A stretch of DNA of 64,000 bases. Source: Candidatus Aminicenantes bacterium. Lineage in GTDB: Bacteria > Acidobacteriota > Aminicenantia > Aminicenantales > UBA4085. The notes under the pieces are model-generated. The model saw only the letters and a program-made list of their open reading frames with translations. It made no database searches and was not told the origin of the DNA. Position 1 is the stretch's first letter. Each line of letters begins with the position of its first letter. The position numbers and the translations under genes are program-made. Of this stretch, positions 1 to 64,000 are shown in pieces. The DNA lies in contig CAWDOL010000014.1 of assembly GCA_963803915.1 (NCBI GenBank), positions 24,871 through 88,870 on the forward strand. The letters run 5' to 3'.

Positions 1-60
1 GCCGACGTGCTGACGTTCCTGCTGTGGTTCGACGAGAACGTAGCGTCCTACGTCAAGTAG
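1..60 (+). CDS. 3' end of a CDS truncated by the window edge (...ADVLTFLLWFDENVASYVK*)
   Basis: Frame 1 is open from base 1 to TAG at 58-60 with GC3-rich codons; too short to assign a family. Confidence 0.5.
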   Translation, partial: ADVLTFLLWFDENVASYVK

Positions 61-211
61 GCTTCCCAACCCGAGATATCCGGAAAAAGACGACTGCTCC
101 CTCGAGATTTTCCGCGCTTCCGCTCCCGGGCAAGGCGGGAACTCCGCCTTTCCGCCGCAATCATCAAGGCCGAAAACCCAATGACGATGAATGGCCGTCA
201 TTTTGGCCCAC

Positions 212-255
212 TTGACAAACAATCGCATATAAGCGATTATCATACATATACGATT
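212..255 (+). promoter_or_regulatory. Putative sigma70 promoter with palindromic operator upstream of padR
   Basis: TTGACA at 212-217, GATTAT 17 nt later (235-240); perfect inverted repeat AATCGC-N6-GCGATT at 221-238. Confidence 0.55.
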
Positions 256-268
256 TAAAGGATTAACC

Positions 269-607
269 ATGTCATCCAAAACGCTCATCGCCGCGGCCGC
301 CAAACCCATCATCCTCTCGATCCTCCAGGCAGGAGAAAGCTACGGCTATCAGATCGTCAAGCGTGTCCGGGAGGAATCAGGCGGAACGCTGGAATGGTCC
401 GGCTCCCTCCTATATCCGGTTATGCATCGGATGGAGAAGGACGGCCTGATCCGGTCAAAGTGGAGGCTCTCGGCAAAGGGCCGGATGCGGCGGTGCTATC
501 TCATCACCGACCTCGGCCGCAAGGAGCTGGCCGTGGAGATGGAACGCTGGTTGAACGTTCATGCCGTGCTCCGAAAATTTCAGAAGCTGGCCGAAGCAGC
601 GGTTTGA
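269..607 (+). CDS. PadR-family transcriptional regulator
   Basis: IILSILQAGESYGYQIVKRV...LLYPVMHRMEKDGLI...RRCYLITDLG winged-helix PadR pattern. Confidence 0.92.
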   Translation: MSSKTLIAAAAKPIILSILQAGESYGYQIVKRVREESGGTLEWSGSLLYPVMHRMEKDGLIRSKWRLSAKGRMRRCYLITDLGRKELAVEMERWLNVHAVLRKFQKLAEAAV

Positions 608-620
608 GGGCGTTCCGAAC

Positions 621-3372
621 ATGAAGACCAGCACCGGAAGATTCGACTTGGACCGGGCCGTCAGCGAATGGAGGAAGAGCCTCCGCCGAAGCCCCGGCCT
701 GGAGGAAGCCCACGTTTGTGAGCTCGAAGAAGGCCTGCGGGACGAGATCGAGGATCTCGTCGGCGCGGGCCTGGAGGAGGAGGAAGCCTTCCGCCGGGCC
801 GCGTCGGACACGGCGGCGCCCGACGTTCTGGGCGGCGAATTCCATAAGGTCCGGACGACGCGCCGCTCGGGGCGAAGCCCCTGGCGGGAGCGGCGGTTCA
901 TGCCGGCCCTTCTTGCGAATTCGATGAAAACCGCCTGGCGGCAGATCCGTCGGCACAAGGGATACGCCGCCCTCAACGTCGCCGGCCTGGCCTTGGGGAT
1001 GGCCTGCGTCCTGCTGATCCTTCTTTATGTCCGCCACGAACTGAGCTACGATCGCCACCACCAAGGCGCCGACCGGATCTACCGCGTCGCCGTCACCAGC
1101 CATGTCAAGGGCTTCGGGGATCTGGCTTCCACGCCCAGGCCTTTGGCGGCCGCCCTCGAGGCCGAGCTGCCGGAGATCGAGGCCGCCGTCAGCCTTCAAT
1201 GCTGGGGGGAGTGGCTGATCCGCACGGAGAACGCGGCGTTCAAGGAAGACCGGGTCCTGTTCGCCGATCCCCGCCTGTTCGACGTCCTCTCGTTCCCGCT
1301 CGTCGCGGGGGATCCTCGCCGGGCCTTGGCCGAGCCAAATGTCCTGATCATCAGCGAGACGACGGCCAAGAAATATTTCGGCAACGAGGATCCCCTGCAA
1401 AAGACGGCTGTTCTCTCGAGGGCCGGACAGGGCGCCGCGGGCGAGGTGAAAACCCTTTATAAAATCACCGGCGTCTTCCGGGAGCCTCCTTCGGCGGCCT
1501 ATTTTCGGCCCGGCCTGATCGCCGCCCTGCCGGAAGAGGATCCTTCGGATGCTTCCGCTTGGGATCACTCGAACGGTATGACCTTCTTCAAAATGAAGCC
1601 GGGTACGAACGCCCGGGAGCTGCAGACGAAAATCCAGGCGCTCTTCGACGCCCATCGCTTCGGCGCGGAGGAGGCGGCCCTGGGGCAGACCCGGGCGCTG
1701 GCGCGCTGGGAGGAAATCCGGTCGCCCATCTATCTTCAGCCTTTGACCTCGCTCCATCTTCGCTCCCATATCGCCGGAGACCTGCCGTCCAACGGAAACA
1801 TCCTGTATATAGCCGTCTTCTCGGCCATCGCCGGCCTGATCCTGGTGTTGGCCTGCGTGAATTTCATCAATCTGTCCACGGCCCGGGCCGGCCTGCGGGC
1901 CAGGGAAGTCGGCATCCGCAAAGTCGCGGGCTCCACCCGCGCGCGCCTGGTCGGGCAGTTCCTGACCGAGACCGCGGTGATGACGCTCCTGGCCTTCGCC
2001 CTGGCCATGGCGGCGGCCGGGGCGGCCCTCCCTCTTTTCAACAACCTCAGCGGGCTCGACCTGTCGTGGCGGGCATTGGCCGATCTCGGATTCCTCTCCC
2101 TCGTCCTGGCCGCGCTCGCCCTCGTCTCCCTTCTGGCCGGGCTCTACCCGGCTTTCGTCTTGTCCTCCGCCGGACCGGCCGCGGTGCTCAAGGGCCGGCT
2201 TCGGCAGGGATCCCGGGGGCGGGTCCTGCGGAAGGGATTGGTCGTCTTCCAGTTCACCATCGGACTCGTCCTGATGACGGGCGCCCTTCTCATCTCCAGG
2301 CAGCTTCGATACATCCGGGAGGCGAACGCCGGACTTCGACAAGGAACAGGTGCTCCTCGTTCGCAACGTTTCGTCTCTCGGCCCGCAGGCGGCCGCGTTC
2401 AAGCAGGAGCTCCTCCGCGGGCGGAACATCCGAAGCGTCTCCCTGACCGCCAACCCGCCCGTGGTCCCGAAGGCCGTCGGAGTCATGGGAGGATTCCGGT
2501 TGGAAGGCCAGGCGGCGGATGCCCGGGGCCTGACGATCAACCTGATGCTCGTCGATGAAGACTATGTCCGGACCATGGGCATGACCATCATTCGAGGCCG
2601 GGATTTTTCAGCGACAAGGGCGACGGATGCCGGGTCGGTGATCATCAATGAACGAGCGGCAAAGGCGTTCGGACTGCGGGACCCCCTCGAGGGACGTTTT
2701 TCCATGAGGCTCCATGACGGGGACGAGCCTCCGGCCCCGGCTCCGAATTTTTCCGTCATCGGCGTGGTCGGGGATTTTCACTTCGCGTCCCTGCGGCGCG
2801 AAATCGAGCCTCTGGTGCTCTTCCTGCGGCCCCGGCCCGTCTACGCCGCCGCGCGCCTGGCGCCGGGCGATCCGGCCGGGGCCGTGGAATTCGTCCGCCG
2901 AACATGGGGCCGGTTCGCGCCGGACCGGCCCTTGGAATATTCGTTCATGGACGAGGTATTCGACGGCCTGTACCGGGCCGAGGAGATGACCGGCCGCGTC
3001 CTGAAGATATTCACGTTCCTGGCCGTCGTGATCGCCTGCCTGGGCCTTTATGGCTTGGCCGCCTTCCTGGCCGAACGACGGACCAAGGAGATCGGCATCC
3101 GGCGGGTCCTGGGCGCGTCGATTCCGGGAAGCGTCGGCCTCCTGATCCGGGAATTCATCGTCCTGGTCGGGGTAGCCAATCTTATGGCCGTTCCGATCGC
3201 CTATCTGATTATGGACAAATGGCTGAAAGGTTTCGCCTACCGGACAAGCATGGACCCGGGGATTTTCGTTGCCGCCGGCGCGATTTCCCTGGCCGTTGCG
3301 GTGGCCACGGTCGCCGGCCAGGCGATCAAGGCGGCCTTGGCCGATCCTGTCAAGTCGCTGCGGTACGAGTAG
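621..3372 (+). CDS. Duplicated MacB/FtsX-type ABC permease (ADOP-like) with N-terminal permease-prefix helical domain; one +1 frameshift near 2334
   Basis: ORFs 561..2558 and 2350..3372 join at GGA-C-TTC-GAC-AAG-GAA-CAG (G..FDKEQV); FtsX motifs NFINLSTAR..REVGIRK and RRTKEIGIRRVLGAS; C-terminus PVKSLRYE. Confidence 0.9.
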
Positions 3373-3407
3373 CCGGGCTTCCGGCTCAATCAACAAGGAG
3401 AATCGCC

Positions 3408-4520
3408 ATGAGAATGAAGAGTATCGGCGCCGCCCTCATCCTCGGCGCCGCGCTCGTGTCCGCCCAAACGGCGGCGGTCGAAGTCGAGGAACTGCCGTTT
3501 CGGGTCAAGAAGCTGAGCGACCGGATCGCCAGGTTTCAGGCGGGTCGCTACGCGACACAATCCTGCCTGACGGTGGTCAAGACGGATCAGGGTTTGATCG
3601 TCATCGACACCGGCTTGACGTCTTCTTTCGCCGGGCAAATGAAACGGAAATTCCGTGAGGTCCTGGGCCGCGACGACGTCCGCTACGTCATCAACACCCA
3701 CTCCCATTGGGACCACACCGGGGGCAATCAGGTGTTTCCCGAGGCCGAGATCGTGGGGCACGAAAACATCGGTCCAACCTTGAAGCGATTCGTCGAAAGA
3801 AAAAGCCGTTTTCTAGCCGAACGGCGCGAATACGCCTCACGACTCGAGAAAGAGCTGGCGGCCAAAGGCCCGGACTCCTCGGAAGGCCCCCTCATCTCGG
3901 AGCGGCTCGAGCAGGAAAAGCTGTTCATCAAGGAGCTCGAGACGACCTATGTTGCGACGCCCCCGACGAAGGCGTTCTCGGATCGGCTGACGCTCCGCCT
4001 GGCCGATCTGACCGTCAAGATGTTCTCCTATTCCGATTGTTTCGTCCCCGGTCCAAGCCGGCATACCGATAACGACATCCTCATCCAAATTCCGGAATTG
4101 GGGCTCTTGCTGACGGGCGATGCCCTCTTCTTCTACGAAAAATCCCTGGCACCCATCCCGCCGCCGGACGATTGGGCCCGTTGGCTCGGCCTGATGGACG
4201 AAATCCTCGTCGAGCCGGTCACGATCGTCAGCGACGGCCATGCCAATCCGCTCCTCGGCGGAGGCGAGATGCTGAAGGCGCTCTATCGGTACACGAAGGA
4301 GCTCTTCGAGGCCGCCATACGGGCCAAAAGGGACGGCACGGATCTCACCACTTTTCAGGGACAAAACACCCTGGACCGGAAGTTCGCCTACCTCAGGAAA
4401 TTCTATGATTTGGATGCCGCGGCCATTCAGGAAGGGCATCGGGCGAATGTGGAAAGATTCCTGCGCCAGGCAGGCAAGAACGAAAACGACCTATCCTCAA
4501 AGGAATTTCTTATCAAATAG
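3408..4520 (+). CDS. Secreted metallo-beta-lactamase-fold hydrolase
   Basis: AAGGAG RBS before ATG 3408; signal peptide; HxHxDH motif THSHWDH, later TGD and GH ligands. Confidence 0.85.
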   Translation: MRMKSIGAALILGAALVSAQTAAVEVEELPFRVKKLSDRIARFQAGRYATQSCLTVVKTDQGLIVIDTGLTSSFAGQMKRKFREVLGRDDVRYVINTHSHWDHTGGNQVFPEAEIVGHENIGPTLKRFVERKSRFLAERREYASRLEKELAAKGPDSSEGPLISERLEQEKLFIKELETTYVATPPTKAFSDRLTLRLADLTVKMFSYSDCFVPGPSRHTDNDILIQIPELGLLLTGDALFFYEKSLAPIPPPDDWARWLGLMDEILVEPVTIVSDGHANPLLGGGEMLKALYRYTKELFEAAIRAKRDGTDLTTFQGQNTLDRKFAYLRKFYDLDAAAIQEGHRANVERFLRQAGKNENDLSSKEFLIK

Positions 4521-4523
4521 GAA

Positions 4524-5399
4524 ATGAACATGAAGAACCTGTTCCTTCTCGTGTGGGTGTTGGCCCTCGCTGGAGTGACCATTCAGGCGCAGCGAAAGGA
4601 CGTCCCGAATGTCACCGGTCCCTACCTCGGGCAAGAGCCGCCAGGACTGACGCCTGAACTGTTTGCGCCCGGAATCGTCTCCCTTCCCGGCAGCAATGAA
4701 TTCAGTGCGTCGTTGTCTTCCGATGGAACGCAGTTCTATTTCAATCGCGGCATGAAGATCATGGTGTGTTCGCTGAATGAGAATCGATGGAGCGTGCCCG
4801 AGCCGGCCTTATTTTCATCCGGATATCCCGCGCACGAAGCCCACCTCACTGTGGACGGCAGAAGAGTGTTCTGGGGCTGGTTCAAAGCCGGCGGATATGC
4901 CATCTACTACAGCGACCGAGTGTCGGCCGGATGGTCGGAGGCCAGGAGTGCCGGTATGGAAGGAAAGGGCTTTGGCCTCACTTCCGATCGGAGCGGTCGA
5001 TTCTTCATCACCAGGACTGGTCCTGGAGTGCCCGCTGTCATTGCCCAAGTCGTGTGGAAGGACGGCACCTTCGTCGATATGCTCCCGATTGAGGGAGAGA
5101 TCAACGCGTCAGTTGGAGTGGTCAACGACAAGGGATTCAGAATCATGGCCCATCCAGCGGTATCTCCCGATGGGAGCTATATCCTCTTCGACTGTAACGG
5201 AGGAAGCCACCTGTGGGTCACGTTTCGTCAAGCTGACGGTACGTGGTCAAAGGCTATCGATCTGGATCGACATGGAATCGACAAGCAGTACGGGATCGCG
5301 ACAGTGTCAAGGGACGGGAAGTACATATTCCTGTCGGGGGGCGGTGATATCTACTGGGTGTCCTCCGAGGGTGTCGAGGCCCTCAGGCCCAAGGAATAG
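4524..5399 (+). CDS. Secreted PD40/TolB-like beta-propeller protein
   Basis: Signal peptide; GPYLGQEPPG..PELFAPGIVS start; PD40-like repeats (HPAVSPDGSYILF, VSRDGKYIFLS). Confidence 0.8.
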   Translation: MNMKNLFLLVWVLALAGVTIQAQRKDVPNVTGPYLGQEPPGLTPELFAPGIVSLPGSNEFSASLSSDGTQFYFNRGMKIMVCSLNENRWSVPEPALFSSGYPAHEAHLTVDGRRVFWGWFKAGGYAIYYSDRVSAGWSEARSAGMEGKGFGLTSDRSGRFFITRTGPGVPAVIAQVVWKDGTFVDMLPIEGEINASVGVVNDKGFRIMAHPAVSPDGSYILFDCNGGSHLWVTFRQADGTWSKAIDLDRHGIDKQYGIATVSRDGKYIFLSGGGDIYWVSSEGVEALRPKE

Positions 5400-5509
5400 C
5401 TGCGCGCCGATTGGCCGGTGACGGTGTGGCCCGTGTGCCAAGGAGCGAACTTTCTGATCTGGTTCGACGAGAAAGCCGCATCCTACGCGCGCTGACCTGC
5501 GCGGTAAGC

Positions 5510-5833
5510 TCAGGCGGGCAGCGTGGCTTTCCGGATGAGGACCGATTCGTCCTGGATATCGCGTCGAGTCCGATCCTCGAGGGCCGCCCAATCGTAAAGC
5601 ACGACCGAGAACGGCAGGGAGGAGGCGGCAAAGGCCGCCTTCAAACCGGCCAGGAGCTCGGCATCGAGAGGCTCCTTGGTCATGAGGAGCATTTCCAGGT
5701 CGGAGTGGCGGCGGGCGATTCCCGAGACCCGTTGGCCGAAGGCCCGGGCATCCGTACCGGGGACGAAACGCTCGAGGATCTCCAACACCTTTTCCAGATT
5801 TCCGGGCAGAATATTAATAGCGGGCATTTTCAC
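5510..5833 (-). CDS. Minimal nucleotidyltransferase (MNT)-like protein with degenerate catalytic motif
   Basis: AFGQRVSGIARRHSDLEM and AFAASSLPFSVVLYDW align with the MNT pattern FGSRxxGxxxxxSDxD...PFxVDxxDW. Confidence 0.75.
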   Translation of the reverse strand: MKMPAINILPGNLEKVLEILERFVPGTDARAFGQRVSGIARRHSDLEMLLMTKEPLDAELLAGLKAAFAASSLPFSVVLYDWAALEDRTRRDIQDESVLIRKATLPA

Positions 5834-6053
5834 TCACTTTCTTTGGGGGGAGAAGTTATTTTAACAGAATCGAAAGGCAGAAGATAGGGCTGGATCAAAA
5901 AAGATATATCTAATACGCGGTTTTATGTAAATTCAGTTGGTTTCATTTCAATTTTTCCTAAAGCGATAACATATTTATGAGTTTGTAATCGCTTTGCAAA
6001 TATACTATCATAAGCAAGCTGGTGCTGAGAATCTGAGTCTGGAGAACGCGTCT

Positions 6054-6338
6054 ATGAAAGTGAAGAAAGCCAAAACCCGCATGATCCGAACCCAGATCCA
6101 GCTCACAGACGAGCAGGCTGCCGGCTTGAAGAGCCTCTCCGCCGCGCAGGGCGGCTCGATGGCCGGATGGATAAGGAAGGCCGTCGACCATTTGCTTCGT
6201 GACGGCGAAGCTCCCAATAGGGAAACGCTCAAACGGCGGGCTTTGGCCGCCATCGGCTCTGGGCACTCGGGAATCGGAGATATCGCCGAAAACCACGACG
6301 CCTATTTGGAAGACGCATTCGATCCTCGAGAAAAATGA
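6054..6338 (+). CDS. Ribbon-helix-helix (CopG-like) antitoxin, VapB-type
   Basis: MIRTQIQLTDEQ...SMAGWIRKAVD RHH pattern; C-terminal SGIGDIAENHDAYL; ATGA overlap with PIN gene; start 6054 or 6081. Confidence 0.85.
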   Translation: MKVKKAKTRMIRTQIQLTDEQAAGLKSLSAAQGGSMAGWIRKAVDHLLRDGEAPNRETLKRRALAAIGSGHSGIGDIAENHDAYLEDAFDPREK

Positions 6339-6736
6339 GAGCTTTTGTAGACACCTCCGCCCTTTTAGCCCTGCTCGACGATTCCGACTTCCGCCAAAAG
6401 GATGCCGCGCGGATTTGGACGCGATTGATCGATTCCGACGCCGACTTGGTGACCCACAGCTATGTCGTTGTGGAATCCATGGCGGTGGTTCAGCGTCGGT
6501 TAGGCAATAAATCCGTTCCCTTCTTGCTGGACGGACTTCTCCCGCTCGTCCGCGTCATCTGGGTGGACGAGGAAATCCACCGCCTCGCGCTGAGCGCGCT
6601 GCGGGCGGCGGCGAAATCCGGCCTAAGCTTGGTCGATTGCGTCAGCTTCGAGATCATGCGACTCAGGGGGTGTGAAGCGGCCTTCGCCTTCGACCGCCAT
6701 TTCGGCGAGCACGGGTTCACAACTCTCAAGCCCTAG
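6335..6736 (+). CDS. vapC: PIN-domain toxin
   Basis: FVDTSALLA, VVVES, LSLVDCVSF, AFAFDRHF acidic PIN motifs. Confidence 0.9.
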   Translation: MRAFVDTSALLALLDDSDFRQKDAARIWTRLIDSDADLVTHSYVVVESMAVVQRRLGNKSVPFLLDGLLPLVRVIWVDEEIHRLALSALRAAAKSGLSLVDCVSFEIMRLRGCEAAFAFDRHFGEHGFTTLKP

Positions 6737-6820
6737 GTCCGTCCCGGCCTTAAACCGCAGCTCCTCTGCCGTCGTATGTATTAACGGCTGACAAAATCAC
6801 GCGCAAATAGGGGGGATGAA

Positions 6821-7996
6821 ATGAAAACCCATCTTAAAGGATTCGTATTCGTTTTTATGATCTTGGCCTTCGCTTTGATGGCAGCAAGCGGCGGGATTCT
6901 CGGGCAGAAGCCCGTCGCCGACGACGTTTTCAAGACGGGCAAGATCCGCTTCGTCCCGCTCGTGACTATCACGGACGAAGCCTTGGGCGGCAAAGGCTTC
7001 TTTTCGCAGCTCTCCGACGTGGCCGTGGACGACAAAGGCCGGGTTTACGTCAGCGACGCCAAGGAGAACAACATCAAGGTCTTCGACGCCGCCGGCGCCT
7101 ATCTCAAGACGATCGGCCGCCTCGGTCAAGGGCCCGGCGAGTTCAACTATCCGACCGAGATCGAATTCGTCCGGGGCCGCCTCTATGTTCGAGAGCTTTG
7201 GAACCACCGCGTATCTGTTTTCGACGCCGAGGGCGTTTTCATCAAGTCCGTTTCCTACGATATGGCCGAGAGCTCATGGTGGGGCATGCGGGCGCTTCCC
7301 GATGGGCGGTTCATCGTTCAAAAAGAAGTCTTCGATTTCAAAGACCTGAACGCCCCGCACGAATCTCGCCTTGACCTGTATTCGGGCGATCTGGTTTTCC
7401 TCAAGACCCTTTATCGGCACGAGATCCGGCAAAACAAATACATTAGTGAGCCGGTCAGGACCAACGTGCCTATCCCGTTCGCGCCCGACGTGCGCTGGAG
7501 CATCTTGCCGGACGGGAAGATCGTGGTCGGTTATTCCGGCAGCTACGAGATCGAAATCCACGACCCCGACAAAGGCAGGCTGGCCTCTTTCAAGCATGAC
7601 TACAAACCGGCGGAAGTCACGCAGAGGGACAAAGAAACCTATTTTCAGGGCATGGTCTCCGGCTACGGCGGCCCGGGCGGTACCACGATGACGAAAGGCG
7701 CCCCGGATCATGTCATCAAGAACACCGAATTTCCCAAGTTCAAGCCCCCTTTCCTTGACCTTAAAGCGGACGGACAGGGCCGCATCTGGGTCGAGCTCTA
7801 TGGCACGACCGCCAGCAATGAAAGCCAGCCTCTGGACATCTTCGATTCCGCCGGAAGATTCCTCGGCAGCGTCCGGATCACGGGCGACTATTCCAGCTAT
7901 CGATTGGCCAACATCGGAGATAGATTCTGGGCCCGGCACATGACCAAGGATGAGGAGTGGACGGTCGTCAAGTACGGCCTTGAAGCCGTGCGATGA
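6821..7996 (+). CDS. Secreted 6-bladed beta-propeller (NHL-like) protein, copy 1
   Basis: Signal peptide; DVAVDDKGRVYVSD..IKVFD..G.YLKTIGRLGQGPGEF repeat motif. Confidence 0.85.
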   Translation: MKTHLKGFVFVFMILAFALMAASGGILGQKPVADDVFKTGKIRFVPLVTITDEALGGKGFFSQLSDVAVDDKGRVYVSDAKENNIKVFDAAGAYLKTIGRLGQGPGEFNYPTEIEFVRGRLYVRELWNHRVSVFDAEGVFIKSVSYDMAESSWWGMRALPDGRFIVQKEVFDFKDLNAPHESRLDLYSGDLVFLKTLYRHEIRQNKYISEPVRTNVPIPFAPDVRWSILPDGKIVVGYSGSYEIEIHDPDKGRLASFKHDYKPAEVTQRDKETYFQGMVSGYGGPGGTTMTKGAPDHVIKNTEFPKFKPPFLDLKADGQGRIWVELYGTTASNESQPLDIFDSAGRFLGSVRITGDYSSYRLANIGDRFWARHMTKDEEWTVVKYGLEAVR

Positions 7997-8268
7997 AATC
8001 AGGCTTCGAGTGCATCCCTCCAGGGAATGTGGAGGAAGCCGGCGCGGACAGGAAATCGACCCTCGGCACGCGAAATGACATAACCGGCAGAGATTCGGTC
8101 GCCCCACTGCGTCACGGAATAGGGCTGCATTTTTAACATGCCAAGTTAAATTTGCAGGGTGCATATCATGGGCTTCCGGCCCGAACGGAAAGCGCCCGTC
8201 CCGCCGATCGCGTTAGGGCGATTCCTGTGGTACCATCACGCTGAAGCGAAGACTCAAGGGGGGGCGAC

Positions 8269-9447
8269 ATGAGATTTAGGACAATCTTTTTACTGATCGG
8301 GTGGGCGGCTATGTCAGGCTTGGATGCCTTCGGCGTTCCGGCCCAGAAGCCTGTCTCAGACGATGTCTTCAAGACGGGCAAGATCCGCTTCATCCCGCTC
8401 GTCGCCATCACGGACGAGGCCATGGGCGGGAAGGCTTTCTTCTCGCAGCCGACCGACCTCGCCTTGGACGACAAGGGCCGCGTCTATGTCAGCGACGGCA
8501 AGGCTAACGACATCAAGGTCTTCGACGCCGCCGGTTCCTTCGTCAAGACGATCGGCCGCTCCGGCCAAGGGCCGGGCGAGTTCACTTTTCTTTGGGAGAG
8601 CGAATTCAGCCGCGGCCGTCTATTCGTCCGAGAGCTTATTAGTAAGCGCGCGACCATCTTCGACGCCGAAGGGAAGTTCATTAAATCCGTCCCGGAAGAA
8701 GGCCCCTTCCGCTGGCGGTCCATGGCGGCTCTCCCGGACGGCCGGATTCTCGTCCAAAAAGAGCTGATCAATTTCAATGACAAGAGTGCACCGCAAGAGT
8801 TCGTTCTCGACCTTCACTCGGCCGACATCGCTTTCATTAAGACCATTTATAGACATGAGATCCGGCGAAACAAGTTCATTAGAGACCCGGTTGCCGCCAA
8901 CGTCCCCATCCCATTCGCGGCCAATGTGCATTGGGCCGTACTCCCCGACGGAAAAATCGCCATCGGTTATTCGGAAAGCTACGAAATCGAGATCCACGAC
9001 CCGGACAAGGGCAAGGTCGCTTCGATAAAACACGCCTATGAACCCGTCGAGGTCTCGGCCGCGGATAAAAAAGACCATTTCGACAGGATGACGATCAACA
9101 CAACCTTAGTCGGCGACGACGGCAGCCGCGCTTCCGGCATCAAGAAAGGCGCCCCGGACTATATCATCAAGAATACCGAGTTTCCCAAGTTCAAACCCGC
9201 CTTCAACAACATCCGGGCGGACGCCCAAGGCCGCATCTGGGTTCAGCTATCCGAACGGATAAACGAAAAAGACGGACCCCGCATGGACGTCTTCGATCGT
9301 GCCGGGATCTTCATCGGAAGCGTCGTGATCACGGGAGGTCTTTTCCCCTACCACATGGCTCCCGTCCCGGAAGGATTCTGGACCCTCAAGGTCGACTCGG
9401 ACGGCGAATGGAGCGCGGTCAAGTACGGCATCGAAGCCGTGCGCTGA
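8269..9447 (+). CDS. Secreted 6-bladed beta-propeller (NHL-like) protein, copy 2 (tandem paralog)
   Basis: Same motifs; shares long identical peptides with copy 1 (DDVFKTGKIRF, KNTEFPKFKP, VKYG.EAVR). Confidence 0.85.
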   Translation: MRFRTIFLLIGWAAMSGLDAFGVPAQKPVSDDVFKTGKIRFIPLVAITDEAMGGKAFFSQPTDLALDDKGRVYVSDGKANDIKVFDAAGSFVKTIGRSGQGPGEFTFLWESEFSRGRLFVRELISKRATIFDAEGKFIKSVPEEGPFRWRSMAALPDGRILVQKELINFNDKSAPQEFVLDLHSADIAFIKTIYRHEIRRNKFIRDPVAANVPIPFAANVHWAVLPDGKIAIGYSESYEIEIHDPDKGKVASIKHAYEPVEVSAADKKDHFDRMTINTTLVGDDGSRASGIKKGAPDYIIKNTEFPKFKPAFNNIRADAQGRIWVQLSERINEKDGPRMDVFDRAGIFIGSVVITGGLFPYHMAPVPEGFWTLKVDSDGEWSAVKYGIEAVR

Positions 9448-9460
9448 GGGGATTCGTTTC

Positions 9461-12139
9461 CTATTCGTATTTCAGGGCTTCCACGGGATTCGTCCGGGCG
9501 GCCCGCAGGGCCTGGAAGCTGACCGTGAGCAGGGCTATAAAGAGGGCTCCGGCCCCGGCCGCCGGGAACAACCACCAGGCGATGTTCGTCCGGTAAGCGA
9601 ACTGCTGTAACCAGCCGCGCATGATGAAGTAGGCGGCCGGCCAAGCCAAGGCATTGGCGACGAGAACCCACTTGGCGAATTCCTTGGACAGCAGCACGAC
9701 GAGGCCCGGCGCCGACGCGCCCAGAACCTTGCGGACGCCGATCTCCCTGGTCTTTTGCTCGGCCGTGAACGAGGCCAAGCCGAACAGGCCCAGGCCGGCA
9801 ATGGCCACGGCCAGGACGGCGAAGATCTTGAGGATGGCCCCCGTTCGTTCATCGGCTCGAAACATCCGATCGAAATCCTGGTCGAAAAAGCGGTATTCGA
9901 AGGGATAATCGGCGTTGACCGCCCGCCAGGCCGCTTCGACCGCTGCCAGCGAAGCGGCGACATCGCCCGCCTTGGGCCGGATGACGGCGTAAGAGGGGAC
10001 CGTCCACGGGCCGGCCGGGCTCCTCACACCCATGGCCACGGCCAGCGGTTCGATCTGCGTCTGGACGGATTGGAAATGGAAATTCTTCACGACTCCCACG
10101 ATCGTGCCGTCCACACCCATGAAAGCGAACCGCTTGCCGACGGCCGCGGCCGCGTCGAGGCCCATGAGCTTGGTGATCGCCTCATTGACCAGGAAGGCTC
10201 CGGTTTCATCCGACCGGAATTGCCGGCTGAACGTCCGCCCGGCGGCCAGCTCGATCTTCATGGTTTCCGTATAATCGTAATCGACGAAGGCGCAGTTGAT
10301 GAGATCGCGCTGACGGGGATCCTGGCCGTCCCAGGAAGCGCCGAAGCTCGATGAGCCGATCATGGTCGGCGGCTGATGAGTCCCCGTGACCGCCTGGATT
10401 TTCGGGTCTTGCAGGAGCCGCTCCTTGAGCCTGATGTAATTCTTGGCCGTTTCCCCGCGCAGGGGCAGGTAGAGGAGCTGTTCTTTGTCGTAGCCCAGGT
10501 CTTTGTGGCGCATGAAGTCGATCTGCCGGGCCGCCACGGCCATGCCGATCAGCAGGAGGACCGAGAGCGCGAATTGGACCACGACCAGACCCCTGCGCAG
10601 GCCGGCTCCCCGGGTTCCGTCCGAGGCCCGGCCTTTGATGACTTTGATGGGCTGGAAGGACGACAGCACGAGCGCCGGATAGCTCCCGGCGACGACTCCG
10701 GTGAGGGCCGTTACCGCCAGGATGCCGAGGACGAATTTCAGGCTGAGCAGCGAGGCCGCGGTCATCGTTTTTCCGGCCACGGCGTTGAAGGCGGGGAGAA
10801 GAAGAAGGACCAGGCCAAAGGCCGCCAGGCCGGCCAGAACCGCGGTCAGGACCGATTCGCCGTAGAACTGGCCGGCGATGCTGCGGCGGTGGGCGCCGAC
10901 GACTTTGCGCAAGCCGACTTCCCGGGCCCGGCGGACCGAGCGGGCGGTGGACAGGTTCATGAAATTGATGCAGGCGATGAGCAGGACGAACAGCCCGATG
11001 ACGGCAAAGGTCTTGATGGTCTTAAGGAGCCGGCTCGACCGGGCGTATCCCCAATCGCCGTGGAATCGGATATCGACGAGCGGATTGACCATGAATTCGG
11101 GGCCGACGTAGCTGTTGTAGCGCTTGAGCTGTTCCGGATCGGCCTGAATCTCCTTCCAAGCTTCCTCGTCGATTCGCCACTGGGCCATCGTCCGGTCGCG
11201 GACCAGGCGGGTGATCTTGACGTTGACGACGGAGGCCGCGCTTTTATCGTGAAGCCGTACGAAAGTCGCGACCGTATTGTTGACCCAGTTGTTGCTGTCG
11301 AGGCCCAGGTTCAAAGGGAAGGAATAAGGCAGAAGGGCGTCGAATCGGAGGCTGGAGTTGTCGGGAACGTCTTTCAGGACCGCGGTGACCGTCGCCGGGA
11401 CCTCGTTGTTCACGGTCAAGGTTTTCCCCACGGCATCCGCCGTTCCGAAATATTTGCGGGCGAACGTTTCGGTAACGACCAGATCGGTCGGGTTGTTGAG
11501 AGCCGTTTCGGCGGCCCCCCAGAGGGGGGGGAAGGTGAACATCCGGAGGAAGGACGGGTCGACGGCCGAGATCCGGTTTTCGTAGAACGCCTTGTCCCCG
11601 GAACGGAAGAGCAAAGCTCCCATTTGGCGGACCCGGGTCGCATCCGCGACCTCGGGAATCTCGGCTTTCAGGGCCGGACTCAGGCCAGGGGGGGTGATGG
11701 GAGCGTGAAATCTGCCCCGGTCGGTGATCTGATCATGCTCCACCCGATAGAGGGCTTTGGCGCCGGCATGGAAGCGGTCGAAGCTCAATTCGTCCTGGAC
11801 CCAAAGAAGGATGAACAGGGAACAGGCCATGCCCAGGGCCAGCCCGGCGATATTGATGAAGGAATAGCCTTTGTGCTTTTTAAGGTTGCGGAAGGCGATT
11901 TTGATGTAGCTTTTAAGCATCTGAAGGCTCCAATAGGCTTGATTTCTTAGATAACCGGGCAGGGCGGCCAAGACCTGGCGCCAGCAGTCGAGCGCGGCCC
12001 TGAGCCCTCCCCTCTCCCGACGCAGGCAAAGGAAGCGCTCTTCCATATCCCCGGCCGCCCCAAAATCATCATCCCGCTCGACGACTCTCTCCAAAAGCAG
12101 GAGAGCGAGCCGGGGCGGGGATGAGGGACGGGGCGTCAT
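9461..12139 (-). CDS. Duplicated MacB/FtsX-type ABC permease (ADOP-like)
   Basis: True start likely ATG 12139 overlapping padR stop (ATGA); PPRLALLLLER..GDMEERF N-domain; NFMNLSTARSVRRAREVGLRK and KTREIGVRKVLGAS; PVEALKYE end. Confidence 0.92.
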   Translation of the reverse strand: MTPRPSSPPRLALLLLERVVERDDDFGAAGDMEERFLCLRRERGGLRAALDCWRQVLAALPGYLRNQAYWSLQMLKSYIKIAFRNLKKHKGYSFINIAGLALGMACSLFILLWVQDELSFDRFHAGAKALYRVEHDQITDRGRFHAPITPPGLSPALKAEIPEVADATRVRQMGALLFRSGDKAFYENRISAVDPSFLRMFTFPPLWGAAETALNNPTDLVVTETFARKYFGTADAVGKTLTVNNEVPATVTAVLKDVPDNSSLRFDALLPYSFPLNLGLDSNNWVNNTVATFVRLHDKSAASVVNVKITRLVRDRTMAQWRIDEEAWKEIQADPEQLKRYNSYVGPEFMVNPLVDIRFHGDWGYARSSRLLKTIKTFAVIGLFVLLIACINFMNLSTARSVRRAREVGLRKVVGAHRRSIAGQFYGESVLTAVLAGLAAFGLVLLLLPAFNAVAGKTMTAASLLSLKFVLGILAVTALTGVVAGSYPALVLSSFQPIKVIKGRASDGTRGAGLRRGLVVVQFALSVLLLIGMAVAARQIDFMRHKDLGYDKEQLLYLPLRGETAKNYIRLKERLLQDPKIQAVTGTHQPPTMIGSSSFGASWDGQDPRQRDLINCAFVDYDYTETMKIELAAGRTFSRQFRSDETGAFLVNEAITKLMGLDAAAAVGKRFAFMGVDGTIVGVVKNFHFQSVQTQIEPLAVAMGVRSPAGPWTVPSYAVIRPKAGDVAASLAAVEAAWRAVNADYPFEYRFFDQDFDRMFRADERTGAILKIFAVLAVAIAGLGLFGLASFTAEQKTREIGVRKVLGASAPGLVVLLSKEFAKWVLVANALAWPAAYFIMRGWLQQFAYRTNIAWWLFPAAGAGALFIALLTVSFQALRAARTNPVEALKYE

Positions 12140-12462
12140 GGCTTTTCGAACTCGAAGGCCGGGACAGTACCCCATGTCCGCTCGTTGATTTTCCGGGCTT
12201 CGGCCAGGGCCGATTTGCCGGACGGCGTCAGGCGGTAGAAGATCTTGCGCCGGCCGCCGCGCTCGGCCGTCGGCGAGCTGACGATGGTCTCGACGTAGCG
12301 GTTCTTGCGTAAACGATCGAGAGGCGCGTAGACGGCGCCGAGAGCCCATTTTTTGTCCGTGGCCCGCTCGACTTCCCTTTGGATGGTGATGCCGTAGGCG
12401 TTGTCGCCCAGGCGCCAGATGGCCAGCAGAAAGACTTCCTCGATCCGGGACAACATCTTCAT
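12136..12462 (-). CDS. PadR-family transcriptional regulator
   Basis: LLAIWRLGDNAYGITIQREV..LGAVYAPLDRL..RGGRRKIFYRLT. Confidence 0.92.
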   Translation of the reverse strand: MKMLSRIEEVFLLAIWRLGDNAYGITIQREVERATDKKWALGAVYAPLDRLRKNRYVETIVSSPTAERGGRRKIFYRLTPSGKSALAEARKINERTWGTVPAFEFEKP

Positions 12463-12469
12463 TTCGTGT

Positions 12470-12497
12470 TCCTCGTTATTACTATACGTTACGAGGA
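12470..12497 (-). promoter_or_regulatory. Palindrome flanking -10 box and RBS of second padR
   Basis: TCCTCGT-N14-ACGAGGA; minus-strand TATAGT at 12486-12481 lies inside; the downstream arm overlaps GAGGAAC RBS. Confidence 0.45.
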
Positions 12498-12556
12498 CAT
12501 ATAAAGTTGCCCCCCCGGAAAAAATATTTTTATGCTGAAAAAGAGCGCCGCCCGCC

Positions 12557-13912
12557 CTACTTCAGGAAGACCTCCAGCACGGCGACTTCAACCGGGGGCT
12601 TGCGGACGGGAAGCTCGAGCGACAGGCTCCCGGCGCTCTCGCCCCGGCCGGGGCTCATCCGGATCTCGGACGCGTCGTGCAGGAACTGGACGTACTTCAC
12701 CTTGCCGTCCAGGCCCGGCAGGACGATCCGGTCGAGCGGGTAGACGAGCAGGTGGACGTAGAGTCGGTTGGTGGCTGGATTGTAGGTCAGCAGCGTGTTG
12801 GGCGGCGCGACGATGCCGGCCGGGGCCTCGGTGCAGCCATAGACCGAGCGGCCGTTGAGCTTGGTCCATTCGCCCATGGCCTTGAGGCTCATCTGGGCCC
12901 GCTCGTCGAACGTGCCGCGCGCCGTGGGCCCGACGTTGAGCAGCAGGTTGCCGCCCTTGCTCACCGACTCGACCAGCAGCTCGATGAGCTGGGCCGGGCT
13001 CTTCCAGGTCATCTCGTCGCGGTAGTAGCCCCACGATCCCGAGAAGGTCTGGCAGGTCTCCCAGGGGACGCGCTTGCCGTTGCGCTCGGGCCACTTGGCC
13101 ACCTTCTCCTGCTCGGGGGTGGTGAAGTCCCAGCCGCCTTCCACGTCGGCCAGGTCGAGCCGGTCGTCGACGATGATCCCGGGCTGAAGCTGGCGGGCCA
13201 GCTTGAGCAGGCCCTCGGAGTCCCAGTCGGCCCGGCCCTTGCCGTTCTTGCCCGGGAAGGAGAAGTCGAACCAGATGATGCTGATCTCGCCGTAGTTGGT
13301 CAGCAGCTCACGGACCTGGTTCTTCATGTACTCGCGGTACTTGGCCATGTCCTTGCCCGCGTTCAGCTTGGCGTAGTCGGCGTCGCTCTCGACGCGCTGC
13401 GGGTGGACGCGGTCGATGGTGTAGTCGGGGTGGTGCCAGTCGATGAGCGAATAGTAGAAGCCGACCTTCAGGCCCTCGGCCCGGAAGGCCTCGACGTATT
13501 CCTTGATCACGTCCCGGCCGAAGGGCGTGTTGGTCACCTTGTAGTCGGTGAATTTCGAATCCCACAGGCAGAAGCCCTCGTGGTGCTTGGCGGTCAGCAC
13601 GACGTACTTCATGCCGGCGGCCTTGGCCATCCTGGCCCATTCCCTGGGGTTGTAGAGGTCGGGGTTGAACAGCTCGAAGTACTTCTGGTACTGCTCGTTG
13701 GTCATCCGCTCGCGGTTCTTGACCCACTCGTGCCGCGCGGGCAGGGCGTAGAGCCCCCAGTGGATGAACATCCCGAAGCGGGCATCGGTCCACCATTTCA
13801 GGCGCTGGACCTTCTGGGCTTCGGTCTCCTTGGGCAGCTGGGCCGTCGCGATCTGGGCCACCGTGGCCAGGACGACGGCGAGAATGACGAGTCTTAGGGC
13901 TTTGGATTTCAT
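12557..13912 (-). CDS. Secreted alpha-L-fucosidase (GH29)
   Basis: WWTDARFGMFIHWG, YVVLTAKHHEGFCLW, IIWFDFS, LLNVGP motifs; signal peptide from ATG 13912. Confidence 0.93.
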   Translation of the reverse strand: MKSKALRLVILAVVLATVAQIATAQLPKETEAQKVQRLKWWTDARFGMFIHWGLYALPARHEWVKNRERMTNEQYQKYFELFNPDLYNPREWARMAKAAGMKYVVLTAKHHEGFCLWDSKFTDYKVTNTPFGRDVIKEYVEAFRAEGLKVGFYYSLIDWHHPDYTIDRVHPQRVESDADYAKLNAGKDMAKYREYMKNQVRELLTNYGEISIIWFDFSFPGKNGKGRADWDSEGLLKLARQLQPGIIVDDRLDLADVEGGWDFTTPEQEKVAKWPERNGKRVPWETCQTFSGSWGYYRDEMTWKSPAQLIELLVESVSKGGNLLLNVGPTARGTFDERAQMSLKAMGEWTKLNGRSVYGCTEAPAGIVAPPNTLLTYNPATNRLYVHLLVYPLDRIVLPGLDGKVKYVQFLHDASEIRMSPGRGESAGSLSLELPVRKPPVEVAVLEVFLK

Positions 13913-14037
13913 GGCGTCTCTCCTCGATTCCCTATTCATATCCGAAATCAGGCGGCTTAGTCCAGTCGCAAAGGACATAGGCCTCTTTCCTCGGGATATG
14001 CTAGAATGTTTCGGCTCAATTCCGGAGAGGTGAAACG

Positions 14038-15922
14038 ATGCGATCCCTGGCCATTTCCGCTTGGTTGACGTTCAGTCTGGCGGCCTCCACGCCGCTGGCG
14101 CCCGCGCCGCAGGAGCGCGACCGCGGCAAGATACCCGACTCCGCCAAATGGAATCTTGCCGAGATCTATCCGTCCGATGCGGCTTGGCAGGAAGCCAAGC
14201 AGGAATTTCTGAAAGAGCTCCCGGCCGTCGAGACGTATCAAGGCACATTGGGGAAATCGGCCGACCGGCTTCTGGGCTGCCTCGATCTCATGGAGCGTCT
14301 CAACAAGGAATTCGCCCGGCTGTTTGCCTACGCGAACTTGATCTTCGACCAGGATATGCGCGTCGCCTCTTCCGCCGCCCTTCGGCAGGAGACGGACCAA
14401 TTGGGGGCGGTGTTCGGAGAGAAGACCGCCTTTATTGAGCCCGAGATCCTGGCCATCGATCCCGCCGTCATTCATAAATATATCGGAGGCGAGAGGAGAT
14501 TCGATCCTCACCGTCACTATTTGGACGACCTTCTTCGCCGCCAGGCGCACACGGTAACGGCAGGGGAAGAGGCGATCATCGCCGCCGCGGAATTGATGGC
14601 GGGCGCGCCGTCCGACATTCACGACCTGCTGGCCCATGCGGATCTCCCATACGCCGAAATGACTTTGGCGGACGGGCGGCGGGTGAAGCTCGACCCCACC
14701 GAGTACGCACGGCAGCGACGATCGGCGAACCGCCAAGACCGCAAAGCAGCGCTGGCGGCCTATATGGCCAAGCTGAACGACTTCCGCCGCACGTTCGGCG
14801 CCCTCCTCAACGCGCAGATCACGAAAGATCTTTTCCAGATGAAGGCCCGGAAATACGCCTCCTGCCTGGAAAGCTCGCTCGACGGAGACGACATCCCCGC
14901 TCCGGTGTTCCACAGCCTCGTCGCCGGAGTGAACGCGAACTTGGGCACCCTACATCGCTATCTGCAGCTCCGACAAAGGATTCTCGGCCTGGACCAGCTG
15001 CACTATTATGATCTTTCCGCGCCGCTGGTTGCGGCCGCCGCCCGAACCTACACCTTCGAGGAAGCACGGGATCATCTTCTGGCGGCGCTCCAGCCGCTGG
15101 GCGATGAGTATCTGGCCGTGGTCAAGAAGGCGTTTGCCGGCCGCTGGATCGACGTCTACCCGACGGAAGGCAAGCGCTCGGGCGGGTACTCCAACGGCTG
15201 GGCCTATGATGTCCATCCCTACGTCATGATCAATTACGGAGGGACCTACGACGACATGAGCGGGTTGGCGCACGAGCTGGGCCATGCCGTGCAAAGCCAG
15301 CTCGCGAATACGCATCAACCATTTGCGGCCGCGGCCGGCCCGAGGTTCGTCGTGGAGGTCGCGCCCACGTTCAACGAGGCGCTGCTGGTTGATGCCATGT
15401 TAAAACAGAGCCGTGACGATGAAGCCCGTCTCTCGATGCTCGGCAACTACCTGGACGGTTTCGCGCTCAAGATATTCCGGGCCACGCTGATCTCGGAGTT
15501 TGAGCTGCGCATCCATGAGCTGGCCGAAAAAGGCGAACAGCTCACGGGCGACGGGCTGAACGCCATGTATCTTGAGCTCATTCGAAAATACTATGGTCAT
15601 GCCAAGGGCGTCTGTATCGTCGATGACAGACATCCAATCGGAGTGGATGGTTGTTCCCCAGCTCTACTCGGGCTTCTATGCCTATCAATATGCGACGGCA
15701 TTCGCCGCCTCGGCGGCCTTGTCGGAGCTGGTGATAAGCGGCGATCGGGCGGCCACGCGGAGATACCTCGATTTTCTCTCCGCGGGCGGATCGGATTATG
15801 CCGTCGCCCTGTTGAAGAAGGCGGGTGTCGATATGGCGGCTTCCGAGCCGTTCGAGCTGTGTATGACGAAAATGAACCGGGTCATGGATGAAATGGAAAA
15901 AATCCTGGCCCGGAAGACGTGA
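14038..15922 (+). CDS. pepF: Oligopeptidase F (peptidase M3B) with signal peptide; +1 frameshift near 15629
   Basis: KWNLAEIYPSD, GKRSGGYS, HELGH zinc motif; frame 15572..15922 continues DIQSEWMVVPQLYSGFYAYQYAT. Confidence 0.88.
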
Positions 15923-15926
15923 CGGC

Positions 15927-17502
15927 TCACCCCAATAAACGTTTCTGGGCCTTCTTCTCGGCGAAGGTCCGGGGCACGAAGACGTCCCGGCCCGTGATCG
16001 GGTCGCGGCCGGTCCTGTACATGCACGTGGACCGGGTCATCGGGGTCGGGGTGAAGATCTGGACGCCCTCGACGGGCTTCTCCCCTTCCCGCTCCAGCCG
16101 CTTCACTTCGACGGCCAGCTCGCGGGCTTCCTCTTCGCCGCAGCCGGGATGGGCGACCATGTAGTAGTACTTCAGGTGGCGCCGCTCGGCCTTGTTGAGC
16201 TTCCGGAAAAGCCGCCGGAACTCCTCGAACCGCGAGCCGTCCTTGTTCATCAGCGCGAGCACGCCGGGCGCCACGTGCTCGGGCGCGATCTTGAGCAGGC
16301 CCGAGACGTGGTGCTCGCTCAGCTCCCGGATGTACTCCTCGCTCTCCAGGGCCAGGTCGTACCGGACGCCGGACCGGACGAAGACCTTCTTGACGCCCGG
16401 AATCGCCCGCGCCTGTCCGCATCAGCCCGATCAGCCGCTCGTGGCCGCCGATCGCGCGAGCCGCAGACCAGGCAGCCGCCCGCCGTCGCACGGCGCGGGG
16501 CAGTCCATGCCGTACATGTTGGCCGACGGGCCGCCCAGGTCGTCGATGAAGCCCTTGAAGTCGGGATGGGCCGTGAGGCGCCGGATCTCGTCCAGAATCG
16601 AGTCCTCGCTCCGCGAGACGATGCGGTCGCCCTGGTGCAGGGTCAGCGAACAGAAGGAGCAGTCGCCGATGCAGCCGCGGTGGGTGACGACCGAGAACTG
16701 GGCCATCCGGAACTCGGGGAAGTGCGCGGGCACGTTCCGCGAGAAAGGCAGGCCGTAGATCCGGTCGAGGTCGGCCGGGGTCGTCTCCGGCGCCGGATAC
16801 TGCAGGACATAGCGCTCGGCGTGGCGCTGGGCCAGGGCCTTGCGGATGGAGAAGGCGTTCTGCGCCCCGCAGAAGGCGTCGTGTTCGGCCTTGACCTCTT
16901 CGTAAGGAGGGATCTCCTCGAACCCGTCCGGCTTCTCGCGCCGGATGACGCAGGTGCCGGGAATTCCCGCCAGGTCCTCTCCCCTGTCCATCCGGCGGGC
17001 GATCTCCACGGCCTGGCTCTCGCCCGGGCCGTAAACGAGGATGTCGGCCCGCGTATCGAGAAGCAGACCGCGCCGGACATCGTCGTCCCAATAGTCGTAG
17101 TGGGCGAAACGCCGCAGCGAGGCCTCGATGCCGCCCAGCACGACGGGAACGCCCGGGAAGGCCGCACGGACGCGGTTGGCGTAGACGATCAGGGCCCGGT
17201 CGGGCATGCCCGAGGCGTGCGGGGCGTGCTCGTCCTTCTCCCGCCTCCGCTTGAGCGGGGTGTAGTTGACCAGCATGCTGTCGATCGAGCCCGAGGTCAG
17301 CCCGAAGTAGAGGCGCGGCCGGCCCAGCCGGGCGAAGTCGGCATCGTCCGTCCAGCCGCGGCCGCTCGATGATCCCGACTCTGTAGCCGGCGTCGTCCAG
17401 GACGCGGGCGATCATCCCGGCGGCCGACAGGGGGTGGTCGACGTACGGCTCGCCGGAAACCAGGATGATGTCGAAGTCGCGGCCCGGTTGCGGGCGAATC
17501 AT
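15927..17502 (-). CDS. YgiQ (UPF0313)-family radical SAM protein; frameshifts near 17359 and 16410-16480
   Basis: DIILVSGEPYVDHP, RANRVR-like YANRVR, HYDYW, RGCIGDCSFC (CxxxCxxC), DLGGPSANMYG, HVSGLLKIAPEH, QIFTPTPMT motifs spread over three frames. Confidence 0.85.
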
Positions 17503-17505
17503 GCT

Positions 17506-18646
17506 TCAGTATTCGAGCCGCTTGAAGATGACCGCCCCATAGGCGGCGTCGAGCAGAAGAAGCGCGCCGGCCACAAGGAAGGGCCACTGCAACCCGTAGC
17601 GGAAGCCCAGCGGCGTAGAGGACCATGGCCCCCAGCATCTTGGCCAGGATCTGGACGGCCAGGACGAGCGCCGCGCTGCCCCCGACGCTCTTTCTCTCGA
17701 ACAGGCGCGAGATGGTGAGGGCGATCAGAGCGCCCATGGCGCCGTCGCCGAAGTCGTGGGCGAAGCGGAAGACGAGCGACAGCCAGACCGGCCCGGCCGT
17801 CGACAGGATCAACCCCGCGCCGGACAGGACCATCGAGCCGAAAAGGAGACCGCGATTCTGGGCCGGCTCGAACCTGCGGCGGCCGACCGCGATCGCCCCC
17901 AGGGGCAGGAAGAGAAGCCCCGCCGCCATGTAGAGCGACGACTGGAACGTGGTCAGCCCGAAGCGCGTCTCCAAAAACGGCGCGTAGACCGTCCCCTCCA
18001 CGGCCCAATGCAGGCCGACAAGGAAGACGAAGCCGAGGAACAGGAGCGACTTGGGGCGCAGGACATCGCGGCCGTAATCGCGGATGCCGGTCAGGTGGAA
18101 CTTGCCGCCGTCGAGCCCGCGGACGAAGGCGGCCGAGAGCGCCAGGATGGCGGCGAAGAGGAAAAGCAGAACCCGGAAGTCGGCCTTCTGGACGAGCAGG
18201 CCGCCGCCGGCGATCCCGAACACCGCCCCCAGCCCCAGCCAGAAGACATAGAGGCCGTACTTGCGATTCTGGTCGATGGCGGTCTCGTCCTTGTAGGTCA
18301 GGCTGGCCAGAGAGACATCCAAGACATTGTTGGCCACCCCCAACAGGAAGAAGGCGGCGCAGACGACCGGGAAGCTCCGGGTCACGGCCAGAAGCGCGAG
18401 CAGGAGGCCGTCGGCCAGGAAGGCCGCCCGCACGGCGCCGGCGATCGAGATCCTGTCGTTGACCCACCCCGCCGGGAAAGCCGAGAGGAGCGGCGCCAGG
18501 GAGAGGAGGGAGACGATGACGCCGATCTGCCAGCCGTTGTACCCGATGCGGACGAAATGCAAGGGCAGGAGAAAAAGGATCGAGGTGAAGGCCAGCGAGC
18601 GGGCGAAGTTCAGGCCGAAGACGCGGCGCAGTTCGGTGGGGAGCAT
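17506..18646 (-). CDS. MFS transporter; frameshift near 17614
   Basis: About 12 hydrophobic segments; ORF 17297..18664 switches to frame reading PLGFRYGLQWPFLVAG...KRLEY* (stop 17508-17506). Confidence 0.8.
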
Positions 18647-18688
18647 GGCTGTAGTCCGAGCCACCCATTATAGGGCTTTTCGGGCCGC

Positions 18689-18737
18689 AAAAAAAAAGCC
18701 CCGGCTCCCGCCGGCCGAGGCCGGATGGAGCCGGGGC
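18689..18737 (-). terminator. Intrinsic terminator of the sigma/anti-sigma/DUF4097 operon 1
   Basis: Stem GCCCCGGCTCC/GGAGCCGGGGC (18698-18708, 18727-18737) followed by 9 T on the minus strand. Confidence 0.85.
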
Positions 18738-18760
18738 GGTGGATTCCGTCCCGCAGCGCG

Positions 18761-19732
18761 TTATTTTTTCTTCAAGCTGATGTGGCCGCTGAAGGCCTTC
18801 AGCCGGACCGTGGCGCCGCCGGCGCCCACGGTGCCCCGCAGCTCGCGGGCCGGGCCGTGGCTGTCGCTGATCCGGCCCGTCACGGTCACGTCGAAGTCGG
18901 TCTGGATGCCGCCGCTGAAGCTCTCGGCGGTCAGCTCGAAGGCCGACCCGGCGGGAACGATCATCTCCAGCCGGCCGCTCATGACTTCCAGGCTGTACTT
19001 GCCGTCCTTCTCGATCTTGCCGTCATAGGTGACGCTGCCGCTCAGAACCTTGCCGCGCACGCTCTTGGCGCCCTCGATCCCGGTCAGGCGGATGGGGCCG
19101 GAGGTCGTCTCGGCCTCGACCGAGCCCTTGACCTTGTCCACGGTGATGCTGCCCGAGACGGACTTGAACACGGCGTCGCCGACGATGTCGGAGGCCTTCG
19201 TCGAGCCGCTGACGACGTAGAGGTCCGCGCCGCCGCCGAGACGGGTCAGGGTGGCGGTGCCGCTCGTAACCCGGCCCTCGAAGGCGCCGCCGATGCCGTC
19301 CACCGTGAGCGGACCGCTGACGTTGGTGACCGAGAGCGAGGCCTTCTCGGGAATCCAGATCTGGTAGCTGACCGAGACGTTGATGGATTCGTTGCGGCCC
19401 TGGTGCTCGGGGTACTTGGTTTCGATCCGTACGATCTCGCCCGTCTTCTGGACGTCGATCTGGACCTTGTCCATATTCTCCTTGGCTTTGTCCATGGTCT
19501 TGGCCTTGGAGACCTTGACGGCCTCGATCTTGACCTGGGCTTCGGCCCAGCTCTTGATGTCGATCGAGCCGGAGACGTTGCCGACGATGACCTTGCCGTC
19601 CTTGGCCAAGGCTTCGACCTTGCTGAACTTCTGCTCGAGCTTCTCCTCGGCGAAAGCCGTCAGCGGGTAGACGGCCAGAGCCAGGAGGGCTCCGATCAGG
19701 ACGGCCCTGCGGATCGCTTGTTTCTTGTTCAT
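18761..19732 (-). CDS. Secreted DUF4097 (toast-rack beta-strand repeat) protein
   Basis: Signal peptide; repeated NVSGSI/SVSGSI/TTSGPI/VLSGSV/SFSGGI beta repeats; G.G.A.VRLKAFSGHI C-terminus. Confidence 0.85.
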   Translation of the reverse strand: MNKKQAIRRAVLIGALLALAVYPLTAFAEEKLEQKFSKVEALAKDGKVIVGNVSGSIDIKSWAEAQVKIEAVKVSKAKTMDKAKENMDKVQIDVQKTGEIVRIETKYPEHQGRNESINVSVSYQIWIPEKASLSVTNVSGPLTVDGIGGAFEGRVTSGTATLTRLGGGADLYVVSGSTKASDIVGDAVFKSVSGSITVDKVKGSVEAETTSGPIRLTGIEGAKSVRGKVLSGSVTYDGKIEKDGKYSLEVMSGRLEMIVPAGSAFELTAESFSGGIQTDFDVTVTGRISDSHGPARELRGTVGAGGATVRLKAFSGHISLKKK

Positions 19733-19759
19733 GACATCCTCCCTGTGCGATTCCAGACT

Positions 19760-20452
19760 TTAAAGGCTCGCCCCGGGCCCGGCCGGGGACGGCGATTGTT
19801 TGCGGACTTGGATGACCCCGTCGAGGATCTCGACTTTCTTCTGGTAGGCGGCCAGCAGGAAGACGCGGGCGTCCACGCTGCCGGGTTCGCGCTCAACCGC
19901 CTCGCGACAGGCCTGGATGGCCGAGTCTACGGCCCCCAGGTCGCGGGCGAAGAGGGCGGCGGCGGACGATCCGATCACGGACGGGCCGGCCACCAGGGCT
20001 TCGGTCAGGGCCTGGATGGCCAGCTTGTAATGCATCTCGGACTCTTCCAGCTTGGCCACCACGGCCGCCTGGTCCGGCGAGAGGCCGGGGGCGGAGGCGG
20101 CGCGCCAGGGGCCGAGCCCGACGACGAGGCCGACGACGGCTCCGACGACAACGAACCCGGCGGCATAAGCCCAGCGGGGGACGGCGAAGCCGCGGAGCCC
20201 ATGCGAGGCCGCCCGGCGCTCTTCGCGGCGGGCTGCCCGCACGCCCGAGAGGACGGCATTCCAGACGTCGTCGGAGGGCGCGTCCTGGTCGTCAAGCGAA
20301 CGGGCGCTCTCGGCGATCCTCTGAAAGTCGTCCATCAGCTCCCGGCACTCGGCGCAGACGGCGAGATGCGAGTCGAGGCGGGCCCGCTCGGCCGGGCGGA
20401 TCGTCCCGTCCAGGCGGTCCCCGATCATCTTATGAAACGCGGCGCACTTCAT
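19760..20452 (-). CDS. Zinc-finger (ZAS, zf-HC2) membrane anti-sigma factor
   Basis: MKC..., HLAVCAEC (HxxxCxxC), one TM (WAYAAGFVVVGAVVGLVVGLG), helical C-domain; overlaps sigma stop. Confidence 0.85.
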   Translation of the reverse strand: MKCAAFHKMIGDRLDGTIRPAERARLDSHLAVCAECRELMDDFQRIAESARSLDDQDAPSDDVWNAVLSGVRAARREERRAASHGLRGFAVPRWAYAAGFVVVGAVVGLVVGLGPWRAASAPGLSPDQAAVVAKLEESEMHYKLAIQALTEALVAGPSVIGSSAAALFARDLGAVDSAIQACREAVEREPGSVDARVFLLAAYQKKVEILDGVIQVRKQSPSPAGPGASL

Positions 20453-21108
20453 GGACATTCTCCCGGCCCGATGCGGCGGGCCTTCAGGTAGGCCCGCACC
20501 TTGAGGCGGGCCTTGAAGAGCTGGGACTTGGAAGTCCCCGCGGACAGGCGGAGCATCGAGGCGATCTCCTCGTGCTTGAAGCCCTGCACGTCATGGAGCA
20601 GAAAAATCTGCTTGAGGCGCGGGGGTAGGAGGGCGATGGCGTCTTCGATGGGCCTGCGGAGGTCGCACTCGGGCCCCTTGATCGAGGCGTCCGGGATGGC
20701 GAACTCGACGTCGTCCAGAGCCACCGTCCGCCCCGACGAAGTCCGCTTCTCGCGCAGGTGGCTGAAGCAGGTGTTGAGGGCGATGCGGTAGGCCCAGCCG
20801 GGGAACATCTCGGCGCTCTTGACGTCGTCGAGGTGGGTGAAGATCTTGACGAAGATATCCTGCAGCAGGTCCTCGGCCGTGGCCCGGTCGCCGGAATAGC
20901 GGCGGGCCAGCCCGAAGAACGAGACCCGGAAGCGGTGGTAGATCGTCTCCAGGGCGGCGTCGTCGCCGTCGCGGCCGCGGGCGATCAGGTCGGCCAGCGG
21001 TTCGGGGGCGGGAATGGCGGCATCGAAATCGTCGCGCTGGCTCATGAACGGATTATCCATGATTTTCGGGGCTATTTCCAATGCCGGAGCCGCATACATG
21101 GTTTCCAT
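20449..21108 (-). CDS. ECF sigma factor
   Basis: AEDLLQDIFVKIF, GWAYRIALNTC, LLHDVQGFKHEEIA..GTSKSQLFKAR; start 21108 or 21045. Confidence 0.92.
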   Translation of the reverse strand: METMYAAPALEIAPKIMDNPFMSQRDDFDAAIPAPEPLADLIARGRDGDDAALETIYHRFRVSFFGLARRYSGDRATAEDLLQDIFVKIFTHLDDVKSAEMFPGWAYRIALNTCFSHLREKRTSSGRTVALDDVEFAIPDASIKGPECDLRRPIEDAIALLPPRLKQIFLLHDVQGFKHEEIASMLRLSAGTSKSQLFKARLKVRAYLKARRIGPGECP

Positions 21109-21129
21109 GGCTTTCGTTCCAACAACTAG

Positions 21130-21156
21130 GATGGAGAATCGGGGAAAAAGGTTGCC
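21130..21156 (-). promoter_or_regulatory. Putative ECF-type autoregulatory promoter
   Basis: Minus strand GGCAACC-N16-CATC just upstream of ATG 21108. Confidence 0.4.
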
Positions 21157-21161
21157 TAAGG

Positions 21162-21596
21162 CTAAGAAATAGTGGCCAGGAACTGCCCGAACAAGACCTC
21201 GGCCGTATCCCAAGGCGAGCCCGTCCGGCCTCGTATCATCCAGTAATTAAAAGACATCTGGGCTATGCCCAAGTAGTGGACGGCGGCCGAGACGGGGTCG
21301 ATATCGCGCCCGAAGCGTTTTTCGGCCTTTCCCCGCTCGATCATCCCGGCCGCCCCGTCGAGGACGGGCTTCAAGGCGAGTCGGAGGGCGGCGTCGAAGC
21401 GCCCGGATTCGTCGTCGGGGACGCCGCCGTAGAGGATCTCTCCCGCCGCGGGATCAGCCGCCAGAGCGTCGAGATGCCTGCGCAGGAAGTCCGCCAGGAC
21501 GTCCCGGGGGTTCCGGCCGGCAACCGAAGCCTGGCCCCACTGCCGGGCCAGGGAATCGGCCAGGCCGTCGGGCAACAGGGTCGGGGACTTCTTCAT
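21162..21596 (-). CDS. TetR C-terminal-domain-like protein lacking a helix-turn-helix
   Basis: MKKSPTLL...FLRRHLDALAADP..GEILYG..MIERGKAEKRFGRDIDPVSAAVHYLGIAQ resembles TetR ligand/dimerization helices; extended -10 TGCTATCAT 9 nt upstream. Confidence 0.6.
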   Translation of the reverse strand: MKKSPTLLPDGLADSLARQWGQASVAGRNPRDVLADFLRRHLDALAADPAAGEILYGGVPDDESGRFDAALRLALKPVLDGAAGMIERGKAEKRFGRDIDPVSAAVHYLGIAQMSFNYWMIRGRTGSPWDTAEVLFGQFLATIS

Positions 21597-21779
21597 CCGG
21601 CGGAAATGATAGCACATGGCGAGGGAGGGCGGGAGGCGGGTGGGGCAGGGAAGCGTTCCGGCCGCGGGATGGCTCCCCCCCCCCGGCCCCGCAAAATCAT
21701 CCCGGGCGGGGATGGCCCTTGCATGCGAAATAGGAAAGAATGATAGAGTAGCCCTTAGCCTCGCAGGGATGAAGAGTAC

Positions 21780-23949
21780 ATGAGCACCCAGCCCGACGAC
21801 TCGCAATGTCCGGATCGATTCCACGAAGTCCTGCAGAACATCGAGGAAGGCTACTACGAAACCGACCTCAAAGGCCGATTCACCTTCGTCAACGAGGCCA
21901 TGCTCCGAATCATCGGCCTGCCGCGCGAGCGTCTGGCGGGGATCGACAACCGGACCTACATGGATCCGGCCAGCTCGGCCACGGTGTTCGCGCTCTTCGG
22001 TGACGTCTACAAGACCGGGCAGCCGGCCCGCGGCGGGCCCATCCCGATCCAGCTGGGCGAGGGGCCGGCCCGCTGGTTCGAGTTTTCGATCGCCCTGATC
22101 CGCGACGCAGCCGGATCCCCGACCGGTTTCCGCGGACTCATCCACGAGATCACCGCCATCAAGCAGGCCGAGATCGCCCTGCGGACGACGACCTCGAGAT
22201 TGGAAGGCCTGGTCCAGGCCATACCGGACATCATCTATTTTAAAGACGCGGAGAGGCGCAACCAGATCGTCAACCGGGCCTTCGAGCAGGCCTTCGGACT
22301 GAGCCAGGGAGAGGTCGCCGGCAAGACGGATGAAGAGCTTCTGCCCCCCGACCTGGCCGCGGCCTGCCGGGCCAGCGACGACATCGTCTTCGCCACCGGT
22401 TTGCCTTTCCATTTGGAGGAGAGCACGATCCTTCGTGACGGCAGCCGCGTCCACTTCGGGACCATTAAAGCCCCCCTCCGGGATGGAGACGGGAAAGTCG
22501 TCGGGCTGATCGGCGTCAGCCGCGACATTACGGCCCAGCGGGAAGCCCAAAAGCGGATCGCGGAGAGCGAGGAGCGCTTCCGCGGGCTCTACGAAAACGC
22601 CACTCTGGGCATCTACCAGACCGACAAGGACGGCGGGATCCTGATGGCCAATCCGGCCCTCGTCAGGATGTTGGGGTATGAGGCGTTCGAGGAGCTTGCC
22701 GCGCGAAACCTCGAGGAGTCGGGCTTCGAGCCGCAATACCCGCGCGCGGAATTCAAGGCCCGCATGGAGAAGGACGGCGAGATCCGGGGCCTGGAATCGG
22801 CCTGGAAGCGCCGGGATGGATCGACCATCTTCGTCCGGGAGAGCGCCAAGGCCATTCGGGACGAAGCCGGCCGGGTCATCCGTTACGAGGGAACCGTCGA
22901 GGATGTCACCGAACGCCGGCTGGCCGAGATCGAGCTGCAAGCTTCGGAAGAGCGCTACCGACGCCTGATCGAAAACAGCCCCGACGCCATCTACCAGACG
23001 AGCGAAGACGGACGCATCCTGGCGGCGAATCCCTCCATGCGCCGGATGATGGGCTATGAAACCGGCGGCGAGTACTTGAAGACCGACGTCCATGACTTCC
23101 TATGCGGATGCCCGGCAGCGGACACCGTTCCGTGAGGCCATGGCCCGGGACGGCGAGGTCCACAACATGGAGCTCAATCTCCGGCGCAAAGACGGCTCGA
23201 CGTTTTATGTCCTGGCCAATGCCAATGCGGCCAAAGATAAGGACGGCCGGACGATCTTCGAAGGCATCCTGACCGACATCTCGGCCCAGAAGGAGAACGA
23301 GCGCAAGCTAGCGGCCGCCCTGGCCGAGAAGGAGGTCCTGATCAAGGAAATGCACCACCGGGTCAAGAACAACCTCCAGGTCATCTCCAGCCTGCTCAGC
23401 CTGCAGAGCCGCTTCCTGAAGCACCCCGACGACATCGACTTGTTCAAAGAGAGCCAGAAGCGCATCCGATCGATGGCCCTCATCCACGAGAAGCTCTACC
23501 AGTCGAAGAGCCTATCGCGGATCGAGTTTGCCTCCTACACCAGCCGCCTGGTCGAAAACCTTCTGGCCTCCCACCTGCGGGGCGTCCAGCCGATCGGGAT
23601 GAAAGCCGAGCTCGAGGAGGTCTACCTGGATATCCAGACGGCCATCCCCTGCGGACTGATCGTCAACGAGCTGGTCATGAACGCCCTGAAGCACGCCTTT
23701 CCCGGCGGGCGCGGGGGCACCATCCGGCTTGGCCTGCGCATGGATTCCGAAGGCCGGGTCGAGCTGACGGTCGGGGACGACGGCGTCGGCCTGCCGCCGG
23801 GCATGAACGTGCTGGCCGGGGACAGCATGGGCATGCAGATCGTGACCATGCTGACCCAGCAGCTCGACGGCCGCCTGGAGATCGACCGCTCGCCGGGAAC
23901 GCAGTTCCGCCTGACGTTCCGCGAGCTTGCCTACAAGCCTCGGCTCTGA
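21780..23949 (+). CDS. Cytoplasmic multi-PAS sensor histidine kinase (HisKA_2 type); +1 frameshift near 23099
   Basis: Four PAS/PAC repeats; KEMHHRVKNNLQVISSLL H-box; ELVMNALKHAF, DDGVG ATPase boxes in ORF 23092..23949. Confidence 0.88.
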
Positions 23950-23975
23950 GGCCGGCCGCGAGCCCGCCGCCCCGA

Positions 23976-26699
23976 TCAGATTCCCAACTCGATCTTCAGC
24001 AACTCCCCCGCCTTAAGGACGACGGGCTTGTCCCAGCGCAGCACGACCCGCGGGCCGGTCTGCTTGAAGGTAACGGCCGCAGCACCGCCGCCGGTCGCCT
24101 TCACCGCGGCCACGGTCTTCCCCGCCAGCGAGGGCGGCAGGGTCAGGGCCAGCTCGTTCAGCGTCAGCCCGCCATAAGCCACGAGGAGCTCGACGCTCTC
24201 GCCCTTGCCGGCCGTCGCCTTTTGGGAGAACTTGCCCCAGCCGGTCCCGCCGCTCCAGAACGTCCGGAAATCCTCGGGGTGAATCTTGGGCGCGAACTCG
24301 ATCGTCTTCTCGACGCCGGAGTAGGCATAGCCCGAGAGCGCGGTCAGGAGGCCCCAGGAGGACATGGCCCGGGCGTAGTGGTGCCCGCACTCGACCTCGT
24401 CCCAGGGATTTCTGCGGAAGCCGTCGTAGCGGTCCCGCACGCCCTTGACGATGGACAGGCCCTCGTCAAGCCGGCCCTCGTAGATCAGGTGCGAGGCGAC
24501 GTGGTACTCGATGCCCGTCCAGACCTCGTCGGAATAGACGAACGGGAGCGGGGGCCGCCCGCCCTTGGGCCAGGTGCAGAGCAGCAGCCCCTTCTCGTCG
24601 TTGAGGGCGTAGGTGCGCTGGGCGCTGGAATAGTCCGCAAAATCGGTCAGGAAGTTGTACTTGTAGATCGAGCCCAGGGTCGTCTTGAGCCGGTCCTCGG
24701 GCAGGAAGCGCCCCAGGCCGGCCACCATGGCCAACCACTGGCCCAGCATCTGGTCGGACAGGCATCCGTCGCCGTACTGGTACTTGGTTTCCATGACCTT
24801 GTCGTACTTCTGGACGTAGTACTCGCCGTTCCAGAGGGTGGCGTCGAAGGCTCGGCGTCCCTTCTCGAGCATCGCCGCGCACTCCTCGCCGAAAGCCGGG
24901 TCGCCCGCCGGCCCGGCCATGCGCGAGGCGGCCAGCAAGGCGCCCAGGTAGAACGTGCCCATCATGCTGTTGGGCCCGTAGAACTCGATGTCGTAGGTGT
25001 TGTGCTGCTCGCCCTCGATCAGGCCGTCCTTATCGGCGTCCCAATGCTTCCAGGTGTAGTCTAGGACCAGTTTGACCTTGGGCCAGAGCTTCTTGAGAAA
25101 GGCCGTGTCGCCCGAGATCTGCCAGTCGCGGTAGAGGTTGATGATCTTGCCCAGCGAGCCGTCGGCCGCCGGCTTGAAGTCCCACAGAAACCCCGAGTTC
25201 AGCGGCAGGCTGGTGCGGAAGATCATGGCCCCATCGTCCTTGGTGTTGTTCAGGAAGTCGGTCTCGCGCATGAACCGCTCCAGACCGGGATAGAGGAAGG
25301 CCAGCGACTGCTCGTAGTTCCAGACGTGGCCGCAGTTGAGTGGGCAGCAGCCGGACTGGTCGTTGCAGCCCTCGAAGGCGAAGAACTGGTTGCCCTTCAG
25401 CAGGAAGCAGGTCGTGGTCCGGATGATGGCCGCCTGCGAGGACAGGGCGTCCAGGACGTAGGGTGGCAGAGTCGAGTCGTAGAAGACCTCGTGGAAGCGG
25501 CGTGTCTCCCGCTCCAGGGCGGGCAGGTTGGCGTCCAGATACTCGGCCGCGGCCCAGGCGTCGGCAAAGCGGGTGGCATACTGGTTGAGAAACTTCTGGC
25601 CGCGCTGGGAGCGGACCGAGTCGAAGTAATCAAGGAAGTTGGGAAAGCTCCAGGAAAGATAGAACGGCACCACGGCCTCGCCGAACGGCTCGAGGACCAC
25701 CCGGGCGCCGAGCGTGCCCACGTCGCTGCGGCCGTCCGGGGAGGGCGAGGCGTCGGTCTCGTTCTTGAGCGTCCCGTCCGCGGCGAAGTCGTCCCAGAAA
25801 ATCTGCAGGTCGTCGAACCAGTCGCCGCGAACCCAGTGGGAGAGGTAGGTGACGTCCTTCCAGGGCGTCGTCAGGGCCACGTTGCCGGCCGCCGACGTGG
25901 TCGGGTCGACTTTCTTGGAGGTCATGTAAAGCCCGTTCAGAGCGCCCCCGGTGCGGACCTGGTTGACGTTCTGCCCGAGCTTGGCATGGCCGATGCCGGT
26001 AAGCTTGCCCTCGCCGTCGAACCCGACCGGGTTGAAGAGCGAGCCGGCCACGGTCGCCTGGACGCGCTTGGCGCTCAGGTTCTTCAGCCGGTAGCGCAGG
26101 ACGACGACCGGGAGGCCCGAGGCGTCCACGTCCAGCGGGACGAACGGGTTGAACGCCTCCAGGGTGACTTCGAGCGGCAGCTTGCCGTCCGTCATCTCAA
26201 CGGAAGCGAAGGGGTATTCACCGACGAATCGCGTCGTCTCCATCCGCGGCAGGCCGGGCACCTGGGCCCGGTGCAGGCCGTCCTGGCCGGTGAAGGGCGG
26301 GGTCATGCGCCCCTCCAGGACGCGGACGACGGGTGTTTCGCCTTCCGCCCGGCAGTACAGGGAAAAGAAAGTGAACGGCAGGTCGACCCCTTTGCCGGGA
26401 CGGTTGAAGATCTCCCAATCGCGCAGGTTGCCGCGGCCGCCCAGCGAGACCGTGCCCGTACCGATGCCGCCGAGGGGGAACGCCAGCTCCCGCAAGGTTG
26501 CGCCCTCAAACGTCCGCACCGCCCCCAGGCCGTAAAGCTCGGACTTGGTGAAGGGGCTGCCGAGGGTGGCTTGAGCGGGAGCCGAGGCCTGGGCCGTACC
26601 GGCCAAGCCTGCCGATCCTGTCGTGCCGGCCGGAGCCGATAAGGTCGCCAGCGCAAGGATAAGACAGAGCGCAAGAAGGCGGAACGGGCGTCGGGTCAT
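23976..26699 (-). CDS. Secreted GH116-family glycoside hydrolase
   Basis: FPLGGIGTG, EGC..GCCP.NCGHVWNY, QHNTYDIEFYG, CLSDQMLGQW, YSDEVWTGIEY, ECGHHYARAM motifs. Confidence 0.92.
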   Translation of the reverse strand: MTRRPFRLLALCLILALATLSAPAGTTGSAGLAGTAQASAPAQATLGSPFTKSELYGLGAVRTFEGATLRELAFPLGGIGTGTVSLGGRGNLRDWEIFNRPGKGVDLPFTFFSLYCRAEGETPVVRVLEGRMTPPFTGQDGLHRAQVPGLPRMETTRFVGEYPFASVEMTDGKLPLEVTLEAFNPFVPLDVDASGLPVVVLRYRLKNLSAKRVQATVAGSLFNPVGFDGEGKLTGIGHAKLGQNVNQVRTGGALNGLYMTSKKVDPTTSAAGNVALTTPWKDVTYLSHWVRGDWFDDLQIFWDDFAADGTLKNETDASPSPDGRSDVGTLGARVVLEPFGEAVVPFYLSWSFPNFLDYFDSVRSQRGQKFLNQYATRFADAWAAAEYLDANLPALERETRRFHEVFYDSTLPPYVLDALSSQAAIIRTTTCFLLKGNQFFAFEGCNDQSGCCPLNCGHVWNYEQSLAFLYPGLERFMRETDFLNNTKDDGAMIFRTSLPLNSGFLWDFKPAADGSLGKIINLYRDWQISGDTAFLKKLWPKVKLVLDYTWKHWDADKDGLIEGEQHNTYDIEFYGPNSMMGTFYLGALLAASRMAGPAGDPAFGEECAAMLEKGRRAFDATLWNGEYYVQKYDKVMETKYQYGDGCLSDQMLGQWLAMVAGLGRFLPEDRLKTTLGSIYKYNFLTDFADYSSAQRTYALNDEKGLLLCTWPKGGRPPLPFVYSDEVWTGIEYHVASHLIYEGRLDEGLSIVKGVRDRYDGFRRNPWDEVECGHHYARAMSSWGLLTALSGYAYSGVEKTIEFAPKIHPEDFRTFWSGGTGWGKFSQKATAGKGESVELLVAYGGLTLNELALTLPPSLAGKTVAAVKATGGGAAAVTFKQTGPRVVLRWDKPVVLKAGELLKIELGI

Positions 26700-26826
26700 G
26701 GCGTTACTCCCTGAAAGAAATCCTCAATGGAGGAAGGCAAATTCGCCCCATTACTAGTCCCGGCCGGGAAAAAAGTCAACCGTGAGAGACGATGCGGGCC
26801 GTGAAGGATACGACGCCGCGAATGTA

Positions 26827-28902
26827 TCATGCCCGGGGAGCGGATTCGGCTTCACGGAAGGTCAGGGTGAAGGCCGTCCCGTTCGCCCGGTCGAGCTCGA
26901 TCGTCGCGCCCAACTGGCCGGCCAGCAGGTTCACGATTTGAAGACCCAGGCTTTCCGCTTGGCGAAAATCCAAGCCTTCCGGGAGCCCGACGCCGTCATC
27001 CGCGATTCGGATTTTGATTGCGCCGTCGGGCCCCTGCTTAACCCCGAGCCGTATGACGCCGGCCTGGTTCTCCGCGAAGGCATGCTTGAGCGCGTTGGAG
27101 ATCAGCTCATTGAGGAGCAGCCCGCAGGGGACGGCCGAGCTGATGCCTAGGGCGACATCGTCAATATCCGTTTCCAGCCTGATGAGGCCGGGCAGGGGCC
27201 GGTAGAAATGGACCAGCTGGACGGCCAGGCTCTGGATATACCCGCCCAAATCAATGCGGGACAGATTGGCCGATTGGTAGAGCTTCTCGTGAACGAGGCT
27301 GATGCTGCGAATGCGCGCCTGAGACTCCTTGAGGATAGCCCGGCCGTCTTCGTTGAGGATTTGCCCGGCCTGGAGGTTGAAGAGGCTGGAAATGACCTGC
27401 ATGTTGTTCTTGACCCGGTGGTGGATCTCCCGGAGCAGGACTTCCTTTTCCTTCAACGAGGCCAGGACCGACTCCTCGGCGTTTTTCAGGCTGTCGATAT
27501 CGGTGCATGTGCCGAACCACTTTTGGACTTTGCCGGCTGCGTCGCGATAAGGCGTGCCGCGGATCAACCACCAGTGGTAGGCTCCGTCGGCGCGGCGCAA
27601 ACGGCACTCGAGCGAGTAGACGGCGCCGAATCGAGTCGCGTTTTGCCAGGCGTCCCAAGCCCGCTGCCGATCGTCCGGATGGAAAGGCTTATTCCACCCG
27701 TGCCCGTAGCTCTCCTCCAGCGTCTGTCCCGTGTAATCCACCCATTGCCGGTTAAAATATATGTTCCAGCCGTCCGGACGGGTGATCCAGACGATCTGCG
27801 GCATGGCCTCGGCCAGCGAATGGAACTCCTTTTCGCTCTCCCGCAGCACCTCCTCGGCCTTCCTTCGATAGGACACATCCGTCAGCAGAACCAGCCGGGT
27901 CGTGGATCGGCCGTCGGGGTCGGCTACGAAAGAGAAGCTCATCTGGTATGTCCGCGGTTCCCCTCCTCGATCCAAGACAATTTCCGTGTTGGGTTCGGAC
28001 GTTTGGCCGGGCAGGCCGAATCGGTCGGGCCATTGCGGCAAAACCTGTTTCACGGGCAAGCCCCTGGCGGCCGAGATCTTCACCCCGAGCAGCTGCTCCG
28101 CCGCGGGGTTCGCATCGACGATACGGTCCCACTGGTCCAGCACAAAGATGGAAGCCTCTATCCGCTCAAAAACGGTATCGCGGGCCAGGGGAATGACTTT
28201 ATGGAGATGGAAACGAGGAAGAGACCAGACCAGCAACAGGCCGCCGGCAAAGGATGCCCACGGCGTGATTCCCACCGACAGCTTCCAAGTGCGGCTCAAG
28301 CCGAGCGTCTCGACCAGAGCGGCCAGCATGGGCAGCGACGCGGCCGTCAGAAGGCCCAGGGATTCCCGGAGTCGGCCCTTGTGCCGGCGGAGGACGTTCT
28401 TGACCAGGAGGACGCTTCCGGAGAGGGCCAGAGCGAAGTTATAGGCCATTCCAATCCCATAGACGAGACCATAGGCGGGCTGAAGCGGAAGATAAGGATT
28501 GACGCTATTCAGGCCTGGGCTGCCCCAGATCAGATGGTGAAGCGAATTGGTCCAAATTCCCAGGAGGACGAGGCCCGGCATGACGCCCAGGAGAACGTAG
28601 GTGCGCCGGCTGAGCCAGCGGTTGGATCCGAGATGGTGAACGATATACAGCCACCAGAAGGTGATGGCGATGGTGCCCCAAATGAGCTGAGCCCCCATCA
28701 AATAGCTCTTGGGGCCGGGAACCGGCAGTCCTATCTCGATGGCGTGCGACAGCATCCACATCGAGCACGACAGCAGAAGCGTGGATCCGAAGAGCCTCGC
28801 CCGGCGGTTAAGATCCCTCCAGGGAAAATAGATCGCCAGAACGAGGATGCATGCCGAAGCCGAGATCTCCGAGATGACGCCGGCAGACCATTGCCACGAC
28901 AT
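26827..28902 (-). CDS. 7TM (HisKA_7TM) + two PAS + HisKA_2 sensor histidine kinase
   Basis: Seven hydrophobic N-terminal segments; PAS_3 ([12 protein letters not shown]); [17 protein letters not shown]; [16 protein letters not shown]. Confidence 0.9.
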
Positions 28903-28985
28903 GATAAGCAACGCCCCCTCTGGTTATGGCTTCCCTTTCGTGCCTTAAGCATAGCTCAAGCGGCCGCGTTATTCAAAGTAGGAGG

Positions 28986-29061
<76 letters not shown>

Positions 29062-29179
29062 ACCCTGAAGGGGACCTCACTCTAGCATTTTTCGGGGGAT
29101 TTTTCCAGCCGGCGGGCCGATACCGCGGCCGGCCCCCGGCGACTCGCGCCCGGGAGCCGGAATATACGGATCCCCGCAT

Positions 29180-29208
29180 TTGAAAACCCTCGCGGAGCCT
29201 CCTATAAT
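29180..29208 (+). promoter_or_regulatory. Near-consensus sigma70 promoter of the cytochrome operon
   Basis: TTGAAA-N17-TATAAT; GGGAGG RBS precedes ATG 29242. Confidence 0.7.
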
Positions 29209-29241
29209 AGAAGGCACGCATCATCGGCTCGGGAGGCCAAC

Positions 29242-30585
29242 ATGGGCAAAGTTTGGAAGATCGCCGCCGTGGCCGCCGTCACGGCCTTCGGCATCCTGAT
29301 CGTCGCGGGGGCCGCGCCGGCCCAGAAGAAGACCTACGACTTGTTCGAAACCCCTCAGCGCTGCGCCCAGTGCCACAGGGAGATCCACACCGAGTGGAAG
29401 TCGTCCATGATGTCCCAGGCCTACACCCACCACTGGGACGAGATCGAGTACTTCGGGCTGGCCGTGCCGCAGGCGGACAGGGACCCCAAGGTGGCCGAGG
29501 TCAAGGCCGGCTGCAACGTCTGCCATGCCCCGGCCGCCTTCTTCATCGGCGACACACCGCCGCCTCTGCCCTCGGCCAACAGCCGGGCCAACGAGGCCGT
29601 GGCCTGCGACATCTGCCACACCATTTCGGGCTTCCAGGGCGACACGCCCTTCAACGGGAACTACATCCTGAACCCCGGCAAGGTCAAGTTCGGCCCGCGG
29701 GCGGGTGTGGTCTCGCCCTTCCACGAGACCCGGCAATCGGACTTCATCAAGTCCGCCGACTTCTGCGGCACCTGCCACAACGAGAAGAGCCCCTACGGGA
29801 TCTGGGTCAAGAGCACCCACCTGGAGTGGAAGGAGGGCCCCTACGCCAAGCAGGACGTCCGCTGCCAGGACTGCCACATGTGGCGCTACCCCGGCAAGAG
29901 CGCCGACATGGGCCAGCCCCTGCCCGACCTGGCCCACCACAACTTCCCGGGCGCCCATGTGCCCGCCAAGTACCGCGGCACGGTCGAGCTGAAGGTCTAC
30001 GCCGACGCCGAAGAGTACGAGCCGGGCGACAAGGCCGTCTTCAAGGTCCACCTCTACAACGCCAAGACGGGGCACAAGTTCCCGACCGGCTCGGTGGAGG
30101 ACCGCCAGCTCTGGCTGGAAGTCCACGCCGTGGACGCCAAGGGCAACCGCTTCAAGCTGCCCGTGGACAAGAAGGGCTTCCCGGGCGAGGAGTACACGAT
30201 CTCGTCCAACACCCTGGCCTACCAGGACATCGGCGACATGATGCTGGGCTTGCCCGACTTCGCCGGCCTCAAGCGCGACGACCTGGAGGAAGGCCACCGC
30301 GTCTTCCGCATGGCCTACTTCGATCCCAAGGGCCGCATGACCATCGGCCAGTGGAACACCAGCGCCTTGGGAACGGACTACCGGATCGGGCCGCGCGAGA
30401 CCAAGATCGAGCAGTACACCTGGACCCTGCCGCAGACCCTGCCCGAGGGGACGCTGCGCATCGAGGCCAAGCTGAACTACCGCCTGCTGGTCAAGAGTGT
30501 GGCCGACTACCTCAAGGTGCCGGCCGACGAGTCCGAGATCCGCGAGATCAACGCCGAGACGGCGGAAGTCAAGATCGTTTACTGA
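29242..30585 (+). CDS. Periplasmic pentaheme c-type cytochrome with C-terminal beta-rich domain
   Basis: Signal peptide; five CxxCH motifs (CAQCH, CNVCH, CDICH, CGTCH, CQDCH). Confidence 0.9.
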   Translation: MGKVWKIAAVAAVTAFGILIVAGAAPAQKKTYDLFETPQRCAQCHREIHTEWKSSMMSQAYTHHWDEIEYFGLAVPQADRDPKVAEVKAGCNVCHAPAAFFIGDTPPPLPSANSRANEAVACDICHTISGFQGDTPFNGNYILNPGKVKFGPRAGVVSPFHETRQSDFIKSADFCGTCHNEKSPYGIWVKSTHLEWKEGPYAKQDVRCQDCHMWRYPGKSADMGQPLPDLAHHNFPGAHVPAKYRGTVELKVYADAEEYEPGDKAVFKVHLYNAKTGHKFPTGSVEDRQLWLEVHAVDAKGNRFKLPVDKKGFPGEEYTISSNTLAYQDIGDMMLGLPDFAGLKRDDLEEGHRVFRMAYFDPKGRMTIGQWNTSALGTDYRIGPRETKIEQYTWTLPQTLPEGTLRIEAKLNYRLLVKSVADYLKVPADESEIREINAETAEVKIVY

Positions 30586-30595
30586 GGAGCGCGCC

Positions 30596-31750
30596 GTGAA
30601 CGTGAAGAAAATCCTGCTCACCCTGGCCGCCCTGGCCGCCCTGGTCCAGTCGGCGGCCGCCATCCCCGCCTTCGCCCGCAAGTACGGCTACTCCTGCGAG
30701 GTCTGCCACGCCCCGGTGCCGCACCTCAAGGCCTTCGGCGAGGAGTTCATGGACAACGGCTACCGCATCCCGGACAAGGAGCCGCCGCGGGCCACCGTGG
30801 ACACGGGCGACCCGCTTCTTCTGCTGCAGCGCGACCTGCCGCTGGCCATGCGCTTCGACGCCTACCTCGGCTACGCGCCCAACGCCGCCGGGGCTAAAAC
30901 GGACTTCATGGCGCCCGTGGCCATGAAGATCCTGAGCGGCGGCAGCATCTCGGAGACGGTCTCCTATTACACCTACTTCTTGATGTCCGAGGACGCCAAG
31001 GTGGTCGGGCTGGAAGACACCTACTTGAGCTTCCGGGGTGTTTTCGGCCTGCCGGTCGACATCGTTTTCGGCCAGTACCGGGTGACCGACCCGATCAAGG
31101 CCACCGAGACCCGCCTGACTCTCCAGAACTACGCCGCCTTCAAGTTCCGGGTCGGGGACAGCCGCATCAACCTGGCCTACGACCGCGGCATCATGGCCGT
31201 CACGGGGACGAATTTCGGGACGGACTTCATCCTCCAGGTGGTCAACGGCAACGGCATCGAGGAGCAGGACATCTTCGACTCGGACAAGTACAAAAGCCTG
31301 ATCTACCGCGTGGCCCAGGGCTTGGCCAAGGGCAAGCTCCGGGTCGGCCTCCTCGGCTACAGCGGCAAGGAAGCGGGGGAGGACGGGCGGACCAACGCGG
31401 TCACCTACTTCGGCCCCGACCTGCGCCTGCGCCTGACGGGAGTCGAGCTTCTGCTCGAGTACGTGCGTCGGACCGACACGAACCCGCTCTTCCTGGCGGC
31501 CGAGGACAAGATCACTTCCGACGCCTTCCTGGCCGAGGCCGTCATCAGCCCCTGGGGCGAGAAGGGACGGACCTTCTTCACCGCGGCCTGGAACCGGGTC
31601 GACTCGGGGCTCGAGCCGGCCAGCCAGAACACGCTGACCCTGAACGTGAACTACCTGCTGCGGCGGAACCTGAAGTGGGTGGCCGAGTACACCCATGACC
31701 TGCTGCGCGACGACCATCGGCTCCTGACCGGCATCGTGACCGCGTTCTAA
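30596..31750 (+). CDS. Cyc2-like monoheme cytochrome-porin fusion (outer membrane)
   Basis: GAGGAG RBS, GTG start; signal peptide then IPAFARKYGYSCEVCHAPVPHLKAFGEEFMDNGY; rest alternating beta-strand pattern ending in C-terminal Phe. Confidence 0.8.
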   Translation: MNVKKILLTLAALAALVQSAAAIPAFARKYGYSCEVCHAPVPHLKAFGEEFMDNGYRIPDKEPPRATVDTGDPLLLLQRDLPLAMRFDAYLGYAPNAAGAKTDFMAPVAMKILSGGSISETVSYYTYFLMSEDAKVVGLEDTYLSFRGVFGLPVDIVFGQYRVTDPIKATETRLTLQNYAAFKFRVGDSRINLAYDRGIMAVTGTNFGTDFILQVVNGNGIEEQDIFDSDKYKSLIYRVAQGLAKGKLRVGLLGYSGKEAGEDGRTNAVTYFGPDLRLRLTGVELLLEYVRRTDTNPLFLAAEDKITSDAFLAEAVISPWGEKGRTFFTAAWNRVDSGLEPASQNTLTLNVNYLLRRNLKWVAEYTHDLLRDDHRLLTGIVTAF

Positions 31751-31787
31751 ACGGGATCGCTCGCCTGAAGGGCCGAATGGGTCCGAC

Positions 31788-31816
31788 TTGCGAGAGGGGC
31801 CGGATCGGTCTATGCT
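31788..31816 (+). promoter_or_regulatory. Putative sigma70 promoter of the lipoprotein gene
   Basis: TTGCGA-N17-TATGCT; GGGAGG RBS before ATG 31856. Confidence 0.5.
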
Positions 31817-31855
31817 GAAGCCAACTCAAAGCGGGAAGGCTTCGGGAGGGCAACC

Positions 31856-32482
31856 ATGAAACAACGGCGAATCGTCGTTCTGGCGGCGGCGCTGGCTCTG
31901 CTCATCGGCCTGCAGAGCTGCGCCACGCTGGAGCAGCTCGCAGGCGCTCTGGTCAACCTGCAGCGGCTCAAGTTCAAGCTGGGTGCCGTGCACGATTTCT
32001 CCGTCCTGGGCATCAACCTGGGCGGCAAGGCGCGGCTGCAGGACTTCACCGCGGCCGAGGGGCTGCGCCTCGTGCAGGGCTTCGCCTCCAGGCGCCTGCC
32101 GGCCGAGTTCGTCTTGAACATCCTGGCCGTCAACCCCAACGACGGCACGGGTGGATCCAAGCAGACGGTCACGACCTTGACTGGGCTCGAATCGCGCCTG
32201 CTGATCGACGGAAAGCCCACAGTCACCGGCAACATCGACCGGCCGATCGAGATTCCCGGCACGGGGCAGGAATCCACGATCGGCATCCGGCTGGGCATCG
32301 ACCTTTATGAATTCTTCGGCCAAGGGGGGTATAACGACCTGCTCGGCCTGGCCTTGGCCATCGGCGGCAAGAGCGGAAGCTCGTCACGGCTGTCGCTCGA
32401 TGCCCTGCCCACGGTCACCACGCCGTTCGGCCCGCTCACCTACCCCAACCGCATTACCATCATCAACACCGAGTTTCGGTAG
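31856..32482 (+). CDS. Lipoprotein, possibly LEA_2-like beta-sandwich
   Basis: Lipobox LQSC after hydrophobic stretch; beta-rich mature part (LKFKLGAV, SRLLIDGK, IEIPG..STIGIRL). Confidence 0.65.
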   Translation: MKQRRIVVLAAALALLIGLQSCATLEQLAGALVNLQRLKFKLGAVHDFSVLGINLGGKARLQDFTAAEGLRLVQGFASRRLPAEFVLNILAVNPNDGTGGSKQTVTTLTGLESRLLIDGKPTVTGNIDRPIEIPGTGQESTIGIRLGIDLYEFFGQGGYNDLLGLALAIGGKSGSSSRLSLDALPTVTTPFGPLTYPNRITIINTEFR

Positions 32483-32592
32483 AAAATCGCCGGCCGGGAC
32501 GGCCAAACGCGCCCGCAAAGCCATGTTTACGCAGAGGGAGAAGGGCCGTCCCTTTTCGCTTGGGGAAAGCCCTGATCCAAGTATAAGATGAC

Positions 32593-33614
32593 ATGGACAT
32601 GAGCCCCCGAGACAATTCACGAATTATCACTTCCCGCGGCATTCTCGTGATTCTATCCTTTTCGGCCATGGCCGCATTCTGCGCCTGCGGGCCCCGCCCG
32701 GCGGAAAGGCCCGTGGACACGTTCACTATCGCCGTGACCGACTCCGGCCTGGGCGGACTCGCCGTAATGGCCGAGGCGGCTGCAAGGCTGGAGCAGGCCG
32801 GCATCCACAAGCGCGTCGACTTCGTCTTCTTCAACGCCCTGTTCACCAACGAGGGCGGCTACAACAGCCTGCCGACGCGGGAGGAGAAGATCCGCGTCTT
32901 CGATGCGGCGCTGCGGGCGCTGGAGCGCGAGGTCCAGACCCGATCTCATCCTGGTCGCCTGCAACACATTATCCGTCCTGCTACCGGACGTGCCGTTCGC
33001 CAGAGAGACCCACATCTCCCTGCAAGGCATCGTCGAGCCGGGAGTGGAGATGTTCTGGCAAGCCTTGATCGAGAACCCCGAGGCGAGGCTGATCCTCTTC
33101 GGCACCGAGACGACGATCGCCGAGGACAGCCACCGCAGAAGGCTCGTCGAGACGGGCGTCCCGGCCGAGCGGATGATCGTCCAGGCCTGCCCCGAGCTGC
33201 AAGTCCTACATCGAGACGGATTGGCGAAGCGGCGACACCGGACTCCTCATCTCGGCCTACGTGGACGAGGCGACGGCCGGGCTGCCGCAGCCCCCGCCGC
33301 CGCTTCTGGCCGGGCTCGTCTGCACGCACTACGGCTACTCCCGCGACCTCTGGGCCGCCGCGTTCGCCGAGAAGGGGCTTGCCGGGGTCAAGATTCTCGA
33401 CCCCAATGCCAAGCTGGCCGAGTGGCTCGTGCCGCAGGGCGCAAAGCGCCGCTTCGACAAGACGGACATCACGGCCCGCGTCGTGTCCATGGTGGATATC
33501 CCGCAGGCCAAGCGGGATAAGCTGGCCGCATGGCTCGAGCGCGTCTCGCCGGTGGTCGCGGCGGCATTGCGCGCCGCCGAAATCCGGCCTGAGGGGTCAG
33601 GTCTTAACATTTGA
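32593..33614 (+). CDS. Asp/Glu racemase-family protein with N-terminal lipoprotein-like signal; +1 frameshifts near 32935 and 33205
   Basis: DSGLGGLAV, ACNTLS and VCTHYG motifs in three successive frames (32593, 32903, 33261). Confidence 0.8.
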
Positions 33615-33747
33615 CATAAAACGTAACGACCTGGCACCGAGCGGTTTGTAACGGAAGATCTTCGGGGTCAAGTCTTTACGGAAAGTGTCAACACCGTGGC
33701 GCCTAGGACGCTCCGGTGCGGAAGCCGATGTTAAGACCTGACCCCTC
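33591..33747. repeat. 157-bp element bounded by 20-bp perfect inverted repeats (REPIN/MITE-like)
   Basis: GAGGGGTCAGGTCTTAACAT (33591-33610) and ATGTTAAGACCTGACCCCTC (33728-33747); internal variant GGGGTCAAGTCTT (33664-33676). Confidence 0.75.
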
Positions 33748-33749
33748 CC

Positions 33750-35378
33750 CTAGTAGATCCAGTCGGGGGTCCCGCCGGGGACGGATTTCGCCACCTGCAG
33801 GCCCAGGGCCCGGATCAGCTGGTCGCCGACAAACGGGCTCCAGCCGTGGCCGCCCCGATCGCCGTAGCGGAACTCCCCGCCGTAAGGCGGATCGGCCAGC
33901 TTCTCGAGCGAGGCCTGCAGAAGATAGCAGGCCTCGTTGAGGTAGAAATTGTCCATGCGGCCGCAGTAGACGCGGATCTTGCCGGCCAGCTTCGGCCCGA
34001 TCGCCGACCAGTTCTTTTCGAGATACAGGCGAAGGTCATATCGCTCCCCCGCCCATCGGACGGCTTCCTGATCGATCTTCCCCGTGACCGGATCCCAAAG
34101 CGCCTTCGGATAGCCGTCCTCGGCCACGGGAGCGAAGAGGGCGTTCCAGACGGCCCATTGCCCGCCCGAGCGAAACCGGTCTCCGATCGCCTCCTCGTAC
34201 AGGTTCTCCTGCTCCTGGGTGTAGATCAGGTTGCCGCTCGTGTCCCGCTCGCCTCCGCGCGGAACCCTGGTCCATTCGTGCTCGATGTAATAGGCGTTCT
34301 TGTCCTGATAGAGGTTGACGATCTGGTATTTGCGGAAGTCGACGGGGTCGGGATAGAACGACCACGTCCCGCCGAAGAAGTCCGGATAGAAGACCTGCAT
34401 GGCCAGGGAGATCCAGCCGCCGGTCGAGCCGCCCGAGAGCACCCGGGCCCAGGGCTCGCCGACGGCCCGGAAAGTCTGCTCGACGGCGGGGATGAGCTCG
34501 GTGACGATGGCGTCGCCGTAAGGGCCGATGTTGTCCGAGTTCACGCCGTAGGAGTCGTCGTAATAGGGGCAGGCATGCTCGAAGGTCACCTGGATGAAGC
34601 GGGGGAGGTTGTCGGCGTTCCAGGCCTTGAAGCCGGCGGAGGCCGGATCCTCGCTGAAGCGGGCCACCCCGCCGCGCGGGAAGTGACCTTGGATGTAGTG
34701 GACCGGATATCGGACGCCGGGATGCTCGTCGTAGCCCTTGGGCAGCAGAACGTTGGCCCCGATGGCCATCGGTCGGCCCCAGAACTCGGACAGCAGGCGG
34801 CTTTGGATCCTGATGTGCTTGAGGTGGGCGGTGTCCTGATAGGGCGCGATGGGCGGAACGACTCGGCTGAGGGCGATCGCCGGCGGCTCGGGAGCGGAGC
34901 CGCCCAGGCGGACCTTCACCGGATCGCTGAAGAGATTCCCGGGCGAGCGGCGCCAGCTCTGGCCCTCGCCCTGGTCCATGTGCAGCTTGACCGTCTTGCC
35001 GTCGGCGCGATTGAACGTGGTGTAGACGTTGAGCCAGGCCTGGACATAGTAGTCGCCCTCCGGGATGTCGCTCAAGCGCCTGACCGGGTAGCCGAAGGCC
35101 CGGTCGTCGAGCACGACCGCGGAGCCGGGCTTGAGATCGTCGACGTTCAGGCCGAAGACCGGGGTCCCGTTCATCCCGGGCTGGAACTTCTCGGTTCTCG
35201 AGAGCAGGAGCAGGATGCGCCCGGAGACCGGCTCGGCCCGGATCGCCGGATCGACGGCGACCGTGAGCCGGACGGTGCCGGCAGCGGCCGGAGCGGGCGG
35301 AGACGATACGGCCGATGCGGCGAGGAGCGAAAGGGCAAGGGCGAGGATCAAGCCGGCGGATCTGGTGTGGATTTTCAT
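33750..35378 (-). CDS. Secreted alpha/beta-hydrolase (putative esterase family) with N-terminal beta-sandwich
   Basis: Signal peptide; GGSTGG nucleophile elbow; YYDDSYGVNSDNIGPYGDA, GRMDNFYL, GGHGW. Confidence 0.85.
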   Translation of the reverse strand: MKIHTRSAGLILALALSLLAASAVSSPPAPAAAGTVRLTVAVDPAIRAEPVSGRILLLLSRTEKFQPGMNGTPVFGLNVDDLKPGSAVVLDDRAFGYPVRRLSDIPEGDYYVQAWLNVYTTFNRADGKTVKLHMDQGEGQSWRRSPGNLFSDPVKVRLGGSAPEPPAIALSRVVPPIAPYQDTAHLKHIRIQSRLLSEFWGRPMAIGANVLLPKGYDEHPGVRYPVHYIQGHFPRGGVARFSEDPASAGFKAWNADNLPRFIQVTFEHACPYYDDSYGVNSDNIGPYGDAIVTELIPAVEQTFRAVGEPWARVLSGGSTGGWISLAMQVFYPDFFGGTWSFYPDPVDFRKYQIVNLYQDKNAYYIEHEWTRVPRGGERDTSGNLIYTQEQENLYEEAIGDRFRSGGQWAVWNALFAPVAEDGYPKALWDPVTGKIDQEAVRWAGERYDLRLYLEKNWSAIGPKLAGKIRVYCGRMDNFYLNEACYLLQASLEKLADPPYGGEFRYGDRGGHGWSPFVGDQLIRALGLQVAKSVPGGTPDWIY

Positions 35379-35485
35379 GAGCACGGGTTTCCCTCCGTTC
35401 GAACCGGGACTCTATCAGATAAGACTCCCCTTCGTCCATCGGAACAGGCGCCATCATCGACCTTTATGCTAGAATAGCCCGATAA

Positions 35486-36714
35486 ATGCTAAGAAAGACG
35501 ATCGCCATGTACCGCGAGGCCTACGCCGGCCTGCCCGGCGGAGCCTGGCTATTGGCCGCGGCCGAGTTCATCAACCGCTGCGGCTTCATGGTCCTCGTCT
35601 TCCTCAACATCTACCTGACCCGGCACCTGCATCTGACCCTGCCGCAGGCGGGAAACGTGCTCGGCGCCTATGGCCTGGGCGCAATCGCGGGCGGCTACCT
35701 GGGCGGCCTTTTGGTCGACAAGATCGGCATCCGGCCGGTCATGCTGGCCAGCCTGATACTGTCGGCCGTCAGCCTGATCGTCACGGGGTATGTCACGGCC
35801 TACGTCCCCCTGCTCGTGATGCTCTTCATTTACGGCATCGTCTCGACGGCCCTCTTCCCGGCCAACGACACGGCCATGTCGCGCTTCTGCTACGGCGAGA
35901 TGCGGTCCAAGGGCTTTGCCCTGCGCCGCCTGGCCGCCAACCTGGGCATCACCTTCGGCCCGGTCATCGGCGGCTTCCTTATTCTCGCCGACTACCGCCT
36001 GCTGTTCTGGGTGGACGGGCTGACCACTCTGGCCTCGGCCGGCGTGGTCGCGCTTTTCATCAAGACCCTTCCGGCCCAGGTCAAGAGCGAGCCGGACCGG
36101 CCGTCGGGCGCGGCCCGCTCGCCCTGGCGCGACGGGCCCTTCATGGCCTTCATGGGGCTTGTTCCTGGTGTCTGGGTCTCGTCTTCTCGCAGCTCTTCTC
36201 GACCTTCAACCTGTACCTCAACTCGGTCTACGGCCTGCGCGAGAACCAGATCGGCCCGCTCTGGGCGGTGAACACGATCCTGATCGTGGTCATCGAGATG
36301 GTCCTCATCCACGCCGTGCGGCGCCGCTCCGAGATGAAGATCATCGCCCTGGGAGCGGCCTTTATCGGAATCGGGTTCGGCCTCCTGCCGCTCGGCCGGG
36401 GATTTCTCTTTGCCGCGCTGACTGTCGTCGTCTGGACCATGGGCGAAATCCTGACCATGCCGCTCAGTGGAACCGTCGTGGCTCATCGGGCCGGCGACGC
36501 CACCGGGCGCTATATGGGCGTGCTCAGCCTGAACTTCTCGCTCTCGATGTTCCTGGCGCCGCTCGTCGGCAACTGGATCTTCGCCAAGATCGGCGGGGAC
36601 GCTCTCTGGCCCATCATGGGAGGCGCGGCTTTGCTGGTGGCGGTGGGCATCTGGGCCATGCGCCGCACGCTGGACGTGCCCAAGCCGGCCGCGATGGCCT
36701 CTTTCGATAATTGA
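35486..36714 (+). CDS. MFS transporter; two +1 frameshifts near 36161 and 36171
   Basis: GGYLGGLLVDKIGIR motif A; removing two bases restores FMGLFLVLGLVFSQLFSTFNLYL and joins ORF 36268..36714. Confidence 0.85.
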
Positions 36715-36801
36715 TCTAACATTCTGAATCAGAATGAAATAACCGTCATTTCGCCCGCACGGGGCCTCCCTCCTCCGCAATCGTGTTTTCCATTTGGACG
36801 T

Positions 36802-37329
36802 CTATTTGTCAAATACGTTTTCGTTTGGCCATTTTTGCCGTGAGCTCCCCCGGAAAAGAGCCGTCCCGGCTACGAGGTCCGCTACGGGAAGCTTCATCGG
36901 CCCGAAAAGCGGCGCGACCCCCAGAAGCGGGAGGATGATCAACAGCGCGCGCGCACAGATCGGCGAGGCGCCCGGCAGAGCCAAAAAGGCGGAAGCAGCC
37001 ATGAGCGGGATGATGTTGCCCAGGCACCGGAGCAGGCGGCGCCCTACCGAGACTCGCCCGCCGTCCGGGCGTCCGACTCGTAATCCCAGCAGCCACTTGG
37101 CGGGGGATCGTCCGGACACGATCTCGACCAGGTGGTAGATCGCTAGGTTGATCCAGAAAACGATCGCGATGACGGCCGCGGCCTGCGCATTCGTGTCGAT
37201 GGATGTCGGACCCAGGACGAACCCGACTTCATGCCGTCCCAGCTCGAGGGACATAATCCCGATCAAGACCAGGTCAAGGATCCAGGCCACGAGCCTGAGA
37301 CCGAGACCAGCGGGTTTCATCGCTTGCAT
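36802..37329 (-). CDS. RDD-family membrane protein
   Basis: GLRLVAWILD, GRSPAKWLLGLRV..DG, LLRCL, DLVAGT RDD motifs. Confidence 0.8.
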   Translation of the reverse strand: MQAMKPAGLGLRLVAWILDLVLIGIMSLELGRHEVGFVLGPTSIDTNAQAAAVIAIVFWINLAIYHLVEIVSGRSPAKWLLGLRVGRPDGGRVSVGRRLLRCLGNIIPLMAASAFLALPGASPICARALLIILPLLGVAPLFGPMKLPVADLVAGTALFRGSSRQKWPNENVFDK

Positions 37330-37580
37330 GATGTTTCCCCATCTAACTGATACGGCGCTTCCGGCATGCTGGCGCAGTCTCCGCGCTCGGCGGCATCGGG
37401 GGCCACCCATCGGCATTACATCGCCTACCCCGCAGTCGTGTCAAGCCGGAGCGGTTCGCGAGGGAATAAACCGGACCCCTGTTTGTATTACGAGTGGAGG
37501 AGGCCAAGGAGCCCGGTCGGACCGCCGGGACGCGGCCGGTCGCGCTCCTGCCCCCGTAAAGGGGGCGGAAGGAGTCCGCG

Positions 37581-38303
37581 ATGTTCCACGATGCGATGGT
37601 TCTCCACGAGAAGGGTTTTTCGACCCGCTGGCCGGCCATGCCCGCCTCGGTCCTGTTCCATGCCGCGCTGGTCATGGCGCTCATCGTCGTCCCGCTGATG
37701 CGTTCGGGCGAGCTGCCGCGGGTGGAGGTACGAGACGCCCTCTTGATGCCTCCTCCACCAACCCCGCCGCCGCCCCTGCCCAAAGGCAAGCCCGGGGGTT
37801 CCGGGAGCAGAAGGATCAAAGCCGTCGCCGTACAAGCGCATGACACGGGGCGGTTCGTCGCTCCGGTCGATATCCCCGAGATCACGACCGACGAGGCCGT
37901 CGGCGGAGGCGATTCCGGGATCGGGATCGAGGGCGGAGTCGAGGGCGAGGCCCTGGCGGGCTATCCGCCGGGTGTGGTCGGCGAGATCCTGGCCCGTGTC
38001 GTGGGGCTCGAGGAGGCGCCCGTGCGGGCCATCGGCGAGATCCGCCAACCCCGCCTCGTTCGGCGCGTCCAGCCGGCTTATCCCGAGATCGCCCGGCAGG
38101 CCCGGGTGGCGGGCGTCGTCATCCTGGAAGCCACAACCGACGTCTACGGCCGCGTCCAGGCCGTGCGCGTTCTGCGGTCTATCCCGCTCTTGGACGAGTC
38201 GGCATCCGACGCGGTGCGGCGCTGGGTCTACGAGCCGATGATCGTCAACGGCCGCCCGCGCGGCGTGACTTTTACCGTGACCGTGCGCTTCGTGCTGAAC
38301 TAG
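37581..38303 (+). CDS. tonB: Energy transducer TonB-family protein
   Basis: N-terminal TM with S..H, Pro-rich linker, TonB_C (PAYPEIARQARVAGVVILEA..AVRRWVYEP..NGRP). Confidence 0.85.
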   Translation: MFHDAMVLHEKGFSTRWPAMPASVLFHAALVMALIVVPLMRSGELPRVEVRDALLMPPPPTPPPPLPKGKPGGSGSRRIKAVAVQAHDTGRFVAPVDIPEITTDEAVGGGDSGIGIEGGVEGEALAGYPPGVVGEILARVVGLEEAPVRAIGEIRQPRLVRRVQPAYPEIARQARVAGVVILEATTDVYGRVQAVRVLRSIPLLDESASDAVRRWVYEPMIVNGRPRGVTFTVTVRFVLN

Positions 38304-38316
38304 CCAAAAGCCGTAA

Positions 38317-38352
38317 ATTCTGCCGGGCCCCTCGTAAGGGATCCGGCAGAAT
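38317..38352. terminator. Hairpin between convergent tonB and M14 genes
   Basis: ATTCTGCCGG / CCGGCAGAAT 10-bp stem; no clear U-tract. Confidence 0.5.
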
Positions 38353-38357
38353 CCTGT

Positions 38358-40116
38358 TCACTTCGATCCGCCAAGCTCGATCGTCCGGGCATCCCGGCCG
38401 GCCTTGGACGCGGAGGCGGCGACCGTGACGCGGGGCGCTCCGCCCGCCTTGACCCGGACGACCCATTCCAGCTTCTTCGACGGAAGCGGCGACGTGCCGC
38501 CCGAGAACAGGAAATAGCCGGGGCTTTGGGGCGCGTTGCCCTCGAGGTGGCCGATCACGGCCCGTCCGGAACCCGTGACAAGCTCGGCGTTTTCCAGCTT
38601 CAGCTCGACGACGATCGGATAGTCCCGTTTGGCCGACAGGGCCGCCCGCGACAGGTAAGTCGGGAGGAATCCCATATTGGCGACCTCGGCCTCGATCTTG
38701 AACAAGCCCGATCCCAAAGACTCCGGCTTCAAAGAGCGAATCCGCAGGAGCGGAGACAGGGAGGCCTGGTAAAGGTTGAACTCGGCGTACTCTGCGCAGA
38801 TCTTCTCCAGCCCCGCGTCGATAGGCGCGATCTTCTGGACCCAGCCGCCGATCTCCACCCGGCCGAGCTGGGGATGGTCGTACGGCTTCCAGTCGACGAA
38901 GTACCGGCCGCCCTTCGTGTCGTCGCTCCAGCGCAGCATCTCCAGCTCGGAGACGCTCCCGTCCCGGTCCGAGTCGGCGTCGATGCCGCACATCTCGGGG
39001 GTGAAGGAATAGAGCCCGAGAGCGTGGTAGGTCCAGGACAGGAACAGGCCGTACCCGTAGTTGCCGGGCCGGCGCCGCCCGCCCATGATCGTGTCGGCGT
39101 AGAGGCTCTCGACGATGTCGCCCGTGATCTCCTTGAAGCGGGCCCCGATCGTCTCGTAGACGCCGAGGTCGAGTTCGGGCAGGGACTCGTCCGGTCCGTT
39201 GGCCGGCGGCCGGACCAGGAAGTTGACCGGCCAGGCCCCGCCGTGGACGGAGTAGCAGCCGGTTATGTTGGGATGGGCGGCCAGGAACTCCACGACCGCC
39301 CGGCTCTCGGGGACGGACAGCGGGAAGGGGCCGGCCCCGGCCTGGGCGGGGTTCCAGTCGTAGGGGTAGTTGCGGTTGACGTTGATCCCGCCCCGGCCGT
39401 CTTCGTTGAAGCGGCCGTCGCCGTCGTTGTCCCGGCCTTCGACCCAGGTCCGGTACTCGCCGGGTTCGGTCTCGCGCCGCGTCTCGAGGAGGCGCGGGTC
39501 GAGCTTGGACGCCCTGAGCGGCCCCGCGGCATCCCGGGCCCTCATCAGGGTGATCGCGCCGTCGCCGTTCAGATCCTCGGCCGGGTCCTCGTCCAGGAGG
39601 CCGTCGCCGTCTTCGTCCCAGGGCTGGGCGTGGGAGATCAGGCCCGGCTTGGTCAGCCAGTGCTCCACGGCGTCGGGATTGACCCGGGGCAGGATATAGA
39701 AGACGCGCGTGTTCAGAAGCTCGGTCAGCCGCGGATCGCGGCCGAACCCGCCGAGCAGCGTCTGCCCGGCATACATGACCATCGGAGTCCCGCACGGCTC
39801 GTCGGGGTGCGTCCCGCCGTCGATCCAGAAGCCCGGCTTGTCCTCGCCGGGCCCGGTCTTGGCGTTCGTGACCTCGAGAAGCCACAAGTCCCGGCCCTCA
39901 AAGCTTCTGCCGATCGAGCGGAGCTTGGCCAGCTCCGGGTAGGCGGACGCCCAAGCCTTCAGGGTTGCCGCGATCTCGTCCTGGAGCTGGTAGCGGTCGA
40001 AGGGAACCCTGGGGACATCCGCCGCCGGCTTCTGGCCGGCCAGCGGAAGGAAGGCGGCCGCAATCCCGGCCAGGATGGCGAAAGCGACGGAGGAATTTCC
40101 GGCGGGCGAGCGTCAT
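38358..40116 (-). CDS. Secreted M14 zinc carboxypeptidase-family protein; +1 frameshift near 40089
   Basis: MTLARRKFL then shifted frame VAFAILAG..SIGRSFEGRDLW continuing into ORF 38358..39887; GTHPDE (HxxE), NRNY, SVHG motifs. Confidence 0.85.
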
Positions 40117-40193
40117 GGCGGGTCTCCTTGCGGCCTATTCTCTTTCGATCGGAGACGGAATTCAACCGCATCGAGGCCGCGGCCGACTCGGTG

Positions 40194-40511
40194 TCAAAGC
40201 ATACTTGGCCTATGCGGCTCCAGAACCTTGACTTCTCTTTCGATGCGGCCGCCAAGCGCCTCCTTCTCGCACTCCAGATCGTATCTTGACTGGAGATTCA
40301 GCCAAAACCGCTCGGTAAGGCCGAAATAGCGCGAAAGGCGGAGGGCCGTATCCGCGCTGACAGCGCGCTTGCCGAGAACGATCTCGTTGATGCGGCGGGG
40401 CGGGACGCTGATGTCCCGGGCCAGCCTGTATTGGCTGATGCCCAGGGGCTTCAAGAACTCCTCCAGCAGAATCTCGCCGGGGTGAATGAGGTTCATGACT
40501 TTCTCTTTCAT
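40194..40511 (-). CDS. higA: HigA-family XRE antitoxin
   Basis: HPGEILLEEFLKPLGISQYRLA..RINEIV.GKR..SADTALRL..FWLNLQ. Confidence 0.93.
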   Translation of the reverse strand: MKEKVMNLIHPGEILLEEFLKPLGISQYRLARDISVPPRRINEIVLGKRAVSADTALRLSRYFGLTERFWLNLQSRYDLECEKEALGGRIEREVKVLEPHRPSML

Positions 40512-40523
40512 AATCCTGTCCTC

Positions 40524-40805
40524 TTAATGATAGTCCACGATCTCCACATCAATCGCATCGCCCTCCGACCAGAAGAAACAGATTCGCCATTGATCGTTGA
40601 TGCGGATACTCCATTGTCCCGTACGATCCCCCGATAGCCGCTCCAGATGATTGCCTGGGGGAATTCGCAAATTCTCGACCCGTTCGACGGCATCCAAGAC
40701 GAGGAGCTTGCGAAGGGCCGCCCGGCGGATATCGACCGGGAGGCGGCTTGTCCGCTCGCGGCGAAAAAGCTCTTCGGTCTCTTTAGACGCAAAGCTCTTA
40801 ATCAC
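40524..40805 (-). CDS. higB: HigB/RelE-family toxin
   Basis: MIKSFASKETEELF..PPGNHLERLSGDRTGQWSIRINDQWRICF..VEIVDYH; toxin upstream of antitoxin. Confidence 0.93.
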   Translation of the reverse strand: MIKSFASKETEELFRRERTSRLPVDIRRAALRKLLVLDAVERVENLRIPPGNHLERLSGDRTGQWSIRINDQWRICFFWSEGDAIDVEIVDYH

Positions 40806-40811
40806 GAGGAA

Positions 40812-40840
40812 ATAATAACGCCACGCGTTATCATCGTCAA
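40812..40840 (-). promoter_or_regulatory. higBA sigma70 promoter with palindromic operator
   Basis: Minus strand TTGACG-N17-TATTAT; ATAACGC-CAC-GCGTTAT palindrome at 40815-40831. Confidence 0.75.
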
Positions 40841-40890
40841 GTATCGGCTGAATTGAGGAAGCCCGATCGCAGTTCTCTGAGGGGCTCCTC

Positions 40891-42186
40891 TTACTTCAGC
40901 TTCAATTCGACGTTGTCGCGGATCCAGTGGGCGTCCCACCACTCGACCGGGTTGACGAACACACCCTGGACGATCATGGCGAAGTGGAGATGATCGCCGC
41001 CGGCCATGCCGGTCGAGCCGGTCAGGCCGAGTACCCCGCCCCGGGCCACGTCCTTGCCCTTCTCGACATCGATCCGGCTCAGGTGGGCGTAGAGGCTGAA
41101 GAGCCCCTGGCCATGATCCAGGATGACGGTCCCGCCGTAGATGCCCAGGTCGCCGGCGAAGGCGACCTTGCCCGCGTTGGCGGCCGGGACCGGGCTCTGG
41201 GCCAGCGAGGCGAGGTCGACGCCGAGGTGGGTCTGGGTGTCGATTTCCTTGCCGTCATAGACATAGGTCCGCGCATCTCCGATAGCCCGCCATCGGCTTG
41301 GAGTCGGGCAGGCGGAGGAAGGCCCCCGACCAAAGGGCTTGCGGCACGGTCTCCCGGCAGACAGCCTGGATCGTCTCGGCGTCCTTGCGGCGCTGGTCGC
41401 GGTTGACGGACAGGAAGACGTCGACATCGCTCCCCTGCAGGCTCGCGTCGCGCTCCTTGAAATACGGCAGGACGTCGGCCAGGAACTTGTCGCTGATGGC
41501 GATCTTGTCGCTCTTGAAGGCCTTCTTCTTGACCACCGGCCGGAAGGCCAGGCTGGCTTTGTTGCCGACCGCGTCGGCGGCGTAAGCCTGGAAGGAGACC
41601 TCGGCGGGCACGCCGTGGCCCAAGGCGTAGAAGACGACCAGTCGGTTGCCCTCCAACGGATAGCCGAGGAATTCGACGCCGCCGACCCTGAGTCCGCTCG
41701 CGGCGGGCGCTTCGTCGGAAGAATAGGCGACGCAACCACGCCGCCCTGATTGACGTAATGGGGGCCGCCCATAACGGTTAGGCGGGGCGGCTTGGTGTCG
41801 ACGACGGCCTTTTTCTCGGCCACGGCCACATTGCCGCCGTTCCAGGATCGATCCTCGGCCGTGACCCGGATCAGGATCGGCCCGTCGACAAGCCCCGCCG
41901 GGAGCGGCCGCAGGGCGATCGCCTTCTCAAGCTCGCGCGTCCCCGCCGCTATCGGCTCGGCCCACAGCTCGGCCGTCTTGTCGCCCTGGACGGCTTCCAC
42001 CCGGATCGTGGCCAGCCCACTCTTGGCGTCGCCGACCTTGATCTTCAGCTCTGGCCCCAAGGCCTCGCCCCCGGCGATTTCGATCCACGGCTTGCCGGAC
42101 TCGAACACGGTCAGCTTGGCCGTGATGCCGCCCGCGATCAGGATGAGGAGCAGGATGGGCAGGGTCTTTCGAAGCGCTTTTCTCAT
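40891..42186 (-). CDS. M23-family metallopeptidase with N-terminal membrane anchor; compensating frameshifts near 41737 (-1) and 41281 (+1)
   Basis: THLGVDLA (HxxxD), SLYAHLS, GDHLHF (HxH); middle segment in ORF 41255..41656 frame. Confidence 0.87.
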   Translation of the reverse strand: MRKALRKTLPILLLILIAGGITAKLTVFESGKPWIEIAGGEALGPELKIKVGDAKSGLATIRVEAVQGDKTAELWAEPIAAGTRELEKAIALRPLPAGLVDGPILIRVTAEDRSWNGGNVAVAEKKAVVDTKPPRLTVMGGPHYVNQGGVVASPILPTKRPPRADSGSAASNSSAIRWRATDWSSSTPWATACPPRSPSRLTPPTRSATKPAWPSGRWSRRRPSRATRSPSATSSWPTSCRISRSATRACRGAMSTSSCPSTATSAARTPRRSRLSAGRPCRKPFGRGPSSACPTPSRWRAIGDARTYVYDGKEIDTQTHLGVDLASLAQSPVPAANAGKVAFAGDLGIYGGTVILDHGQGLFSLYAHLSRIDVEKGKDVARGGVLGLTGSTGMAGGDHLHFAMIVQGVFVNPVEWWDAHWIRDNVELKLK

Positions 42187-42230
42187 GATTTCAACCTTCG
42201 TCGGATGTCCTCGGCGACGACGCGAAAACG

Positions 42231-43232
42231 CTATTCGATCGATACTTCTCGGCGGCCCTTCACGATCTCGCCGATGCGGTAGGCCTTTTGGCCTTGCGCC
42301 GCGAACAGGCGGATGGCCCGCTCGGCGTCCGCGGCGGCGACCACCACGGCCATGCCGATGCCCATGTTCAGGGTCCGGTACATCTCGCGGTCGGCGACTC
42401 CGCCTCGCTCCTGGATGGTCCGGAAGATGCGCGGCACCGGCCACGAGCCCGCTCGGACCCGGACGCCCAGGCCCTCGGGCACGACCCGCGGGATGTTGTC
42501 GTAGAAGCCGCCGCCCGTGATGTGGGCCATGGCCTTGATCCTGACCTTCTTGAGCACGGCCAGGATGGCCCGGGTGTAAATGCGGGTGGGCCGTAGCAGC
42601 TCGCGGCCGATGGGGCCCTTGAGCTCTTTTTCGGTGAAGGCCTTGCGGGCCAGCGAGTAGCCGTTGCTGTGCAGACCGCTCGAGGCCAGGCCGAGGACGG
42701 CGTCGCCCTTGCGGCAGGCTCGGCCGTCGATGATCTTGGGACGGTCGACGATCCCGACGCAGAAGCCGGCCAGGTCCCATTGCCCGGGGAAGTAGAGGCC
42801 GGGCAGCTCCGCCGTCTCGCCGCCGACCAGGGCGCAGTTAGCTTCTCTGCAGCCTTTGACGACACCCTTGATGACCTGGGCGAGCTGGGCCTTGTCCAGC
42901 CGGCCGCAGGCGATGTAGTCGAGGAAGAACAGCGGCTCGGCCCCGGTGACGATGACGTCGTCCACACTCATGGCCACCAGGTCGATACCGACGGTGTCGA
43001 ACTTGCCCAGCAGGTCGGCCAGCATCAGCTTGGTGCCGACGCCGTCGGTCGAGGAGACAAGCACCGGCTCCTTCATGCCCCGCAGGCTCGGCCGGAACAG
43101 CCCGCTGAAGCCCCCGATCCCCCCCAGCACCTCGGGCCGGGCCGTGGACTTGACCATCGGCTTGATGCGGGCGATGAAAGCGTCGGCCGCGTCGATGTTG
43201 ACGCCGGCTTGGCGGTAGGTCAGGGCGGACAT
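42231..43232 (-). CDS. purM: Phosphoribosylformylglycinamidine cyclo-ligase (AIR synthetase)
   Basis: TYRQAGVNID, STDGVGTKL, FFLDY, GGETAE, SSGLHSNG, TLNMGIG. Confidence 0.97.
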   Translation of the reverse strand: MSALTYRQAGVNIDAADAFIARIKPMVKSTARPEVLGGIGGFSGLFRPSLRGMKEPVLVSSTDGVGTKLMLADLLGKFDTVGIDLVAMSVDDVIVTGAEPLFFLDYIACGRLDKAQLAQVIKGVVKGCREANCALVGGETAELPGLYFPGQWDLAGFCVGIVDRPKIIDGRACRKGDAVLGLASSGLHSNGYSLARKAFTEKELKGPIGRELLRPTRIYTRAILAVLKKVRIKAMAHITGGGFYDNIPRVVPEGLGVRVRAGSWPVPRIFRTIQERGGVADREMYRTLNMGIGMAVVVAAADAERAIRLFAAQGQKAYRIGEIVKGRREVSIE

Positions 43233-43264
43233 GGGCGCTCCTCGGGGACGGGGATGGGACCTTT

Positions 43265-43323
43265 TTTATACCATCCCCCTGGGGGGGCGTCAACTTGAGG
43301 CGCCTTCCCCTTTCTGGTAACGT
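43265..43323. promoter_or_regulatory. Back-to-back divergent sigma70 promoters for purM and yvcK
   Basis: Minus: TTGACG(43293-43288)-N17-TATAAA; plus: TTGAGG(43295-43300)-N17-TAACGT; both with TG extended -10. Confidence 0.6.
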
Positions 43324-43345
43324 AAGGGGAGGGAGACCAAACACG

Positions 43346-44311
43346 ATGAGCCCGAATGCGCCGAAATCCGCCCGGCCCAAGCGCCGCCCCAAGATCGTCG
43401 TCATCGGCGGCGGCACGGGCTCGTTCAACGTCCTGATGGGACTCAAAGCCTACGAAGTCGACCTGACCGCGGTCGTTTCGATGATGGACTCGGGCGGAAG
43501 CACCGGCCGGTTGCGCGACGAATTCGGGTTTCTCCCGCCCGGCGACGTTCGCCGCTGCTTAGCCGCCTTGAGCCGCGACACGGGGCTTTTGCGGGCGCTC
43601 TTCGAGTACCGCTTCGACCGCGGCCAGGGCCTGGACGGCCACAGCTTCGGCAACCTCTTTTTGACCGTCCTGCGCGACATCACCGGCTCCGACGCCGAGG
43701 CCATCAAAGAAATGGGCAAGATCCTCCACGTCCAGGGCAGCGTCCTGCCGGTGACGCTCGCCAACTGTCAGCTCGGCGCCATCCTGGAGAACGGCCAGGT
43801 CGTGGTCGGCGAGAAGAACATTTCCGTTCCCAAGCACAACCCCAAGCTTCGGATCAAGAAGCTCTTCCCCGTGCCGCCCGTCCGCGTCTATAAAGAGGCG
43901 GAGCGCGCCATCCTTGAAGCCGACAAGATCGTCATCGGCCCCGGCGACCTCTACACCAGCATCCTCTCGAACGTCATCGTCGGCGGCGTCAAGGCGGCCC
44001 TCCACAAGTCCAAAGCCAGCAAGATCTACATCTGCAACATCATGACCAAGAAGGGCGAGACCTCGGGCTATGCCGCGGCCGATCACGTCCGCGAGCTCGA
44101 GAAGTACCTGGGCAAGGGCGCGGTCACTCGGGTCGTATGCAACATCAAGCCCCCGGCCGCCGCCCTGCTCCGCAAATACGCCGCCGAGGGGGCCGAGTTC
44201 GTGGCGCCGGACCCCAAGGACCCGCGGGTGGTCAGGGCCGACCTGCTGGGCGGGCGCGACCTCGTCCGCCACGACCCCGATAAGCTGGCCCGCGTCCTGA
44301 TCGGGCTGTAA
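43346..44311 (+). CDS. yvcK: YvcK/GlmR (UPF0052) gluconeogenesis factor family protein
   Basis: VVIGGGTG, DSGGSTGRLR, PPGDVRRCL, GHSFGNL, GPGDLYTSI, RHDPDKLA. Confidence 0.9.
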   Translation: MSPNAPKSARPKRRPKIVVIGGGTGSFNVLMGLKAYEVDLTAVVSMMDSGGSTGRLRDEFGFLPPGDVRRCLAALSRDTGLLRALFEYRFDRGQGLDGHSFGNLFLTVLRDITGSDAEAIKEMGKILHVQGSVLPVTLANCQLGAILENGQVVVGEKNISVPKHNPKLRIKKLFPVPPVRVYKEAERAILEADKIVIGPGDLYTSILSNVIVGGVKAALHKSKASKIYICNIMTKKGETSGYAAADHVRELEKYLGKGAVTRVVCNIKPPAAALLRKYAAEGAEFVAPDPKDPRVVRADLLGGRDLVRHDPDKLARVLIGL

Positions 44312-44399
44312 TTCCCAGACACATACTTAATTATTTCGGCTAGGTTCCAAGTTGTTGCATATAGGCATTTTATGGAAAAAGGTCTGTGTCTGGGAATTA
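44309..44399. repeat. 91-bp AT-rich element bounded by 15-bp perfect inverted repeats
   Basis: TAATTCCCAGACACA (44309-44323) and TGTGTCTGGGAATTA (44385-44399). Confidence 0.65.
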
Positions 44400-44423
44400 T
44401 GTTAATCGCCCGGTCCTCCGGGC

Positions 44424-44450
44424 TGTAACCATTTGGCGGGAATCGAGTCT
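44424..44450 (+). promoter_or_regulatory. Putative ECF-type autoregulatory promoter
   Basis: TGTAACC-N16-GTCT upstream of the second ECF sigma gene. Confidence 0.55.
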
Positions 44451-44532
44451 TTATTCATGATATGAGAAAATCAGGCCTGATCGGGAATGCCCCTAAAGGC
44501 GATATATCGCCGATCACCCTTAAGGCAGGGCA

Positions 44533-45090
44533 ATGACCGACGACATGGTGATGAAAGCGGTCCGGGACGGGCGGGTCGAGCAATTGGCCGTCCTTTTCGA
44601 GCGCCATCACGTCGCCCTCTACAACTTCTTCCTCCGCCTGACCGGGAACCGCGCCGCCAGCGAGGATCTGGTCCAGGACGTTTTTATCCGCATCCTCAAA
44701 TACCGAACCACTTACCACGGCGAAGATAGGTTCACCGTCTGGATGTACAAGATCGCCCGCAACGCCCACATCGACCACCTGCGCAAGAGAAAAGACGCTC
44801 TGCCGCTGGACGACCAGCTTATCGAACCCGCCCACGCCGGGGCCGGACCTGCCGAAATGGCCGAGAAGGGCGCCGAAGCCGCGCTCGTGGCCCGGGCGCT
44901 CGACGAGCTGTCGCCCAAAAAGAAGGAAATCCTGATGCTGAGCCGCTATCAAAACTTGAAATACCGCGAGATCGCCGACCTGCTCGACTGCCCGGTGGGG
45001 ACGGTCAAGGGACTCGTCCACCGGGCCGTGGCCGAGCTCGGCGAGATCTACGCCCGACTGAACCAGGAGGCCTGCCGCCATGAAATGTGA
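44533..45090 (+). CDS. ECF sigma factor
   Basis: SEDLVQDVFIRILKYR, WMYKIARN..IDH, LSRYQNLKYREIA..GTVKGLVHRA. Confidence 0.93.
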   Translation: MTDDMVMKAVRDGRVEQLAVLFERHHVALYNFFLRLTGNRAASEDLVQDVFIRILKYRTTYHGEDRFTVWMYKIARNAHIDHLRKRKDALPLDDQLIEPAHAGAGPAEMAEKGAEAALVARALDELSPKKKEILMLSRYQNLKYREIADLLDCPVGTVKGLVHRAVAELGEIYARLNQEACRHEM

Positions 45091-45892
45091 CGAGATCCGC
45101 GACCTCTTCTCCGACGCCCTGACCGGCGAGCTGGAAGCGGCGGACCGGGCCAGGATGGAGATCCACATCGCCGGCTGCCCCTTCTGCGCCGACGAGCTGC
45201 GCGGCCTGAGCGAGACCTGGACCCGGCTGGGCGTTCTGCCCACGGAGCGCCCCGCCGCCTCTTTGAGCGGCCGCTTCTACGCCATGCTCGAGGCCGAGCG
45301 CCGGCAGATCGAGAAGGAAGCCGCGGCGGCTCGGCCCGCCCGCAAGCCGCTCTTCTCCGGCTGGCGCATCCCCCGCCCCGCCTTCCAATTCGGGCTGGGA
45401 GCGCTGCTTCTCGCCGCCGGGCTCGGGGCCGGGCTTCTGCTCGGCTCGGGCGGCGCGGTCGGCGGCCGCACGGAAGCGCTTCGCGGCCAGGTCGACGACC
45501 TGCGCCAGACCGTGGCCGTGGCCCTGCTCGACAAGCCCTCGAGCTCGGACCGCCTGCAGGGCTTGAGCTACACCCGCGAGGTCAGCCGGCCCGGCCGGTC
45601 CACGCTGGACGCGCTTCTGCGCACCCTCGACGGCGACCCCAGCGTCTCCGTGCGCCTGGCCGCCGTGGACGCCCTCTACATCTTCGCCGGCGAACCCGCG
45701 GTCAAGGACGGTATCATCGCCTCCCTGGCCCGCCAGGAGTCGCCGCTCGTCCAGGTGGCCCTCATCGACCTCCTGGTCGACCTTCGAGAGAAAAAGGCCG
45801 TCGATTCCCTGCGCGCCCTGCTCGGCAACAAGGCCATCGAGCCGGGCGTCCGCCAGAAGGCCGAAAAAGGCATCAGCCAGCTGACCATGTGA
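45080..45892 (+). CDS. ZAS anti-sigma factor with TM and C-terminal HEAT-repeat domain
   Basis: MKC, HIAGCPFC; TM; DPSVSVRLAAVDAL and ESPLVQVALIDLL HEAT-like repeats. Confidence 0.87.
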   Translation: MKCDEIRDLFSDALTGELEAADRARMEIHIAGCPFCADELRGLSETWTRLGVLPTERPAASLSGRFYAMLEAERRQIEKEAAAARPARKPLFSGWRIPRPAFQFGLGALLLAAGLGAGLLLGSGGAVGGRTEALRGQVDDLRQTVAVALLDKPSSSDRLQGLSYTREVSRPGRSTLDALLRTLDGDPSVSVRLAAVDALYIFAGEPAVKDGIIASLARQESPLVQVALIDLLVDLREKKAVDSLRALLGNKAIEPGVRQKAEKGISQLTM

Positions 45893-45905
45893 CGGAGACA
45901 AGACG

Positions 45906-46841
45906 ATGAAAAGATATTTTGCTCTCGCTCTCGTCCTCGCTTCCGCCCTAACGATCCCGGCCGGGACGGCTGGATCTGTTAGGACGGCCGAAGGCGCCGC
46001 TGCCGCCCTGGCCTTGCCGACGCTCTTGACCGGGCCCAATGACCGGGAATACAAGTTCGAAGCCAAGGAAGACATCCACAAGTCGTTCAAGCTGACCGAC
46101 CCAACCCAGCCCGCCGAGCTCTTCATCGACAACATCTTCGGCGGCATCGACGTGCAGGCGGCCGACGTCGCGGCCGTCGAGGTGTCGGTCCGCAAGACGA
46201 TCAAGGCCGTGGCCCAGGACCGGATTGCCAAGGCCAAGGCCGAGGTCGACCTCAAGATGACCCAGAAGGGCAACACCGTCGACCTCTTCGTCGACGGCCC
46301 CTTCCGTGACGAAGAGAGGAAGCGGCGCACGGCCCGCTGGAACGACCCCGGCTACATCGTAGTCTACGAGTTCACCGTCAAGGTCCCCCGCCGGACGCGG
46401 CTGGGGCTCAAGACGGTGACCGACGGCGACGTGTCCGTGCGCGGAGTGGACGGTGTCTTCGACGTCTCCAACGTCAACGGCAAGGTGACCCTGGACGGCA
46501 TCGCCGGCGCCGGCCAGGCCGATACCGTCAACGGGGACGTCAAGGCCGTTTTCACCCGCAACCCGGGCACGGACTGCTCCTTCAAGACCATCAACGGCGA
46601 CGTCGACCTGTCCTTCCGCGAAGGGCTGGCGGCCGATCTCCGGCTCAAGTCCATGACCGGAGAAGCCCTGTCCGACTACGCCGTAACTTCCCTGCCCATC
46701 GAGCCCGTCAAGGTCGAAAAGCGCGACGGCAAGACCGTCTACGGCCGGGGCGGCTTCACCGGCGTCCGCGTCGGCAAGGGCGGGCCCGAGATCCGCTGCG
46801 ACACCCTGAACGGCGACATCCTGATCCGCAAGTCCAAATGA
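45906..46841 (+). CDS. Secreted DUF4097 (toast-rack) protein
   Basis: Signal peptide; NIFGGI, TVTDGDV, NVNGKV, TVNGDV, TINGDV, TLNGDI repeats. Confidence 0.85.
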   Translation: MKRYFALALVLASALTIPAGTAGSVRTAEGAAAALALPTLLTGPNDREYKFEAKEDIHKSFKLTDPTQPAELFIDNIFGGIDVQAADVAAVEVSVRKTIKAVAQDRIAKAKAEVDLKMTQKGNTVDLFVDGPFRDEERKRRTARWNDPGYIVVYEFTVKVPRRTRLGLKTVTDGDVSVRGVDGVFDVSNVNGKVTLDGIAGAGQADTVNGDVKAVFTRNPGTDCSFKTINGDVDLSFREGLAADLRLKSMTGEALSDYAVTSLPIEPVKVEKRDGKTVYGRGGFTGVRVGKGGPEIRCDTLNGDILIRKSK

Positions 46842-46861
46842 AATTCCATAAGGAGATATCC

Positions 46862-47881
46862 ATGAAAAAGACCCTGTTCCGCATCCTCATCCCGGCCGTC
46901 CTGCTGGCGGCCACCATCACCGCCGGGCCGGTAACGGCCGTTTCACCCGCCCTAGCGGACCCGGCCGAGCGGCTGGTCGTCCCCCTTAGCAAGCCCGGCC
47001 AGCCGGCCGTCTTCGAAGCCAACGTCATGTTCGGCGCCATCAAGATCTCCGGCTACGACGGCAAAGACGTCGTCATCGAGGCCACGGCCCGGGCCAAGTC
47101 GGTCAAGGACAGCTGGGGCCCCCTGGCCGCCGTTGCCGGCGCTCTCCCTCCGACTGCGCCCGCCCCTCCCGCCCGCGTCTCCGGCTCCGCCGGCGCTGTC
47201 GTCGTTGCCCCGACTCCCCGGCCCGGCCGGGCGCCGAGGACCATCGCCTGGTTCGGCAACGACGAGAAATCCGAAAAGGAAAAGCAGGCCAAGGCCGCCG
47301 GCCTCAAGGCCGTGCCCCTGGCCGGCTCCGGTCTGACCGTGGAGGAAGAGGACAACGTCGTGACCCTGGAAGTCGAGTCCTGGCGGCAGGCTTACGACTT
47401 CGACATCAAAGTCCCGGCCGGAACCTCGCTCAAGATCGGCGGCGCCAACCTGGATGGCATCGTCATCGAGAACGTCTCCGGCGCGATCGAGATCGAGTCC
47501 GCCAACGGCGGCATCAAGATGACCAACGTGGCCGGCCCCATCGTGGCCGAATCGAACAACGGCGACATCGAGGTCGTCTTCAACCGGGTGCCCGCCGGCA
47601 AGCCGATGTCCTTCGTCACCTTCCACGGCGACGTGGACGTGACCCTGCCCGCCGAAAGCAAGGCGTCTTTCCGGATCAAGTCCTCGATGGGCGAGGTCTT
47701 CACCGACTTCGACCTGGCCCTCAAGACCGCGCCCGCCGAGGCCGAGAAGTCCACCGGACGCGAGGGCGGCAAGTACCGCATCAGCCTGGAGCGGGCCGTG
47801 CTCGGCTCCATCAACGGCGGCGGCGCCGAGATGAGCCTCCAGAACTACATGGGCAACATCTACATCCGGAAGCGCAAGTAA
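46862..47881 (+). CDS. Secreted DUF4097 (toast-rack) protein with Pro/Ala-rich insert
   Basis: AAGGAG RBS; SANGGI, SNNGDI, TFHGDV, SSMGEV, NYMGNI repeats; insert ALPPTAPAPPARV..PTPRPGRAPR. Confidence 0.85.
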   Translation: MKKTLFRILIPAVLLAATITAGPVTAVSPALADPAERLVVPLSKPGQPAVFEANVMFGAIKISGYDGKDVVIEATARAKSVKDSWGPLAAVAGALPPTAPAPPARVSGSAGAVVVAPTPRPGRAPRTIAWFGNDEKSEKEKQAKAAGLKAVPLAGSGLTVEEEDNVVTLEVESWRQAYDFDIKVPAGTSLKIGGANLDGIVIENVSGAIEIESANGGIKMTNVAGPIVAESNNGDIEVVFNRVPAGKPMSFVTFHGDVDVTLPAESKASFRIKSSMGEVFTDFDLALKTAPAEAEKSTGREGGKYRISLERAVLGSINGGGAEMSLQNYMGNIYIRKRK

Positions 47882-47905
47882 GCCGGATGATTCGAGCGAT
47901 CACCC

Positions 47906-47933
47906 GGGGGCGCGGATTTCCGCGCCCCCTTTT
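47906..47933 (+). terminator. Intrinsic terminator of ECF operon 2
   Basis: GGGGGCGCGGA-TT-TCCGCGCCCCC followed by TTTT. Confidence 0.85.
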
Positions 47934-48006
47934 AATTTGTATTTTCCCTATTTACGGGATAAAGGATAAGATTTTTTACGATCATTCGCGATGATCCGAG
48001 CAGACC

Positions 48007-48177
48007 ATGGATTGGGATAAGATCGAAGAATCGAAGAAAGCCGAACGGGCGCGGCTGGCGGCCCTGCCCATCGAAGAGAAGCTCCGCATCCTCGAAGCGA
48101 TTATCCGCCGCCGAGAGTCCATCCAACGCGGCCGTCCGCTCGAGAAGATGCGCGGCCGAACGGCGCCCGGGGAATAG
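48007..48177 (+). CDS. Small charged helical hypothetical protein (56 aa), absent from supplied ORF track
   Basis: MDWDKIEESKKAERARLAALPIEEKLRILEAIIRRRESIQRGRPLEKMRGRTAPGE; ATG to TAG with amphipathic heptad pattern. Confidence 0.55.
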   Translation: MDWDKIEESKKAERARLAALPIEEKLRILEAIIRRRESIQRGRPLEKMRGRTAPGE

Positions 48178-48294
48178 ACTCGTTCGATACCTTGGGCTTT
48201 TACCATCTTCAGCCGCGAAGCTGAGCGATCCCTTCGGCACTCTGAGGGCGCGATTCACCAGCCTCGCAGTCTGAACAATGGCCTAGCGCCGCTA

Positions 48295-49359
48295 TCAATC
48301 AGCCGCGCGACCCGACACCGTCCACTTCACCTTGCGGACGCGAATGGTCGGATTGCCGTCCGCGTCTTCGCTGCCCGAATAGACCCGGCCGTTCCGCCAA
48401 AGAAGCGAAATCGGGTCCGATCCCGCCAAATCGAATGAGCACAGGAACTTTCCATCCCGATTGAATGCATCCCAAGTCGAGACGCTCGGATTCCGCCGGA
48501 CTCTCGTTTGGACGAGGACTCGGCCGGCCTCATCCGTGAACATGGCATAGAACGGCTCGTAATAATCCGGGATTTCGTCGAAGTGGCCCTCCACTCCTGG
48601 AAACCTCTTCATCAGGGCTTCTACTTCGGCCCGATCCGACGGAGAGATAGGCTCGGGAATGCAATTCTTCAGGATTGTATCGACGATGTTTCCATCGACA
48701 TCAAACACGAGAATTTTATATTCGTGATTGATCGGATACGCGTAAATGATGCTATCGTCATTTCTGACTTCGAACCAATCCGAAGCCTGAAAATAGTCAG
48801 GAGGGAACCATACTCGCGAAAAGAATGTCTTTTCGAACCTTAAGTTGGAATCATACTTCTGAAATTTGACCGTCCTTTGCGACGTGTTCGTGACGACAGC
48901 GTAAAGGTTGCCCTTGGAATCGTATCGGATGTTAGAGAATGAGTCGGACATTCTTATCATCCGCACATACTGACCGTCCCGAACATCGAAAAAGGCCAGC
49001 CGCCGAGCGACCACACTGCTCACCGCCAATTCATTCCCGATGATCGCCAAACCGCTGGGTGCATCCAGTTCTCCCGGCCCCTGGCCCAATCGCCCAATGA
49101 CACGCTTTAAGTGACCTTGCTCGTCGAAAACCTTAACGTCGGATTCCCTGGGATCCAGAACATAGAGCTGGTTATATCCGTCCAGAGCCATTCGGGAGGG
49201 GCTTCTGAGCAAATGCTTCGGCCCCGTATCGACCGAGGTGATCACATAGTCGTCCTGGAACTCGACGGAAACCCGTTTTTCGATCACGGGCTCGCGCCCC
49301 GAACAGCAAAACCCGGTTATAACAAGAATCCCCGCCAGCGGATACTTCCTGATGCTCAT
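48295..49359 (-). CDS. 6-bladed beta-propeller protein, probable lipoprotein (divergent copy 3)
   Basis: ITGFCCSG lipobox-like; VKVFDEQGHLKRVIGRLGQGPGEL motif; visibly lower GC than flanks. Confidence 0.82.
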   Translation of the reverse strand: MSIRKYPLAGILVITGFCCSGREPVIEKRVSVEFQDDYVITSVDTGPKHLLRSPSRMALDGYNQLYVLDPRESDVKVFDEQGHLKRVIGRLGQGPGELDAPSGLAIIGNELAVSSVVARRLAFFDVRDGQYVRMIRMSDSFSNIRYDSKGNLYAVVTNTSQRTVKFQKYDSNLRFEKTFFSRVWFPPDYFQASDWFEVRNDDSIIYAYPINHEYKILVFDVDGNIVDTILKNCIPEPISPSDRAEVEALMKRFPGVEGHFDEIPDYYEPFYAMFTDEAGRVLVQTRVRRNPSVSTWDAFNRDGKFLCSFDLAGSDPISLLWRNGRVYSGSEDADGNPTIRVRKVKWTVSGRAAD

Positions 49360-49462
49360 GTCCCCTCCCCTCGACGATCTCGCGGAACGATCCGGGAGCT
49401 TTCAATATGGATACGACATCAGAAGCTCGGCTGTTTACCCGCTTGGGAAATCTGCTGATCAT

Positions 49463-49999
49463 TCAACGCAGGACGACGGCGCGGCTAAGCGCGACGCGGG
49501 GCCGGGCCTCGACGACGAATCCGGCGGCCTCGCACCTCTTGACGCCCGCCTCAAAGTCCGCTTCCCCGATGTGGAGCTTCGGCTCGGCCACGAAGACGCG
49601 GCCGCCGGGATTGAGGCGGGCCCGAATCTCCTTGAGGACGGCCTCTTCCCCGACCATCTCGTGCAGGGACCAGAAGAGCAGGACGAAGTCCGCGGACGGG
49701 TAGGCGAGCGCGTCCGGCCGGACCAACAGAGTGGAGACGCGTCCCCCGACGCCGGCTTTCCTGGCCCGCTTTTCGATGGCCTGGAGCATCTTGGGCTCGA
49801 CGTCTGCCGCGTATACCCGCCCGGACTCGCCGACCAGGCGGGCCAGCGGAATCGTGAAAAATCCCTTCCCCGCCCCGAGGTCGAGGGCGGTGGTACCCGC
49901 CCGCACATATGGGGCGAAGAGCCTGGCCGCGTCATGGATCGGCCGCCGGAAGCGGTTGTCGAAGGTGAAGCAGAACCAGGGCGGACAGCGATGGGGCAT
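49463..49999 (-). CDS. Class I SAM-dependent methyltransferase
   Basis: ALDLGAGKGFFT motif I, VYAADVEPKM, ADFVLLFWSLHEM, LNPGGRVFVAEP. Confidence 0.88.
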   Translation of the reverse strand: MPHRCPPWFCFTFDNRFRRPIHDAARLFAPYVRAGTTALDLGAGKGFFTIPLARLVGESGRVYAADVEPKMLQAIEKRARKAGVGGRVSTLLVRPDALAYPSADFVLLFWSLHEMVGEEAVLKEIRARLNPGGRVFVAEPKLHIGEADFEAGVKRCEAAGFVVEARPRVALSRAVVLR

Positions 50000-50009
50000 A
50001 ACCGGCTCC

Positions 50010-51368
50010 TTACTTCCGCCTCATGAACGCCTCGATCTCGGCCACCATGCGGGGCAGGCCCGGCGTCAGGTTCTCGCAGCCGGTTTCCGTGATGACGACG
50101 GTGTCCTCGACCCGGACGCCCAGATTCTCCTTGGGGAAGACGGCGTAGATGTCGCAGGCGAAGACCTGCCCGACCTTGAGGGGCGCGCGCCCCGCCGGGC
50201 TGACGTCGTGTACCGCCATGCCGACGTTGTGGCTGATCCCGACCTGCATGGTCCGGATCTTGAAGATCTCGCGGCTCGGGTCGAAGCCCTTCTTCCGCAG
50301 GATCTCCTCCACGAGCGGCAGGACGTCCTGGGCCGTGATGCCCGGCCTGTAGACCTGTTTGCATGCCTCCTCCACGGCCCAGGCCGCCTCGTAAATCTCC
50401 CTCTGGCGCGGAGTGAAGACGCCGTTGGCCGGGTAAGAGGCCGAGATGTCGACGACGTAGGAGCCCCAGCTCGGCCCGGCGTCGACGACGATGAAATCGC
50501 CATCCTGCAGGACGCGGTCGTGCCGGTAGTAGTGGAGAAAAGGGTGGTTCTCGGCCGAGCTGATGATGACATTGTAGGCGATGTCCCGCGCGCCGGCCTT
50601 CTTGCAGGCGTACTCGAAGGCGGCCGACATCTCGTACTCGGGCGCGCCGACCCGCGTCGCCCTCATCATGGCCAGATGGGCCTCCACACCCAACCGGCCG
50701 ACTCGGCGCAGCCACTCGATCTCGGCCGGCGACTTGATCGAGCGCAGCTCCCAGATGAAGGGGGCCGCGTCCTTGACCTCGGCGCCGGGGAAGCGCTCGC
50801 GCAGGTTCTTGACGAACTGGAGCTCGCGCGTCAGCCGGCCGTCCCAGAGGTTCAGGGTCATCGCGCCCTGCAGGATGCCCGCCTTCTCGGCCGAGCACTC
50901 CCGGCTCAGTTCCTCCGGCTTGAAGGAGGTATAGAGCGCCGTCCCTCGTCCGGCCAGCCGGGCCAGCGCCGGGGTGAACTGGTCGGCCGGCAGGACCTGT
51001 TCGATCCCCGTGACGTCCTTCGCGTTCCTGATCAGATCAAGGCTGATCCCCTCGTTGCGGGCGCCGTTTTCGCTGAGGGTGAAGAACAGCGTGCTCGTCT
51101 TCCGGACCCCGTCGATGATCAGAACGGCGTTGGGGACCTCGACGCCGCTGAAGTACAGGAAGTCGTTGTTCTGGACGAATTCGAGGAAGCCCGTCGGCGG
51201 AGTCGCGCCGAGGAAGATGACCGCCCCGTCCGGGATCTTCTCCATCAGCTTCTGCCGCCGGGCGGCGTACTCGGCCTTATCGAAATGGAGCGGCCCGGCT
51301 TGCAAGGCGCCGGACAGCAGGAACAGGGAGGCCGCAGCGGACCAAAGACGCGATTTCCATTGCTTCAT
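50010..51368 (-). CDS. Secreted Xaa-Pro aminopeptidase-family (M24) peptidase
   Basis: AMP_N (NNDFLYFSGV), LRSIKSPAEIE, VDAG, VDIS, SHNVGMAVHDV, GVRVEDTVVIT. Confidence 0.9.
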   Translation of the reverse strand: MKQWKSRLWSAAASLFLLSGALQAGPLHFDKAEYAARRQKLMEKIPDGAVIFLGATPPTGFLEFVQNNDFLYFSGVEVPNAVLIIDGVRKTSTLFFTLSENGARNEGISLDLIRNAKDVTGIEQVLPADQFTPALARLAGRGTALYTSFKPEELSRECSAEKAGILQGAMTLNLWDGRLTRELQFVKNLRERFPGAEVKDAAPFIWELRSIKSPAEIEWLRRVGRLGVEAHLAMMRATRVGAPEYEMSAAFEYACKKAGARDIAYNVIISSAENHPFLHYYRHDRVLQDGDFIVVDAGPSWGSYVVDISASYPANGVFTPRQREIYEAAWAVEEACKQVYRPGITAQDVLPLVEEILRKKGFDPSREIFKIRTMQVGISHNVGMAVHDVSPAGRAPLKVGQVFACDIYAVFPKENLGVRVEDTVVITETGCENLTPGLPRMVAEIEAFMRRK

Positions 51369-51378
51369 GGGCCGGCCC

Positions 51379-54321
51379 CTACTTGATCACCACTGTGTGA
51401 ATCCCAAACGGCTTGACCGGAGCGTAGATCGACCCGGGCACGACCTGGAACGAATTGGCCGGGGTCTCGCCGAGGTCGGTGACGAAGAACCGCACGGTGT
51501 CGGCCGTAAGGAGGGGGGTCGTCACGTGGGCTTGGCCGGCCTTGCCGGCGATCTCGCGCAGGCGGACCGCAATCCCCTCACCCTTCCAAGCCGGAAGCAC
51601 GGCCTGGATGACCACGTTGGGCGCGTCCACGGCAAAGAACGAGGCCTTGTCCGCGGCCAGCGTCCCCTTGACCTTCTCCGGCAGCCAGACCGCCTGCAGC
51701 GGCGACTGGACCTCCCGGCCGAAGCGCGTGGACGCGACCAGGTCCGTCCCACCGGCCCGGCTGGTCAGCGAGTAGCGGAAGACCAGCGTCCCGCCCTGGG
51801 AAGCCTTGAAGTTGGTCATCCAGAGGTTGTTCAGGGCATAAGAGAAGACAAAGGCGTTTTTGAGGTCGAGCTTCTTCAGCCACTTGCCCGTGTTGATGTC
51901 GCCGAACTGGACGAGCGGGGCCTCGACCGGCGACCAGACGATCGTGGACTTGGCCGAGGCCGCCTCGACCCAGCTCTGGATGGTGTGCCAGTCGCGGGTC
52001 GTGCCGGGCAGCTGCTCGGTCTCCGGGGCCATGGTCCCGTCGGCGATGTCGAAGCGCAGCTTGCCCGCCTCGGTCCGGAAGGGGAAGGCGAAGTAGGCGG
52101 CCTCGGGGTCCAGCGTCTCCTCCTTCTTCAGCGTGTTGACGATGTCGACCCGCTTGATGCCGTCGTAGAGGATGATCTCCTGTCGGACCTCGGGATTACG
52201 GACGGTCTTGGAGGTCACGACCAGGCTGGAGGCGCCCGGCCCCTGCAAGCCCGCCGCCGCCTTGGCCGCGACCGGCGAATGGCGCTTGAACTCGGCCCGC
52301 TTGGTCATGTTGTCCACGGCGTCGCGCCCGCCGACCGGATTCTCGTAGATGAACTGGTTCAAGGCGTAGCCCGAGCGGGCGTCGACGAGCTCGGTGCCCG
52401 TCTGCTTGTCGATCAGGCTGGACAGGCCGCCGCTCACGGTGTCCACGACGGCCTTGTAGAACTTGTTCTCGATCGTCGTCTTCCCCACCACCGCGGCCGG
52501 GGCCGGCGGCGAGGGCTGGACGTCGGGCGTGATGGTGTAGACGGCATAGCCCATCGACGGCACGTTGGCCTGGAAGAGCAGGGTGGACTTGTCGACGATC
52601 TGATAGGAGATCTCGGCCCCCGTGGCCTTCTCCAACAGCTTGAATTTGCCTTTCTTCTCGACCAGGGCCGCCGGCAGGACGGCCCGGACCATGTCGGTGC
52701 GCTCCCACGACAGCGGGTTGAAGACCGCCATGGCGTAGACCCCGGGGTTGGGGATGCGCTTGGTGATGACGCCCAGGCTGCGCCCGTTCAGCGTCTTGGC
52801 GATCTCGCGGGCCGCGTAGGCATAGCCGCCCTTGATCAGCCACTGGCCGCGGGCCAGCTCCGATTCGGGCGCGCTGATGGAATTGTGGGCGCCCCAGGTG
52901 TGCTCGTCGTAGAGCATGGTCTGCTCGTAGGCCTCGCGCATCTCGGCCGCCGGGAAGGCGAAGGTCTTGTCCAGCAGGCTTGCGGCCAGCGACCAGGTTT
53001 CGGCCGCGCCGATCTCGCCGTGGGCCATGCGGTTGAGGCCCGTCTCGAAGGCCGTCGAGCCGATGCCGTCCGTCCAGTAGTCGGGCCAGCCCAGCTTGTG
53101 GGTGGGGATGGACTTGGCGTAGGCCTTCTCGAAGTCGCCGAAGTAGTCGCTCATGGTGGCCAGGCGCAGCTTGGGGTAGGCCCAGCGGGCGTTCCACTCC
53201 CGGACCCGGTCGGACAGCTCCTTCTTGGGCGGGCAGTTGTCCGTGACATAGCCGCTGACGTGGAAGGCGATCTTGTCGTACGGGTAGTCGCCCCGGGCCT
53301 GCAGCTTGGCCAGATAGTCGACGATCTTGGGGAAGCTCTTCTCGATGCCCTCATGAACGAGCAGGTCGTAGTTGACGAAGAGGTAATGCTCGCCGTTCCA
53401 GTGCAGGATCTTGCTGCCGTCGGGCGACTCCCAGTAGAAGGGATTGGGCCGCCGCAGCGGCGCCCGCGACCGCGTCTCGTTGATGCCGGTGGTGAACCAC
53501 TTCACGCCGACCTGGGTCAGGATCTGCGGGACGGCCCAGCTGAACCCGGTGACGTCGTTGTTCATCGCGGCCCGCAGCGGGAAGCCGTAGGTCCGGCTCA
53601 GCTCCCGGGCCAGCAGGACCGAGCGGACGAGCTCCTCGTGGCCGAATCCGTCGGACTGGTTGAGGTACCAGGCCGAAAGCTCCACGCGTCCGGACTTGAG
53701 CAGGGCGATGAGCTCCTCCACCCTGGCCGCGGGGCGGGTCTTGATGAAGTTCTGCAAGGCCCAGGAAACCTCTATGTTCCAGCGGAACTTGGCTTCCTCG
53801 GGATAGCCGTCGGTGGCTTTGCAGAAGTCGATGACCGAGTCGAGGTACTCGACGTGGTTTTTCGTCACTCGGGTTTGAAGCTCCGTATAGCCGATGTCCG
53901 TGTGGCTGTGCGGCATTAAATAGAAAGTCCATTTGCGCTGCGGCGACAGGGCGATGTCCTTGGCCGCCTTGGCTTTGCCGGCCGTGACGGTGAAGGTCGC
54001 CTTGGCCGCGGCCCGGACCTCCGGGATATTGACCGAGACCGCGTTCCGCCCCGCGGACAGCCCGTCGATATCGAAGATTAAAGCCTTGCCCAAACCCTTG
54101 ACCTGGACGGAGGCGGCCGGCTGGGCCGCGGCGCTCTCGATGACGAGCTCGATCCTTTGCTTGAGGGCGCCCCCCTCCTGGACGAAGAGGACGGTCGGCT
54201 TGACCTCGATCTTCAGGGGGACGGAGGGGGCCTTCGGTTGGGCTATGGAAGCACCGGCCATAAGGACCAGGACGAGGGGGACAAGCGCCAAGCGGCGAAT
54301 CGGGGCGGATGTGACGGACAT
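51379..54321 (-). CDS. Secreted GH38-like (alpha-mannosidase-fold) glycoside hydrolase
   Basis: PHSHTDIGY, FRWNIE, NNDVTGFSW, LYDEHTWG, VFNPLSWER motifs; GH38 C-terminal beta domain. Confidence 0.85.
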   Translation of the reverse strand: MSVTSAPIRRLALVPLVLVLMAGASIAQPKAPSVPLKIEVKPTVLFVQEGGALKQRIELVIESAAAQPAASVQVKGLGKALIFDIDGLSAGRNAVSVNIPEVRAAAKATFTVTAGKAKAAKDIALSPQRKWTFYLMPHSHTDIGYTELQTRVTKNHVEYLDSVIDFCKATDGYPEEAKFRWNIEVSWALQNFIKTRPAARVEELIALLKSGRVELSAWYLNQSDGFGHEELVRSVLLARELSRTYGFPLRAAMNNDVTGFSWAVPQILTQVGVKWFTTGINETRSRAPLRRPNPFYWESPDGSKILHWNGEHYLFVNYDLLVHEGIEKSFPKIVDYLAKLQARGDYPYDKIAFHVSGYVTDNCPPKKELSDRVREWNARWAYPKLRLATMSDYFGDFEKAYAKSIPTHKLGWPDYWTDGIGSTAFETGLNRMAHGEIGAAETWSLAASLLDKTFAFPAAEMREAYEQTMLYDEHTWGAHNSISAPESELARGQWLIKGGYAYAAREIAKTLNGRSLGVITKRIPNPGVYAMAVFNPLSWERTDMVRAVLPAALVEKKGKFKLLEKATGAEISYQIVDKSTLLFQANVPSMGYAVYTITPDVQPSPPAPAAVVGKTTIENKFYKAVVDTVSGGLSSLIDKQTGTELVDARSGYALNQFIYENPVGGRDAVDNMTKRAEFKRHSPVAAKAAAGLQGPGASSLVVTSKTVRNPEVRQEIILYDGIKRVDIVNTLKKEETLDPEAAYFAFPFRTEAGKLRFDIADGTMAPETEQLPGTTRDWHTIQSWVEAASAKSTIVWSPVEAPLVQFGDINTGKWLKKLDLKNAFVFSYALNNLWMTNFKASQGGTLVFRYSLTSRAGGTDLVASTRFGREVQSPLQAVWLPEKVKGTLAADKASFFAVDAPNVVIQAVLPAWKGEGIAVRLREIAGKAGQAHVTTPLLTADTVRFFVTDLGETPANSFQVVPGSIYAPVKPFGIHTVVIK

Positions 54322-54462
54322 GACTCTCTCCTTTGGGGCGCGAAGCGCCTTCAATCTAGCATAAAAGCGCAGCCGGCCCGATAATTCCGTCTAGGCGCCC
54401 GTTTACCCTCGCTCGCCGTTCCATTATAATGGCTTTGGAAATTCGAGAGGAGGGCCCGACCC

Positions 54463-56250
54463 ATGTCCAAAGACGTCACCACCCTTAGCCGGCTCTTCCT
54501 CAACACCTGCCGGATGTTCCCCAAGCCCGAGATCCTCAAGGCCAAGGTGGACGGCCGCTGGGAGGCCCTGTCCACGGACGAGTTCGGCCGCCGGGTCCGG
54601 CACCTCTCTCTTGGGCTGCGGGCCCTGGGCCTCGACCGCGGAGACAAGGTCGCGCTCCTGGCGGAGAGCGGGCCCGACTGGGTCGTCGCCGACTTCGCCG
54701 TCCTCTGCGCTGGGGGCGTCACGGTGCCGATCTTCCCCACCCTCCCCGCCGAGCAGATCCGCTACATCGTCGACAACGCCGAAGCCCGCTTTATCCTGGC
54801 CGCGGGCGGCGTCCTGTGGGAGAAGGTCGCCGCGGTGCGCTCCCGGCTCGGCCACTTGAAGCAGGCGATCTTCATGGGCCGCGACAGCGCCCCCGACGGC
54901 ATGCCGCTGGCCGAAGTCATGGCCCTGGGCGCGAAGGCGGAAGCCGCGGACCAGGGCGCGTTCGAGCGGATGGCCTTGGCCGTCCAGCCCGGAGACCTGG
55001 CCTCGCTCATCTACACCTCGGGAACCACCGGTATCCCCAAGGGCGTCATGCTGAGCCATGGGAACTTCGTCAGCAATCTCCACGGCCTGGATGAGCACGA
55101 GCGCTTCAGCCAGGACGACGTCATTCTCTCCTTCCTGCCCCTGTCCCACGTCCTGGAACGGACCGGCTCCTTCCTCTTCCTGTTCAAGGGCTGCACCATC
55201 GCCTTCGCCGAGAACGTGGCCGCCGTGGGCGAGAACATGCTGGAGATCCGGCCGACCATGATGGTCAGCGTGCCGCGCCTTTTCGAGAAGATTTACGCCC
55301 GGATCATGGACCAGGTCCGGGCCGGCTCGGCCGTCAAGAAGCGCATCTTCTTCTGGGGCGTCAAGACCGGCAAGGCCGCGGCCGCGCTGACCATCGCCGG
55401 CCGCCCGCTGCCCCGCGGCCTGGCCTTCCGGCTGGGCCTGGCCCGCAAGCTCGTCTTTCACAAGATCCTGGCCAAGACCGGCGGCCGCTTCCGCTTCCTG
55501 GTCTGCGGCGGAGCGCCGCTGGCGGCCGACATCGTCGAGTTCTTCTACGCCGTCGGGCTGGTCATCATGGCCGGCTACGGGCTGACCGAGACGGCGCCCG
55601 TCCTGGCCGCCAACAATCCCTGGAAATATAAGATCGGCACGGTCGGCACGGTCCTGCCCGGCGTGACCCTGCGCATCTCCGAAGACGGCGAAATCCTGGC
55701 CCAGGGGCCGAACGTCATGCTCGGCTACTACAAGAACGAGGCCGCCACACGCGAGGTCATGGCCGGCGGCTGGTTCCATACCGGCGACTTGGGCCGCATG
55801 GACGAGGAGGGCTACCTGACCATCACCGACCGCAAGAAGGACCTGATCGTCACTTCGGGCGGCAAGAACATCGCCCCGCAGCCGATCGAAAGCCTCATCC
55901 TGGCCGATCCCTACTTCTCCAGCGTCGTCGTCGTGGGCGCCGAGCGCAAGTTTATCGCCGCCCTGATCGTGCCGGAGTTCGCGCGCCTGGAGGAATGGGC
56001 CCGCGATAAAGGCCTGGCTTTCAAGGACCGGGCCGACCTCTGCCGCCGTCCGGAAGTCGCGGAGTTCCTGATGAGCCGTATCGACGCCGCCACCCCCGAG
56101 CTGGCCGCCTACGAGCGGATCAAGAAGATCGCCATCCTGGACAAGGACTTCGAGATCGGCGAGGACGAGGTCACGCCGACCCTCAAGATCAAGCGCAACA
56201 TCGTCGAGAAGAAGTACAAGTCCCAGATCGACGACCTTTACGCCGAGTGA
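54463..56250 (+). CDS. Long-chain fatty acid--CoA ligase (AMP-dependent synthetase)
   Basis: YTSGTTGIPKG, LPLSHVLER, GYGLTET, GWFHTGDLG, DRKKDLI. Confidence 0.93.
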   Translation: MSKDVTTLSRLFLNTCRMFPKPEILKAKVDGRWEALSTDEFGRRVRHLSLGLRALGLDRGDKVALLAESGPDWVVADFAVLCAGGVTVPIFPTLPAEQIRYIVDNAEARFILAAGGVLWEKVAAVRSRLGHLKQAIFMGRDSAPDGMPLAEVMALGAKAEAADQGAFERMALAVQPGDLASLIYTSGTTGIPKGVMLSHGNFVSNLHGLDEHERFSQDDVILSFLPLSHVLERTGSFLFLFKGCTIAFAENVAAVGENMLEIRPTMMVSVPRLFEKIYARIMDQVRAGSAVKKRIFFWGVKTGKAAAALTIAGRPLPRGLAFRLGLARKLVFHKILAKTGGRFRFLVCGGAPLAADIVEFFYAVGLVIMAGYGLTETAPVLAANNPWKYKIGTVGTVLPGVTLRISEDGEILAQGPNVMLGYYKNEAATREVMAGGWFHTGDLGRMDEEGYLTITDRKKDLIVTSGGKNIAPQPIESLILADPYFSSVVVVGAERKFIAALIVPEFARLEEWARDKGLAFKDRADLCRRPEVAEFLMSRIDAATPELAAYERIKKIAILDKDFEIGEDEVTPTLKIKRNIVEKKYKSQIDDLYAE

Positions 56251-56260
56251 GGACCGGGCT

Positions 56261-58561
56261 TCAGAAGCCCGCTTGAAGCGTCAGGTCCAGACTGCGCCCC
56301 TTGCGGTTGAGGAGCGGCAGGTCGAAGAACTCCCGGTAGGAAGCGTCGAAGACGTTGTCCAGCGAAAGCCGCAGGGTCCAGGCGCGCCCGATCCGCCAGC
56401 CGGCGGCCAGGTCCACCGCAAGCCACGCCGGCGCCGGCAGGTCCCCGACCGAGGTCCGGCGCTCGGCCACAGCCCCCCTCAAATCCAGTCCCAGCCATCC
56501 GGCGCCTCCGAGTACCGTCCGGCGCAGGCCCAGGCGGCCCTGCAGGGGCGGCAGATCGTCCAGCACCTCGTCGTTGCCGTGGACGGCGGCCCCGATCGCC
56601 GTGACCGCCGCCCGCAGGATCCAGCCGCTCTCCCAAGCCAGCCCGGCCTCGGCTTCCAGGCCGTAGATCTCGGACCGGCCGGCGTTGGCGAAGACGCCGG
56701 TGCGGTTGCCGGTCGGCTTGTCCCACTTGATGACGATCAGGTCGCGGAGCCGGTTGACGAATCCGGCCAGCGAGCCCTCGACGCGCAGCGGGCCCGGCCG
56801 CTCGCTCCGAAACTTGAGGACGAGGTCGGCGTTCAGGCTGTGCTCGGGCTTGAGGTCGGGATTGCCGATGTTGAACCCCTGCGGGGTTTGGCCGACGAAG
56901 TAGCGGTCCTTGGGCGTCGGCAGCCGGAAGGCCGTCCCGAGGTTCGCGCCCAGCCGCAGGGAGGGAGCGAGCTTGAAAAGCAGGCCCAGGTTGCCATTGA
57001 CCTGCGGGTCGATGCGGCGCGTCAGGACGCCGTCGGAAAGCTCGGCCCGGTCGGTCGGGAAATCGACGCGGGCGCCGAAGACGAGGTCCCAGCGGGCGGC
57101 GACGGACCAAGTGCCCTGGACGAAGGCGCCGATGTCGCGGGTGGCCGCGGGAGGCACCTCGTTGAGCGGAGCGGACGTCAGCGGTGCCGCCTGCCCCGCC
57201 TGGTATACATTCCGGACGCCGGTGATGTGCTGGTTCTCCTGGAAGTACCCGTCCAGGCCGAGGAACAGGACGGCATGGGAGGCGGGCGAAAGGCCGGCCC
57301 GCAGCAGGAGGCCGTAGTCGTCCTCACCCAGGTCGCGCAGGCTCTGCACGGTGCGGGAGCCGGACAGGGTCCTGAAATCGGCCGCCAGGGTGAAGCGTCC
57401 GCGCGACAGGCGCGCCTCAAGGGAATTGAGGAGCCGGCCGTTCGGCCGCCACTCGTAGGACAGGGCTCCGACCTCGTTGCCCTCGGACGGGTGGCGGTTG
57501 ACGATTGCGGGATCGCCGCTGGCCTTGCCGATATTGGTCCCGTCGGTGCGGAGGTAGAGGATGTCGAGACGATGGCCGGGGGCGGGTCGGATCTGGCCCT
57601 TAGCCAGGAGGGAGGACAGGTGGAACCCGGATTCGGGCAGAATCGAGCCGCCCCCCATCCGATAGTCCTCCTCGGCCGTGCGCCCATAGGCCACCAGGAA
57701 GGAGGCCGTACGCGTTCCGGCCTCCAGGTGGAAGGCCCCGTCAGGACCGTTGGCGGCCGACTGATAGCCGGCCGACGCTCCGCCGCCGACGGAGAACCCA
57801 TCCTCGGGGAAGGACGGCTGCAGTGTGTCGACCCGCAGGACGCCGGCCATGGCGTCGTGGCCGTAAACCGCGGAGAAGGGGCCCTTGACGACTTCCACGG
57901 CCTCGACGGCGAAGGGATGGACGAAGCCGAGATGCCCGCCGATCGTCCGGATGGAGGCGGTCCGCACACCGTCGACGAGCAGGACGAGCCGGTTGCGGGC
58001 CAGGCCGCGAAGGGCCGGGGCGGAATAGAATCCGCCGCCCACGAAGGACAGGCCGGGAACGTCGGCGACGGCTTCGTTGAGGGCGTCCGTCCCACGGTCG
58101 AGCAGGCGCTCGCGCGGCAGGGTCCGGCCCGCGTAAGGAAGCTCGAAGCCGGGCCGGTCGAGCCCAACCGCCTCGACGATGACCTCCTCGGACGGCAGGA
58201 AGGCGGACGGATCGGCGGTCAGGCGGACGACGATCTCGGCGCCGGAAACGGCCTTCAGTGAGGTCTCGGCGAATCCGGTCAGGCGGACGGTCAGGACGAG
58301 GTCGCCGCCGGTGGGCACGTCCAAGCGAAAGCGGCCCTGGGCGTCGGTCTTCACCGCCGCGAGCGGGCCGACCCCGGCTTTCGCCGGAGCCAAGGTGACC
58401 ATGGCCGCCGCCAGCGGGCGGCCGTCCTCGGCCGCAACGACGCGGCCGGAGTAAGCTTGGGCCGCGGGCAGGGCCGCCGGCGCGAGGAACAAGGCGGCGG
58501 CCAGCAGCGCCGCCCCGATTCGACTGTCTCTATAGGATATATGAAATGAGGTCCGGGACAT
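56261..58561 (-). CDS. TonB-dependent receptor with N-terminal carboxypeptidase-regulatory-like domain
   Basis: Signal peptide; plug (PGL..SAPALRGL..VLLVDGV, VEVVKGP.SAVYG..AMAGV); NPDLKPE, DNVFD..Y, C-terminal Phe. Confidence 0.92.
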   Translation of the reverse strand: MSRTSFHISYRDSRIGAALLAAALFLAPAALPAAQAYSGRVVAAEDGRPLAAAMVTLAPAKAGVGPLAAVKTDAQGRFRLDVPTGGDLVLTVRLTGFAETSLKAVSGAEIVVRLTADPSAFLPSEEVIVEAVGLDRPGFELPYAGRTLPRERLLDRGTDALNEAVADVPGLSFVGGGFYSAPALRGLARNRLVLLVDGVRTASIRTIGGHLGFVHPFAVEAVEVVKGPFSAVYGHDAMAGVLRVDTLQPSFPEDGFSVGGGASAGYQSAANGPDGAFHLEAGTRTASFLVAYGRTAEEDYRMGGGSILPESGFHLSSLLAKGQIRPAPGHRLDILYLRTDGTNIGKASGDPAIVNRHPSEGNEVGALSYEWRPNGRLLNSLEARLSRGRFTLAADFRTLSGSRTVQSLRDLGEDDYGLLLRAGLSPASHAVLFLGLDGYFQENQHITGVRNVYQAGQAAPLTSAPLNEVPPAATRDIGAFVQGTWSVAARWDLVFGARVDFPTDRAELSDGVLTRRIDPQVNGNLGLLFKLAPSLRLGANLGTAFRLPTPKDRYFVGQTPQGFNIGNPDLKPEHSLNADLVLKFRSERPGPLRVEGSLAGFVNRLRDLIVIKWDKPTGNRTGVFANAGRSEIYGLEAEAGLAWESGWILRAAVTAIGAAVHGNDEVLDDLPPLQGRLGLRRTVLGGAGWLGLDLRGAVAERRTSVGDLPAPAWLAVDLAAGWRIGRAWTLRLSLDNVFDASYREFFDLPLLNRKGRSLDLTLQAGF

Positions 58562-58787
58562 CGAGCAAGCTCCTTTGGGTCGGATCATGGGGTGGCGGAA
58601 AACGAGGGCCTAGATTAGCAGATTCGGCCCGGTCCGGCAAACCCGAATCTATCGCCTCGACTCCTCCAGGAGGCTAATGACGGCGGCTCGGACATCCGTC
58701 ATCGCGAATGGCCGCCGAGGGCCGGGCCAGGAATTTCCTGTCCGTCCGAGTCATGATCCGACCACCCAGTCTCCCTGGGTTTGTCGT

Positions 58788-59792
58788 TCATACCTTCATC
58801 TCCTGTTCCAGAAAGCTCCAGACCGTCCGAACGTCCCCGGCGCAGGGTGCGTCGATCTCCACGACCGTCCGCTCCCGGATCTGGGCCCGGCTGACCGCCG
58901 GGTCGTAACGGATCCGGCCGGCAACCTTGGCTCCCAGACTTAGGGCCCGGGCTTCGATGCGATCCGCGGCCTCGGCGTCGAGGTCCCATTTGTTGACGCA
59001 AACCGCCGCCGGCAGCTCGAAGTGCCGGGCCAAGGACAGGACCCTCTCCAGGTCGTGCTCTCCCGCGACGGTGGGCTCCGTAACGGCCAAGACCAGGCTC
59101 GCGCCGGTCACCGAGGCGATGACCGGGCAGCCGATGCCCGGCGGGCCGTCGACGATGATCAACGCCCGGCCCTCCTCCTCCGCAATCCGCCGGGCTTCCC
59201 GCCGGACCGTGGAGACGAGCTTGCCGGAGTTCTCGGCCGCGGCTCCCAGCCGGGCGTGGACCATCGGCCCGCACCGGGTCTGCGAAACCATCCATTCCCC
59301 GCTTCGGCATTCGGGAAAGTCGATCGCCCCGGCCGGACAGAAGCGGACGCACACGCCGCAGCCTTCGCAGGCGGAGGCGTCGACGACGTACACCTCCCGG
59401 CCGGCCCAGCCGGCGGCCGTCTCCATCTCCCGGATGAGACTGTCCGTCCGTACCGAGCAGGTCCGCTTGCAGTAGTCGCAGAGACGGCAATCCAGCGGCG
59501 TTCCGGCGGGGGAAGCGGCCGTCCCGCCCGGAGGAAGACGCAGGACCGCCCCAAAGCGGCAGAGCGTCCCGCAGAGGCCGCATCCGGTGCAGTCATCGGC
59601 CCGAATGACCGCCCGGCGTCCGCCGATGAAGTCGTGGCGCTCCCTCACCACCGGCGCGAGGAGCAGGTGCATATCCGCGGCATCCACGTCGCCGTCGACG
59701 ATGACGGGCCGCCGAGCCAGGACGGCAAAGGCCGCCGCCAGGCTGGTCTTGCCCGTCCCGCCCTTGCCGCTGATGACCGCCAGCTCCTTCAA
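58788..59792 (-). CDS. MinD-like P-loop ATPase with inserted ferredoxin domain (ORP-cluster ATPase), three CxxCxxCxxxC motifs
   Basis: TTG start overlapping upstream stop; VISGKGGTGKT, DGDVD, ENSGKLV, DGPPGIGCPV. Confidence 0.88.
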   Translation of the reverse strand: MKELAVISGKGGTGKTSLAAAFAVLARRPVIVDGDVDAADMHLLLAPVVRERHDFIGGRRAVIRADDCTGCGLCGTLCRFGAVLRLPPGGTAASPAGTPLDCRLCDYCKRTCSVRTDSLIREMETAAGWAGREVYVVDASACEGCGVCVRFCPAGAIDFPECRSGEWMVSQTRCGPMVHARLGAAAENSGKLVSTVRREARRIAEEEGRALIIVDGPPGIGCPVIASVTGASLVLAVTEPTVAGEHDLERVLSLARHFELPAAVCVNKWDLDAEAADRIEARALSLGAKVAGRIRYDPAVSRAQIRERTVVEIDAPCAGDVRTVWSFLEQEMKV

Positions 59793-60739
59793 GCCTCGCC
59801 TCCGGGGACGTAGAAGCTTCGGCCGTCGGCGGCCGCCCTCTTGATTAGCCCCCGGGCCTGCAGGGCGGCCAGCATTTTCAGCGCTTCCGTCAAATGGACT
59901 CCCAGCCCGATGGCCACATCCGCGGCGGTGCAGGGCCGGCGGCGGATCAGGGCCAGGATCTCGCTCTCCTCCGGCGGGCCCGGGACGGCCGAGGAAGCCG
60001 GATTCGTCTCGGCCGGGCTGATGATCTCGACGGTTCCCGGAAACAAGTCCCGCAGGCTCCGCATCTCGGCCGGAGGGACCGCGAAGGCGAAATCCTCGGC
60101 CGGCGGGCGAGAGACCGTATTCAACTGGACCCGGGCCGGGGCGATGCGACGGACCAGGCCCGCGATTTTCCCGGCTGCCGCCGGCAAGGCGGTCACACCC
60201 GCCAGCAGCATGACCTCCAGCCAGACCTCCCCCCGGAAGCTCCGGGTGAAGGCCTCCAGCCCGTCCACCATCCGGGCGAACGCGATTTCCGGGCAAGGCC
60301 GGTTGACGTATTGAAACGAGGCCTCATCGCCCGCGTCCAGCGACGGCAGAACCAGGTCGGCAGCCTCCAGCTCGGCGCGGACATCGTCCCGCCAGAGAAG
60401 CCCGCCGTTGGTCAGGACCACGGTCCGGATCGGCGTCAAGCGCTTGATCTCTTGGAGCAGCTCCCCCAGCCGGCTGAAGAGCGTGGGTTCGCCGGACCCC
60501 GCAAGGCTGATGAAATCCGGGTCAGGCCCCGCCGAGAGCTTGCGCTCCAGCTCGGCCAAGACCTCGCCGAGGGGGACGTATTCCCGCCGTTCGACCGTCT
60601 TGACGGTCGTCCTCCCCAGCTGGCAGTAAACGCAGTCGTAAGAGCAGGTTTTAAAGGGAACAAGGTCGACGCCCAGGGAACGCCCCAGGCGCCGGGAGGG
60701 AACCGGCCCGTAGACGTGCCGAAACGGAGCCGGGCTCAA
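59789..60739 (-). CDS. Radical SAM protein
   Basis: GGAGG RBS before TTG 60739; YGPVPSRRLGRSLG, CSYDCVYC, GSGEPTL, LTNG, PSLDAG, VQLNTVSRPP. Confidence 0.9.
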   Translation of the reverse strand: MSPAPFRHVYGPVPSRRLGRSLGVDLVPFKTCSYDCVYCQLGRTTVKTVERREYVPLGEVLAELERKLSAGPDPDFISLAGSGEPTLFSRLGELLQEIKRLTPIRTVVLTNGGLLWRDDVRAELEAADLVLPSLDAGDEASFQYVNRPCPEIAFARMVDGLEAFTRSFRGEVWLEVMLLAGVTALPAAAGKIAGLVRRIAPARVQLNTVSRPPAEDFAFAVPPAEMRSLRDLFPGTVEIISPAETNPASSAVPGPPEESEILALIRRRPCTAADVAIGLGVHLTEALKMLAALQARGLIKRAAADGRSFYVPGGEA

Positions 60740-60769
60740 GAGTCTCCTCCACAAGCCCGGCATTCGTAT

Positions 60770-61633
60770 TCATAGGTCAGCATGCAGGTCTCCAACCGGG
60801 GGCACGAGACCCCGGATCTTAGCGGCCAATTCCAGGAAAAGCGGCCGGTACTCGGGGCAGGCCTCGACGATCAGCCGGCCGCGGGCATAAGCCTCGGCGA
60901 TTCTCCGGTCATCCGGGATGTCCAGGAGGACGGGGATATCCTGCTCGCGGGCATAAGCGTGGACTCGATCGTCACCGATCCCGACCCTGTTGACGACCAC
61001 GCCGAACGGCAAGCCCAGCTCACGGATGGTCTCGACCGCCAGGGTCAGGTCGTGCAGACCGAAGGGAGTCGGCTCCGTGACCAGGAGGACGAAATCCGCG
61101 CCGCGGACCGCCGTGACCATGGGACAGGACGTCCCGGGAGGGGCGTCGATGATGACGGGGCTCGCGCCGTCCGGACGCGATCGAACGGCACGGATGAGAG
61201 GGGGCACCAGGACACCCCCCACGTCGAGCCGCCCCTGGATGAGGGTCACCTCCCCCGCCCGGACCGTCTCGACGACACCGATGCGCCGGCCGACTTCGCG
61301 AATGGCCCGGCGAGGGCAGACGCGCGTGCATCCTCCGCAGCCATGGCACATCTCGGGGAAGACGAGCGGGATCGTCCCGAATGAGACGATGGCGCCGTAC
61401 CGGCACATCCGGCCGCACTCGCCGCAGCCGTCGCAGAGGGATTCATCCACTTCGGGGACGGGGATCGTCACGACGTCCGTCGACCGGACCTCTCCCCCGA
61501 GAAAAAGGTTGGCGTTCGGCTCCTCGACGTCGCAGTCCAGCAGATGCACGCCCGCGCCGAAGACGCGGGCCAGGTTCACCGCCAGCGTCGTCTTGCCCGT
61601 CCCGCCCTTGCCCGAGGCGATCGCGAGGATCAA
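60770..61633 (-). CDS. MinD-like P-loop ATPase with inserted 2x[4Fe-4S] ferredoxin (ORP-cluster ATPase)
   Basis: IASGKGGTGKT, DCDVEEPN, CDGCGEC..C, CHGCGGC..CP, DAPPGTSCP, TEPTPFGLHDL. Confidence 0.9.
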   Translation of the reverse strand: MILAIASGKGGTGKTTLAVNLARVFGAGVHLLDCDVEEPNANLFLGGEVRSTDVVTIPVPEVDESLCDGCGECGRMCRYGAIVSFGTIPLVFPEMCHGCGGCTRVCPRRAIREVGRRIGVVETVRAGEVTLIQGRLDVGGVLVPPLIRAVRSRPDGASPVIIDAPPGTSCPMVTAVRGADFVLLVTEPTPFGLHDLTLAVETIRELGLPFGVVVNRVGIGDDRVHAYAREQDIPVLLDIPDDRRIAEAYARGRLIVEACPEYRPLFLELAAKIRGLVPPVGDLHADL

Positions 61634-61640
61634 GACCGGC

Positions 61641-62003
61641 TCAGGCCCAGTGGCCTTCGACGTCGGCGGCCTTGGTTTCGACCAGCCGGCCCGCTCGAAG
61701 CTCCTCGAGCGCCTCGGCGATCGTGGGGGCGACGCAAGGGTAGACTTTGACCCCGGCCGCCTGCAGGACGCGGAACGCCTTGGGGCCGCAATGGCCGGTC
61801 ACCAGGGCGGTGGCTCCCGAGCGGACCACGGCCTCGGCCGATCGAATCCCGGCGCCTTGGGCCGCGTTCATGTTCGCCTCGTTGTCGATCACCTCGAAAA
61901 CGCCGCCGTCCAGGTCGTAAACGAGCAGCTTGGCCGCCCGGCCGAAACGGCTGTCCAGGGGCGAGGCCAAAGCACTCCCCGAAGTCGTGAAGGCGGCTTT
62001 CAT
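61641..62003 (-). CDS. NifB/NifX-family (orange protein-like) cluster-binding protein
   Basis: LDSRFGRA, AAQGAGIRSA, VTGHCGPKAFRVL, ADVEGHW C-terminus. Confidence 0.9.
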   Translation of the reverse strand: MKAAFTTSGSALASPLDSRFGRAAKLLVYDLDGGVFEVIDNEANMNAAQGAGIRSAEAVVRSGATALVTGHCGPKAFRVLQAAGVKVYPCVAPTIAEALEELRAGRLVETKAADVEGHWA

Positions 62004-62386
62004 GTCACGGCTCCGGACTCCGGTGCCGAGGTCTTTTCCATCTCGGACAGCCGCTGCCGGATCGCGGACATTTCGATGTCCAGGGCTTCGAGCTGGTTTT
62101 TCAGGATCCGCTTCTCCTCGTCGGGATCCACACTCCGGATCAGCTCGTCGGGCCAGCCGGCCGGGCGCCGGCCGGGGATTTCCGAGGCCGGGAGCGAGCT
62201 CCAGCGGCCCCAGCCCGCTCCGTAACCGGGGCCCCGGCCCCAAAACCCGCGCCCTCGGCCGAAGCTCCTGCCGCGGCCCGGGAAGGCATTCGCGTAGCCG
62301 GGCCCGCCGAACCCGGCACAGATGCCGGCGGCGCGCCCGGTCATGGACCCCAAGCCGCGGGGTCCGGTTCCATCTCCTCTTGGCAT
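62000..62386 (-). CDS. DUF5320-family Gly/Arg-rich protein
   Basis: MPRGDGTGPRGLGSMTGRAAGICAG start; C-terminal coiled coil EKRILKNQLEAL..IRQRLSE. Confidence 0.85.
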   Translation of the reverse strand: MPRGDGTGPRGLGSMTGRAAGICAGFGGPGYANAFPGRGRSFGRGRGFWGRGPGYGAGWGRWSSLPASEIPGRRPAGWPDELIRSVDPDEEKRILKNQLEALDIEMSAIRQRLSEMEKTSAPESGAVT

Positions 62387-62591
62387 GATGATATCTCCTT
62401 TCGTTTATTTGTCGACAACTCCATGCATTCGCGGCGCAAAACCCCGATTTAACCGGGGTATTCTCGCCGCTCAGCATTAACCCGATACATTTCCCGAGCG
62501 GAAGCCCGCCCTCACTCGCTCCGCGAATGAGGACGGCAACCCCGTCGCCATACCTCCGGGGCGGAAGCCAAGCCCGGGGGATCGAACGGGT

Positions 62592-63167
62592 TTATTTCCT
62601 GATCATGGCCGTGCCGCACTTTGGACACGGCCGTTGCACGCACGGGATGCCCCGCTGATGCGGCTCGCTATGGCTGCATTTCGGGCACACGCACACGCCC
62701 CCGACGCCGGCTGCAAGAGCCCCGCCCCCGCGGCCTTTCCCGCCTCCCCCCGCTCCTCGACCACGACCTCCCTGTCCCCGTCCGATCATGATAGCCTCCT
62801 GACGTCCGCGGCCGGTCAGGCCTCTTCCCAGGCTCCGGCAGCCCGGCATCCGGAAAGACGGCTCCCCCAGCCGGCCGCCGAGCCAGGCTCGGAGGACGAT
62901 CCGGAGCTCGCCGGCCACGAACGGAACGATCCGAATCCCATGAGTCTCGACGATCTCCGCCAAAGCCCGGGAGATCGCCCCGCAGACGAGCGTTTCGATC
63001 CCAAGCCCGGCCAGATGGGCCGCCTTGCGAACCGGCGCTTCGGCGGGCAGCCGGGCCTCCGCCTCGGACAGAAGCCGGTCGCCCTCGGACTCGACGACGA
63101 GGATCCGCTCGGCGACGTCGAAGACCGGCGCCACACGCCCGTTCCAGTGGGCAATAGCTGTTTTCAT
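62592..63167 (-). CDS. NifB/NifX-family protein fused to Gly-rich linker and Cys-rich zinc-ribbon-like domain
   Basis: RVAPVFDVA, LVCGAISR, FRMPGC; C-terminal CVCPKC..H.RGIPC...CPKCG. Confidence 0.82.
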   Translation of the reverse strand: MKTAIAHWNGRVAPVFDVAERILVVESEGDRLLSEAEARLPAEAPVRKAAHLAGLGIETLVCGAISRALAEIVETHGIRIVPFVAGELRIVLRAWLGGRLGEPSFRMPGCRSLGRGLTGRGRQEAIMIGRGQGGRGRGAGGGGKGRGGGALAAGVGGVCVCPKCSHSEPHQRGIPCVQRPCPKCGTAMIRK

Positions 63168-63201
63168 CCGGCGCCCTTTCTCACTCATACGCACCTAACC
63201 A

Positions 63202-63219
63202 ATGCCGTATTCGTGCCAA
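63202..63219 (-). promoter_or_regulatory. Sigma54 (-24/-12) promoter of the ORP-like operon
   Basis: Minus strand TTGGCACGAATACGGCAT = GG-N10-GC with TGGCACG consensus -24 box. Confidence 0.75.
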
Positions 63220-63302
63220 GGCGGCGGATCCGAAGATCTCTTTTTATTCGTATTATAAAGAGCGTCTTACACAGGAAAGACGGAGGTGGGATAACCACGA
63301 AT

Positions 63303-63352
63303 AGTTGCAATAACGCTACTGTATATGAAAATACAGTTGCGTTGATGCTACT
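63303..63352. promoter_or_regulatory. Tandem enhancer-like sites for a sigma54 activator
   Basis: AGTTGC-N6-GCTACT at 63303-63320 and 63335-63352, 32 bp apart. Confidence 0.65.
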
Positions 63353-64000
63353 CTTTTCGCCTTCGCGTCGAGCGCCCGTCCCGGCTGGACGCGGAAAGGC
63401 CCAGCCGCTTCAGGCGGCGAAACAGCGTCGTCCTGTGGATTCCGAGGTCCCTCGCCGCCGCCGCGCGGTTGAAGCCGTTGCGCTCGAGGGCGGTCCGGAT
63501 GGCTTGGGCGTCGAGCTGATCGTGAGCCGAGCGGATGGCGGAGGCCGCCCGGGGCAGGCCGGACGCGGTCAGCTCTTCGGGCAGGTGCTCGAGCCCGATG
63601 GCCCCCTCGCCGCGGAGGATGAAGGCCCGCTCGATGACGTTCTCCAGCTCGCGGATGTTTCCGGGCCATTCCTGGGCCAGCAGAAGCGACAGGGCTTCCG
63701 GGGCCAGGCCCGTCACGGCCTTGGCCTGCAGGCGGTTGAACCGCTCGATGAACTGCCGGACGAGCAGCGGGATGTCCTCCTTCCGGCGGCGGAGAGGAGG
63801 AAGCTCGAGGCGGATCACGTTCAGGCGGTAATAAAGGTCGTCCCGGAATTCCCCCCGGCGCATCAGCTCGGCCAGGTCCCGGTGGGTGGCGGCGATGATC
63901 CGGACGTCGGCCTTCTCGGAACGGGTCGAGCCCAAGGGCTCGTAAATCCGGTCCTGCAGGACGCGCAACAGGCGGACCTGCAGCGCCGGGCTGACGTCCC
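63348..64000 (-). CDS. Sigma54-dependent (AAA+/Fis-HTH) transcriptional activator, OrpR-like; 5' part outside window
   Basis: SPALQVRLLRVLQ, DVRIIAATHRDL, FRDDLYYRLNV, WPGNIRELENVIER, C-terminal HTH AARDLGIHRTTLFRRL. Confidence 0.93.
   Translation of the reverse strand, partial: DVSPALQVRLLRVLQDRIYEPLGSTRSEKADVRIIAATHRDLAELMRRGEFRDDLYYRLNVIRLELPPLRRRKEDIPLLVRQFIERFNRLQAKAVTGLAPEALSLLLAQEWPGNIRELENVIERAFILRGEGAIGLEHLPEELTASGLPRAASAIRSAHDQLDAQAIRTALERNGFNRAAAARDLGIHRTTLFRRLKRLGLSASSRDGRSTRRRKE

Follow-up and report, generated by a model that had tools for sequence, protein, structure and literature searches.

A Cyc2-family cytochrome-porin gene paired with a pentaheme cytochrome gene in Candidatus Aminicenantes: a putative electron path across the outer membrane

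Cyc2, a fused cytochrome-porin of the outer membrane, is the most widely used genetic marker of microbial iron oxidation. A gene resembling cyc2 is located directly behind a gene for a five-heme cytochrome in Candidatus Aminicenantes bacterium (assembly GCA_963803915.1, contig CAWDOL010000014.1), an organism in which a first-pass annotation saw an anaerobic heterotroph. The locus raises the question of whether this gene encodes a true member of the Cyc2 family, what the pentaheme protein beside it may do, and in which direction electrons would pass between the two. The window analysed is a stretch of 64,000 nucleotides of this contig (positions 24,871 to 88,870); all coordinates given below are positions in the window, and all features are located on its forward (+) strand.

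Organization of the locus

The locus contains two open reading frames, ORF1 (29242..30585; 447 aa) and ORF2 (30596..31750; 384 aa), which encode a secreted or anchored pentaheme c-type cytochrome and a Cyc2-family fused monoheme cytochrome-porin, respectively. A sigma-70-type promoter (TTGAAA-17 nt-TATAAT; 29180..29208) is located 33 nt upstream of the ATG of ORF1. This promoter agrees with the consensus at 11 of 12 positions and is the sole such site in 28900-32000, a region for which shuffled sequence gave a mean of 0.2 sites. ORF2 starts with GTG 10 nt past the stop codon of ORF1, and the intergenic spacer (30586..30595) contains a GGAG ribosome-binding site 6 nt upstream of this GTG. The 10-nt spacing would be compatible with co-transcription and coupled translation of ORF1 and ORF2, and the corresponding spacer is mostly 8-20 nt long across related loci. 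The near-consensus promoter, the secreted cytochrome with five CxxCH motifs and the 384-aa protein following it after 10 nt had all been described in the first-pass annotation, and each of them was recovered here.

A scan of the 105-nt spacer after ORF2 gave no terminator, and the hairpins in this spacer are without a U-tract and not significant (z -1.5). The next gene downstream encodes a lipoprotein (31856) and is not conserved alongside ORF1 and ORF2. These two form a stand-alone operon, present in one copy, which has a housekeeping-type promoter and lies outside any respiratory gene cluster.

Features of the two encoded proteins

Keffer et al. 2021 (PMC8406198) defined Cyc2 by the motif AXPXFAR[Q/K][T/Y], a single heme-binding motif CXXCH near the N-terminus and the motif PXL about 4 residues behind it; the first motif, located just upstream of CXXCH, is described there as peculiar to Cyc2. 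ORF2 contains this signature at 30659..30727 (A22-IPAFARKY, GYS, C34EVCH38, APV, P42HL). The segment A22-I-P-A-F-A-R-K-Y30 is located three residues ahead of C34, and the same spacing is found in more distant Cyc2-like proteins. C34EVCH38, the sole CXXCH of the protein, is invariant in 31 homologs and is followed by P42-H-L44; the residues P24, F26, A27, R28, Y30, C34, C37, H38 and P42 are invariant in the same set. The signal peptide, MNVKKILLTLAALAALVQSAAA, ends in AAA ahead of IPAF and shows by inspection a positively charged n-region, a hydrophobic core and an AxA site; a signal peptide belongs to the definition of Cyc2. A helix is predicted at residues 3-20 in the AlphaFold2 model. The mature N-terminus quoted in the first-pass annotation, IPAFARKYGYSCEVCHAPVPHLKAFGEEFMDNGY, is exact, and the Cyc2 signature claimed for it is present as AIPAFARKY-x3-CEVCH-x3-PHL. 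With 384 aa, ORF2 is also within the length of at least 365 aa given for Cyc2, the definition of which further includes a porin domain of about 16 beta strands.

The AlphaFold2 model of ORF2 (pLDDT 78) contains 16 long beta strands between residues 84 and 383, and the C-terminus (...IVTAF) ends in Phe, so that the beta-barrel ending in Phe proposed earlier is borne out by the model. The top Foldseek matches of this model are 16-strand porins, namely OmpU, OmpF, OprP (2o4v) and OprO (4rjw) (E 1e-11 to 1e-9), and OprP and OprO are the templates named in the Cyc2 paper (PMC8406198). A PDB sequence search with ORF2 gave no match. Neither Pfam nor NCBIfam gave a match to ORF2, which is not evidence against Cyc2 membership because both libraries are without a Cyc2 model. 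Full-length profile homology to other Cyc2 groups was found by HHalign, which aligned the ORF2 group with two other Cyc2-like groups at a probability of 100% (E 7e-55 and 1e-70, 341-353 columns). One of these groups contains a protein of Ca. Nitrospira defluvii, which is listed in the FeGenie paper among the taxa with cyc2 or sulfocyanin homologs. Judged by its sequence and predicted fold, ORF2 satisfies every Cyc2 sequence and fold criterion of Keffer et al. 2021 (PMC8406198). It differs from other members of the family in belonging to a separate clade of FCB-group phyla and Acidobacteriota, in the sequence after the heme motif (PxLK in this clade vs PxLN), and in the shorter mature protein (about 368 aa vs 404-423 aa). 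The genome contains a gene for cytochrome c assembly, and heme attachment is therefore feasible.

ORF1 begins with a hydrophobic signal or anchor and is predicted to consist of a helical N-terminal domain with the five hemes and an Ig-like beta-sandwich at the C-terminus, which is the fold of the pentaheme cytochromes c552 and MccSep. Its five CxxCH heme-binding motifs, C41AQCH (29362-29376), C91NVCH (29512-29526), C122DICH (29605-29619), C175GTCH (29764-29778) and C208QDCH (29863-29877), span 29362..29877. All ten Cys and five His of these motifs are invariant in 30 homologs, and about half of the related loci have CxxxCH as the first motif. The homologs contain no Cys beyond these ten, and five non-motif His (H63, H161, H233, H239 and H278) are invariant and would probably suffice for bis-His ligation of all five hemes. 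These conserved residues, together with the distant relative c552 from Thermochromatium tepidum, suggest that ORF1 is probably of low potential; the title of Chen et al. 2019, as cited in PMC13510729, describes c552 as low-potential.

The Pfam matches of ORF1 are Cytochrome_C7, C554 and NNT. Its best NCBIfam match is ExtKL (NF040886; E 3e-18), with 65.6 bits against a cut-off of 250, and the DmsE/MtrA models are far below their cut-off (25.7 vs 192 bits). The closest solved structure to ORF1 is the T. tepidum penta-heme cytochrome c552 (PDB 5ZE8; Chen et al. 2019), which was matched by the AlphaFold2 model (pLDDT 87.7) in Foldseek (E 9.8e-20, 475 columns, TM 0.54/0.62) and in a profile search (E 1.3e-15) with three aligned stretches over residues 40-440, i.e., over both domains. 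Cytochrome c552 and ORF1 share the five-heme N-terminal domain, the C-terminal beta-sandwich and an H-x-x-P-T-G loop, whereas their identity is only about 19% and the alignment shows in c552, between heme motifs 4 and 5, a Cys that the ORF1 family lacks. Both gene identifications made in the first-pass annotation, a Cyc2-type ORF2 and a secreted pentaheme ORF1, hold.

Distribution of the pair and oxygen reductases of its carriers

The 80 related loci come from about ten phyla, and a homolog of the pentaheme gene was found in 78 of them, nearly always directly upstream of the porin gene. These loci belong to Aminicenantes, Thermoanaerobaculia, Ignavibacteria/Melioribacter, Bacteroidota, Calditrichota, Zixibacteria, Krumholzibacteria, Gemmatimonadota, Latescibacterota and KSB1. 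In Aminicenantia, matches to ORF1 and ORF2 adjoin on the same contigs throughout the class, and the conserved pairing that had been proposed as a check is confirmed by both results. The pair is present in 122 of 301 Aminicenantia genomes and is patchy (45% of the high-quality genomes of the class), and the two genes recur together in hundreds of genomes. The features of the locus are far beyond chance. The paired porins form one clade (support 99), and the pentaheme protein is conserved better (53-77% identity) than the porin (38-62%). No third gene, and no iron-uptake gene among them, is conserved with the pair in the related loci.

In contrast to the ORF2 clade, in which the porin gene almost always directly follows a pentaheme gene, the pentaheme partner is absent at 178 loci (58 + 120) of other Cyc2 branches. 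The degenerate DNA pattern FAR[KQ]..C..CH...P.LN gave 120 Cyc2 loci, mostly from MAGs, together with Ca. Nitrospira defluvii. Across about ten phyla, the two genes are strictly co-inherited in a single Cyc2 clade, which the pairing marks. A separate locus search from a distant homolog led to Thiobacillus, Acidiferrobacterales and Woeseiaceae MAGs.

No heme-copper or bd oxidase was found in the present genome, which is 76% complete, and none of the sampled genomes of the same genus contains a heme-copper oxidase. This agrees with the anaerobic heterotroph described in the first-pass annotation. Among the 122 pair-bearing Aminicenantia genomes, 104 (85%) are without a heme-copper oxidase, 18 have one, and 79 (65%) are without both heme-copper and bd oxidase; these absences are soft evidence because the present genome is incomplete and many of the compared genomes are MAGs. 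The pair is not enriched with oxygen reductases in Aminicenantia (odds ratio 1.4, p 0.25), and there is no link between the two in this class. Because 79 of the 122 pair-bearing genomes contain no oxygen reductase, aerobic iron oxidation is unlikely to be the general role of the pair. In a further difference from the known Cyc2 proteins, the ORF2 clade is carried mostly by heterotrophs that are anaerobic and have no oxygen reductase. Facultative aerobes such as Melioribacter also have the pair, and one direction of electron flow may therefore not apply to all carriers.

The genes for NrfH and NrfA are present in the genome, that for NrfA being split by a frameshift in the assembly, and the only candidates for a quinol dehydrogenase are the NrfH-type tetraheme protein and a membrane-anchored hexaheme protein. 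Co-occurrence of the NapC/NirT-type quinol dehydrogenase model (PF03264) with the pair is not interpretable, since the pentaheme protein itself weakly matches PF03264.

Possible functions and direction of electron transfer

The genes ORF1 and ORF2 may be regarded as one operon for a two-protein redox module of the cell envelope in which electrons most likely move outward, a reading to which we give about an even chance. ORF2 would form a 16-strand outer-membrane barrel, the N-terminal segment of which carries a single c-type heme, probably inside the pore. ORF1 would be the dedicated periplasmic partner, in which an alpha-helical cap with the five hemes is placed on an Ig-like stem; synteny suggests that the two proteins may be in contact. 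Electrons would be exchanged between the heme of the barrel and the heme chain of ORF1, and further between this chain and a quinol dehydrogenase of the inner membrane, for which the NrfH-type and the hexaheme protein are candidates. In the outward direction, surplus reducing equivalents would be transferred to small acceptors that enter the pore (chelated Fe(III), quinone or humic compounds), and the opposite direction, Fe(II) oxidation, would be possible wherever a suitable acceptor exists. The first-pass annotation had rightly left the direction open. Outward transfer to soluble iron(III) or humics is favoured here, the direction being one that we infer. A broader and more tentative proposal is that, in heterotrophs of the FCB group and Acidobacteriota, both anaerobic and facultative, the cassette is an outward terminal reductase by which fermenters would transfer electrons via a heme-bearing pore to chelated Fe(III), humic quinones or similar small acceptors.

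Several known systems also combine a periplasmic multiheme cytochrome with an outer-membrane barrel. MtrAB, MtoAB, PioAB and the Geobacter OmbB-OmaB-OmcB, which are proposed carriers of electrons across the outer membrane, resemble the present pair in the adjacency of the two genes. In the Mtr/Pio-type complexes, a heme-free barrel of 20-26 strands sheathes a membrane-spanning cytochrome with at least eight hemes, whereas the predicted ORF2 barrel has 16 strands, is too narrow for ORF1 and contains its own single heme, the partner has five hemes, and no extracellular cytochrome accompanies the pair. A porin-cytochrome complex of the Mtr type was rejected because of the wrong barrel size and the heme of the barrel. 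ORF1 also resembles MccSep (ExtKL), a multiheme selenoprotein polysulfide reductase of Geobacter sulfurreducens (PDB 9WT8/9WT9; PMC13510729), and might be a periplasmic reductase of polysulfide, sulfur or selenite, with ORF2 acting mainly as a substrate-import porin as ExtI does for ExtKL. ExtKL is the best NCBIfam match noted above, and ORF1 has the five CxxCH motifs, the cap-and-stem architecture with an Ig-like C-terminal domain, and the GHxxPxG loop reaching towards heme 2; the Geobacter enzyme is likewise periplasmic and is encoded beside an outer-membrane porin gene (PMC5877670). The MccSep family is characterised by Sec or Cys in the loop GHxxPxG[U/C] and by a strictly conserved Cys as the distal ligand of heme 2, and both Sec325, which is located in the peptide VEMTNHAGHSIPDGUPTPNR, and Cys239 have been shown to be essential (PMC13510729). 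In ORF1, the GHKFPTGS motif (G277-S284; 30070..30093), of which G277, H278, P281, G283 and S284 are invariant in 30 homologs, aligns with GHSIPDGU of 9wt9, and Ser284 occupies the position of the catalytic selenocysteine. The stretch between heme motifs 4 and 5, in which MccSep has Cys239, reads NEKSPYGIWVKSTHLEW in ORF1 and contains no Cys, so that no Cys ligand is available for a His/Cys-ligated active-site heme; the NF040886 score is far under the cut-off of 250 bits, and ORF1 is paired not with an ExtI-type porin but with a Cyc2 that bears a heme. An MccSep-type polysulfide reductase is largely refuted by the missing catalytic residues, and the enzyme reading as a whole is very improbable. 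Because both catalytic residues are missing, ORF1 is read as an electron carrier, most likely a wire or store and not an enzyme.

Two further explanations concern the purpose of the pair. In the canonical one, the pore heme oxidises dissolved Fe(II) and the pentaheme protein carries the electrons inward to a periplasmic or inner-membrane acceptor, i.e., nitrite via NrfA/NrfH in this bacterium or oxygen in the oxidase-bearing relatives, with energy or Fe(II) detoxification as the gain. ORF2 agrees with the published definition of Cyc2, and all biochemically tested Cyc2 proteins, i.e., A. ferrooxidans Cyc2, Leptospirillum Cyt572, Mariprofundus Cyc2PV-1 and Ghiorsea Cyc2TAG1, oxidise Fe(II), none having been shown to be a reductase (PMC8406198, PMC13692758), which also speaks against the outward reading. 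Studies based on FeGenie interpret the Aminicenantes genes in the canonical way (PMC7005843, PMC7914226), NrfH and NrfA could in principle take Fe(II)-derived electrons, and heme-copper oxidases exist in 18 of the 122 carriers. However, most carriers in Aminicenantia have no heme-copper oxidase or no oxygen reductase at all, without enrichment, and the NrfA gene is frameshift-split. Among heme-copper and bd oxidases and multiheme cytochromes, the groups covered by the search, no usual downstream partner of Cyc2 was found. The pentaheme protein is absent from the canonical and other Cyc2 branches, and a different wiring is therefore suggested; its chain, probably bis-His-ligated and of low potential, would be an uphill acceptor for Fe(II) electrons. 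Inward transfer is for these reasons considered unlikely. Iron acquisition or metal/redox homeostasis has also to be weighed. In one version, Fe(III) chelates would be reduced in the pore or at it so that Fe(II) enters the periplasm; in the other, the module would quench oxidants at the cell surface. The stand-alone layout of the operon, its housekeeping-type promoter, the occurrence of the pair in fermentative anaerobes with very few other cytochromes and the view that the Cyc2 pore lets in Fe2+ (PMC8406198) would fit a non-respiratory role. Such a role is nevertheless quite improbable, since neither an iron-uptake gene nor any third partner is conserved with the pair, no obvious Fur box is seen by eye in the promoter region, the patchy distribution is unexpected for a core homeostasis function, and six hemes are a large investment for an assimilatory need.

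The presence of Cyc2 genes in Aminicenantes has already been published: FeGenie runs report cyc2 in MAGs of Aminicenantales, Aminicenantia and Krumholzibacteria (PMC7005843, PMC7914226), and the novelty is therefore lower than the first-pass annotation implied. Another FeGenie survey found iron-oxidation genes in Ignavibacteriales and Zixibacteria MAGs from sites where Cyc2 cluster 3 dominates the iron-oxidation genes. Aminicenantes, Ignavibacteriales, Zixibacteria and Krumholzibacteria are labelled potential iron oxidisers in these surveys. No paper describing an obligate pentaheme partner of Cyc2 was found, and the pair is unmentioned in the Melioribacter multi-omics paper (PMC5492636), the Caldithrix genome paper (PMC5317091), a 2026 iron-oxidation review, a 2023 sequence-network paper and a 2024 multiheme survey.

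Hundreds of sediment bacteria, most of them anaerobes, inherit the two genes together, and the pair is therefore probably a compact, putative route for electrons through the outer membrane rather than an indicator of aerobic iron oxidation. A Cyc2 branch of its own, with a five-heme partner and, in Aminicenantia, mostly no oxygen reductase, weakens the usual reading of the marker in abundant sediment and subsurface bacteria. If the pair is an outward reductase, the many Cyc2-based calls of iron oxidation for these lineages in sediments and the subsurface have the wrong sign, and a whole Cyc2 branch works within a previously undescribed two-protein, six-heme conduit. The system is a simple one of two genes and has cultured carriers such as Melioribacter, in which it can be tested whether the Cyc2 pore is reversed or serves another purpose. 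The relation of ORF1 to MccSep and c552 also indicates that one pentaheme scaffold has served both for an enzyme and, probably, for a simple electron carrier.

Organization of the paired genes

A two-gene operon encoding a pentaheme c-type cytochrome (ORF1) and a Cyc2-family cytochrome-porin (ORF2) was analyzed. ORF1 (29242-30585, + strand) encodes a 447-aa protein that begins with a hydrophobic signal or anchor segment and carries five CxxCH motifs, and ORF2 (30596-31750, + strand) encodes a protein of 384 aa. The GTG start codon of ORF2 lies 10 nt past the ORF1 stop and 6 nt past a GGAG sequence. The signal peptide of ORF2 terminates in AAA, its mature N-terminus is IPAFARKYGYSCEVCHAPVPHLKAFGEEFMDNGY and its final residue is Phe. 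A sigma-70-like promoter (TTGAAA-17-TATAAT, 29180-29208, + strand) is present upstream of ORF1. It agrees with the consensus at 11 of 12 positions and is the sole such site in the region scanned, the mean for shuffled sequences being 0.2 sites. The first-pass annotation had described a near-consensus promoter ahead of a secreted cytochrome with five CxxCH motifs, followed 10 nt later by a 384-aa protein with this mature N-terminus and a terminal Phe, and all of these features were found in the sequence.

Two divergent genes are located upstream of the operon, a tRNA-Ala(CGC) gene (28986-29061, - strand) and a gene encoding a 7TM-PAS-HisKA_2 histidine kinase (26827-28911, - strand). No response regulator gene adjoins this kinase. 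A histidine kinase family, not necessarily that of the window kinase, is seen near the pair in 8 of 80 related loci. The gene directly downstream of the pair (31856-32482, + strand) encodes a 208-aa lipoprotein with the lipobox LQSC, which has no Pfam or NCBIfam match and is conserved beside the pair in none of the 80 related loci.

The cytochrome-porin and its pentaheme partner

ORF2 showed no match to Pfam, NCBIfam or PDB sequences, libraries that contain no Cyc2 model. Cyc2 proteins are defined by a signal peptide, one CXXCH motif, a PXL motif shortly after it, a minimum length of 365 residues and a porin of ~16 strands (Keffer et al. 2021, PMC8406198), and the motif AXPXFAR[Q/K][T/Y] just upstream of CXXCH is stated to be unique to Cyc2 (PMC8406198). 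The corresponding residues of ORF2 (A22-IPAFARKY30, C34EVCH38 and P42HL44) do not vary among 31 aligned homologs of 42-80% identity. The AlphaFold2 model built from this alignment contains 16 long strands (pLDDT 77.9, pTM 0.75). Foldseek ranks 16-strand porins highest for this model (E 1e-11 to 1e-9), among them OprP (2o4v) and OprO (4rjw), both of which the Cyc2 paper names as templates (PMC8406198). The Cyc2-like signature noticed in the first-pass annotation is thus present in full, and the model and its porin matches support the β-barrel proposed there for the remainder of the protein. A profile of the ORF2 clade matched two other Cyc2-like groups over the full length (HHalign probability 100% for both, E 7e-55 and 1e-70), one of which includes a protein of Ca. 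Nitrospira defluvii. The FeGenie paper lists this organism as a candidate taxon carrying a cyc2 or sulfocyanin homolog (PMC7005843). On its motifs and predicted fold, ORF2 is a Cyc2-family heme-porin, the heme being predicted from CXXCH. The Cyc2-like family is very large, since a whole-library profile search matched 3,521 representative clusters at E <= 1e-3.

For ORF1, Pfam gave generic multiheme matches only, and the top NCBIfam match was ExtKL with 65.6 bits vs a cut-off of 250. A profile of 30 ORF1 homologs matches the penta-heme cytochrome c552 of Thermochromatium tepidum (5ZE8) across both domains (E 1.3e-15). The AlphaFold2 model of ORF1 (pLDDT 87.7) combines a heme domain made of helices with a beta-sandwich at the C-terminus, and 5ZE8 is its sole strong Foldseek match (E 9.8e-20). 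A 2026 study described this same fold in MccSep (ExtKL), a selenocysteine-dependent polysulfide reductase of Geobacter in which His and Cys239 serve as ligands of heme 2 and Sec325, within the loop GHSIPDGU, is essential (PMC13510729). This loop aligns with GHKFPTGS in ORF1; all 30 homologs keep the Ser, and the same homologs have no conserved cysteine beyond the ten heme-motif cysteines. Neither hallmark of MccSep is therefore present in ORF1. In the ORF1 alignment, five non-motif histidines (H63, H161, H233, H239 and H278) are invariant and would probably suffice for bis-His ligation of all five hemes. Because the MccSep features are missing and bis-His ligation is possible, ORF1 is read as a putative electron carrier.

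About half of the related loci (e.g., L008, L009, L011, L013 and L017) have CxxxCH (e.g., CGTSCH) as the first heme motif of the pentaheme protein, so that simple CxxCH counting gives only four hemes there. A c552-like paralogous family of ~470 aa (E ~1e-105 to the ORF1 profile) is also found in Aminicenantia, mainly in genomes without a Cyc2-like porin (e.g., genome G249, C24:717-2021; G107, C25:34587-35909; G168, C20:514-1821). Another family of ~390 aa matching the pentaheme profile (E ~1e-43) is found in partly different Aminicenantia genomes.

Conservation of the porin-pentaheme pair

A scan for ORF2 relatives using one genome per species yielded >575 loci, of which the best 80 were retained for neighbourhood analysis. 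These 80 loci belong to Aminicenantes, Thermoanaerobaculia, Ignavibacteria, Melioribacteraceae (including a Melioribacter roseus assembly), Bacteroidota, Calditrichota, Zixibacteria, Krumholzibacteria, Gemmatimonadota, Latescibacterota, KSB1 and others. An ORF1 homolog is present in 78 of them, almost always as the immediate upstream neighbour in the same orientation; the gap is typically 8-20 nt. The pentaheme protein is better conserved across related loci than the porin (53-77% vs 38-62% identity). All-against-all clustering of the flanking ORFs revealed no third conserved gene beside the pair. In one locus an 843-aa gene sits between porin and pentaheme, and another locus ends at a contig edge. 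The single clear exception within the paired clade is found in a Gemmatimonadaceae MAG (L016:4983-6726, equal to L250:1821-3564), where no pentaheme gene lies upstream and a gene for a 170-aa monoheme cytochrome lies downstream; this looks like a partner swap.

The pentaheme gene was found at none of 58 loci of a proteobacterial Cyc2 branch and at none of 120 loci of PxLN-type Cyc2 found by DNA pattern. In a quick FastTree analysis of 154 Cyc2-like proteins, in which several long branches lie outside the paired clade, the paired proteins fall into a single clade of 42 rows, 40 of them paired, with a support of 99. Pairing required three state changes on this tree vs ~36 under shuffled labels. 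Among 301 Aminicenantia genomes the porin is carried by 122 (74 of 166 high-quality genomes; 32 of 94 genera), nearly always as a single copy, and strong pentaheme matches adjoin it on the same contigs. The conserved pairing that the first-pass annotation named as a check is observed both in the best loci and in the adjacency within Aminicenantia. The pair is inherited as a unit, an operon that joins a pentaheme cytochrome of the c552 fold to a heme-porin of the Cyc2 type.

Cyc2 homologs were reported with FeGenie for Ca. Aminicenantes in 2020 (PMC7005843) and again for MAGs of Aminicenantales, Aminicenantia and Krumholzibacteria (PMC7914226). Published work also covers Cyc2 homologs from Ignavibacteriaceae and Bacteroidetes (PMC6344600) as well as FeGenie iron-oxidation genes from Ignavibacteriales and Zixibacteria (PMC8478452), so that the gene was already known to be present. 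No description of an obligate pentaheme partner of Cyc2, of the c552/MccSep fold of this partner or of its confinement to a single clade of Cyc2 was found in the literature searched. The pair has a bearing on how Cyc2 serves as a marker of iron oxidation, and cultured carriers allow it to be tested directly.

Host cytochromes and direction of electron flow

The host genome (4.2 Mb, 30 contigs, 65% GC, 76% complete) encodes few cytochromes, namely the pair, NrfH with a split NrfA, a di-heme peroxidase-like protein and one membrane-anchored hexaheme protein; a cytochrome c assembly gene is also present. The nrfH-nrfA nitrite reductase locus lies outside the window (contig C15:360461-362599, - strand). 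NrfA is split between two frames, with three heme motifs in the N-terminal part and two in the C-terminal part; this reflects either a pseudogene with a frameshift or an indel in the assembly. Indel errors are plausible because a racemase-like gene in the window (32593-33614) was also read with frame repair. The hexaheme cytochrome (C15:343938-345707, - strand, outside the window; ~590 aa, six CxxCH) has no family assignment, its best NCBIfam matches being ~22 bits vs cut-offs of 192-400. The genome encodes no more than about four multiheme proteins, and this one could be the inner-membrane partner of the pair.

In the canonical route, Cyc2 passes electrons to a periplasmic cytochrome and then to a cbb3- or aa3-type oxidase. 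Neither a heme-copper oxidase nor a bd oxidase was found in the host genome at 76% completeness. The pair showed no association with oxygen reductases across the 301 Aminicenantia genomes. Heme-copper oxidase occurs in 18/122 pair-bearing and 17/179 pair-less genomes (p 0.20), bd oxidase in 39/122 and 46/179 (not enriched), and either of them in 43/122 and 51/179 (odds ratio 1.4, p 0.25). Both types are missing from 79 of the 122 pair-bearing genomes; these are drafts, and MAG incompleteness softens the counts but leaves a clear trend. The canonical route is therefore unlikely to be the general function of the pair.

The pentaheme cytochrome may dock on the periplasmic face of the barrel, exchange electrons with the barrel heme and be linked to the quinone pool via NrfH or another membrane cytochrome. 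The reading we favour, with confidence evenly balanced, is a conduit running mainly outward, which would deliver electrons to acceptors small enough for the 16-strand pore, for example quinones or chelated Fe(III). It is favoured because most carriers are anaerobic heterotrophs that have no oxidases, because the partner has no catalytic site and is probably bis-His ligated, and because a reference title calls the structurally related c552 low-potential (Chen et al. 2019, via PMC13510729). Counting against outward flow, every Cyc2 so far assayed oxidises Fe(II) (PMC8406198, PMC13692758), which speaks for Fe(II) oxidation by the pair. Nitrite reduction by NrfA could take the Fe(II) electrons, whereas oxidation with oxygen conflicts with the 79 carriers that have neither oxidase; overall, Fe(II) oxidation is doubtful, though a serious contender. 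Measured Cyc2 potentials extend from -130 mV to +208 mV (upper value, PMC8406198), so the family does not dictate direction. A role in iron uptake or homeostasis is improbable. An enzymatic role of ORF1 like that of MccSep is hardly credible, as the counterpart of Sec325 is an invariant Ser and that of Cys239 is missing.
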